From Nitrospirota bacterium (GTDB lineage Bacteria; UBA2233), in NCBI GenBank assembly GCA_011620345.1, contig WOZJ01000011.1:1-39530 (forward strand): DNA of 39,530 nucleotides. Reading direction: 5' to 3'. This document shows, one piece after another, positions 1 through 39,530 of the stretch. Position numbers and translations under genes: made by a program. Numbering within the stretch: position 1 is the stretch's first letter; the number at the start of each line of letters is the position of its first letter. Below the pieces are notes generated by a model. It had not been told where the DNA came from. It saw nothing but the letters and a program-made list of their open reading frames with translations, and ran no database searches.

Positions 1-963
1 GCTGACCAGCTTGCCTTTTTGGAGGATGACACCTATTTCCCGCCCGTCACGAACTACGATTGCGACGCGCTCGAGATCGAGGTGGATGCCCGAGGCTACA
101 TTCGTCAAAGGGCCACGATGCGCAAGCGTCTCCAACTCTACGACGACTATAAGGAACTATTGCGTTTCAAAGAAGGCAAGATCAAGGCGGGGGCCCCCAA
201 ACGCAAGGACATTATTTTTATGCTGACTCCGCCTCCACTCAAAAATCAAACGCTGCTTTCTTGGACCTACAAAGAAACCCCGGACGTGCGCAAGATGGTG
301 GACTGGTGGATCTACATCCCCGCCTTGCGACAGGTTAGGCGGCTGGCTACGGGAGAGCGATCGGATGGGGTAGCGGGCGGCGACATGACCTATGACGACA
401 TCGTCGGCCGGGAGCCCTTCGATGAGACCCATACCCTCCTCGGTGAGGATACCCTGCCGGCCGACGATATCATTCCCGAACCCGTAGATTGTTACGTCGT
501 CAAGGCCGTCCATACCGACCCTGGCTATTATTTGGGCAAGCGCATCGTTTGGATCGATAAAAAACGCTTCATCCGCTGGAGAGAAGAGCAGTACGACAAG
601 AAAGGCAACCTCTGGAAGATTTTCGAAAGGCGCATGGAGCCGCAAGGCAAAGACGCCGTCCTCGATCATACGAACTGGTACGACTGGAACGTCAAAAAGC
701 ACTTTAGGCAGTGGGTACGCATCTTTAACGTAAAACACGAGGGCAACTTCAAGGAAACGGAGTTCGAGCCCAATTTCTTAAGAAAAGAGTTTACCTGGCG
801 CGTGCCCGACATCGGCGCCTACCCTTACATCAAGTCTCCCAAGGACTTACCAAAGCTTCCCCCTCTTTTGGAAGGCAGGTTTCCCGGCGAGCGTAAATGG
901 GAAATTCCGGAAGAGACCAAGCGCTTGATCGAGAAAGAACGCAAGGAAGGCAAGGGGGCTTAA
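1..963 (+). CDS. DUF1329 / outer-membrane lipoprotein-sorting (LolA-like) family protein, 5'-partial
   Basis: Frame is open from position 1 (GCT GAC CAG CTT GCC TTT TTG...). Motifs WIYIPALRQVRRLATGERSDGVAGGDMTYDD, CYVVKA, YYLGKRIVWIDK and EQYDKKGNLWK are typical of this family. Confidence 0.8.
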   Translation, partial: ADQLAFLEDDTYFPPVTNYDCDALEIEVDARGYIRQRATMRKRLQLYDDYKELLRFKEGKIKAGAPKRKDIIFMLTPPPLKNQTLLSWTYKETPDVRKMVDWWIYIPALRQVRRLATGERSDGVAGGDMTYDDIVGREPFDETHTLLGEDTLPADDIIPEPVDCYVVKAVHTDPGYYLGKRIVWIDKKRFIRWREEQYDKKGNLWKIFERRMEPQGKDAVLDHTNWYDWNVKKHFRQWVRIFNVKHEGNFKETEFEPNFLRKEFTWRVPDIGAYPYIKSPKDLPKLPPLLEGRFPGERKWEIPEETKRLIEKERKEGKGA

Positions 964-1002
964 ATTGCCCCGGTCAAAACGTAGACAAGGAGGATTCCGG
1001 GC

Positions 1003-2586
1003 ATGTTCGGGGCAGCAGGCAAAGGCTTGATTGCGGGCGTTTTGCTCGCTGGTTGGGCTGGGGGTGCGATGGCGCTCGATGGCGCCGATTTTCGTCGCAA
1101 GATTGAAGAGTTTGACCCCCTTGGGAAAGCGATTACTCAGCCGCTCCAAAGGAGCGTTCCAGGGCTCGAGATGAAGGCCAACCTCGAGAACTTGACGAGC
1201 CTGAGCATCCACAAGGACATGAACCGAAACCGAAACCTTCCTTCTACGAGCTCGAACTTCCAGGGTATCCACTGGCTCATGGATCTCCAGACGACCTACA
1301 GGCTGAATCCTGACCTGAAATTCACGGTTCGAAACATGTTCCTTTACAACGCGGCCTACGACTGGAACGACGGGTTCCGGAACTCGTTCTACGATTCTAT
1401 GGACACGCTTCACTATTACAACACTATGGATCAGATCCTCAGGGAATGGTATGCCGATTACCGAATCGGGGGGCTTCAACTGCGCGTCGGGAAACAGCAA
1501 GTCTCCTGGGGAAGGGTGGATGGCCGCCAGATTCTGGATATGGTGCACGGCTTCGATTACACCTGGTACCCTTTTCCCACGATCAACCCCTTTATTCCCG
1601 TGGAGTACCAAAGAATCCCCGAGTTCATGGTAAACGCCGATTATTTCTTTAATGGCTACGAATTCCAGTTTTTGTGGATACCGAACTTCGAGCCGAGCTT
1701 CGGGCCGACAGTCTCGGGCAGCCCGTGGGAGTTCAACCCGCGCGCTTCCTCGGCCATGGACCGCTTCTCGCGCGTGTCGTTTGCGAAGGCGGACAAGCCC
1801 GCGAGGAGCTTTGAAGACAGCCAAATCGGGGTGAAGCTGGGGGCGATGAAATACGGCTGGGACGTATCGTTGCACTATCTTTGGAGTTGGTCCGACTCGC
1901 CAACGATGTTTCAAAACGTGCTCTTGTTCGATAGGTTTAACCTCCCACCCATGCCAAAGTCTTCTTTGGCCGCCTCATCAAGCTTGAATACGGGCTTTAT
2001 TCGCGATCTTTGGCCGCCAGTGCACGTTCATTTGAACCCCAAGTACACCCGGGTGCACAAGTTCGGCCTGGGCGCTGACCGCTCCTTTGACTGGCTTGGC
2101 CGCCAGTGGGCGCTCAAGTTTGAAGGCCGTTACCTTAAGGGTAAATACTACCAGGTGAGGAACTACACCCCCGAAAACCACGGATGGGACAAGGCCGACT
2201 CGCTTTTGACGGGCGTTCAGCTCGAAACTTACTTTTATAAAGACTGGACAAACATCTTGCGCTGGGACCACGAGCACATCTTCGGCTACGACGGCGATAT
2301 GCTCGATTTGCCCGTCGGCTCGCCCCTCAACCGAAACCAAGATGGCATCTACTGGACCGTGCTCAAGCCTTTCGGGTTTACCAACGACAGGCTTACTATG
2401 AGAAGCCTTTGGATATGGCTTTCGGGTGACGGGGGGTTCCGCTACGAGCCTAACGTTACCTACGAGCTCTCTGAAAAACTCACCGTTCTTTTGGGCGGGC
2501 ATCTCTACTGGGGCAAGCCAGGAGGCGTTTTCGGCCAGTTCGCAAGGCACGATGGCGTTGACTTGGGGGTACAGTACGTGTTTTAA
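1003..2586 (+). CDS. DUF1302-like outer-membrane beta-barrel protein
   Basis: AAGGAGG RBS; signal peptide (..AGGAMA-L); LREWYADY, LRVGKQQVSWGRVDG..ILD motif; alternating beta-strand pattern; C-terminal GVQYVF beta-signal; adjacent to a DUF1329-like gene. Confidence 0.8.
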   Translation: MFGAAGKGLIAGVLLAGWAGGAMALDGADFRRKIEEFDPLGKAITQPLQRSVPGLEMKANLENLTSLSIHKDMNRNRNLPSTSSNFQGIHWLMDLQTTYRLNPDLKFTVRNMFLYNAAYDWNDGFRNSFYDSMDTLHYYNTMDQILREWYADYRIGGLQLRVGKQQVSWGRVDGRQILDMVHGFDYTWYPFPTINPFIPVEYQRIPEFMVNADYFFNGYEFQFLWIPNFEPSFGPTVSGSPWEFNPRASSAMDRFSRVSFAKADKPARSFEDSQIGVKLGAMKYGWDVSLHYLWSWSDSPTMFQNVLLFDRFNLPPMPKSSLAASSSLNTGFIRDLWPPVHVHLNPKYTRVHKFGLGADRSFDWLGRQWALKFEGRYLKGKYYQVRNYTPENHGWDKADSLLTGVQLETYFYKDWTNILRWDHEHIFGYDGDMLDLPVGSPLNRNQDGIYWTVLKPFGFTNDRLTMRSLWIWLSGDGGFRYEPNVTYELSEKLTVLLGGHLYWGKPGGVFGQFARHDGVDLGVQYVF

Positions 2587-2741
2587 AGCTCTAGGGACAA
2601 AAGGTCTTGCAGGCTCCGAGCGCTTTTATGGCACATCCTGCGGGCAAGCGCTTTGTAGGGGGGGATTCAGCGGCAGCTGGAGTCCAGCTAATATAACCCA
2701 GGGGTTGATATTTGAGATATAAGTGGCGTTTAAGGCTTATT

Positions 2742-2778
2742 AAAAAGCGAGGGTAGCCCTAAGCATCGGGCTACCCTC
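2742..2778 (-). terminator. Rho-independent terminator of the molybdopterin oxidoreductase operon
   Basis: Perfect 11-bp stem GAGGGTAGCCC (2749-2759) / GGGCTACCCTC (2768-2778), 8-nt loop, followed on the minus strand by GCTTTTTA; 20 nt past the last operon stop codon. Confidence 0.8.
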
Positions 2779-2798
2779 TAGAAGGCGCGATGGATCCG

Positions 2799-3038
2799 CT
2801 AGTGAGGCAGAAGGCCGAAGATTTCGAGGAATGTTGAAGCAAGCCAACTTAGGTAGTCCATACCACCGCCGAGCGTGGCACTAAGCATCGGGGAGAGAGA
2901 AAAAGAGTTTGTGATCTGCTCTGGAAGGCCGATTAAGGCGTAGACCCACCCGCTAGCAAAATCAAACGAGGCAGGAAGTGTATCCAGCAGGTTTAGCGAC
3001 ACGTTGTTGATCAGGTAAGTGGGGGACAGGTAATCCAT
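2799..3038 (-). CDS. Small hydrophobic protein of unknown function (79 aa), last gene of the Mo-enzyme operon
   Basis: GGAGG RBS upstream of ATG; 15 nt after the previous stop; followed by the terminator; no Lys/Arg/Cys, Leu/Ser/Gly-rich. Confidence 0.7.
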   Translation of the reverse strand: MDYLSPTYLINNVSLNLLDTLPASFDFASGWVYALIGLPEQITNSFSLSPMLSATLGGGMDYLSWLASTFLEIFGLLPH

Positions 3039-3053
3039 ATTTAGATTCCTCCG

Positions 3054-3296
3054 CTAAAAGTCAATTACAGGGATAGATCCCGCCGAAGCCCCAAGGATCT
3101 GCGAAAGCTGAACCATCAACTGGCCGGAGGGAACGGCTATTGCGTTTACGAGGGGGTGCAGGCTCGAAGGGGTTAAGCCTCTGAGAATGTTAGGTAGGCC
3201 TACCCCCAGAAACGTCCCCAAGAATCCTCCTGCAAGGTTTGGCAACAACCGGCCTGCGTAGCTAGCCGATTCAAGAAGCCACGTTACGTATTGCAT
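3054..3296 (-). CDS. Small hydrophobic protein of unknown function (80 aa, MQYVTWLLES...)
   Basis: AAGGAG RBS 6 nt before the ATG at 3296, so the track's 18-aa N-terminal extension is probably not real; 19 nt after the DmsB-like stop; GGFLGTFLGVG hydrophobic segment. Confidence 0.7.
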   Translation of the reverse strand: MQYVTWLLESASYAGRLLPNLAGGFLGTFLGVGLPNILRGLTPSSLHPLVNAIAVPSGQLMVQLSQILGASAGSIPVIDF

Positions 3297-3315
3297 GTGT
3301 TTCTCCTTATGCTTC

Positions 3316-3882
3316 CTAGATGCCGATGTAGACTCTTGGCTTGAACACAATATTTGGCTTCGTCAGGCTTGGGTCTGCAAACCCGCCCTTAACCTGGCGT
3401 ACGTTGCCGTACTTGGCCAGGATCTCTTCTTTGGGGCCGAAATCTAACGCCCTCGTCAGGCAAGACATGACGCATTGGGGCTTCATCCCTTTTTCCAGCC
3501 GATCGATGCAGCCCGTACACTTCTCCATCATCGGGAGCTCGCTGGGGTTCATCGTGGCGAACTGGGGGGCGTCGTAGGGGCAGGCCGCCTTGCACTGTTT
3601 GCAGGAGATGCATTTGTCTAGGGGCAAGACAAGCCCGTTATCCTCTAGCTTGACAATATTCCCCACGGGGCAGGCCGCAATGCATGCCGGCTCGTCGCAG
3701 TGGTTGCACGAAATAGAGAGGTTGTAAACCTTGATGAGCGGGTAGATGCCCTCTTCGGGCGAACTGACCTTGCGCCACCTAGCCGGACCGAGGGCGACCT
3801 TGTTCCAATCCTTGCACGCTACAGTACAGGCTCTGCACTGTTGGCAGCGTTCCTGGTCGAAAAACCACATGTATTGAGACAT
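3316..3882 (-). CDS. DmsB-like iron-sulfur electron-transfer subunit (4x[4Fe-4S])
   Basis: MSQYMWFFDQERCQQCRACTVACKDWN start; Cys groups CNHCDEPACIAACP, CISCKQCKAACP, KCTGC..PQCVMSC..RALDFG; C-terminal TKPNIVFKP; AAGGAG RBS. Confidence 0.92.
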   Translation of the reverse strand: MSQYMWFFDQERCQQCRACTVACKDWNKVALGPARWRKVSSPEEGIYPLIKVYNLSISCNHCDEPACIAACPVGNIVKLEDNGLVLPLDKCISCKQCKAACPYDAPQFATMNPSELPMMEKCTGCIDRLEKGMKPQCVMSCLTRALDFGPKEEILAKYGNVRQVKGGFADPSLTKPNIVFKPRVYIGI

Positions 3883-3912
3883 GGTCTTCTCCTTTATAAA
3901 GTTTGGAAAGAC

Positions 3913-3943
3913 GGGCTACTCCGCAAAAGGGCGAGAGTAGCCC
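3913..3943. other. Intercistronic stem-loop between the catalytic and Fe-S subunit genes
   Basis: GGGCTACTC-CGC / GCG-A-GAGTAGCCC inverted repeat (9+3 bp, 6-nt loop); only a weak U-tract on the minus strand. Confidence 0.7.
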
Positions 3944-3953
3944 TGATCATTTG

Positions 3954-6794
3954 CTACTTTCTGGTCTTAGTGGATTGTTGTCCTTGGCTAATATAGGCCT
4001 GGACGTTTTTGTCTGCAGTCTTACCCTCGGCCTTCTCCTGGTTCCAGGTGATCCCATCGACGAACACGCCGCTTTCGGGGTTGGTAAGAGTGCTGTCCGG
4101 TGTTTGAGAAACGCCGTCAATTGCAAACGGGTAGGTAGGAGACCAAACGCCGCCATCGTTGAGCGGGTTGGCAGGGTCGCCTTGGAAGGCTGGGGCATCG
4201 GCAACTTTCCGGACATCCACCAGGCCCGTGTGGGTGACAATGTTGGCCAAGAACTGTAAAGCATGCGGCATCATCGTGCCAAGGAACTCACAATCGCGCG
4301 TGAGCGTGCTTTGGCTGCCAGTTAGGTCAACCCCTTCCCCGCCTGGCTTAGCAAAGCTCGGCCAACGGCCGTTTTCGAGTGCCATGACGCCTTTCTTGAC
4401 CCGGTTTGTCACCCATGCGCGGACCTGAACGGTTCCACGGTCGTTGAACACCTGGACGATGTCGCCGTTTTTAACCCCGCGTGCCGTAGCGTCTTCGGGG
4501 TGTATCCATACGACATCGGGCCCCCACACGTCGTCTAACAGGACATTGTTGCTCCAGGCGCTATGGCTCCGTCGGATGCTCGCCGGAGCGCAGGTCTGCA
4601 GCGGGTACGTTGCCTGTTTTGGGTCTAGCGGGCCTTCCCAGTGATCCACCCATGCGGGGATGGGAGGGATACGTATCATCATATCCCGCATGCCTGGGTA
4701 ATCGTTCGGGAGCCACCACATATCGCGGGCACTGGGCGCGCTGTGCAAACGCTCGAGCGTTTCCGAGTAGACCTCGAACTTTCCCGAGGGCGTGCCGAAA
4801 GGAACCCCGTGGTTGATCTGGGCGGTGTAGGGGCTAGTCAGTGTGGGTAAGGGCTCGTAGTGGTCCTTTTGCACCGCCTTTTCTGGATTTTTACGCATCT
4901 CTTCGACGCTCGGAAGCTTGGGGTTGACGAGCCGCTCCATGGCCACGGCGATCTTGACGACCGAGCTTGTGCTGGGGTTTCCCTGCCACGCCGTACCGAC
5001 ACCACCCTTTTGGGCAACGAGTCCCCAGATTTCCGCGTCGGGTTTCGATTCCCAGGCAGGCTTGACGAGGCCCCCATGGTAGGCGACTCCAGGGGAGCCG
5101 GAGGCCAATAGGCTCTGGAAGTCCTCGAGCTCGACCGAGGTGGCAGCAGGGAGGACGATATCGGAAATCTTGGCCGTCGCCGTCATGGCGTAGTCTATCG
5201 CGCAGCTGAACTCTATCCTTGGCTGGCAGAGCCCCTTGGTGATCTTCCCCGATCCAGGCCAGGTGTTGACGGGGTTGCCCACGGAAACGCTCGCCCGGAT
5301 GATGGGCGCCTTTTCGCCGAAAGGAAGCGGCTTATCCGGGTTGAGGAGCATTTCGCCCAAAAATACGGCAGGAACGATTCGAATGAGAAGCCCCGGCGCC
5401 GCACCCACAAACCCCGCCATCGAAGGGGTCATCATCCCCACCGTCAGGCCCATCATGCCGGCTGCGCTCTTGAGCGTGTTCAACAAGGACATCGACGGGA
5501 GCGACCCGGCGATGCCGGCCCAGTTGCCGAGCTTGCCCACGTTACCCGTGGCGATCGCCATCGTGATGCCCGCCCAGTAGTAGGAATGTCCGATAGCACC
5601 CCGGTTCGGCCCGAGCGACATCATCAACGCGGCCGGTTGTTTGGAGGCGTACTCGATTGCCAACTGATGAATCTTGGTGGCAGGGATGCCCGTGATCCGC
5701 TCTGCCCACTCGGGGGTCTTGGCGATTCCATCGGCCCAGCGGCGTACCTTGGGGTCGTCAGAGTCGGTCTTGCCCAATAAGTAGGCCTGGTACTGGTCCC
5801 AGCCGTTCGTAAACCGCTTGATGTAGTCCCAGTTGATCAAGTTTTCTTGCATTTGTGCGTTCATCATCGCAGCGAATAGGGCAGCGTCAGACTGCGGGTT
5901 AATCGGGATCCATTCGTCTACCAGGTAGCTGAAGGCATAGTTGAAGCGCGGGTCGATCCCGTATACCTTGACTCCTCGCTCCCTTAGACGTTCTCGCATC
6001 TTGGCTAAGCGGTAGGGTGTGTTGCAGAGGTAGGTGTTCGTCGTCTGGTTGCAGCCTACTAAAATCACCATGTTGCTGTGCTCGGCCACCTGACGAAAAT
6101 CCGTCAACCCTTGCCCAGTTGTCCCCATCTCGACGCCTAACCAGTCGGTTATGACACCGCCCATCGAGGTGTCGTTCAAGGGCATGACGACGGGGCCCGC
6201 CAACGCCGGAACGACCCCGATCATGCCGAGCGTACCCTTGAAGCCGTTCACCCCCATGGACATGCCGGCCGTCATCGCGTTTATCAGGACGGAGTGCGGC
6301 CCGTACTGCTTTCCGATGCGCCTTAGCTCAGTGGCCACCTTTTGGGTGGCGTAGTCCCAGCTTACCCTGCGGTACTCCCCAGACCCCCTCGGACCTGTCC
6401 GTTCTAAGGGGTATTTCACGCGGTATGGGTCGTAGACTCGGAATTTGGTCGATTTGCCCCGGACGCAGTTTCTTACTTGCGGACAGCCGTAGGCATCGTC
6501 TGCATCGCCCGTGTCGTCAGTGGCCACCCGTGTGATCCTGCCGTTCTTTACGTAAATCTTGTGAAGGCAGTTCATTCCTGCGCAGTTGAATGAATCTGAC
6601 GCCCAATAGAAGGTCTCGTCGTCGAAGGCCGGAACCTGCGCCCCTTGGGGCACTTGCGCAAACAAGCGTTTAGGGCTTGCAAGCGTTGCCAATGCTCCTC
6701 CGGCTGCTGCGAGCGCCGCGGAGGCCTTCAGGAAGATGCGCCTCGAAACGGAAGGGAGAAAGCCCTCCTTCGAAAGACCGCTTAAGGACCCCAT
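3954..6794 (-). CDS. Tat-exported DMSO-reductase-family (DmsA-like) molybdopterin oxidoreductase catalytic subunit, substrate unknown
   Basis: Twin-arginine signal SRRIFLK; QVRNCVRGKS..RVYDPYRVKYPLERTGPRGSGEYRRVSWD; IDPR, WIPINPQSDAAL, KTPEWAERITGIPA, TATAKISDIVLPA, TPSGKFEVYS, RSHS and WIHPEDATARGVKNGD..VFNDRG motifs; GGAGG RBS. Confidence 0.93.
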   Translation of the reverse strand: MGSLSGLSKEGFLPSVSRRIFLKASAALAAAGGALATLASPKRLFAQVPQGAQVPAFDDETFYWASDSFNCAGMNCLHKIYVKNGRITRVATDDTGDADDAYGCPQVRNCVRGKSTKFRVYDPYRVKYPLERTGPRGSGEYRRVSWDYATQKVATELRRIGKQYGPHSVLINAMTAGMSMGVNGFKGTLGMIGVVPALAGPVVMPLNDTSMGGVITDWLGVEMGTTGQGLTDFRQVAEHSNMVILVGCNQTTNTYLCNTPYRLAKMRERLRERGVKVYGIDPRFNYAFSYLVDEWIPINPQSDAALFAAMMNAQMQENLINWDYIKRFTNGWDQYQAYLLGKTDSDDPKVRRWADGIAKTPEWAERITGIPATKIHQLAIEYASKQPAALMMSLGPNRGAIGHSYYWAGITMAIATGNVGKLGNWAGIAGSLPSMSLLNTLKSAAGMMGLTVGMMTPSMAGFVGAAPGLLIRIVPAVFLGEMLLNPDKPLPFGEKAPIIRASVSVGNPVNTWPGSGKITKGLCQPRIEFSCAIDYAMTATAKISDIVLPAATSVELEDFQSLLASGSPGVAYHGGLVKPAWESKPDAEIWGLVAQKGGVGTAWQGNPSTSSVVKIAVAMERLVNPKLPSVEEMRKNPEKAVQKDHYEPLPTLTSPYTAQINHGVPFGTPSGKFEVYSETLERLHSAPSARDMWWLPNDYPGMRDMMIRIPPIPAWVDHWEGPLDPKQATYPLQTCAPASIRRSHSAWSNNVLLDDVWGPDVVWIHPEDATARGVKNGDIVQVFNDRGTVQVRAWVTNRVKKGVMALENGRWPSFAKPGGEGVDLTGSQSTLTRDCEFLGTMMPHALQFLANIVTHTGLVDVRKVADAPAFQGDPANPLNDGGVWSPTYPFAIDGVSQTPDSTLTNPESGVFVDGITWNQEKAEGKTADKNVQAYISQGQQSTKTRK

Positions 6795-7198
6795 AGGGGA
6801 TACCCTCCATATACGTTAGTGGGAAACACAAAAATTACCTTGTCCCCGAAGGTAGCATAAAAGGGAATAGAATGCAATATACTTTAATTAGTCGAATAAA
6901 GCCATGTATATAAGAGTATATAATGTAGCGTATATGTGCATAAACGCCTTATAACAAGCCATGCGTAAAAAACCAGGAAATTTTTCCATACATAAAAACC
7001 TGAATCTATTGTAAATATATATGGCGATCGATAAAGTACACAACAAATCGGCCATTCACCCTCTTGTTTCCTAAGCCTTAGGAGGTTGCTATGATGAAAA
7101 AGAAGGATTGTGCTTTTCGTTTAGATAGGCTAAACTACCCGCTTATGGTGCGGTTTTTAAGGATTCTGTGATCAAAGGGAGGCGAAAAGAGCAAAGAC
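6795..7198. promoter_or_regulatory. AT-rich divergent regulatory region between the Mo-enzyme operon and rpsB
   Basis: 404-nt region visibly AT-rich relative to flanking genes, with TATATA repeats and short palindromes. Confidence 0.7.
7108..7136 (+). promoter_or_regulatory. Putative sigma70 promoter of the rpsB operon
   Basis: TTGTGC-N17-TAAACT, about 60 nt upstream of the rpsB ATG. Confidence 0.45.
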
Positions 7199-8001
7199 AT
7201 GGTGAACCCAGGGCAAGTCTCGATCAGGCAAATGCTGGAAGCCGGCGCTCATTTCGGGCATCAAGTGCGCAGGTGGAACCCAAAAATGAAGCCCTATATC
7301 TTCGGCCAGCGAAACGGCCTGTATATCATCGACCTTCAAAAGACCGTCAAGTTTTACGAAGAAGCCCTTACTTTCCTCAGGGAAGTTGGAGCACGCGGAG
7401 GAAAAGTGCTTTTCGTCGGCACAAAGCCTCAAACCCAGGAAGTTATTCGGGAACAGGCGAGCCGGTGTGGAATGCCCTATGTCATCAAACGCTGGCTTGG
7501 TGGGATGTTGACGAACTTCCCAACAATTCGAAAGACCGTGGAACGCCTAGAGCAGATTGAGCAGATGGAAAAAGAAGGCCAGCTCGAGCTGCACACCAAG
7601 AAGGAGGCGACGAAGCTCCGCAAGGAGCGCGAAAAGCTTTTGACCTACTTAGGAGGCATCCAAACGATGACGAGGCTTCCAGATGCCCTCTTCGTCGTAG
7701 ATACCAAGAAAGAGGCTATTGCGATCCACGAGGCAAACATCTTAGGAATTCCCGTCGTTGGGCTGGTAGATACAAACGGCGACCCTGACTTTGTCGAATA
7801 CATCGTGCCCGCCAACGACGACGCGATCAAATCGGTCCGGTTTTTTGCCTCTGGCGTCGCCGATGTCCTTTTGGAGGGCATGAGGCTGGCCAAAGACATG
7901 GGGATTCGCGTGGACATTCCTCAAGATGGCGCTGTCGCGCCGCAGGGCATGCCCTCGGGATCCATCGAGGAGACCTTTTTGGAGGAGGGTGTGAGCAAGG
8001 C

Positions 8002-8005
<4 letters not shown>
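7199..8005 (+). CDS. rpsB: 30S ribosomal protein S2
   Basis: MLEAGAHFGHQVRRWNPKMKPYIF, LFVGTK, RWLGGMLTNF, PANDDAIKS motifs. Confidence 0.98.
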
Positions 8006-9262
<1,257 letters not shown>

Positions 9263-9265
9263 GCG

Positions 9266-9838
9266 ATGGAAGGAAAAGAAGGCGGAGCCTCAGCACTTTT
9301 CGATGAAACAAGGCAATCTATGGAAAAGACGCTGGAGGTGTTTTCCTCTGAGCTCACCAGCGTGCGGACTTCAAGGGCGCATGCTGGGCTCATAGAACAT
9401 CTTAAGGTCAATTACTACGGGAGTACGCTCCCCATGAACCAGGTGGCTACACTTTCGGTCCAGGATGCCAGGACGCTCATCGTGGAGCCGTGGGACAAGG
9501 CCATGCTTGAACCCCTTCAGAAGGTTGTTCAAAGTGCCAACCTAGGGGTCGGCGTTGCGAGCGACGGGGCCAAGTTGAGGGTTTCAATTCCAGAGCTTAC
9601 CCATGAAAGGCGTATCGAGGTTGTCAAATACGTGCACAAGCTCGGGGAGGATGCCAAGGTGGCGCTCAGGAACGTGCGTCGTCATACCCTCGATAGGCTC
9701 AAGAACCTTCAGAAAGACAAGATCCTTTCCGAAGACGACCTTCATAGGGCCCAAGACGAGCTCCAAAAGCTTACCGACCGGTTTATCGAGCAGGCGGATG
9801 TGCTCTTGAACCGCAAGGAGCGCGAAATCCTGGCCTAA
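9266..9838 (+). CDS. frr: Ribosome recycling factor
   Basis: VRTSRA, VNYYGS, EPWDK, PELTHERR, KVALRNVRR, LSEDD motifs; canonical position after pyrH. Confidence 0.96.
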   Translation: MEGKEGGASALFDETRQSMEKTLEVFSSELTSVRTSRAHAGLIEHLKVNYYGSTLPMNQVATLSVQDARTLIVEPWDKAMLEPLQKVVQSANLGVGVASDGAKLRVSIPELTHERRIEVVKYVHKLGEDAKVALRNVRRHTLDRLKNLQKDKILSEDDLHRAQDELQKLTDRFIEQADVLLNRKEREILA

Positions 9839-9860
9839 GGACTTAGGAAGAGGATGCCTT

Positions 9861-10358
9861 ATGCTAAGTGAAGTCAAGGTAGCCGGATTGGTCAAGGATC
9901 CTTTTCAGGATACTTGGATCGTTATGCTCGAAGAGAAGGAGGGGAAGCGCGTTCTTCCCATATGGATCGGGCAGTTCGAGGCCCAAGCGATTCTTATGGA
10001 GATGGGCCATAAGACGCCGCCAAGGCCGCTCACGCACGACCTCATGAAGTCGCTGCTCATCGCGCTCGATGCGATCGTAGAGCATATTGTCGTCTGCGAT
10101 TTGGTGGGATCTACTTTTTATGCGAAACTTCATATCCAGAAGGACGGGAAAACGTTCGAGGTCGATGCAAGGCCGTCCGATTCGGTCGCTTTGGCCCTTA
10201 GGTTCCAGGCGCCGATCTACGTCGATGCCAAGGTCATTGACCAGGCAGGGCTCGAGAGCCCAAAGGGATTGGTCAAGGAGGCGAGGAAAGAGTCAGACAA
10301 TTGGATCGATGACATGTTTCGAGACCTCGAGGGGAAGGAGAAGGGTAAGGAGGAGTAA
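9861..10358 (+). CDS. Bifunctional nuclease family protein (DUF151)
   Basis: LPIWIGQFEAQAI, PPRPLTHDL, FYAKL, DARPSDSVALALR motifs. Confidence 0.92.
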   Translation: MLSEVKVAGLVKDPFQDTWIVMLEEKEGKRVLPIWIGQFEAQAILMEMGHKTPPRPLTHDLMKSLLIALDAIVEHIVVCDLVGSTFYAKLHIQKDGKTFEVDARPSDSVALALRFQAPIYVDAKVIDQAGLESPKGLVKEARKESDNWIDDMFRDLEGKEKGKEE

Positions 10359-11066
10359 ATGCTGGAGGTGTCTGGCCTAACGAAGCGCTACGGGGACATC
10401 CTCGCGGTTGACGACATCGGGTTTCAGCTGGAGAAGGGGGAAGTTGCCGCCTTTCTTGGGCCGAACGGTGCCGGGAAGACCACGACGCTTCGAATTGTAA
10501 CGGGCTATTTGCCTCCCACGGCGGGAGCAGTGCTTATTGGGGGGGTCGATTTGAGGCGCGAGCCTACAAAGGCCAAACGGATGGTCGGTTATCTCCCCGA
10601 AATCCCTCCGCTCTACCCGGAAATGCGGGTCGAGGGATACTTGCGGTTCGTAGGTAAGCTCAAGGGCCTTAGAAAGCAAGAGCTCGAAAAAGCAATCGAA
10701 GAGGCAATCGATCGTTGTCGGCTTAAAGATGTCCGGAAACGGTTTGTGTATGCTCTCTCTAAGGGTTACCGGCAACGGTTGGGGCTTGCCCAGGCGATTC
10801 TCGGAAACCCAGGGCTTTTGATTCTCGACGAGCCGACGGCCGGGCTGGACCCAGCCCAGATCGTCGATATGCGTTCGTTCATTCTGGAGCTCAAAGGCTC
10901 CCACACCATTCTTCTAAGTACCCATATCCTTTCCGAGGCGGCCCAGATTTGCAACCGTGTCCTGATCATTCACAAAGGAAAGCTGGTGGGCGACGGGACG
11001 CTCGAACAATTCGCAACGGGAAGGAGCCTCGAAGAAACTTATATGAGCCTGGTCGCGTATTCTTAA
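10359..11066 (+). CDS. ABC transporter ATP-binding protein (GldA-like)
   Basis: Walker A GPNGAGKTT, signature LSKGYRQR, Walker B LILDEPT, STH motif. Confidence 0.93.
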   Translation: MLEVSGLTKRYGDILAVDDIGFQLEKGEVAAFLGPNGAGKTTTLRIVTGYLPPTAGAVLIGGVDLRREPTKAKRMVGYLPEIPPLYPEMRVEGYLRFVGKLKGLRKQELEKAIEEAIDRCRLKDVRKRFVYALSKGYRQRLGLAQAILGNPGLLILDEPTAGLDPAQIVDMRSFILELKGSHTILLSTHILSEAAQICNRVLIIHKGKLVGDGTLEQFATGRSLEETYMSLVAYS

Positions 11067-11147
11067 CGATCTTTTAAGACGTTTGGTTGCCCTCTCCAGC
11101 TGAAGGGGGATGATAGACAAGAAGGCTATGGATAAGGGAAAACGCGT

Positions 11148-11921
11148 ATGCGCAAAACGATGACGATTGCCCTCAAAGACCTTCGTGCGTACTTTGTTTC
11201 ACCCATCGGCTACACCGTGCTGAGCGTATTCCTCTTGCTCACGGGCTGGCTGTTCAACGGGTTGATCAACCGTTACATCATGATCACCATGTACTACCAA
11301 CAGATGGGGAACCCCTCGGCGTTCAGGGATTTCAACCTCAATACTCAGATTTTGACGCCGTTTTTCCATAACATGGTCTTTGTGTTTATTTTTATTGTTC
11401 CCTTGTTTACGATGCGCCTGTTCGCCGAAGAACGAAAGATGCGCACCGACGAGCTGCTGATGACCCTCCCTCTTGAGGATATTCATATTCTCATGGGGAA
11501 GTTTTTCGCCGGCCTTTCGTTTTTAGGGATCGTCTTGATCTCTACCGTCGTATTCCCCATTCTGCTCGTCATTTACGGAAACCCGGACGTTGGCCCGATC
11601 TTTTCTGGGTATCTTGGGGTATTCCTTGTCGGGGCGGCCTTCGTTTCCGTCGGGCTGTTTGCTAGCTTCACGACAGAAAACCAGGTGGTCGCGGCTATAG
11701 TGAGCTTCGTAATTTTTCTTCTGCTATACCTTATCAATATCAACGTTCCCGAGGCCGAAAGTTCGTTTAAGTCGGTTTTGATGTACCTGTCTTTGTTCGA
11801 CCAGATGGATTCGTTCGCCAAGGGTTTGATCGCTTTGCCGAACATTGTTTACCTAGTCAGTTTCTGCGTTTTAGGTCTCTTTTTGGGGAAAATTGCAATT
11901 GAAATTCGGCGTTGGAGGTAG
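11148..11921 (+). CDS. ABC-2 transporter permease (GldF-like)
   Basis: YFVSPIGY, TMRLFAEERK..TDELLMTLP, GKF, TENQVVAA; about six hydrophobic segments. Confidence 0.9.
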   Translation: MRKTMTIALKDLRAYFVSPIGYTVLSVFLLLTGWLFNGLINRYIMITMYYQQMGNPSAFRDFNLNTQILTPFFHNMVFVFIFIVPLFTMRLFAEERKMRTDELLMTLPLEDIHILMGKFFAGLSFLGIVLISTVVFPILLVIYGNPDVGPIFSGYLGVFLVGAAFVSVGLFASFTTENQVVAAIVSFVIFLLLYLININVPEAESSFKSVLMYLSLFDQMDSFAKGLIALPNIVYLVSFCVLGLFLGKIAIEIRRWR

Positions 11922-11926
11922 CTTCC

Positions 11927-13444
11927 ATGCCCCTTCGGTTCAGGCCGCTTTTGTTTTTGGGGCTCTGTTGTCTCGCTTTCGGAGCGCTCTTCATTTTTTC
12001 GAGTCAAAGCGTTCTTGTCCTGTACTCGCGGGTCAACCTTGCGTTAGGAGGCCTGTGCATTCTTTCGTTCGTTGCGATCAACGCACGCTCCCTAAAAGCT
12101 TTTTTCCCCGGGAAGGAGGCAAGAAGGTTCTCCGAAACGACGGTGTATGCCCTGTTGTTCATCGGGACGATCGTCGCGCTGAACTTCTTTGCCTACCGGC
12201 ATCCAGTTCGTGCCGACTTGACCCAGGAAAAAGTGTTTACGCTCTCCGAGCAGTCGAAGGCGCTCCTTAGCGAGCTTCGCTCTCCCATCACGATCTATGC
12301 CTTTGTCAAAGGCGGCCAAGACCCTAGGGCCGAAGACTTGCTTAAAACGTATCATCACTACAACCCGGGGCTTGTACGCTACGAATTGGTCGATCCAAAC
12401 CAGCGGCCAGATTTGGCTGAAAAGTACGGCATCCGTCGTTATGGAGTCTTTGTCGTCACGGACGGTAGTCAGTTTCGTATGGCCGAGGAGGCGCTCGAAG
12501 AAAGCGTTACAAACGCAATGCTCGGGTTGCTGAAAACCAGAGACCGCGTCGTGTATCTTCTTGAAGGCCATGGGGAACGGGGGGTTCAGGACGGGAGCGA
12601 AGAAGGCCTCAAGGCGTTTATGGATCAGCTCGAGCGTGAAGGTTTTCGGGTGAAGTCCTTGTTGTTGGCGAGCGTAGGAAAAGTGCCGGACGATGCCAAT
12701 GTGCTTGCGGTTATCGGTCCGAAAAAGCCTTTTCTCAACGAAGAAATCGAGAGGATTAAGGCGTATCTCGATAAAGGTGGGAAGCTGTATTTCTGCCTTG
12801 ACCCCAACACGCAAACAAACCTCGAGCCTTTTTTGGCAAGCCTTGGGGTGGAGACGGGCAACGATATCGTGATCGATATGCAGCTTCGGCTATTTCAGGG
12901 GCCCGTTTTGGGGCTTGACCCTATCGTTCAGGACTACGAAATGCACCCGATTACCAAAAGCCTGACGGGTAGGACGTTGTTTTCCATGGTAAGGTCTATC
13001 CGGCCTAAGCGACCCCTGCCCAAAGGAGTGAGCGCAGAGCCGATCGTCAAGACCTCGCCGGCGAGCTGGGCCGAGACCGATATTCATCGAGTACTCGAGA
13101 AGTCGGAAGCCACGATGGAGGAGGAAAAAGATGTCCAAGGACCCATTCCGATTGCCGTAGCCTGGCAAAGGGGGGACGCGAGGATGGTCGTGTTCGGAGA
13201 CAGTGATTTTCTCAAGAACGCCTTCTTTAACAAACTCTTTAACGCGGACTTGGCGTTGAACGGCATGAACTGGCTTGCGGAGAACACGACGCTCCTTACG
13301 ATTCGCCCCAAAGGGGGAAAGGCGGCCTTCTTGTTCTTGACTCCGGCACAGATTGACACGATATTCGTGTTTGGCGTCCTGATAATTCCCCAGCTTCTGT
13401 TTGCCCTTGGGTTGATTGTCTGGGATTGGAGGAGGCGAGGCTGA
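11927..13444 (+). CDS. GldG-like ABC-system periplasmic/auxiliary membrane protein
   Basis: Three N-terminal TM segments, DLTQEKVFTLSEQS, YLLEGHGE, VVFGDSDF, NADLALNGMNWL, C-terminal TM + WRRR; ATG at 11927 after GGAGG. Confidence 0.88.
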   Translation: MPLRFRPLLFLGLCCLAFGALFIFSSQSVLVLYSRVNLALGGLCILSFVAINARSLKAFFPGKEARRFSETTVYALLFIGTIVALNFFAYRHPVRADLTQEKVFTLSEQSKALLSELRSPITIYAFVKGGQDPRAEDLLKTYHHYNPGLVRYELVDPNQRPDLAEKYGIRRYGVFVVTDGSQFRMAEEALEESVTNAMLGLLKTRDRVVYLLEGHGERGVQDGSEEGLKAFMDQLEREGFRVKSLLLASVGKVPDDANVLAVIGPKKPFLNEEIERIKAYLDKGGKLYFCLDPNTQTNLEPFLASLGVETGNDIVIDMQLRLFQGPVLGLDPIVQDYEMHPITKSLTGRTLFSMVRSIRPKRPLPKGVSAEPIVKTSPASWAETDIHRVLEKSEATMEEEKDVQGPIPIAVAWQRGDARMVVFGDSDFLKNAFFNKLFNADLALNGMNWLAENTTLLTIRPKGGKAAFLFLTPAQIDTIFVFGVLIIPQLLFALGLIVWDWRRRG

Positions 13445-14796
13445 TGTCGTGGCGCACGCTAGGCGCCCTTGTCGCGTTTCTTCTGGTGTGCGGGTCTGTA
13501 TACTACCTAGAGGTCTACAGGCATCAAGAGGTACGACAAGGCGAGTCGGGAAAAAAGTTGCTGTCATTTCAGAAAGACAACGTCCGGGCGATCGAGATCA
13601 TCGAAGGCGACAAGCAAATACGACTTGCAAGACGCGGAGAGTACTGGTTTCTTGAGAAACCGATGGAATCGCTTGCATCGGCCGATGAGGTGAACTACTT
13701 GCTAGATGCGCTCCTTGGCATGGAAAAGAATGAAGAACTCACTCCGTCTGGCAGGTTGAGCCCGGTTGCATACGGAATCGGCCCTGGCTCCTCCGAGGTT
13801 CGGCTTACGCTTGAGGGCGGAAAGGTAGTTCGCCTGTGGGTGGGCAAGAAGGCACCCGTGGAGTACGCTCAGTATCTTGCGCTAGGAGAGCAAAGCCACG
13901 TTTTCCTCGTCAACTCCGTCCTGGACTACACCCTAGGGAAGAACGTGGACGAGTTCAGAGAGCGACGCTTGTTCGCCATGGGTGCGAACCAACCCGTGGA
14001 AGTCACAATTCGAACGAACGACGTTTCTTTGACCATACGGAAACAAGATGGGAGCTGGCGGGTGGAAAGCCCTAAAGAGCCCGAATACGACGATGCGGAG
14101 GTTTCGCTGCTTGGGACCGCGATTGAGGGACTAAAAAGACAAGAATTTCTTGACGACGTAGCAGCTGGGCTCAAGGAACGAATTCGCTCCGAGGTGAAGG
14201 GCCGCATCGAGGTCGTCACCAAAGAAGGCAAAAAATGGAACCTTTTGATCGGCCCGCAGGAGAAAGAATCGCACCTTGCCTTGCTAGAGCCCGGTAGCGA
14301 GGCCTTTCGTCTCACGAGTTACGACGTGAGCGCCATTTTAAAAACTCCGGTGGCGCTGCAGAAGAAAGAGGTGTTTTCTGTCTCGGGAAAAGACCTGCAA
14401 GAAATCCGGATCGTTCGTTATCTCCCTTACAGCAAAGCGGGAAACCTGACGTTTATCGTACGAAAGGAAGGGGAAGAATACGGCCTACTTCAAGGAGGCA
14501 AGCCCCGCAAGCCTGCTTATAACTTATCCATTTTTGTCGATAACCTGCTTGGGGTACGTGCACGAGATGTTCTCGAAGGGAAGCCCGAAGCGATCTCTAG
14601 CGTAGGCTTGGATAAGCCGGACTTTACGGTAACACTCGTTACCTCGGGCGGGTCCACCACGGAAGCCGCCTTGAAAAGGACGCAAAGGGACGGGGGAACT
14701 AAAGTCTTTTTGAAGGTTATGGGAAAGGATGCCTATTGCGAGGTCGATCCGTTACTATGGGATCGGTTGGATCGCTTAACCCGGCCGGTTTCTTGA
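13444..14796 (+). CDS. DUF4340 domain-containing membrane-anchored protein
   Basis: TGATG overlap with the GldG-like gene; single N-terminal TM; repeated modules (W.LEKP..A, YGI, FRERRLF, VGLDKP); usual fourth gene of these ABC clusters. Confidence 0.8.
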   Translation: MSWRTLGALVAFLLVCGSVYYLEVYRHQEVRQGESGKKLLSFQKDNVRAIEIIEGDKQIRLARRGEYWFLEKPMESLASADEVNYLLDALLGMEKNEELTPSGRLSPVAYGIGPGSSEVRLTLEGGKVVRLWVGKKAPVEYAQYLALGEQSHVFLVNSVLDYTLGKNVDEFRERRLFAMGANQPVEVTIRTNDVSLTIRKQDGSWRVESPKEPEYDDAEVSLLGTAIEGLKRQEFLDDVAAGLKERIRSEVKGRIEVVTKEGKKWNLLIGPQEKESHLALLEPGSEAFRLTSYDVSAILKTPVALQKKEVFSVSGKDLQEIRIVRYLPYSKAGNLTFIVRKEGEEYGLLQGGKPRKPAYNLSIFVDNLLGVRARDVLEGKPEAISSVGLDKPDFTVTLVTSGGSTTEAALKRTQRDGGTKVFLKVMGKDAYCEVDPLLWDRLDRLTRPVS

Positions 14797-14887
14797 GGGG
14801 GTTGCCAGTTATTGCCTTGACATTCCATTCGGCATGGACATTTATCTTATTAGTAGAGAGAGTTTGCCTATTAAGCCCGAATGAGAA

Positions 14888-15892
14888 ATGCCACAAAAAA
14901 GAGTAAGCGCGGAGCGTGGTCATTTGAACGCAAGGGACGAGGATCTGCTCCGTCAGCTAGTTGAGTTGCATACGACAGCAGGGCGGCCGATCGGCTCAAA
15001 GGTTCTTTCGGAAAGGACAGGGGGGGGAGGTTTGTCTCCTTCTTCTATCCGGAACGCGATGGCCAAGTTAAAAAAGGAGGGTTACGTGTCTCAGCGCCAC
15101 CCTTCTGGCGGGCGCATCCCTACAGTGAAGGCCTACCGATATTACGCCGACCATCTACTCAAGCCCAGGAAGCCTTCCCCTGCCATGCTTCGCCGACTGG
15201 AAAATGGGCTTTCAGGGGCTCTTAACTGGAATGAGGGCGGAGGAGATTTCCTCATGCTTTCCCGTGTTTTGGCCACCCTATCCAATCAGGCTGGAATCGT
15301 CGCTCTTAAGCCTCCTAGCCGGAAACCTGGGCTTACGATTGCCGAAGGTATGAGTTTTGAAGGAAGGGCATTCTATGCCTTCTTGGAGCATATGCTTAAG
15401 AATCCTCTTGCCTTCCTGGGATCCATGCCCCTTAAGGCCGTCGGCTTGGAAATGAACCGCTGGAAGGCTTCGTTGTTGCTTTCAGTAACCGAGACGTCGC
15501 ATATCCAGGGTGGAGAAGGGGAGTTGGCGGTCTTCTGGGAAGGCATAGGCAACCTTGCGATGACCCCAGAGTTCGGCTCTACGGAAGGCTTGCGGCAGCT
15601 ATTTGAGATGCTAGAAGAGCGGGAGAGGATTGGAGAAGCCTTGATTCAGGCTATCCAAGCCCGTAAGCAACGGGTTGAAGTCTTGTTTTCGCGTCTGGAC
15701 CTTGGGCTTCGCTGGAAAACGGAATTATCCTACGTAGTCTCTACGCACGCATCCAAAGAGGCCGGGGATGTGGTGATAGGAGTTGTAGGGCCCATACGGA
15801 TGGACTATGCCAGTGTGGTTCCTTTTGTCGCCCATGTGGCGGGAATGCTCGAGGAAAGAACTGCGATAACGCTCAAGAGAGGCTTTTCTTAG
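14888..15892 (+). CDS. hrcA: Heat-inducible transcription repressor HrcA (divergent)
   Basis: PIGSK..LS..IRNAMAKL...GY...H.SGGRIPT..AYRYY N-terminal wHTH; C-terminal IGVVGPIRMDY; upstream of grpE. Confidence 0.88.
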   Translation: MPQKRVSAERGHLNARDEDLLRQLVELHTTAGRPIGSKVLSERTGGGGLSPSSIRNAMAKLKKEGYVSQRHPSGGRIPTVKAYRYYADHLLKPRKPSPAMLRRLENGLSGALNWNEGGGDFLMLSRVLATLSNQAGIVALKPPSRKPGLTIAEGMSFEGRAFYAFLEHMLKNPLAFLGSMPLKAVGLEMNRWKASLLLSVTETSHIQGGEGELAVFWEGIGNLAMTPEFGSTEGLRQLFEMLEERERIGEALIQAIQARKQRVEVLFSRLDLGLRWKTELSYVVSTHASKEAGDVVIGVVGPIRMDYASVVPFVAHVAGMLEERTAITLKRGFS

Positions 15893-15904
15893 GAGGGAAT
15901 GACG

Positions 15905-16522
15905 ATGCCTGACGCTGAGGAAAGGACCTCGGGGCCGCAAAGCGGCTCCGAGGATGCAGGAACGGTTCAAGTCGCCGAAAGAACGAATACGCCCGCGCCA
16001 GAATCCATATCCGAGGGGGAAAGAGGGCTCTTGGATACGATCGATGCGTTAAAGGGCGAACTGGGTAAAAACGAGGAGCGTATCCGGGAGTTGGAAGACC
16101 TGCTTCTTAGGGGCAGGGCAGAGCTGGAAAACTTAAGAAAGAGGTTTCAAAAAGAATCGCAAGAAGCGTTGAAGTACGCGATCGACCCGTTCGTGAAAGA
16201 CCTGTTGCCCTCGATCGATAATCTTGAGCGGGCCCTCGAGGCGGCCAAAGGTACGGACAATAGCGAAGCGCTCCTCCAAGGGGTTACGCTTACGCTAGGC
16301 GAGCTCAATCGGACCCTCGCCAAACATGGGGTTCAAGAAGTAAAAAGTGTTGGGCTTGCCTTCGATCCCAGGGTTCACGAGGCAATCGAGAGTCAAGAGA
16401 CGGAAGATGTGCCAAGCGGCCATGTAGCGAAAGAATACCAAAAAGGATACGCCCTCCATGGCAGGCTGATTAGGCCCGCCAGGGTTAGCGTAAGCGCCAA
16501 CAGGGCAGTAAAAGAGCCCTAA
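15905..16522 (+). CDS. grpE: Nucleotide exchange factor GrpE
   Basis: AELENLRKR, LLPSIDNLERAL, FDPRVHEAI, QKGY.LHGRLIRPARV; AGGAGG RBS 8 nt before ATG 15905 (alternative start 15899). Confidence 0.96.
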   Translation: MPDAEERTSGPQSGSEDAGTVQVAERTNTPAPESISEGERGLLDTIDALKGELGKNEERIRELEDLLLRGRAELENLRKRFQKESQEALKYAIDPFVKDLLPSIDNLERALEAAKGTDNSEALLQGVTLTLGELNRTLAKHGVQEVKSVGLAFDPRVHEAIESQETEDVPSGHVAKEYQKGYALHGRLIRPARVSVSANRAVKEP

Positions 16523-16537
16523 ACTTCGAGGGAGATT

Positions 16538-17626
16538 ATGCCGAAGGACTACTATACAGCCTTGGGTGTCCACCCGGAGGCGACTCAAGAGGAGATCAAA
16601 AAGGCATACAGAAAGCTTGCGCTCGAGTTCCATCCCGACAGGAACTCCGGAGACAAGGGTGCCGAAGAGCGGTTTAAGGAGATCCAGGAGGCTTATGAGG
16701 TGCTTCGGGACCCTAAGAAGCGCTATGCGTACGATAATGCGGGTTTCGGGTTATCGGGCAATCTAGGCGGTTCGGGCAGCGCGTTTGAAGACCTGTTTGG
16801 CGACTTCTTTGAAGACTTCTTCGGGCGGGGAACGGGGAGGTCTAAGAGGGCAAAGCGAGGTGCAGACCTACGCTACGACCTCGAGATCACCCTTGAAGAA
16901 GCGCTCCATGGGGCGGAAAAGGTGATTACGGTTCCAAGGGAGGAAGCCTGTGGCGCTTGCAACGGGACGGGAGCCAGGGACGGGGTGGCATATGTCCCCT
17001 GCGGCCAATGCAAGGGCACCGGCCAAATTCGTTACGCTCAAGGTTTTTTTGCCGTTCAAAAACCTTGCATGGCGTGCCGCGGCACAGGTCGGATCGTTCG
17101 AGAACGTTGCGAGCCATGCCATGGAGCCGGGCACCAAGAGGTTATGGACAAGTTGACGGTCAACCTTCCTCCAGGAACCTACGAAGGAATGAGACTTCTT
17201 GTTGAAGGGAAGGGGCAACGCGGATCGAACGGTGGAACGCATGGGGACTTTTACGTCTACGTGAAGTTCAAGCCCCATGAGATGTTCGTTGTCCGAGGTC
17301 TAGACTTGCATGCCGACCTGGACGTCCATTTTGTGGAGGCTGCGCTTGGGGCGCAAAAGACGATACCGACACTCGAGGGCTCGACAGAAATTCGCATTCC
17401 TCAGGGGTTAAACAAGGAGCAAATGCTGAAGATTTCCGGCCTTGGGCTCGCCTTGTACGGAAAGCCTGGAAGGGGAGATCTGTACGTCCATCTTAACGTA
17501 GCATTCCCCAAAAAACTGACGGCAGAGCAACGGGACCTACTCGTCAAACTGGGTAAGGAGTTCGGCATCGAGGTGCCACAGGGCGAAGGCGGCCTGCTAG
17601 GCAGGATCAAGGGTGCTTTCCGTTAG
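16538..17626 (+). CDS. dnaJ: Chaperone DnaJ (class A)
   Basis: J-domain with HPD, G/F region, four CxxCxGxG zinc-finger repeats, C-terminal substrate-binding domain. Confidence 0.96.
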
Positions 17627-19457
17627 AGGCTGGCGTACGGCCCTCGTCGTTTTCTTTATAGGCTGTGCGAGCACGCCTACACCCGCAGGACTTTCAACCC
17701 AAGAGTTGTTGCACAGGGCTGAGGGGTTTCTGGATAAAGGGGCCTACAAGGAGGCTCTCGAAGACTACGAAGCACTCCTTCAGAGGCCACTACCTCAAGA
17801 AATAGAGCGCGAGGCGCTTTACGAAGCAGGCCAGTTGGCTCTTCATGAGGGCAGGCCCAAAGAGGCCGCTTCTTACCTAAGCGAATACCTAAAGCATAAT
17901 CCTGACGCACAAGGTAAAGAGGAGGCTATCAAGAAACTGGCCTTGGCCTTGATGGACCTTCGGGATTACAGGGGTGCCAAAGCGTGGCTAACAAGGCTCG
18001 GCCCATCTAGGGACTGGCTCGTTCATGCCTACCTCTACAACGCCTCCAAAGGGCTTCAAGAGCCAAGGTCCGAAAAAATTGTCCATCTTGTTCGAGCGAT
18101 CGCCCTGGCCGAGGATGCAAAGGACCGAAGAGAGCTTGAAGGCCTACTACTCAAGGAGTTTGCAGACACAAGGGCTGCGGGGTTCCCTTTTTTGGTCGAA
18201 AAGAGGCAAGACCCGGAAGCCAAGGAGGCCGTCTTCTATGCGTGGCTTCTCAAGGCGCGCCAAGAAGAGAATTCTTCGGAGATTGCGCGCTGCCTCGGCG
18301 CCTGGCGAAAAGCCGGTGGGCCGAAGGTTCTTCCTGAGAATGTTTTGGGAGGGGTTGCTGTTCGAGGTGTTCCGGATGCCAGGCTAAAAGAGGCCCTCGA
18401 AAGGCCGCGCAAGAAAATTGGCATGCTTTTGCCTCTCAATGGTTCTTTTGCGCCGCTCGGGGCTGAAGCCCTTAGAGGGGCACTGCTCGGGGTTGGAGCT
18501 TTGGCGCTTCCTGGTTTTGAGTGCCCGGATATTGCGGAAGTTGTTTTTTTGGACACCTCGGAGGGTCCGTTTCTGGCCGAGCAGCGTTTGGAGGAATTTG
18601 CAAACAACCCGGATGCGGTATTGGCGATTGGCCCTGTTGTGAGCGACTTGGCGGTCCCATTGGCAAGCAGGGCCAATACCCGGGGGTTGCCCATCGTATT
18701 GCTGGCTCCAAGAGCAGGGCTGACTCGAGTCGGCCCCTGGACGTTCAGGAATGCCGTCCATGCAAAACTCCAGGCAAAAGCGCTCGTCGGGTATGCCCTT
18801 GGCTCAAAAAAGCTCGGCAGGTTTGCCGTTGCTTACTCGGACGATGCATTCGGCAGGGAGCTCTCGGAGGCGTTTTCTCAAACGCTCCAGGAGGCGGGCG
18901 GTGCGGTGTCTGCCAATATTCCTTACGGCCAAGGGGACGAGGAAGCGCTTCTTTCAGTGGCGCGGCGTATTGCTGCCGCCAGCCCCGAGGGCGTCTTTGT
19001 AGCCGATTCTCCAAGGCAGGGGGCTCACCTCATACGGGCTCTTCGTGGCATGCTAGGGCCTTCTGCCCTCATCCTTGCGGCCAACACCTTCAACGACCCG
19101 GATGAGGCAGGCAAAAATGGCTCAGACTTCGAGGGGGTCGTATTTGCGGACAGCTATGACGCAAGCGCCCCAAGCCGCGCTGTTCGGAGGTTTGAGTCTG
19201 GATTTGCCCAAACGTTCCACGTGGTTCCTAGCCCGCTTGCCGCGCGCACCTTCGATACGGTCGGCTTGGCCTTGCACGTCCTCGAGCCTTGCCTTGGCGT
19301 CTCTTCCGAGGTACGTAAATGTATCGCGGAAGGCTTGAGCGGGCTGTCCGTGTACATCGGGGTATCGAGCCCAATCCGTTTCGACGAAGACCGCGACCTT
19401 GCGGGGGATTTGTTCTTGTTTCAAATCCAGCAAGGCAGGATCGTACGCATTCCTTAG
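17613..19457 (+). CDS. Lipoprotein with N-terminal TPR repeats and C-terminal type-1 periplasmic-binding domain (LppC/LpoA-like PBP activator)
   Basis: Lipobox FIG-C; TPR-like helices; [31 protein letters not shown] motifs. Confidence 0.75.
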
Positions 19458-19467
19458 CCCTCATCGC

Positions 19468-19496
19468 TTGACACCCCCCATTTTGTGGTTTTACTT
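19468..19496 (+). promoter_or_regulatory. Putative sigma70 promoter of lon
   Basis: Perfect TTGACA followed 16-17 nt later by a weak -10 (TTTACT/TTACTT), in the 94-nt intergenic gap. Confidence 0.4.
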
Positions 19497-19551
19497 GGAA
19501 GAGAGGTCCATCGAAAATTCAAGCAACTTGCGATAAGGAGTTTTTTAAACA

Positions 19552-21945
19552 ATGACTGATGAAACTCGAGAGCAAAAGGAAAAAGACATCGACGTTCCGG
19601 AGGTCTTGGCCGTTTTGCCCATCCGGGATGTCGTCGTGTTCCCGATGATCTCGCTCCCTTTGTTCGTCGGGAGGCCGAGTTCGGTGATGGCACTCGAGCA
19701 CGCTCTCGGAAGTCACAAGCTCGTCCTCCTCGTAGCCCAAAAGGACGGGTCTATAGAGAATCCTGCGCTTGGTGACCTTTTTGAGGTAGGGACCGTTGCA
19801 AGCGTAGTTCGAATGCTCAAGCTCCCCGATGGGAGGGTCAAAGTCCTCATTCAAGGCCATAAACGGGCGCGCATTCTTGAGCTTGCCCAGGAAGAGCCCT
19901 TCCTATCCGTTAGGGTAGAGGTACTTGAAGAGCCGAAGCTTACCGATATCCCGCTCGAGGTTGAGGCGCTTATGCGCAACGTGAAAGAAAAGATCGAAAA
20001 GATTATCCAGTTGCGAGACATGCCATTAGAGATCATGGCCGTCGTGAACAACATCGCGGAGCCAGGTGTTTTGGCCGATTTGGTTGCCTCGAACTTAAGG
20101 CTCAAGATCGAGGAGTGGCAAGCCGTACTCGAGCTCTTGGACCCCGTACAGCGGCTTGGCAAGGTGGACGGGTACCTTGCCAAGGAGGTAGCGCTCTCCC
20201 AGATGCAGACCAAGCTTCAGAATCAGGTCAAAGAAGAGATCGACAAAACCCAAAGGGAGTATTTTCTAAGGGGTCAACTCAAGGCGATTCAAGACGAGCT
20301 CGGCGAGTCCGATAGCAAGCTACAAGAGATCGAGGAGTACAACAAGCGGATAGAGAAGGCGAAGATGCCGAAGAAGGCCAAGGAGGAGGCCGAACGGCAG
20401 CTCAAGCGGCTAGAGACGATGCATCCCGATTCGGCCGAAGCCTCGATCATTCGAACATATCTTGACTGGCTCGTGGAGCTCCCCTGGGGCGTCTCCATGA
20501 AGGAAAACTTAGGACTCAAAGACGCCAAGCGAGTGTTGGACGAAGACCACTACAATTTAGAGAAGGTCAAAGAGAGAATTCTCGAATTCTTGGCGGTCAG
20601 GAAACTAAAGAAATCGGCCAAGGGGCCGATTCTTTGCTTTGTCGGTCCTCCTGGTGTAGGAAAGACCTCTTTGGGGAAATCCATCGCGAGGGCGATGGGA
20701 AGAAAATTCGTTCGTCTCTCTTTGGGCGGCATGAGGGACGAAGCAGAAATTCGGGGTCACCGCAGGACGTATATCGGGGCGATGCCGGGCCAGATCGTCC
20801 AGCAGATCAAGAATGCAGGGTCCAACAACCCCGTGTTCATGCTGGACGAGGTCGACAAAATCGGCATGGATTTTCGGGGGGATCCATCCTCTGCCCTCTT
20901 GGAAGTGCTCGACCCCGAGCAGAATCACAGCTTCATGGACCACTACCTGGGCGTACCGTTCGACCTCTCGAAGGTTATGTTCGTTGCGACGGCCAACGTG
21001 CTCGACACGGTTCCGGGCGCGCTACGCGACAGGATGGAGGTGATCTCGATTCCAGGCTATACCCCGGATGAAAAGCTGAGGATTGCCAAGAGCTACATCG
21101 TCCCCCGCCAGCTCGAGGCCAACGGGCTCGAGCCAGGCCAGGTGGTGTTTTCAGAGGATGCGCTCAAGCTATTGATTGAGGAGTACACAAGAGAGGCTGG
21201 CTTGCGCAACCTAGAGCGGGAGATCGCCTCCATTTTGCGGAAGGTCGCCAAAGAAGTGGCCGAGGGGAAGCGAAAGAAGGCGTTCATCTCGGTTGCCAAA
21301 GCGCGCAGGTACTTGGGCCCGGCCAAATACCTGGGTCAGGAAAAGCTCGATAAAGAAGAGATAGGCGTGGCCACGGGGCTTGCATGGACTGCGGCCGGGG
21401 GCGAGATCCTTCACGTCGAGGTTAGCCTGGCCAAAGGGAAGGGAACCTTGACGCTTACGGGACAGTTGGGCGAGGTAATGAAGGAGTCGGCGCAGGCCGC
21501 CTTGAGCTACGCTAGGGCTCACGCCAAGGAGTACGGCATCGATGAGGACTTCTATCAGCACCTCGACATCCATATCCACGTTCCGGCAGGTGCGATCCCT
21601 AAGGACGGCCCGTCGGCCGGCGTGACGATCGTGGCGGCCTTGATAAGCGCGCTGTCCAAGATTCCCGTCAAGAAAGATGTAGCGATGACGGGAGAGATTA
21701 CGCTAAGGGGTAGGGTTCTTCCTGTGGGTGGAATCAAAGAGAAGGTGCTTGGCGCGCTCCAAGCGGGCATCCGAGCCGTGGTCCTGCCCTTCGAGAACGA
21801 GCCGGACTTTGAGGAGGTCCCTCCAAAGATTCGTAAGGAGATCTCGCCCATCTACGTAAAAAGCGTGGACGAGGTGTTGAAAAACGTGCTCGCGTTCGAC
21901 GTGCTCCAAAAGCAGGATATGGAACTCGCCAGGGCTTCCGTGTAG
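19552..21945 (+). CDS. lon: ATP-dependent Lon protease
   Basis: LON N-domain, Walker A GPPGVGKTS, RDEAEIRGHRRTYIG, catalytic PKDGPSAG and GGIKEK. Confidence 0.98.
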   Translation: MTDETREQKEKDIDVPEVLAVLPIRDVVVFPMISLPLFVGRPSSVMALEHALGSHKLVLLVAQKDGSIENPALGDLFEVGTVASVVRMLKLPDGRVKVLIQGHKRARILELAQEEPFLSVRVEVLEEPKLTDIPLEVEALMRNVKEKIEKIIQLRDMPLEIMAVVNNIAEPGVLADLVASNLRLKIEEWQAVLELLDPVQRLGKVDGYLAKEVALSQMQTKLQNQVKEEIDKTQREYFLRGQLKAIQDELGESDSKLQEIEEYNKRIEKAKMPKKAKEEAERQLKRLETMHPDSAEASIIRTYLDWLVELPWGVSMKENLGLKDAKRVLDEDHYNLEKVKERILEFLAVRKLKKSAKGPILCFVGPPGVGKTSLGKSIARAMGRKFVRLSLGGMRDEAEIRGHRRTYIGAMPGQIVQQIKNAGSNNPVFMLDEVDKIGMDFRGDPSSALLEVLDPEQNHSFMDHYLGVPFDLSKVMFVATANVLDTVPGALRDRMEVISIPGYTPDEKLRIAKSYIVPRQLEANGLEPGQVVFSEDALKLLIEEYTREAGLRNLEREIASILRKVAKEVAEGKRKKAFISVAKARRYLGPAKYLGQEKLDKEEIGVATGLAWTAAGGEILHVEVSLAKGKGTLTLTGQLGEVMKESAQAALSYARAHAKEYGIDEDFYQHLDIHIHVPAGAIPKDGPSAGVTIVAALISALSKIPVKKDVAMTGEITLRGRVLPVGGIKEKVLGALQAGIRAVVLPFENEPDFEEVPPKIRKEISPIYVKSVDEVLKNVLAFDVLQKQDMELARASV

Positions 21946-21951
21946 CCCTTC

Positions 21952-23004
21952 ATGGCAGCAGATAGCTCGCTTCGTGCGCTTGGTGAGTTCGGCCTGATCG
22001 CTAGGGTCGAGGAGGGGCTAGCGAGGGAAAACTCCAAAACCTTCTTGAGCGTTCTTAAGGGAATCGGCGACGATGCGGCTGTATGCAAACTTAGAGAAGA
22101 AGGAAGCCTGCTCGTCACGACCGACTTGTTGATTGAGGGGGTTCATTTCGACCTTGCCTACGAGTCCCCGGAAACCATCGGGTTCAAGGCGTTGGCCGTT
22201 AACGCGAGCGATATCGGTGCGATGGGGGGAGAGCCTTGGGGGTTTGTGCTGGCGTTGGCCCTTCCTTCAGGCTTTTCCAAAGACTGGCTCGATCGGTTCT
22301 TAAGCGGGATGGCGGCGTTCCAGGATGCGCATCCATGCATTGCTTTGGGGGGGGATACTTCCAAGAGCCCGGGCGGGGCGTTCCTTTGCGTCACGTTTTT
22401 AGGGAGGCTTCCTCAATCTTCCAAGCTTTTGGCGAGAGACGGGGCTAGACCTGGCGACAGGATTCTCGTAACGGGAATCCCGGGCAGCTCTGCCCTCGGG
22501 CTGAATCTTCTTAAGCGTTTTGGGCCTTCTGCGCTGGAAAACCAAGAAGCGCGGCCGTTTGTCGAAGCTTATCTAAAGCCGCGCCCACCTCTCGTGTTTG
22601 CGAAAGAAGTCGCCCAAAAAGGGCTTGCAAACGCCGCCATTGACATCTCCGACGGGCTGGTTCAGGATCTTGGTCATATCGCCCGCCTCTCCAACCTCCG
22701 GGCCTTCCTCGAGCTAGAATCCATTCCCATGGAAGGGCTCGAGCCTATGTCTTGCATGTTAGGAATCGAGGCATCGGACCTGGCGCTGGCCGGTGGAGAA
22801 GATTATGGGCTGATCCTTTCCGTACCCGCCCATTCCCTAAAAGAGGTTCAGCGCCTGGGAAAACGCCTCAACGTCGTGGTGCACGAGGTGGGCCGCTTTG
22901 AAAGAGGCGAGCAGGGGGTGTATACCTGCAAAGAGGGCCAGGCCCCTTCCAGGCTTAAAAAGGGAGGTTACGAACATTTCCGAGATGAAAGCGCGCATCC
23001 TTGA
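21952..23004 (+). CDS. thiL: Thiamine-monophosphate kinase
   Basis: LGEFGLI, GIGDDAAV, TTD..EGVHF, VNASDIGAMGG, GGDT, IDISDGL, GGEDY. Confidence 0.95.
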   Translation: MAADSSLRALGEFGLIARVEEGLARENSKTFLSVLKGIGDDAAVCKLREEGSLLVTTDLLIEGVHFDLAYESPETIGFKALAVNASDIGAMGGEPWGFVLALALPSGFSKDWLDRFLSGMAAFQDAHPCIALGGDTSKSPGGAFLCVTFLGRLPQSSKLLARDGARPGDRILVTGIPGSSALGLNLLKRFGPSALENQEARPFVEAYLKPRPPLVFAKEVAQKGLANAAIDISDGLVQDLGHIARLSNLRAFLELESIPMEGLEPMSCMLGIEASDLALAGGEDYGLILSVPAHSLKEVQRLGKRLNVVVHEVGRFERGEQGVYTCKEGQAPSRLKKGGYEHFRDESAHP

Positions 23005-23743
23005 GCTGTTCGAGCAAGTCCGCAATGGGGCGATTCAGCCCGAGGCGGCGGTAGAACAGCTCAAGTTTTTGCCCTTCGAGGATATCGGCATTGCCAGGGT
23101 TGATACCCACAGGGAGCTAAGACAAGGCTTCCCCGAGCTTATCTACGGCAAGGATAAAGACTTCGAATCGATCCAGCGGATTGCCGAGGCAATGTATGGC
23201 CTGCCTTCCCCCGTTCTTGTCACAAGGCTCTCCCCGTTTAAGGCGAGCAGGCTTTTGAAGGCGTTCCCCGACGCGCAATACTTCCCAAAGGCAAGGATTC
23301 TTAGGCTTAACGAACGCTACATCCGCCCCCAAAACCTTGGGACTGTCGGGTTGGTTTCTGCGGGAACGTCGGATGGCCCCGTGCTCGAAGAGGCCTGCAT
23401 CACGCTCGAGACGTTGGGCGTGAAGACGGAAGTGCTCTTCGATGTGGGCGTTGCCGGGGTTCATCGGCTCTTTCCGGAGATCGAACGGCTCCAGACTTGC
23501 CGTGTACTGATCGCGATCGCGGGCATGGAGGGCGCTCTGGCGAGCCTGCTGGGGGGGATGTTCGAAGCGCCCGTTCTCGCCGTCCCGACCTCGTGCGGGT
23601 ATGGGAGCCATTTGAACGGCTTTACCCCTTTGCTTGCAATGCTGACGAGCTGTGCCAACCTGGCCGTCTTTAACATCGACAACGGCGTGGGCGCGGCCTT
23701 GTTCGCGTTCCGCGTGCTAAAGGCCCAAGTGGCGAAGTCATGA
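22985..23743 (+). CDS. larB: Nickel-pincer cofactor biosynthesis carboxylase/hydrolase LarB
   Basis: D.HRELRQGFPE, AGTSD, DVGVAGVHRL, AGMEGAL, VPTS.GYG, ML.SCA, NIDNG.GAA; start at ATG 22985. Confidence 0.92.
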   Translation: MKARILELFEQVRNGAIQPEAAVEQLKFLPFEDIGIARVDTHRELRQGFPELIYGKDKDFESIQRIAEAMYGLPSPVLVTRLSPFKASRLLKAFPDAQYFPKARILRLNERYIRPQNLGTVGLVSAGTSDGPVLEEACITLETLGVKTEVLFDVGVAGVHRLFPEIERLQTCRVLIAIAGMEGALASLLGGMFEAPVLAVPTSCGYGSHLNGFTPLLAMLTSCANLAVFNIDNGVGAALFAFRVLKAQVAKS

Positions 23744-24933
23744 GCAAAAAGATCCTCGTTTTGGAGTGCATCGGGGGAATCTCTGGGAACATGATGCTCG
23801 GAGCGCTAGTAGATCTCGGGCTTGAGCTAGGTCCGCTCGAATCAGAGCTCAAACGTCTCGGCATTGAAGGCTTTGAGATCATCCTAAAAAAAGAGGCCAG
23901 GGAGGGGATCGCGGGGGCTTACCTGGACGTGGCCCCTACGGGTTCCTCGAAGGACGAAGAAGTGCCGTATTCCAGGATCCGGGCTTTTTTGGGAGGCCTG
24001 CCAAGGTCGCCCTATATCCAGAGGGCCGTGCTAGCCTTTGATGCGCTCGCCGTGGCCGAGGCCAAGGTGCACGGGACAACCCCCGAAGCGGTACACTTTC
24101 ACGAGTTAGGGGCCGTTGATGCGCTCGTCGATATCCTAGGGAATGCCTTGGCGCTCGATTGGCTGGGCGTAGGGGAAGTGTTCTGCATGGAAGTTCCCGT
24201 TGGCCAGGGCTTGGTTCAAACCAGGCACGGAGCCTATCCCTCGCCGGCCCCTGCAACACTCGAGCTTTTAAAGGGTTTTCGCCTCCTTTGGAGGGATGTC
24301 CCCCACGAGATGGTGACTCCGACGGGCGCCGTGCTGCTTAAGACCTTTGTTCGACGTCCAGGGGTGTTGCCATGCCCTTTTGTCCTTGAAAAAACGGGCT
24401 ACGGGCTCGGAACGGCCCATTTTCCCGGCCTACCCAACGTCTTGAGGGCAACGCTCGGCAATGCCTGTCACGAGGGCGGAGGCGAGGATGGCCTGCAACA
24501 AGACTCCGTTTGGGAGCTAGCCTTTCAGGTTGACGATATGACCCCAGAAGAAGTCCAATGGGCGCTTCAGGCGTTGATGGATGCGGGAGCGCTGGATGTA
24601 TTCCTAAGCCAGGGGTTGATGAAGAAAGGGCGTCCAGGGTTCCTGCTCGAAGTGCTGGTATCCCAAGAGAACAAAGAGGCGATCGTTTCGTGGGTTCTTA
24701 AAAACACCTCGAGCTGGGGGGTGCGTGAATCTTGGCGGACCAGAAGCATTCTTTCGAGGCAAGAGCGTGAAGTCCAGACATCGATGGGCTCAGTACGCCT
24801 TAAAGCCTCGGTCGGCTTTGTCCAGAAGGAGAAAGTCGCGTTCGATGACGTCTGCCGGATCGCGGGCGAGCTTGGGCAAAGCCCTAGAAGTATTCTCGAT
24901 CGCATAAAGCGCGAGCTCGACGGCAACCATTAA
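23740..24933 (+). CDS. larC: Nickel-pincer cofactor nickel insertase LarC (divergent)
   Basis: GISG.M.LGAL.DLG, AEAKVHG...HFHELGAVD..VDI, HG..P.PAPAT, E.VTPTGA, VDDM, MKKGRPG; single uninterrupted ORF. Confidence 0.9.
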   Translation: MSKKILVLECIGGISGNMMLGALVDLGLELGPLESELKRLGIEGFEIILKKEAREGIAGAYLDVAPTGSSKDEEVPYSRIRAFLGGLPRSPYIQRAVLAFDALAVAEAKVHGTTPEAVHFHELGAVDALVDILGNALALDWLGVGEVFCMEVPVGQGLVQTRHGAYPSPAPATLELLKGFRLLWRDVPHEMVTPTGAVLLKTFVRRPGVLPCPFVLEKTGYGLGTAHFPGLPNVLRATLGNACHEGGGEDGLQQDSVWELAFQVDDMTPEEVQWALQALMDAGALDVFLSQGLMKKGRPGFLLEVLVSQENKEAIVSWVLKNTSSWGVRESWRTRSILSRQEREVQTSMGSVRLKASVGFVQKEKVAFDDVCRIAGELGQSPRSILDRIKRELDGNH

Positions 24934-25511
24934 GAAAGCCTTTTTAAGCTGTACGCGATGCGCTGAAAGATCGTTACGAATGACAGCACGAGCATGGCCC
25001 AAAGTGCCGGCTTTAACACCCCGAAGAGAAGCCCGATAATCAGGAGGGCCATTCGGTGAGGCCGCTCGAGCACCCCCACCTTGCATGCTTGGAGGAATTG
25101 CTCCGCCTTTGCCCGAATGTATGGGGTAATTAGCGCGCCGGCCATGCTTGCCGCAACCAAGAGAGCGCCGGGCCGGTCGTTAAGGACTGAATAATGCCAT
25201 AAGAGGCCAAAGAACAGGGCTGCATCGGCCAAGCGATCCAGACAGGAATCGAGGAAAGCTCCCCTTCTGCTCTCCAGCCCTAGGGTTCTTGCCGCGTATC
25301 CGTCGAACACGTCCATCAGGCCCGAGGCAAGAACAAGAATCCCTCCCCAGCCCATAAGCCCGTTTGCAAGGAGCAAGGAGGCCAAAAGCGCAAACAAAAG
25401 CCCGGTAGCGCTGAGCCAAGATGGCGTCAAACCCGGGATGTGCCGCAAGATGCCAGTCATCGGGGCGAGGAGTCGGTCGGTTGTGGCTCTATCGGGCATC
25501 CAATAGTTCAT
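24930..25511 (-). CDS. CDP-alcohol phosphatidyltransferase (phosphatidylinositol-phosphate-synthase-like)
   Basis: Signature DVFDGYAAR..G...GAFLDSCLDRLAD; YIRAKAE..VG..ERP motif; AAAGGGA RBS before ATG 25511, so the track's upstream extension is unlikely. Confidence 0.88.
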   Translation of the reverse strand: MNYWMPDRATTDRLLAPMTGILRHIPGLTPSWLSATGLLFALLASLLLANGLMGWGGILVLASGLMDVFDGYAARTLGLESRRGAFLDSCLDRLADAALFFGLLWHYSVLNDRPGALLVAASMAGALITPYIRAKAEQFLQACKVGVLERPHRMALLIIGLLFGVLKPALWAMLVLSFVTIFQRIAYSLKRLS

Positions 25512-25611
25512 AATGTCCCTTTCTTTATCGCGGTCCTTATGGTTGGTGAAATAACAAGGGCTCTGATACTCTATATACATGAAAGAGGCTGTTTCAGGCC
25601 AGGGCATACGG

Positions 25612-25767
25612 ATGTCTCGAACCTTCGTATGGGTTGCCGGGGCAGGGTTGGCGACGGATGCCTTGCGGACCATCGCCAGGCAGTGCTCGGTACTCGCCAA
25701 CGGGGGGCAGGGCGGTCTCATGCAGGAAGCCTCCAAAGGGACGAGCGATGCGGAGAGATTGGCATGA
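25612..25767 (+). pseudogene. Probable truncated remnant of a LOG/TIGR00725-family Rossmann-fold gene
   Basis: MSRTFVWVAGAG...IARQCSVLANGGQGGLMQEASKG resembles the family N-terminus (IGVIGAG...IA..G.VL..GG.GG.M.AA.KG) but stops at 51 aa; its TGA overlaps the gloA ATG. Confidence 0.5.
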
Positions 25768-26153
25768 GGTTGTTGCATACGATGATTCGGGTCGCAGACC
25801 TTGATGCTTCCCTTGATTTTTACATAAATAAGCTGGGGATGCGTCTCTTAAGAAAAAAAGACTACCCGGAAGGCCGGTTTACGCTGGCCTTTGTTGGTTA
25901 CGAGGACGAGAAAGCGGGCGCGGTAATCGAGTTGACGTACAACTGGGATATCAAGGCCTATGACTTAGGGGATGGCTTCGGCCACGTTGCGGTCAGCGTC
26001 CCGGATATCTACGCCTTTTGCAAGTCTCTTGAGAGAAATGGGGTGAAGATTGTCCGTGAGCCCGGGCCCATGAAGCATGGAACGACCGTGATCGCCTTCA
26101 TCGAGGACCCGACGGGCTACAGAATCGAGCTCATCCAAGAAGAAATCCAATAA
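25764..26153 (+). CDS. gloA: Lactoylglutathione lyase (glyoxalase I, short type)
   Basis: MRLLHTMIRV.DL..SLDFY, ELTYNW, GFGHVA, REPGPMK.GTTVIAFIEDP.GY.IELI; 129 aa. Confidence 0.96.
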   Translation: MRLLHTMIRVADLDASLDFYINKLGMRLLRKKDYPEGRFTLAFVGYEDEKAGAVIELTYNWDIKAYDLGDGFGHVAVSVPDIYAFCKSLERNGVKIVREPGPMKHGTTVIAFIEDPTGYRIELIQEEIQ

Positions 26154-26164
26154 AGGGGCGCGTG

Positions 26165-26653
26165 ATGGATCTTCGGTTTGAGCGGGTTGCGCTCGAAAAG
26201 CCAGAGCATGTAAACGTGATCGTAGGCCAGGCGCATTTCATCAAGACCGTCGAAGACCTTCACGAGACGCTGGCCACGCATACACCCGCTGCAAAGTTTG
26301 GGCTTGCCTTCGTGGAAAGCTCCGGCCCTTGCCTTGTGCGCGTTTCGGGAAACGACGCCGTGATGAGTGAATTAGCGGCCCGGAATGCGCTTAGGGTAGG
26401 GGCAGGGCATACCTTCTACATCTTTTTGGACGGGGCGTTTCCCATTGCGGTCCTAAACGCCATCAAGGGAGTCCAAGAGGTTTGCCTGGTTTACTGCGCT
26501 ACGGCAAACCCCCTTGAAATCATCGTGGCCGAGAGTGCGCAGGGCCGGGGGATCGTGGGCGTTATCGACGGCCAAGCTCCGAAAGGCATCGAGGCGGATG
26601 AGGACAAGGCCAAGCGCAAAGAGCTTTTACGGCAATTCGGCTATAAGGCTTAG
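26165..26653 (+). CDS. Adenosine-specific kinase family protein (DUF355)
   Basis: NVIVGQAHFIKTVEDL, FGLAF.ESSGPCLVR, GAGH.F, CATANP, GRGIVGVIDG, RKELLR.FGYK. Confidence 0.9.
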   Translation: MDLRFERVALEKPEHVNVIVGQAHFIKTVEDLHETLATHTPAAKFGLAFVESSGPCLVRVSGNDAVMSELAARNALRVGAGHTFYIFLDGAFPIAVLNAIKGVQEVCLVYCATANPLEIIVAESAQGRGIVGVIDGQAPKGIEADEDKAKRKELLRQFGYKA

Positions 26654-26663
26654 GACGCCAGTA

Positions 26664-26840
26664 ATGGGAATAAACGCGTTTCAAGAATGCATAGTTTGTG
26701 CTTGGAGGGCTGTCTGTGCCAAGCGTTTCCAGAAACGTGCAGGGGTTGCGCGTTTCTGCGAAGATTTTTCCGAAGACAAAACGCTTAGGCCTCTAAATAC
26801 CGACGAAACGGCTTCCAAGTCTTTCTTCGAGGAGAATTGA
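26664..26840 (+). CDS. Small 4-Cys hypothetical protein (58 aa), putative metal-binding
   Basis: AGGA upstream of ATG; C-x2-C-AWR-x2-C-x-K-R-F...C-E-D-F; fills the gap between the adenosine kinase gene and argS on the same strand. Confidence 0.65.
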   Translation: MGINAFQECIVCAWRAVCAKRFQKRAGVARFCEDFSEDKTLRPLNTDETASKSFFEEN

Positions 26841-26845
26841 TCCGC

Positions 26846-28504
26846 ATGCCAAAAAGCGTGATTCAAGGGCTTTACAGAAGGCTTGAGGTGTGGCTCGAGC
26901 GGCGGATCTTAGAAGTCTTCAAGCTTTCAGAGTCCTTGGATATCGCATTCGAACGCCCAAAGGAAGGGTTTGGAGATTTGGCGACCCCGGTCGCCTTCCA
27001 GTTGGCAAGGCTCCTTAGGATGCCTCCCATAGAGATTGCCAAGATGTTAGAGGCCCAAGCCGTAGACCTACCCCAAGGCTTTTCCGCGCTACGCGCGGCC
27101 CCTCCTGGATATTTGAACGCTGAATTCGATCCAGAGTTTTTAAAGAATGCGTTGGTGGAGGTGCTCGAGCACCCAGAGCTTTTCGGGAGGTTCGACGATG
27201 GCTCTGGCAAACGAGCTCAGGTGGAGTTCGTAAGCGCAAACCCTACAGGCCCGCTCACGGTCGGCCATGGCAGGCAAGCTGTCCTAGGGTCCTCGATCGC
27301 CAACCTTCTGGAGGCGCTCGGGTTCGAGGTGACACGGGAGTATTATTACAACGACGCCGGAAGACAAATGCGAGTGCTTGGTGAATCCATCCGGGCGCGC
27401 TACCTAGAGCTTCTTGGTGAGCCGGCAAGCTTCCCGGAGGATGGCTACCAGGGCGATTACATTCGGGAGATCGCAAGGCAAATCTTCGAGGACTTCGCAG
27501 ATAGGCTCAAAACGGAGGTCTCGCACGAGCCTTTCCAGAAGTACGGCGAGCGGGTCATTTTTGAAGACATCCAGCGCACGCTCCAAAGGCTCGACATCAG
27601 GTTCGACGTGTTTTTCGGCGAGCACACGCTTTACGAAGACGGGAGTATCGAGCGGGTTCTGGAGCGTCTGAACTCATTAGGCCTTTTGTACGAAAAGGAC
27701 GGTGCCTTATGGTTCGAGGCCAAGGCATTCGGGCAACCCAAGGACCGCGTGTTCCGTAAGGCCAGCGGGGAGTACACATACAGGCTTCCGGATATCGCCT
27801 ACCACGTCCAAAAGCTAGGGCGTGGGTTCGATTTGATCGTGGACGTGCTCGGGGCCGACCATCACCTCTCGAGCCAGGACGTCCTTACAACGATCAAGGT
27901 GCTGGGCCAGGATGTTTCCCGCATTCGCATCGTCTTGCATCAGTTCGTTACGCTCGTAAGAGGCGGGGAAAGGGTCAAGGTCTCCACCCGCAAGGCCACC
28001 TACGTGACACTCGATGAGCTGATCGACATGGTGGGGAAGGACGCCTGCAGGTTCTTCTTTTTATTGCGAAAGGCCGACACGCACCTAGACTTCGACATCG
28101 ACCTTGCCAGGAAGCAGGGCGAAGAAAACCCGGTCTACTACGTCCAGTATGCGCACGCAAGGATCTGTTCCGTGTTCGAAGTGGCGAAGAATCGAGGGGT
28201 TGCTCTGCCCAACCCGGGCATTGAGGCGCTTCAAACGCTGAGTGAAGCGGAGCTTCCCCTGCTCAAGGCGATTTTTTGGCTAGAGCATACCCTTAGAGAG
28301 GCCGCAAGGGAACTCGAGCCGCACCGCGTGGTCTACGCGCTGATGGACATCGCCGGGCTTTTCCATTCTTTCTACAACCACAACCGGATCCTCGAGAGCC
28401 CGGAGGAAATAAGGGGTATGCGGCTCTTGCTCGTTCAAGGGCTGGGGGTTGCTCTTCGAAGAGGGCTTTCATTGCTGAACGTTACAGCCCCGGAGAAGAT
28501 GTGA
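26846..28504 (+). CDS. argS: Arginine--tRNA ligase
   Basis: FGDLAT, PGYLN, VEFVSANPTGPL.VGHGR, EYYYNDAG.Q, GY.G.YI, PDIAYH, GADH, NPVYYVQYAHARICS; start ATG 26846 (or TTG 26837). Confidence 0.97.
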   Translation: MPKSVIQGLYRRLEVWLERRILEVFKLSESLDIAFERPKEGFGDLATPVAFQLARLLRMPPIEIAKMLEAQAVDLPQGFSALRAAPPGYLNAEFDPEFLKNALVEVLEHPELFGRFDDGSGKRAQVEFVSANPTGPLTVGHGRQAVLGSSIANLLEALGFEVTREYYYNDAGRQMRVLGESIRARYLELLGEPASFPEDGYQGDYIREIARQIFEDFADRLKTEVSHEPFQKYGERVIFEDIQRTLQRLDIRFDVFFGEHTLYEDGSIERVLERLNSLGLLYEKDGALWFEAKAFGQPKDRVFRKASGEYTYRLPDIAYHVQKLGRGFDLIVDVLGADHHLSSQDVLTTIKVLGQDVSRIRIVLHQFVTLVRGGERVKVSTRKATYVTLDELIDMVGKDACRFFFLLRKADTHLDFDIDLARKQGEENPVYYVQYAHARICSVFEVAKNRGVALPNPGIEALQTLSEAELPLLKAIFWLEHTLREAARELEPHRVVYALMDIAGLFHSFYNHNRILESPEEIRGMRLLLVQGLGVALRRGLSLLNVTAPEKM

Positions 28505-28507
28505 GCG

Positions 28508-29077
28508 GTGCGGCTCGAGATTTCCCCCTTCGGGGGTGTCCTCCTGGTAGGTTTTGGCATGGGGCTGGTCGTGTTGGGTTTTCTTGCGGGAACCTACTTC
28601 GGCTCTAGTCTTGAAACGGCCACCAGGAAACCCACGGATGATACCGCAACGGGGCCCGAAAAGCCTGCTTCTGGGCAAGTTTTCGCTCCTAGACCTTCGT
28701 TGCCACAAACCCCGCTTGAAGAGAACGCGGGTGAGCCATTTGGCCCTGAGGGCCGAGCGCCGGCTCCTTCCTTGGCCTTGGAGGCTTCTTCGGAGCCCAA
28801 GGCCAAGCCGAAGCCTTCTGGATACTATAGCGTCCAGGTAGGGGCATTCAAGGTCCGATCCCAGGCGGAGGCAATGGCAAAAAGGTTGAGACAAAACGGG
28901 TTTGAGCCGTTTCTTGAGCGGTACAACGCCAAGGATGGGCTTTGGTATCGCGTCCGTACCGGCCGGTTCAAAAATCCCAAAAAGGCCAAGGCATTTCTTG
29001 GCAAGGTGCGGGCTAGCTTCAAGGAGGCGTACGTGGCAAAAATTGAGGATGAAACGGCCATCGAGGAAGTGGATTAG
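28508..29077 (+). CDS. SPOR domain-containing protein (FtsN/DedD-like)
   Basis: N-terminal TM, Pro-rich linker, YSVQVGAF...A...L..GF, WYRVRTG.F; typical neighbour of argS. Confidence 0.88.
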   Translation: MRLEISPFGGVLLVGFGMGLVVLGFLAGTYFGSSLETATRKPTDDTATGPEKPASGQVFAPRPSLPQTPLEENAGEPFGPEGRAPAPSLALEASSEPKAKPKPSGYYSVQVGAFKVRSQAEAMAKRLRQNGFEPFLERYNAKDGLWYRVRTGRFKNPKKAKAFLGKVRASFKEAYVAKIEDETAIEEVD

Positions 29078-30576
29078 TGCTGCCGGATCGACGCGCGGAG
29101 AACCTTCAGCGGGCGTTCGCGATCAAGAAGGATGGCTACGACGGGTGGGTCCCTGCCAAAACGTTCGTTTTGGATACGGAAACGCCCGTAAGCTTGTTTT
29201 TGAAGCTAAGGGACATCAGCCCCGTTGGCTGCCTTTTAGAGAGCGTGGAGGGTGGCGAGTTCTGGGCAAGGTACTCCTTCATAGGGGTCGGGTTCCGGTG
29301 GATCCTAAGGGCCAAAGACCGCCTTGTTGAGATTGAGACCCCCGAAGGGGGCGGGCGGTGCTTTGAAGGCGAGGCTCTTGATGCCTTAAAGGAGCGCGTC
29401 TTGGACAAGAGGGTTTATAGGCAAGGCGATCTTCCGCCTTTTTTTGGGGGGGCGATAGGCTATTTGGGCTATGATTCCGTAAGGCGCTTTGAGCGAGTTC
29501 CAGACTTGGGGAAGCCAAGGTTGGACCCTTTCGATGCCCATTTTTTCTTTCCCAAGGTCCTTATCGCCGTCGACAGGTTTCGCTACGCGTTCACACTCAT
29601 GGCCTACGTGGATTTGAATGCTTTTGACCTTGAAGCCGAAGTTTGCCGCGCCCACGAGGCGATAGAGCAGATCGAGGATTTGGCGTTTACAAAGGTCGTT
29701 CCCTCTGTCCGGATGGACGGGTTCGAGGGCTTCAAAGAGAAGACGTTCGAGCTTACGGGTAGCGTTTCCCCGGATGCCTACCGAACCTGGATCCTCAAAG
29801 CCAAGGCCTACATCGAGGCTGGCGACATTATCCAGGTCGTCCCTTCGAGGCGATTCCACACGCCTTTTAAGGCCGACCCTTTTGCTTTGTACCGCGTCCT
29901 TCGGCTCCTGAACCCGTCGCCCTACATGTTCTACCTTCAAAACGGGTCCGAGACGGTTGTCGGTTCCTCTCCGGAGGTGTTGGTCCGTGTGTCGGCAGGC
30001 CGTGTCCTTACCCGCCCTATCGCCGGGACAAGGAGGCGTGGGAGGACTCAAGACGAAGACATCAGGCTGGAACGAGAGCTTTTAGGGGATACGAAAGAAA
30101 GAGCGGAGCATTTAATGCTGGTGGACTTGGCCCGCAACGATGTCGGGAGAGTTGCCGGGGTTGGTAGCGTGCGGGTGTCCCAGTTCATGCACATCGAACG
30201 CTATTCCCACGTGATGCACATCGTCAGCGATGTGATAGGGACTCTAAAGAACGGCCTTGGCCCGCTCGATGCCCTAAGGGCCTGCTTTCCTGCGGGGACG
30301 CTGACGGGGGCTCCAAAAGTACGGGCGATGGAGATCATCGAGGAGCTCGAGGCCCACAGGCGAGGGATTTACGGCGGGTGTGTGGGGTACGTCGGGTTTG
30401 GCGGAGCGCTCGACATGGGCATCACGATCCGAACGGCCTGGATTCGGGGAGACACGGCCTACTTCCAGGCCGGCGGCGGCATCGTGGCCGACTCCGACCC
30501 TGCCAGCGAAGAGGATGAAGTCAAGAATAAGGCGATGGCCATGGCTCAGGCGATCGCGATCGCAACCAACGCCTAG
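29077..30576 (+). CDS. trpE: Anthranilate synthase component I
   Basis: LLESVEGG, RYSFIG, FFGGAIGY, GDIIQVV, NPSPYM, SSPE, PIAGT, KERAEH.MLVDLARND, PAGTLTGAPK, QAGGGIVADS. Confidence 0.96.
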   Translation: MLPDRRAENLQRAFAIKKDGYDGWVPAKTFVLDTETPVSLFLKLRDISPVGCLLESVEGGEFWARYSFIGVGFRWILRAKDRLVEIETPEGGGRCFEGEALDALKERVLDKRVYRQGDLPPFFGGAIGYLGYDSVRRFERVPDLGKPRLDPFDAHFFFPKVLIAVDRFRYAFTLMAYVDLNAFDLEAEVCRAHEAIEQIEDLAFTKVVPSVRMDGFEGFKEKTFELTGSVSPDAYRTWILKAKAYIEAGDIIQVVPSRRFHTPFKADPFALYRVLRLLNPSPYMFYLQNGSETVVGSSPEVLVRVSAGRVLTRPIAGTRRRGRTQDEDIRLERELLGDTKERAEHLMLVDLARNDVGRVAGVGSVRVSQFMHIERYSHVMHIVSDVIGTLKNGLGPLDALRACFPAGTLTGAPKVRAMEIIEELEAHRRGIYGGCVGYVGFGGALDMGITIRTAWIRGDTAYFQAGGGIVADSDPASEEDEVKNKAMAMAQAIAIATNA

Positions 30577-30585
30577 GGAAAGGGC

Positions 30586-31158
30586 ATGTCCGGAATCCTT
30601 TTGATCGACAACTACGATTCATTTACCTACAACCTCTACCAGTATTTTGGCGAGCTTGGGGTGCTCCCGGAGGTCGTGCGCAACGACGAGGCCTCCCTCG
30701 ATGCGCTTGAGGTGAAAAACCCTGGCGCGCTCGTCATTTCTCCGGGGCCTTGCACGCCGAAAGAGGCGGGCATCAGCGTAGAGGCCGTACGCAGGTTCTC
30801 GGGCAGGGTTCCCATCCTTGGAGTATGTTTGGGCCACCAAGCGATCGCCGAAGCCTTCGGCGGCAAGGTAGTGTTGGCAAGGAGGCTGATGCACGGGAAG
30901 ACCTCGATGGTTTTCCACGACGGCCTCGGCGTATTCAAGGAGATTCCCAGTCCTTTTCGTGCGGTCCGTTATCACTCGCTTATCGTCGATGCCGAAAGCC
31001 TTCCTCAAGACCTTGAAATCCACGCCGTGAGCGAGTACAACGAGCCTATGGCGATAAGGCACCGGAGCTTGCCCGTATTCGGTGTTCAGTTCCACCCGGA
31101 ATCCATCCTGACGGAACATGGCCATCAGCTCCTTCGAAACTTCTTAGAGCTCATCTAA
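30586..31158 (+). CDS. trpG: Anthranilate synthase component II (glutamine amidotransferase)
   Basis: [34 protein letters not shown]. Confidence 0.96.
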
Positions 31159-31159
31159 G

Positions 31160-32191
31160 ATGCCCTCCAAGGCGGTTGAAACGCTTCTCAAGGGGGGGGC
31201 TCTAAGCGTCGAGGAGACGGAAGGGTTCATCGAGGGCATGATCAAGGGCTCTATCGACGAGCCCCTCATGGTGGCGTTCTTGACAGCCCTGGCGATGAAA
31301 GGCCCCTCGAAAGAAGAGCTCCTAGGCGCCGTGCTGGTGTTTCAAAGACACGCTGCTCTAATTACCCCGCCCCCTTATCATTTGATGGATACCTGCGGGA
31401 CAGGGGGTAAGGCATACCCGACCCTGAACGTCTCAACGCTGAGCGCGTTCGTCGTGGCGAGCTTCGGGGTTAAGGTTGCAAAGCACGGCAACAGGTCATT
31501 TAGGAATGCTCTTGGTTCAGCCCAAGTGCTCGAACGGCTTGGCGTCAACGTCGCGCTAGAGCCGGAGAGGTCCTTAAGGCTGCTCGAAGAGGTCGGCGTT
31601 GGGTTTTTCTTGGCCCCAGCCTACCACCCAGCCATGCAGGCCGTTAAAGGCTTGAGGGCAAAGCTTCCTTTCAGGACGTTGTTTAACCTTCTTGGCCCTC
31701 TGACCAACCCCTTGCCTTTGACCTACCAGGTCGTGGGCGTGTACGATTCCCGGTATGTTCACTTGATTGCAGAGTGCCTCAGGATCTTGGGGCGTAAGCG
31801 GGCCTGCGTAGTGTACGGTGAGGACGGCCAAGATGAACTCTCTTTGGCTTCCCCCAGTGTCCTGGCCGTTCTTCAAGAAGACGGACGGATCGAGCGTTTG
31901 AGGGTAGAGCCCGAAGACTTCGGGGTTTCTAGGTTTTCCAAAGAAAGGCTGATTCTTCAGACCCAAGAAGAGCAACTCGAGGCCTTCCAGCGGGTGATAG
32001 AAGGCAATCCATCGCCTTGGCTGGAGCTTGTTGCCTTGAATGCTGGGCTTGCGCTGTTTGTATGCGGCCTGACAGGCAATATTAAGGGAGGCTATGGCTT
32101 GGCAAAGGAGGCGCTCTTGACGAGGTCTGCTTTGGGGGTGTTTGAACGCTTCAAAAAAACGGCTCGAGGCGATGACTCCGTTCCTTCCTGA
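31160..32191 (+). CDS. trpD: Anthranilate phosphoribosyltransferase
   Basis: DTCGTGG, NVST, KHGNRS, YHPAM, RTLFNLLGPLTNP, G.DE. Confidence 0.95.
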   Translation: MPSKAVETLLKGGALSVEETEGFIEGMIKGSIDEPLMVAFLTALAMKGPSKEELLGAVLVFQRHAALITPPPYHLMDTCGTGGKAYPTLNVSTLSAFVVASFGVKVAKHGNRSFRNALGSAQVLERLGVNVALEPERSLRLLEEVGVGFFLAPAYHPAMQAVKGLRAKLPFRTLFNLLGPLTNPLPLTYQVVGVYDSRYVHLIAECLRILGRKRACVVYGEDGQDELSLASPSVLAVLQEDGRIERLRVEPEDFGVSRFSKERLILQTQEEQLEAFQRVIEGNPSPWLELVALNAGLALFVCGLTGNIKGGYGLAKEALLTRSALGVFERFKKTARGDDSVPS

Positions 32192-32975
32192 GGTCGTAAA
32201 GCGTACGCTTGCCGATCTCGAGGCGAAAAGGGCCAAAGAGCCCTTGGTCGAGCTTGAAAAGAAACTTTCTTCTTTTCCCCCAAAAAAACCGGGGGCGCTC
32301 CTTTCTAAGTTTCTTGGCAAAGAGCCCGATACAAAGCTGATTTGTGAAATCAAAAGGGCTTCTCCCTCCAGAGGGGTTCTTTTAGGCCGGCTGGACGTCC
32401 GGGAGCTAGCCCAGATTTACGAAGGTGCAGGGGCGTTTGCATTGTCGGTCCTCACGCAACCCTTAGGGTTTCATGGCAGCCTCAGGGACCTTGAAGTTGC
32501 GAGGCAGGCCTTTGGCGGACCAATCCTTAGGAAGGACTTTATCTTTGATATCTACCAGCTTTACGAAACGGCCCTTGCCGGAGCCGACCTAGTTTTGTTG
32601 ATCGTGAGGATTCTGTCCAAAGACAAGCTTGAAGAGCTCGTAAGCGCCTCAAGATCGCTAGGGCTTCTGCCTTTGGTCGAGCTTCACTCCGAAGAAGACT
32701 TAGATAAGGTCTCGGGCCTCGAAGGGCCGCTGCTATTGGGGTTGAACGCAAGGGACCTTGCCTCGCTCACGATTGATCATGAGAGGGTCGAAGCATTGCT
32801 TCGAGAGCCTTTAGGCTCCTACCCGGTTGTGATCGAAAGCGGCATTGACCAAAGAGAGCAAGTGCTGGCCTACAAAAGGCACGCGCGGGTTTGCGCCTTT
32901 CTTGTGGGCGAGGGTATCCTAAAGAGCAGCGATCCAGCTGGAAAAATCCGCGAATTGACCGGGGGTAAAATATAA
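32172..32975 (+). CDS. trpC: Indole-3-glycerol phosphate synthase
   Basis: [32 protein letters not shown]; monofunctional length; start ATG 32172. Confidence 0.94.
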
Positions 32976-32977
32976 GG

Positions 32978-34168
32978 GTGAGTAAGGCGGGCTATTTCGG
33001 GGAGTACGGAGGCAGGTTCGTCTCCGAACTGCTCCTTGGGGCGCTCAAAGAGTTGGAACAGGCCTATAATTCTGTCGGCAAGGACCCTTCCTTTCAGAAG
33101 GCCCTTGCGGAGGCGCTGCGCGATTTTGCCGGAAGGCCTACGCCTATTTTGCAGGCCAAACGCTTCACCGAAGCGATCGGGCTTGAAGCCACGCTGGTTT
33201 TGAAGCGCGAGGACCTTTGCCATACGGGTGCGCACAAGATCAACAACGCGCTGGGCCAGGCCCTCATGGCCAAGGTGCTCGGCAAGAGCGAGCTGATTGC
33301 CGAAACTGGGGCCGGTCAGCACGGGGTTGCGACGGCCACGGTGGCCGCATCCTTGGGGTTCGACTCCTGCAAGATTTTCATGGGTACTGAGGACCTAAAA
33401 AGACAGGCCCCGAACGTTCAGCGTATGGAGCTTTTAGGATCTGAGGTGATCCCCGTCGCCAAAGGGCAGGGAACGCTGAAAGACGCCATTAACGAGGCCA
33501 TGCGCTACTGGGTGAGCCATTTGAAAACCACGCATTACCTCTTCGGTACGGTAGCAGGGCCTCACCCTTACCCCACGATTGTTCGAGATTTCCAGGCCGT
33601 CATCGGTAACGAGCTCAAAGCCCAGACAAAGGAGCGCTTTGGCAGGCTTCCGGACGTTCTAATTGCCTGTGTCGGCGGTGGGTCGAACGCGATGGGGGCG
33701 TTCTTTCCGTTTTTGGATGAGGCGGGCGTGGCGCTTGTCGGGGTCGAGGCGGGCGGCAGGGGGGAAGGCATGGGTGAACATGCGGCCAGCCTGACACGCG
33801 GAACGGTAGGGGTGTTGCACGGGGCCATGTCCTACGTTTTGCAAACTGACGAAGGGCAGATCGCTCCCGTGCACAGCGTTTCGGCGGGGTTAGACTACCC
33901 TGGCGTGGGGCCCGAGCTCTCATACCTCAAATCCACCGGCCGGGCCAGGTTCGTGACGGCGAGCGATGAGGAGGCGCTTAGGGCCTTTCGGTTGCTTGCG
34001 AGTACCGAGGGGATTCTTCCGGCGCTCGAGAGCGCCCATGCGCTCGGCTGGCTCATGGCCCAGGCCAGGGCGTTTTCCAAGGATACGTTGATCGCGGTAA
34101 ACCTCTCTGGGCGTGGAGACAAAGACCTGGAGCTCGTCGGATCGTTCGAGGGGGGCCGCCGTGGGTAG
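32978..34168 (+). CDS. trpB: Tryptophan synthase beta chain
   Basis: [60 protein letters not shown]. Confidence 0.98.
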
Positions 34169-34988
34169 CAAAATCAAAGATATCTTCGCTTCTCAGGGCA
34201 AAGTGCTCATCGGGTATGTGACGGCCGGATACCCCGTTCCAGACGAGCAGTTCTTCGTAGAGCTCGCCTTGGCTCTTCATGAAGCGGGCGTAGACATTTT
34301 GGAAGTAGGCGTGCCGTTTTCTGACCCGATGGCCGACGGGGAAGTGATCCAGAGGGCCATGCAAGGAGCCCTGTCTGGAAATTTTGGGCTAAAACGGACG
34401 CTTAAGGCAATCGAGATGCTCAAGGAGTGCCATGAAGGGCTGCCGGTGGTTTTGTTCGGGTACTTCAACCCGTTTTACCGGATGGGGCTGGATGCGCTAA
34501 CCATGCGCCTTAAAGAGCTTCAGGCTGCGGGCATCTTGGTGGTCGACCTCCCTGTCGAGGAAGGCGCCCGATGGTACAGGGCGATCAAGTCTGAGGGCAT
34601 TGATCCGATCCAGGTTGTTCCGAACGACGTGAGCCTAGAAAGGCTCCAAGAGATCGCCCCGTTTGTCGGAGGGTTTCTTTATGTCACCTCGAGTTATGCC
34701 CCGACAGGGGGGACGGTTGGCCGGATTCCTTCCTTATCCTTTACGATCGAGAGGGCAAGGGCTACGCTCGACCTTCCGGTGGCAGTCGGGTTTGGCATCC
34801 AGACGCCTGAAGACGCTTTCCAGATCGGCAATGTTGCAGACGGGGTCATCGTGGGCTCCGCGCTGATCCGCGCGCTCGAGGACGGGATTGCAGAGGGTGG
34901 CCCAAAACGAGCGATTCAGCTTGCCCAAAAGAAGGCCGAAGCGCTCAAAAAAAGCCTTATTAAAGGAGCCTTGCTATGGCGTTCTTGA
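34161..34988 (+). CDS. trpA: Tryptophan synthase alpha chain
   Basis: [51 protein letters not shown] start at 34161. Confidence 0.95.
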
Positions 34989-35869
34989 TGGCCAGGCGCG
35001 AGAAGCCCGAAGAGAACCTGTGGGTCAAGTGTCCCGGGTGCGGTGAGGTCGGGTTTAAAAAGGACTTGGGCCGCAACCTAAAGGTATGTCCTGCTTGCTC
35101 GTACCACTTTCGGATGAGCGCAAAAGAGCGGATCGAGCAGCTCATCGATCCTGGAACGTTTCAAGAGATGGACGTTGCGATCCTTTCCAGGGATCCGCTA
35201 CGGTTCAAAGATAGCAAGTCTTACAGGGCTAGGCTTAAGGAATCGAGGAAGAAAACGGGCCATGCCGAAGCGCTCGTTTCGGGGGTAGGGCTCCTAAGCG
35301 GTGTTCGCGTGAGCCTCGCCGTGTTCGAGTTCGGGTTTCTCGGTGGAAGCATGGGGGCCGTCGTCGGGGAAAAGCTCCTTAAGGCCATGCTGAGGGCCAA
35401 AGAAGAGCGCATTCCTCTCGTCACCGTCAGCGCTTCGGGCGGGGCTAGAATGCACGAAGGGGTGATCTCTCTCATGCAGATGGCCAGGACGATCTCCGGG
35501 CGTCTTCTGCTCTCGAAAGAGGGGGTTCCGTTTTTAAGCATCCTAACAGATCCTACGACAGGAGGGGTTGCGGCAAGTTTCGCTTTTCTGGGTGATGTCA
35601 TTTTGGCCGAACCTGGGGCGTTGATCGGGTTTGCAGGCCCTAGGGTGATCGAGGAAACCGTCAAGCAAAAGCTTCCAGAGGGGTTCCAGAGGGCCGAGTT
35701 CTTGCTTGCCAAGGGGATGATCGACGGCGTTGTTCCGAGGGCGGAGTTAAAGAAAAAGGTTGCCACGTTCCTCTATCACCTTTGGCCGCCGGCCAAGGAG
35801 GCCTGTATGAAGAAATGGGCCAAACGGCCCAAGGAGGGAGCGTCTGTTGCAGGAAACGGGGGTACCTAG
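34976..35869 (+). CDS. accD: Acetyl-CoA carboxylase carboxyltransferase beta subunit
   Basis: LWVKCPGC..VCPAC zinc ribbon, GGSMG, SGGARM.EG, PTTGGV.ASFA, GFAGPRVI, FQRAEFL. Confidence 0.96.
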   Translation: MAFLMARREKPEENLWVKCPGCGEVGFKKDLGRNLKVCPACSYHFRMSAKERIEQLIDPGTFQEMDVAILSRDPLRFKDSKSYRARLKESRKKTGHAEALVSGVGLLSGVRVSLAVFEFGFLGGSMGAVVGEKLLKAMLRAKEERIPLVTVSASGGARMHEGVISLMQMARTISGRLLLSKEGVPFLSILTDPTTGGVAASFAFLGDVILAEPGALIGFAGPRVIEETVKQKLPEGFQRAEFLLAKGMIDGVVPRAELKKKVATFLYHLWPPAKEACMKKWAKRPKEGASVAGNGGT

Positions 35870-35902
35870 GCTTGCCTCGGGTCGCCCAAAGGAAGGCGTT
35901 CT

Positions 35903-37234
35903 ATGGGAAGGCCGCTTGAGGGCTCTTTTATGGGCGCTGCAATAGACTTTCCTTGCCCTAGTAGCCCGCTGGAACTCTTTTCGCTCCATCCGCTCGAGCT
36001 CGTTTCCATGAGGCCCTCTTTGGGCCGTCTTGAGGCCGTATTGCATGCGTTGGGAGATCCGCATGCGGGCTTCCCTTCGATCCTCGTCGCCGGTACAAAC
36101 GGGAAGGGCTCCACCTCGACGTTCCTTTCGGCAGGGCTGATCGCCTCCGGCCTCAAAACAGGCCTTTTTACCTCGCCTCACCTGCTTAACCCTTTGGAGA
36201 GAATCCTGATTCAGGGCCGGCCCCTCCCAGAAGAACGGCTCGATGCCGCCTTTTATAGGATTCACCGTGCTGTTCTAGAACTTCAGCTGCCTCTCACGTT
36301 CTTTGAGTGGCTCAGTGCCCTTATGTTCGTCGCGTTCCAAGAAAGCGGCGTGGATGTGGGCGTGCTCGAGGTGGGCATGGGGGGCAGGCTCGATGCGACC
36401 AACTTGGCAAAGCGCAGGATTGCTACCGTCATCACGAGCATCGGGAGAGACCATACAGGCTTTCTAGGCGAGAGCCTCGACCAAATCCTTGTAGAAAAGG
36501 CTGGAATTGCCAGGCCCGAGGCCCCGTTGTTTGCCCATCTTCCTCAGCGTGGACTCCAATCGCGATTGGATGGGTTTGCAGAGGCCCGCGGGGTCCGCGT
36601 AGTTTTTTTGGGGAGACAGGTCCGTTACCGTCTTCTCGAGGCCTCGCTTTTCTCCACGCGGTTCGTGTTCGAAGGCCGCTCTTTAAAGGCGGAAATTGTG
36701 CTTGGCATGCTTGGCGAGCATCAGGCGGCCAATGCAAGCCTCGCTTTGGCCGTGCTTGAGCACCTAGCAAACGAAGGCAGTCTTGGAGTCCGGATGCCAG
36801 AGGCGGTCGGGGCGCTAAAATCGGCCTTTTTGCCTGCCAGGATGCAGCTGCTCGGGCAAGCCCCGCTTGTTCTCCTAGATGGGGCGCACAACGTCCACGG
36901 GGCGATCGCGCTCGTATCTTTCTTGGGTCCAAGGCTCGAAGGCTCGCACCCGGCCTGTATCGTCGGGATGAGCAAAGGCAAGGACGTCTCTGCGATGCTT
37001 AAATGCCTTTATCGGCTGAATCCTGCGTTCGTGTTTCCCGAGGTGGACCACGATCGGCTTTTGTCTGCCCAGGCGATCGCAAGGGAGGCCCAGGGGTTGG
37101 GCATGCCCTTTCGGGTTACTCCAACAATCTATGACGCGTTCGAGCTCTTCCATGGTCAACAACCGATACTCTTTACGGGGTCGCTTTACTTTGCCGGGGA
37201 GGTGCTCAAGGCGCTAGGAAAAGGGGAGCCATGA
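35903..37234 (+). CDS. folC: Folylpolyglutamate synthase/dihydrofolate synthase
   Basis: VAGTNGKGST, FTSPHL, TFFE, EVGMGGRLDATN, DH...LG, EKAGI, HQ..NA, LDGAHN, TGSLY; exact start uncertain (35903 or 35930). Confidence 0.94.
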   Translation: MGRPLEGSFMGAAIDFPCPSSPLELFSLHPLELVSMRPSLGRLEAVLHALGDPHAGFPSILVAGTNGKGSTSTFLSAGLIASGLKTGLFTSPHLLNPLERILIQGRPLPEERLDAAFYRIHRAVLELQLPLTFFEWLSALMFVAFQESGVDVGVLEVGMGGRLDATNLAKRRIATVITSIGRDHTGFLGESLDQILVEKAGIARPEAPLFAHLPQRGLQSRLDGFAEARGVRVVFLGRQVRYRLLEASLFSTRFVFEGRSLKAEIVLGMLGEHQAANASLALAVLEHLANEGSLGVRMPEAVGALKSAFLPARMQLLGQAPLVLLDGAHNVHGAIALVSFLGPRLEGSHPACIVGMSKGKDVSAMLKCLYRLNPAFVFPEVDHDRLLSAQAIAREAQGLGMPFRVTPTIYDAFELFHGQQPILFTGSLYFAGEVLKALGKGEP

Positions 37235-39462
37235 GGCCGAGCTTCTTTTTGATCGGTTTAGCGCTTCTTTGTTGCTTTGCTCTCCCCGCGAAAGGGGCGG
37301 AGACCCAAGGCGTCCTCGGCCTCGATCAAGAGCTTTCCCGGCTTCCTTTGAGCATACAAGCCGACAGGACGGATTATGTTCATACAACCCGAACGCTCGT
37401 ACTTACGGGCCACGTGCTCGTCCGCTATGGGGATTTCCTTATAAGGGCGGACGAATTGACGCTCCATATCGCGACGCTAAGGCTCGAGGCATCGGGCGGC
37501 GTGGCCCTCAGGGCGCCTTACGGATTGATCCTCGGCCGAGCGCTCTCGATGGACCTCCCACGCGACACGTTCGAGCTTAAGGAAGGCTCGATCGAGCTCA
37601 AAAACGAGGGGTACTTTATCCAAGGAAAAAGGCTTATCAAGAAGCCGGGCATGCGTTTTCTGATCGAAGACGGCGAAATGACGAGCTGTTTGTGTGCCCA
37701 GCCAAGGCCCTGGGTGCTCAAAGTCAAGGAGATGGAGGTCAACTTTCACGGGATGAGCAAGGGCAAAGGGGCGAAGGTTGCACTCTTTGAGCACACGGCC
37801 GCCTACCTGCCTAGGTTCATCGCCCCGATAAAGAAAGATCGGCAGACGGGGTTCTTGATGCCGAGAATGGCCTATTCGGACAGGGACGGGTTTAAGTTTA
37901 ACCTTCCGTTCTACCTTGAGATTGCCAGGAACATGGACGCCACGTTCGCGATCGACTACAGAGGGAGGCGAGGCGTTGGCGGGGATGTCGAGTACCGGTA
38001 TATCTTTTCGGACAGGAACTACGGCTGGATCAACGCCACAGGGTTCAGCGACACGTCCTACGACCAGGAGCGCAGGGAGCGGCTCGATTCCAAAAAGGGG
38101 CGGTTCCGTGTTGACATGCTCCACCACCAGGACTTCTCGGACGACGCCTACATGCGGGCCGACATCCACTATACCAACGACCGCACGATGGTAAGGGACT
38201 TGTCCGGCGATTCCGATATCCGTACGCTGCCATACTTTAAAACAAAGGTAGGGGCGGCCTACAATACAGAAGATTCGCTCCTTATGGGCGAATTTCGGTA
38301 CTTTCAGGACCTTCGGTACGAAGACCCATACACGCTCAAACAGCTCCCACATTTGGCGCTTGCAAGCTACAAGCCGGGCGTCCTTGGGACTCCCTTCACG
38401 CTCGATTTCGACACGAGCCTGGATTATTTCTTCAGCCAGCAAGGGCAACGGGGCGCGCGCTACGACCTTTTGCCGACCCTTCGATACCCCACGCTTCCTT
38501 TTTCGTTGTTTGCGTTCGAACCTTACGTGGGCTTAAGGGAAACCCTATACGACACAACGGGCGATGTCGAATCGAGAGAGCTATACTCTCTAGGGTTTCG
38601 GTCCTCGAGTGAGTTTCTCAAGGATTACGGCGTGTCGTTCTTCAACGTAAGTAAGCTGCGCCATATCCTAGAGCCAGGGCTTGATTTTAAGCATACGCCG
38701 AACGCCGACCAGGCACGGTTGCCATACTACACGGCCGAAGACGATATCCTTCGCCAAGACGCGTTCACTTACAGCCTGAACAACCGCTTTTACGCCAAGA
38801 CCGTGGACGGGTCGGCAAGGGAGTATTTTAGGTATCGTATCGACCAAACGTACGACCTTCAGGGCAACTTTCGCGAGCCCTATTACGTGTCCAACCGAAC
38901 GCGGCACTTCTCGAACATCAAGAACACGTTTGAAATTTTGCCGAAAGAAAGGCTGTTCTTCGATACGAGCTTCGAGGTCAACCCAGAGGAAGGAAAGGCG
39001 AACGTGTTCGGGGCCTTTCTTCGGTACGACTCTCCAAGGGGGGACTCCTTCGAGCTCGCCTACAGGTACAACACCGAAGACATCTACAACATCAACGGCA
39101 TTCAGACGCTTATGGAGTTCCGGCTTTCCAGGATGTTTGCCGCCTACATCGGTAACCGCTATTTGATCGGAGAATCGAAGAACTTGGAATCCGTCTACGG
39201 GATCGAGTACAACTCTCCTTGTGACTGTTTCGACATCTTGTTTACCTACGAGCAGCGCGTCAACCCCGATGAGCAGGAGTTCGCGGTCTTGTTCAACTTG
39301 AAAGGCTTGGGCTTTTTTGGGTCTCGTCCCTACCTTACAAGGCTGATGGACAGGGAGGTCGATTATTGGAACCGCTACTGGGGGCGGGAGCGTTACCAAA
39401 CGCTTTCTCAAGACGACTCGGCATCGCCGAGGCATCCCATTCCTCCTAGGTTGAGACGATAG
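37231..39462 (+). CDS. lptD: LPS-assembly outer-membrane protein LptD
   Basis: Signal peptide; N-terminal beta-jellyroll (IQAD..Y...L.G.V.V); T.C motif; RQTGFLMP; long barrel region with RHILEP, C-terminal C.C.., LKGLG; ATGA overlap with folC. Confidence 0.88.
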   Translation: MRPSFFLIGLALLCCFALPAKGAETQGVLGLDQELSRLPLSIQADRTDYVHTTRTLVLTGHVLVRYGDFLIRADELTLHIATLRLEASGGVALRAPYGLILGRALSMDLPRDTFELKEGSIELKNEGYFIQGKRLIKKPGMRFLIEDGEMTSCLCAQPRPWVLKVKEMEVNFHGMSKGKGAKVALFEHTAAYLPRFIAPIKKDRQTGFLMPRMAYSDRDGFKFNLPFYLEIARNMDATFAIDYRGRRGVGGDVEYRYIFSDRNYGWINATGFSDTSYDQERRERLDSKKGRFRVDMLHHQDFSDDAYMRADIHYTNDRTMVRDLSGDSDIRTLPYFKTKVGAAYNTEDSLLMGEFRYFQDLRYEDPYTLKQLPHLALASYKPGVLGTPFTLDFDTSLDYFFSQQGQRGARYDLLPTLRYPTLPFSLFAFEPYVGLRETLYDTTGDVESRELYSLGFRSSSEFLKDYGVSFFNVSKLRHILEPGLDFKHTPNADQARLPYYTAEDDILRQDAFTYSLNNRFYAKTVDGSAREYFRYRIDQTYDLQGNFREPYYVSNRTRHFSNIKNTFEILPKERLFFDTSFEVNPEEGKANVFGAFLRYDSPRGDSFELAYRYNTEDIYNINGIQTLMEFRLSRMFAAYIGNRYLIGESKNLESVYGIEYNSPCDCFDILFTYEQRVNPDEQEFAVLFNLKGLGFFGSRPYLTRLMDREVDYWNRYWGRERYQTLSQDDSASPRHPIPPRLRR

Positions 39463-39530
39463 GGGCGGGAATTCTTCAGGCCCATTAGCCGAAAAGAAGA
39501 GGAAAGGTATAATAGGGCCATGGGGTTCCA

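Follow-up and report, generated by a model that had tools for sequence, protein, structure and literature searches.

A conserved molybdoenzyme cassette with two small candidate accessory proteins and no membrane-anchor gene in a Nitrospirota bacterium

Reading of the sequence and its open reading frames showed a four-gene unit, A-B-micro1-micro2, on the minus strand of the window (the whole 39,530-nucleotide stretch analysed), occupying 2749–6794 with its terminator. Gene A (3954–6794, assigned from its ORF and families) encoded a 946-aa Mo-bisPGD catalytic subunit with a Tat signal, and gene B (3316–3882) a 188-aa DmsB-like Fe-S subunit that lacks a signal peptide and has four Cys groups of the [4Fe-4S] type. 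They were followed by micro1 (3054–3296; 80 aa) and micro2 (2799–3038; 79 aa), neither of a known family. The length of micro1 was counted from an ATG; the mechanical ORF list gave 98 aa from an upstream TTG start. Shine-Dalgarno-like sites were read directly at A (GGAGGG), B (AAAGGAG), micro1 (AAGGAG), and micro2 (GGAGG), and the intergenic gaps were 71 nt (A/B), 19 nt (B/micro1), and 15 nt (micro1/micro2). A 9-bp hairpin, also read from the sequence, was located between A and B (3913–3943, minus strand). The operon was closed by an intrinsic-terminator-like hairpin (2749–2778, minus strand) 21 nt past the micro2 stop codon, which had an 11-bp stem with 8 G-C pairs and an 8-nt loop; GCTTTTTAAT came next, with GCTTTTT following the hairpin. 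Both hairpins had a common GGGCTAC core. The four minus-strand ORFs of the original prediction, each with a Shine-Dalgarno site and with a terminator at the end, were thus confirmed.

None of the four operon proteins matched the DmsC, NrfD, or TorD families in Pfam and NCBIfam or contained CxxCH, a motif that on this contig was present only in a DnaJ ORF. The predicted lack of an anchor, cytochrome, and TorD-type chaperone therefore held for the operon; it did not hold for the genome, which carried one TorD/NarJ-family (PF02613) gene on another contig, two NrfD genes in clusters other than the A-B operon, and many multihaem c-type cytochromes, including c3/c7-like ones. No DmsC gene was found in the genome, which was 96.8% complete, so that no orphan dmsC elsewhere came to light. 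The A-B enzyme was the only Tat-type molybdoenzyme of the genome. A genome rich in periplasmic multihaem cytochromes, with its TorD-family gene elsewhere, offers an ordinary explanation for the missing anchor.

Subunit A matched Pfam Molybdopterin (1.3e-33) and Molydop_binding (2.2e-19) and was about 30–33% identical to DmsA-like proteins; its relationship to ArrA was distant (6cz7_A, E 2.4e-15). The twin-arginine signal peptide covered residues 1–47 (SRRIFLK ... LFAQ; 6654–6794, minus strand). It scored 16.7 bits with TIGR01409, exactly the cut-off, and 16.2 bits with Pfam TAT_signal, under the cut-off of 22.7; the motif was kept in all 10 A-clade sequences with R18 and R19 invariant, and TatC and MoeA genes were present in the genome. 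In alignment, S210 in NDTSMG fell on chain position 189 of R. sphaeroides DorA, the DYS serine (Ser147 of the mature protein), and was invariant in 60 aligned sequences; by this alignment, A keeps the Mo-ligand serine. The FS0 site was D67-x3-C71-x4-C76 ... C110, all invariant in the 10 clade sequences, whereas the DmsA-like sequences had C-x3-C-x3-C; the clade thus has Asp for the first Cys and a spacing one residue longer. Pfam Molybdop_Fe4S4 scored 16.6 bits on A, below its cut-off of 22.7.

Alignment revealed two clade-specific elements in A. One was an insertion of about 22 residues at about residues 437–466 (5397–5486, minus strand), with hardly a charged residue and much Gly, Met, Ala, and Leu; the region was 38–41 residues long in clade members, compared with a median of 18.5 for 50 DmsA-like sequences, and it aligned with the DorA segment holding the funnel tryptophan (the funnel-lid region). 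The other was a C-terminal extension of about 80 residues, at about residues 865–946 (3957–4202, minus strand); over positions 845–946, clade members had 85–102 residues and the other sequences a median of 21. The insertion was modelled with pLDDT 53–56, and the extension had mostly low model confidence, yet contained motifs conserved within the clade. Low confidence in these elements is what one would expect if they depend on a partner.

Subunit B matched Pfam Fer4_11 (9.5e-22). All 16 Cys of its four groups were invariant in six sequences, and its identity to both E. coli DmsB and YnfG was 43%, although its C-terminal tail was shorter than theirs. The DmsA and DmsB models TIGR02166 and TIGR02951, which belong to the DMSO/selenate reductase family of E. 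coli DmsABC/YnfEFGH, were the best NCBIfam matches of A and B, and neither cut-off was reached: A scored 435.9 bits in two stretches (cut-off 777.7), and B scored 159.2 bits (cut-off 214.1) with its four Cys groups complete. In a quick LG+G4 tree of 61 rows with SH-aLRT support only, the 10 A-clade sequences were monophyletic (99) with a stem of 0.62 and stood outside the 44-row DmsA/YnfE-like group (99), and A lay outside the clade of E. coli DmsA, YnfE, and YnfF. The clade adjoined two Bathyarchaeia sequences (92), which was flagged as a long-branch join. Both the model scores and the tree support the claim of an undescribed subfamily, a clade outside DmsA/YnfE. The E. coli systems share with the cassette a B subunit with four clusters and a Tat-signal Mo-bisPGD subunit in which serine occupies the Mo-ligand position. 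The cassette A differs in its long-stemmed clade, the Asp in FS0, the funnel insertion, and the C-terminal extension, and its operon lacks DmsC and DmsD and has two unrelated microprotein genes after B.

The order A-B-micro1-micro2 was found in all six related loci with enough downstream DNA; one locus ending inside B (L016) and one ending just after A (L012) were left out of this count. Across the six loci the gaps after B were 10–23 nt, A identity was 42–69%, locus GC was 0.47–0.57, and the neighbouring genes varied. Since the order is kept despite such divergence and differing flanks, the operon is, as far as sequence can tell, a self-contained cassette of real genes. The six cassettes comprised three in two genomes (one in G000, two in G001) and three metagenome loci. 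In G000 and G001 the micro1 and micro2 profiles matched only the cassettes and one 38-codon micro2-like fragment in G001, and among 53 outgroup loci (40 with an A-like ORF) none carried either protein. A profile search of 1,835,955,588 protein representatives returned only 10 micro1 relatives, a number similar in magnitude to that of the A clusters with at least 42% identity (11); micro2 homologues occupied the same position in the five other loci. Synteny thus bore out the expectation that the small ORFs are conserved with A-B. An ordinary dmsC, unconserved small ORFs, and nesting of A in DmsA, which would have spoken against the original prediction, were all not found. When the five other loci were compared with the window copies, the microproteins were 19–52% identical and B 61–78%. 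The microproteins thus evolve much faster than A and B, which would also fit loosely constrained or independent roles.

Neither micro1 nor micro2 matched any Pfam or NCBIfam family at E <= 0.1, and neither had a signal peptide. GRAVY was 0.75 for micro1 and 0.57 for micro2, in keeping with their prediction as hydrophobic, but the best 19-residue Kyte-Doolittle windows were only 1.42 and 1.09; the hydrophobicity is therefore moderate, borderline for a transmembrane segment in micro1 and below that level in micro2, as calculated from sequence. The best Eisenberg means were 0.69 for micro1 and 0.60 for micro2; E. coli DmsC and CcmD gave 0.92, and the soluble NapD and TorD gave 0.42–0.56. The window micro2 had no Lys or Arg and 6 Asp+Glu. 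The micro1 model (pLDDT 89.4) was a long helical hairpin with helices at 2–41 and 44–73 and the turn RGLTPSS. Its first, Gly-rich helix had an uncharged Gly-zipper-like stretch with Arg16 and Arg39 on either side, and the only invariant columns of the family were M1 and G23.

Comparison with known small or membrane proteins of molybdoenzyme systems gave no counterpart. DmsC (PF04976) and NrfD (PF03916) were rejected, there being no profile match and only 79–80 aa against at least eight helices; hhalign to E. coli DmsC gave probabilities of 0.1% and 0.2%. TorD/DmsD/NarJ (PF02613) and NapD were rejected for lack of any Pfam or NCBIfam match, and TorE/NapE for lack of a Pfam match at E <= 0.1 (Pfam has a NapE model) and for the low Kyte-Doolittle windows. 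The WXG100/Esx hairpin pairs are marked by a W-x-G turn, where micro1 has RGLTPSS; Pfam WXG100 did not match the microproteins, and Esx chains turned up no better than Foldseek E >= 3.4 and VIA Z 7.5, a range common for helical models.

Soluble periplasmic A-B molybdo- or tungsto-enzymes without a membrane subunit are represented by Shewanella ArrAB and by Desulfovibrio FdhAB with its cytochrome c3 pool. Like the cassette, these have a Tat-exported catalytic subunit and an Fe-S subunit, no anchor gene, and a host rich in periplasmic multihaem cytochromes; unlike it, they have no pair of small helical proteins, and the cassette A is only distantly related to ArrA. By analogy, the cassette most likely works like these enzymes. 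The microproteins are probably extra enzyme subunits, and the fuller account, which makes them accessory subunits specific to this clade in a periplasmic enzyme that cytochromes supply with electrons, is preferred tentatively. A, whose Mo-bisPGD would be ligated by serine and whose FS0 site is of the Asp/Cys3 type, would fold and take its cofactor in the cytoplasm, bind B with its four Fe-S clusters, and leave with it via Tat. The microproteins, as long, almost charge-free helical hairpins, would associate with A/B, probably packing on the insertion at the substrate-funnel lid and on the C-terminal extension of A; so packed, they would exit the cytoplasm with A and B. B would draw its electrons from the pool of multihaem cytochromes in the periplasm and not from a DmsC/NrfD quinol dehydrogenase, and the substrate reduced would probably be an S-oxide, N-oxide, or oxyanion. 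Such charge-poor proteins are unusual for soluble periplasmic subunits, which speaks against the accessory-subunit account.

The idea in the original prediction that the microproteins may be a novel kind of anchor or quinone adaptor fared less well. A micro1 hairpin, alone or with micro2, might insert in the cytoplasmic membrane and hold the exported A-B, perhaps as a minimal four-helix quinol site replacing DmsC/NrfD. The genome, with no DmsC found and its NrfD genes in other clusters, would suit such a tether, as would the uncharged helix 1 between its two Arg; the best 18-residue Eisenberg mean was 0.69–0.83 in 6 of 15 micro1 members, the L002 copy reached a Kyte-Doolittle value of 2.15, and ATP-synthase c-subunit hairpins were in the top rows of the fold search with non-significant scores. 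However, micro2 showed no transmembrane-grade segment anywhere in its family (19-residue mean never above 1.53, with 3–7 acidic residues along the length and 0–2 basic), micro1 showed one in part of its family only, and micro1 of the second subclade had Glu, Lys, or Asp within the corresponding helices. A positive-inside pattern, conserved His or Cys, residues like those of quinone sites, and similarity to DmsC (hhalign below 1%) were also absent, and the tether is considered unlikely. TorE/NapE are described as very small membrane proteins in TMAO/nitrate reductase operons that strengthen TorC cytochrome anchoring and multimerisation and raise efficiency (PMC6134056). The microproteins resemble them as very small proteins encoded within a molybdoenzyme respiratory operon, but micro1 has predicted helices of 40 and 30 residues against one transmembrane helix, the cassette operon has no cytochrome partner, and there are two unrelated proteins instead of one. 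Somewhat less probable than the tether is a bolder construction, in which the two hairpins and the funnel-lid hairpin insertion of A form a lipid-facing helical bundle docking the exported enzyme on the membrane; the bundle would then be either a cofactor-free minimal quinol-coupling module replacing the eight-helix DmsC/NrfD or a gate feeding a hydrophobic, membrane-dissolved substrate to Mo.

The microproteins could instead stay in the cytoplasm, as acidic hydrophobic hairpins binding the twin-arginine leader or apo-A until the cofactors are in, a role like that of NapD or TorD/DmsD for proteins unrelated to them. Small dedicated chaperone genes are well known inside molybdoenzyme operons: E. 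coli napD is annotated as a chaperone of 87 aa that binds the NapA signal peptide, and the annotations place torD and dmsD in their own operons. NapD (below 90 aa) and TorD/DmsD/NarJ share with the microproteins an operon-encoded gene, the lack of a signal peptide, and, on this reading, service to one Tat-exported molybdoenzyme; clade members have kept the basic, hydrophobic Tat leader of A well, and G001 has two cassettes with one TorD-family gene. On the other side, the microproteins have no sequence match to these families or to any other at the threshold used, NapD is not hydrophobic (Eisenberg 0.42), both G000 and G001 already have a TorD/NarJ-family gene, and the strong Shine-Dalgarno sites suggest amounts like those of structural subunits. 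Such a maturation or proofreading role seems improbable, to about the same degree as the tether. It is more doubtful still that they are separate co-transcribed proteins riding the operon, members of a class of small proteins, acidic and hydrophobic, that occurs throughout the lineage, such as envelope or surface-active peptides. Among 3354 ATG-started genome ORFs of 55–110 aa, 13 had K+R <= 3, GRAVY > 0.25, and an SD-like site, among them micro1, micro2, a 95- and 94-aa pair, a 66-aa ORF, and ORFs of 60, 63, and 91 aa; the 66-aa ORF sits within a cluster of multihaem cytochrome genes. Besides micro1 and micro2, at least six small ORFs that are poor in K/R, acidic, and hydrophobic lay away from molybdoenzyme genes, and the composition may be a habit of the lineage not tied to the A-B enzyme. 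Nevertheless, these ORFs had no detectable homology to micro1/micro2 (hhalign at most 1.5%; BLASTP only short matches, E 0.002 or worse), and micro1/micro2 occurred only beside A-B. That the small ORFs are untranslated, chance open frames in a 3' UTR is highly improbable: the ESM Atlas model of micro2 was poor (pLDDT 0.57), but the frames were open in all six diverged loci with lengths of 61–86 aa and Shine-Dalgarno-compatible spacing, profile E-values between subclades reached 1e-10 to 1e-20, and the micro1 model was confident.

DMSO-reductase-family enzymes draw on a few known modules: besides the catalytic and Fe-S subunits, these are partners of the NrfD/DmsC, cytochrome b, or cytochrome c kind. 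A new, conserved pair of small proteins belonging to a single clade would enlarge this set of modules and give a handle on the assembly, export, or positioning of an anchor-less A-B enzyme. If the microproteins are plain accessory subunits, this would be a modest extension of a well-known family; if the lipid-facing bundle is true, as quinol module or substrate gate, it would be a new wiring or feeding of a DMSO-reductase-family enzyme. The host lineage is a rarely sampled phylum-level group from oil-affected, hydrocarbon-rich habitats, with one other genome in the comparison set and two genomes in a review table. As the sole Tat-type molybdoenzyme of the lineage, the cassette is likely central to whatever its host respires in oil-affected sites.

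The four genes of the cassette formed a tightly spaced operon on the minus strand at 2749-6794, with intergenic gaps of 71, 19, and 15 nt. The catalytic subunit A (3954-6794; 946 aa) and the Fe-S subunit B (3316-3882; 188 aa) were each preceded by a Shine-Dalgarno-like site and were followed by two small ORFs, micro1 (3054-3296; 80 aa) and micro2 (2799-3038; 79 aa; GGAGG ahead of its start). The mechanical ORF list placed the micro1 start at an upstream TTG; the ATG after AAGGAG was used here, and the 80 aa were counted from it. A terminator-like minus-strand hairpin was located at 2778-2749, its 11-bp stem followed by a T-run. The coordinates, gaps, and hairpin bore out the original prediction of a four-gene minus-strand operon with Shine-Dalgarno sites and a terminator. 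The 71-nt A-B spacer contained another minus-strand hairpin (3913-3943; 9-bp stem), and a GGGCTAC/GTAGCCC core was common to this hairpin and the terminator (2749-2778); the two could represent a repeated stem-loop element, or a site of mRNA processing or stabilization that sets the A:B ratio. An Rfam search over 2500-7400 (E <= 1) matched no family, Moco riboswitch included. No sigma-70-like promoter was called within 404 nt upstream of A, and the two sigma-70-like sites of the region, a number within chance expectation, were both outside this segment.

The genome search for relatives of this lineage yielded one genome only, G001, a sister of the same genus, which carried two paralogous cassettes (A 64% and 54% identical) with two small ORFs after B in each. 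The order A-B-micro1-micro2 was also kept at three metagenome loci (A 67%, 46%, and 44% identity), so that this order, with gaps of 10-23 nt after B, was found at 6/6 loci with enough downstream DNA; L016, whose contig ended inside B, and L012, whose contig ended right after A, were excluded from the count. A contig profile search with A alone produced no relatives, and with the clade alignment only the two G001 loci. One flank of the window cassette consisted of rpsB-tsf-pyrH-frr and the opposite flank of LolA-like/DUF1302 genes, different genes were present at the other loci, and the GC content was 47% at one cassette locus and 54-57% at the remainder; therefore, the four genes travel as a unit. 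The convergent LolA-like/DUF1329 and DUF1302 genes, considered as parts of the system by comparison with Shewanella DmsEF, were missing from the other loci and were rejected.

Searches of micro1 and micro2 against Pfam and NCBIfam gave no match at E <= 0.1, and word-based searches found close copies only (three for micro1, four for micro2). The micro1 profile retrieved 10 proteins, all of 61-80 aa, from 1.84 billion representatives. In G001 and the window's own genome (G000), both profiles matched the cassettes only, plus one 38-codon frame (G001:C53:1346-1456) that matched the micro2 profile in its C-terminal half (E 4.5e-7). This frame, which shares a contig with a cassette 32 kb away, may be what is left of a further one. 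Neither family was detected at the outgroup loci (0/53). The synteny at six of six loci upheld the expectation that the small ORFs are conserved with the catalytic subunit. Judged from this distribution, micro1 and micro2 are genuine and linked to the A-B enzyme. Identity to the window copy at the other loci was 19-52% for the microproteins (five loci), 61-78% for B, and 42-69% for A; by these values the microproteins diverge much faster than A or B. Micro1 is not paralogous to micro2 (3.3% probability in hhalign), and no relation of either to DmsC was detected.

A word-indexed search with A revealed 11 clusters at 42-99% identity, all metagenomic and, one fragment excepted, 925-948 aa long; below this clade, identity fell to 33%, the level of ordinary DmsA-like proteins. 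In a tree of 61 rows (quick search, LG+G4, SH-aLRT support only), in which E. coli proteins served as the sole references, with no characterized Psr, Phs, Arr, Ttr, or type II enzyme among the rows, the 10 clade members were monophyletic (99) on a stem of 0.62, outside a 44-row group (99) containing E. coli DmsA, YnfE, and YnfF, while TorA, BisC, and TorZ branched deeper. The clade paired with two Bathyarchaeia sequences (92), a join flagged as a long-branch one. The NCBIfam models for those enzymes scored far lower on A than its top model, dmsA_ynfE, which itself reached 435.9 bits (cut-off 777.7) and was followed by BisC- and TorA-type models. B scored 159.2 bits with the dmsB model of NCBIfam, under the cut-off of 214.1. 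The placement outside DmsA/YnfE and the scores below the DmsA and DmsB cut-offs agreed with the proposal of an undescribed molybdoenzyme subfamily, and the titles and abstracts found in literature searches contained no description of the A clade or of such microproteins. The cassette is a genuine and conserved DmsAB-type variant that has so far gone undescribed, and its microproteins represent two new families.

A matched the domains Molybdopterin and Molydop_binding and contained SRRIFLK, with the Tat model score exactly at the cut-off. Its nearest solved structures were Rhodobacter DMSO reductase and TMAO reductases (E ~1e-52). S210 of A, in an invariant D-T-S motif, aligned with the serine of DYS in the Rhodobacter enzyme (DorA; position 189 of the chain), which is the Mo ligand, Ser147. 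At the N-terminal Fe-S site (FS0), the clade had Asp for the first Cys and a spacing longer by one residue, with D67-x3-C71-x4-C76...C110 all invariant. A clade-specific insertion of ~22 residues (~437-466), nearly charge-free and rich in Gly/Met/Ala/Leu, aligned with the DorA segment bearing the funnel tryptophan, a residue with a lid role, and the clade also had a specific C-terminal extension of ~80 residues. AlphaFold modelled A with a mean pLDDT of 80.6; confidence was good in the core, 53-56 in the insertion, and low in most of the extension. The loop aligned with the active-site Tyr/Trp pair of DorA (residues 165-215, DNA ~6150-6300, minus strand) varied within the clade, being TAGMSMG in the window protein and GGGYGG in most members; judging from this loop, cassette paralogues may differ in substrate. 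B contained four complete Cys groups, invariant across six sequences, and shared 43% identity with E. coli DmsB and YnfG. It carried an 8-residue deletion relative to these, and its C-terminal tail was shorter.

The structure of micro1 predicted from a 15-row alignment (pLDDT 89.4) was a hairpin of 40- and 30-residue helices. Foldseek gave no match to this model at E <= 0.001, VIA-align gave generic helical hairpins only (Z <= 8.4; ESCRT-III, ATP-synthase c, Esx, designed bundles), and the ESM Atlas yielded no usable result for micro1 and only sub-threshold leads for micro2 (DUF948, YtxH, TrbL-like; scores <= 0.78). A complex prediction of B, micro1, and micro2, with micro2 scored, returned an ipSAE of 0.00 in two runs; given an uncertain micro2 fold and no controls, this result bears neither for nor against binding and was not used as evidence. 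Both microproteins were neutral to acidic and Leu/Gly/Ser-rich, with 0-3 Lys+Arg. At least six further small ORFs of G000 (60-95 aa, Shine-Dalgarno-like site, 0-2 Lys+Arg, net acidic, GRAVY 0.74-1.21) were similar in kind, among them those at C50:161628-162230, C50:174728-174928, C26:88554-88736, C56:93-368, and C66:74229-74420; one of 66 aa was situated between 2-, 11-, and 12-haem cytochrome genes. They had no detectable homology to micro1 or micro2 and mostly none among themselves. Small, K/R-poor, acidic hydrophobic proteins may be a recurrent trait of the lineage.

The G000 genome (1.8 Mb, 96.8% complete) contained no DmsC match. Its two NrfD genes belonged to a Hyb-type [NiFe] hydrogenase cluster and to an Fe-S/NrfD/GcvH-like cluster. 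The latter (L075; G000:C30:1344-5286) encoded a 313-aa Fe-S protein and a 437-aa NrfD-family membrane protein, flanked by three glycine-cleavage-H-like (lipoyl-carrier) proteins and then a sigma-54 response regulator; lacking a catalytic subunit, this unusual NrfCD-like module might serve periplasmic enzymes as a quinol-linked partner. The sole TorD/NarJ-family gene (279 aa) was on a contig other than that of the cassette (L077; G000:C23:3094-4943), adjoining a 359-aa multi-[4Fe-4S] ferredoxin gene and far from both MopB genes; G001 had a single such copy for its two cassettes. The one other MopB protein of G000 lacked a Tat motif, and TatC and MoeA were found. Multihaem c-type cytochromes were many, with up to 13 CxxCH and some c3/c7-like. 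Elsewhere in the genome there are therefore ordinary candidates to stand in for the missing anchor and chaperone.

The favoured reading, put forward tentatively, is a periplasmic enzyme of A, B, micro1, and micro2, in which the microproteins would be accessory subunits packing against the insertion and the C-terminal extension specific to the A clade, and the cytochrome pool would supply the electrons. In this supply the enzyme would resemble the soluble ArrAB and FdhAB systems. It is only from strict co-occurrence that we infer the association of the microproteins with the enzyme. The original prediction was that they may be a new kind of membrane anchor, quinone adaptor, or substrate carrier. 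Helix 1 of micro1 was uncharged and Gly-zipper-like, with transmembrane-like hydrophobicity in 6/15 family members; charged residues were present in it in a second subclade, and micro2 stayed below transmembrane level throughout, with acidic residues spread over its length. The sequence evidence does not favour an anchor or adaptor mechanism, and a membrane tether is unlikely, if still a credible minority option.

A role as cytoplasmic maturation or Tat-proofreading factors has a similarly small chance; against it, G000 and G001 each already have a TorD/NarJ-family gene. That the microproteins are functionally separate members of a lineage-wide compositional class is rather improbable; their composition fits such a class, and their confinement to cassettes speaks against this reading. 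Untranslated frames are very improbable for ORFs with ribosome-binding sites and conserved order. Among published concepts, the TorE/NapE family of small proteins (PMC6134056) comes closest; micro1 and micro2 are not members of it.

Near-identical DNA was found in runs of eight studies, whose habitat labels were oil field, marine sediment, soil, marine, sludge, and seawater, and no RNA was listed among the 24 runs concerned. Over 2700-4000, contigs of four DNA runs (X5, X7, X13, and X16, from four studies labelled soil, marine, sludge, and seawater) showed 0 differences where covered, and the window itself may derive from some of them. The identical contigs across habitats reflect either one very widespread clone or non-independent data sets. 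The rest of the window (7199-39462) carried housekeeping genes, comprising rpsB-tsf-pyrH-frr, an ABC-2 transporter set, hrcA-grpE-dnaJ, lon, LarB/LarC-like nickel-insertion genes, argS, the trp operon, and lptD; the LptD and LolA-like genes indicate a diderm envelope.
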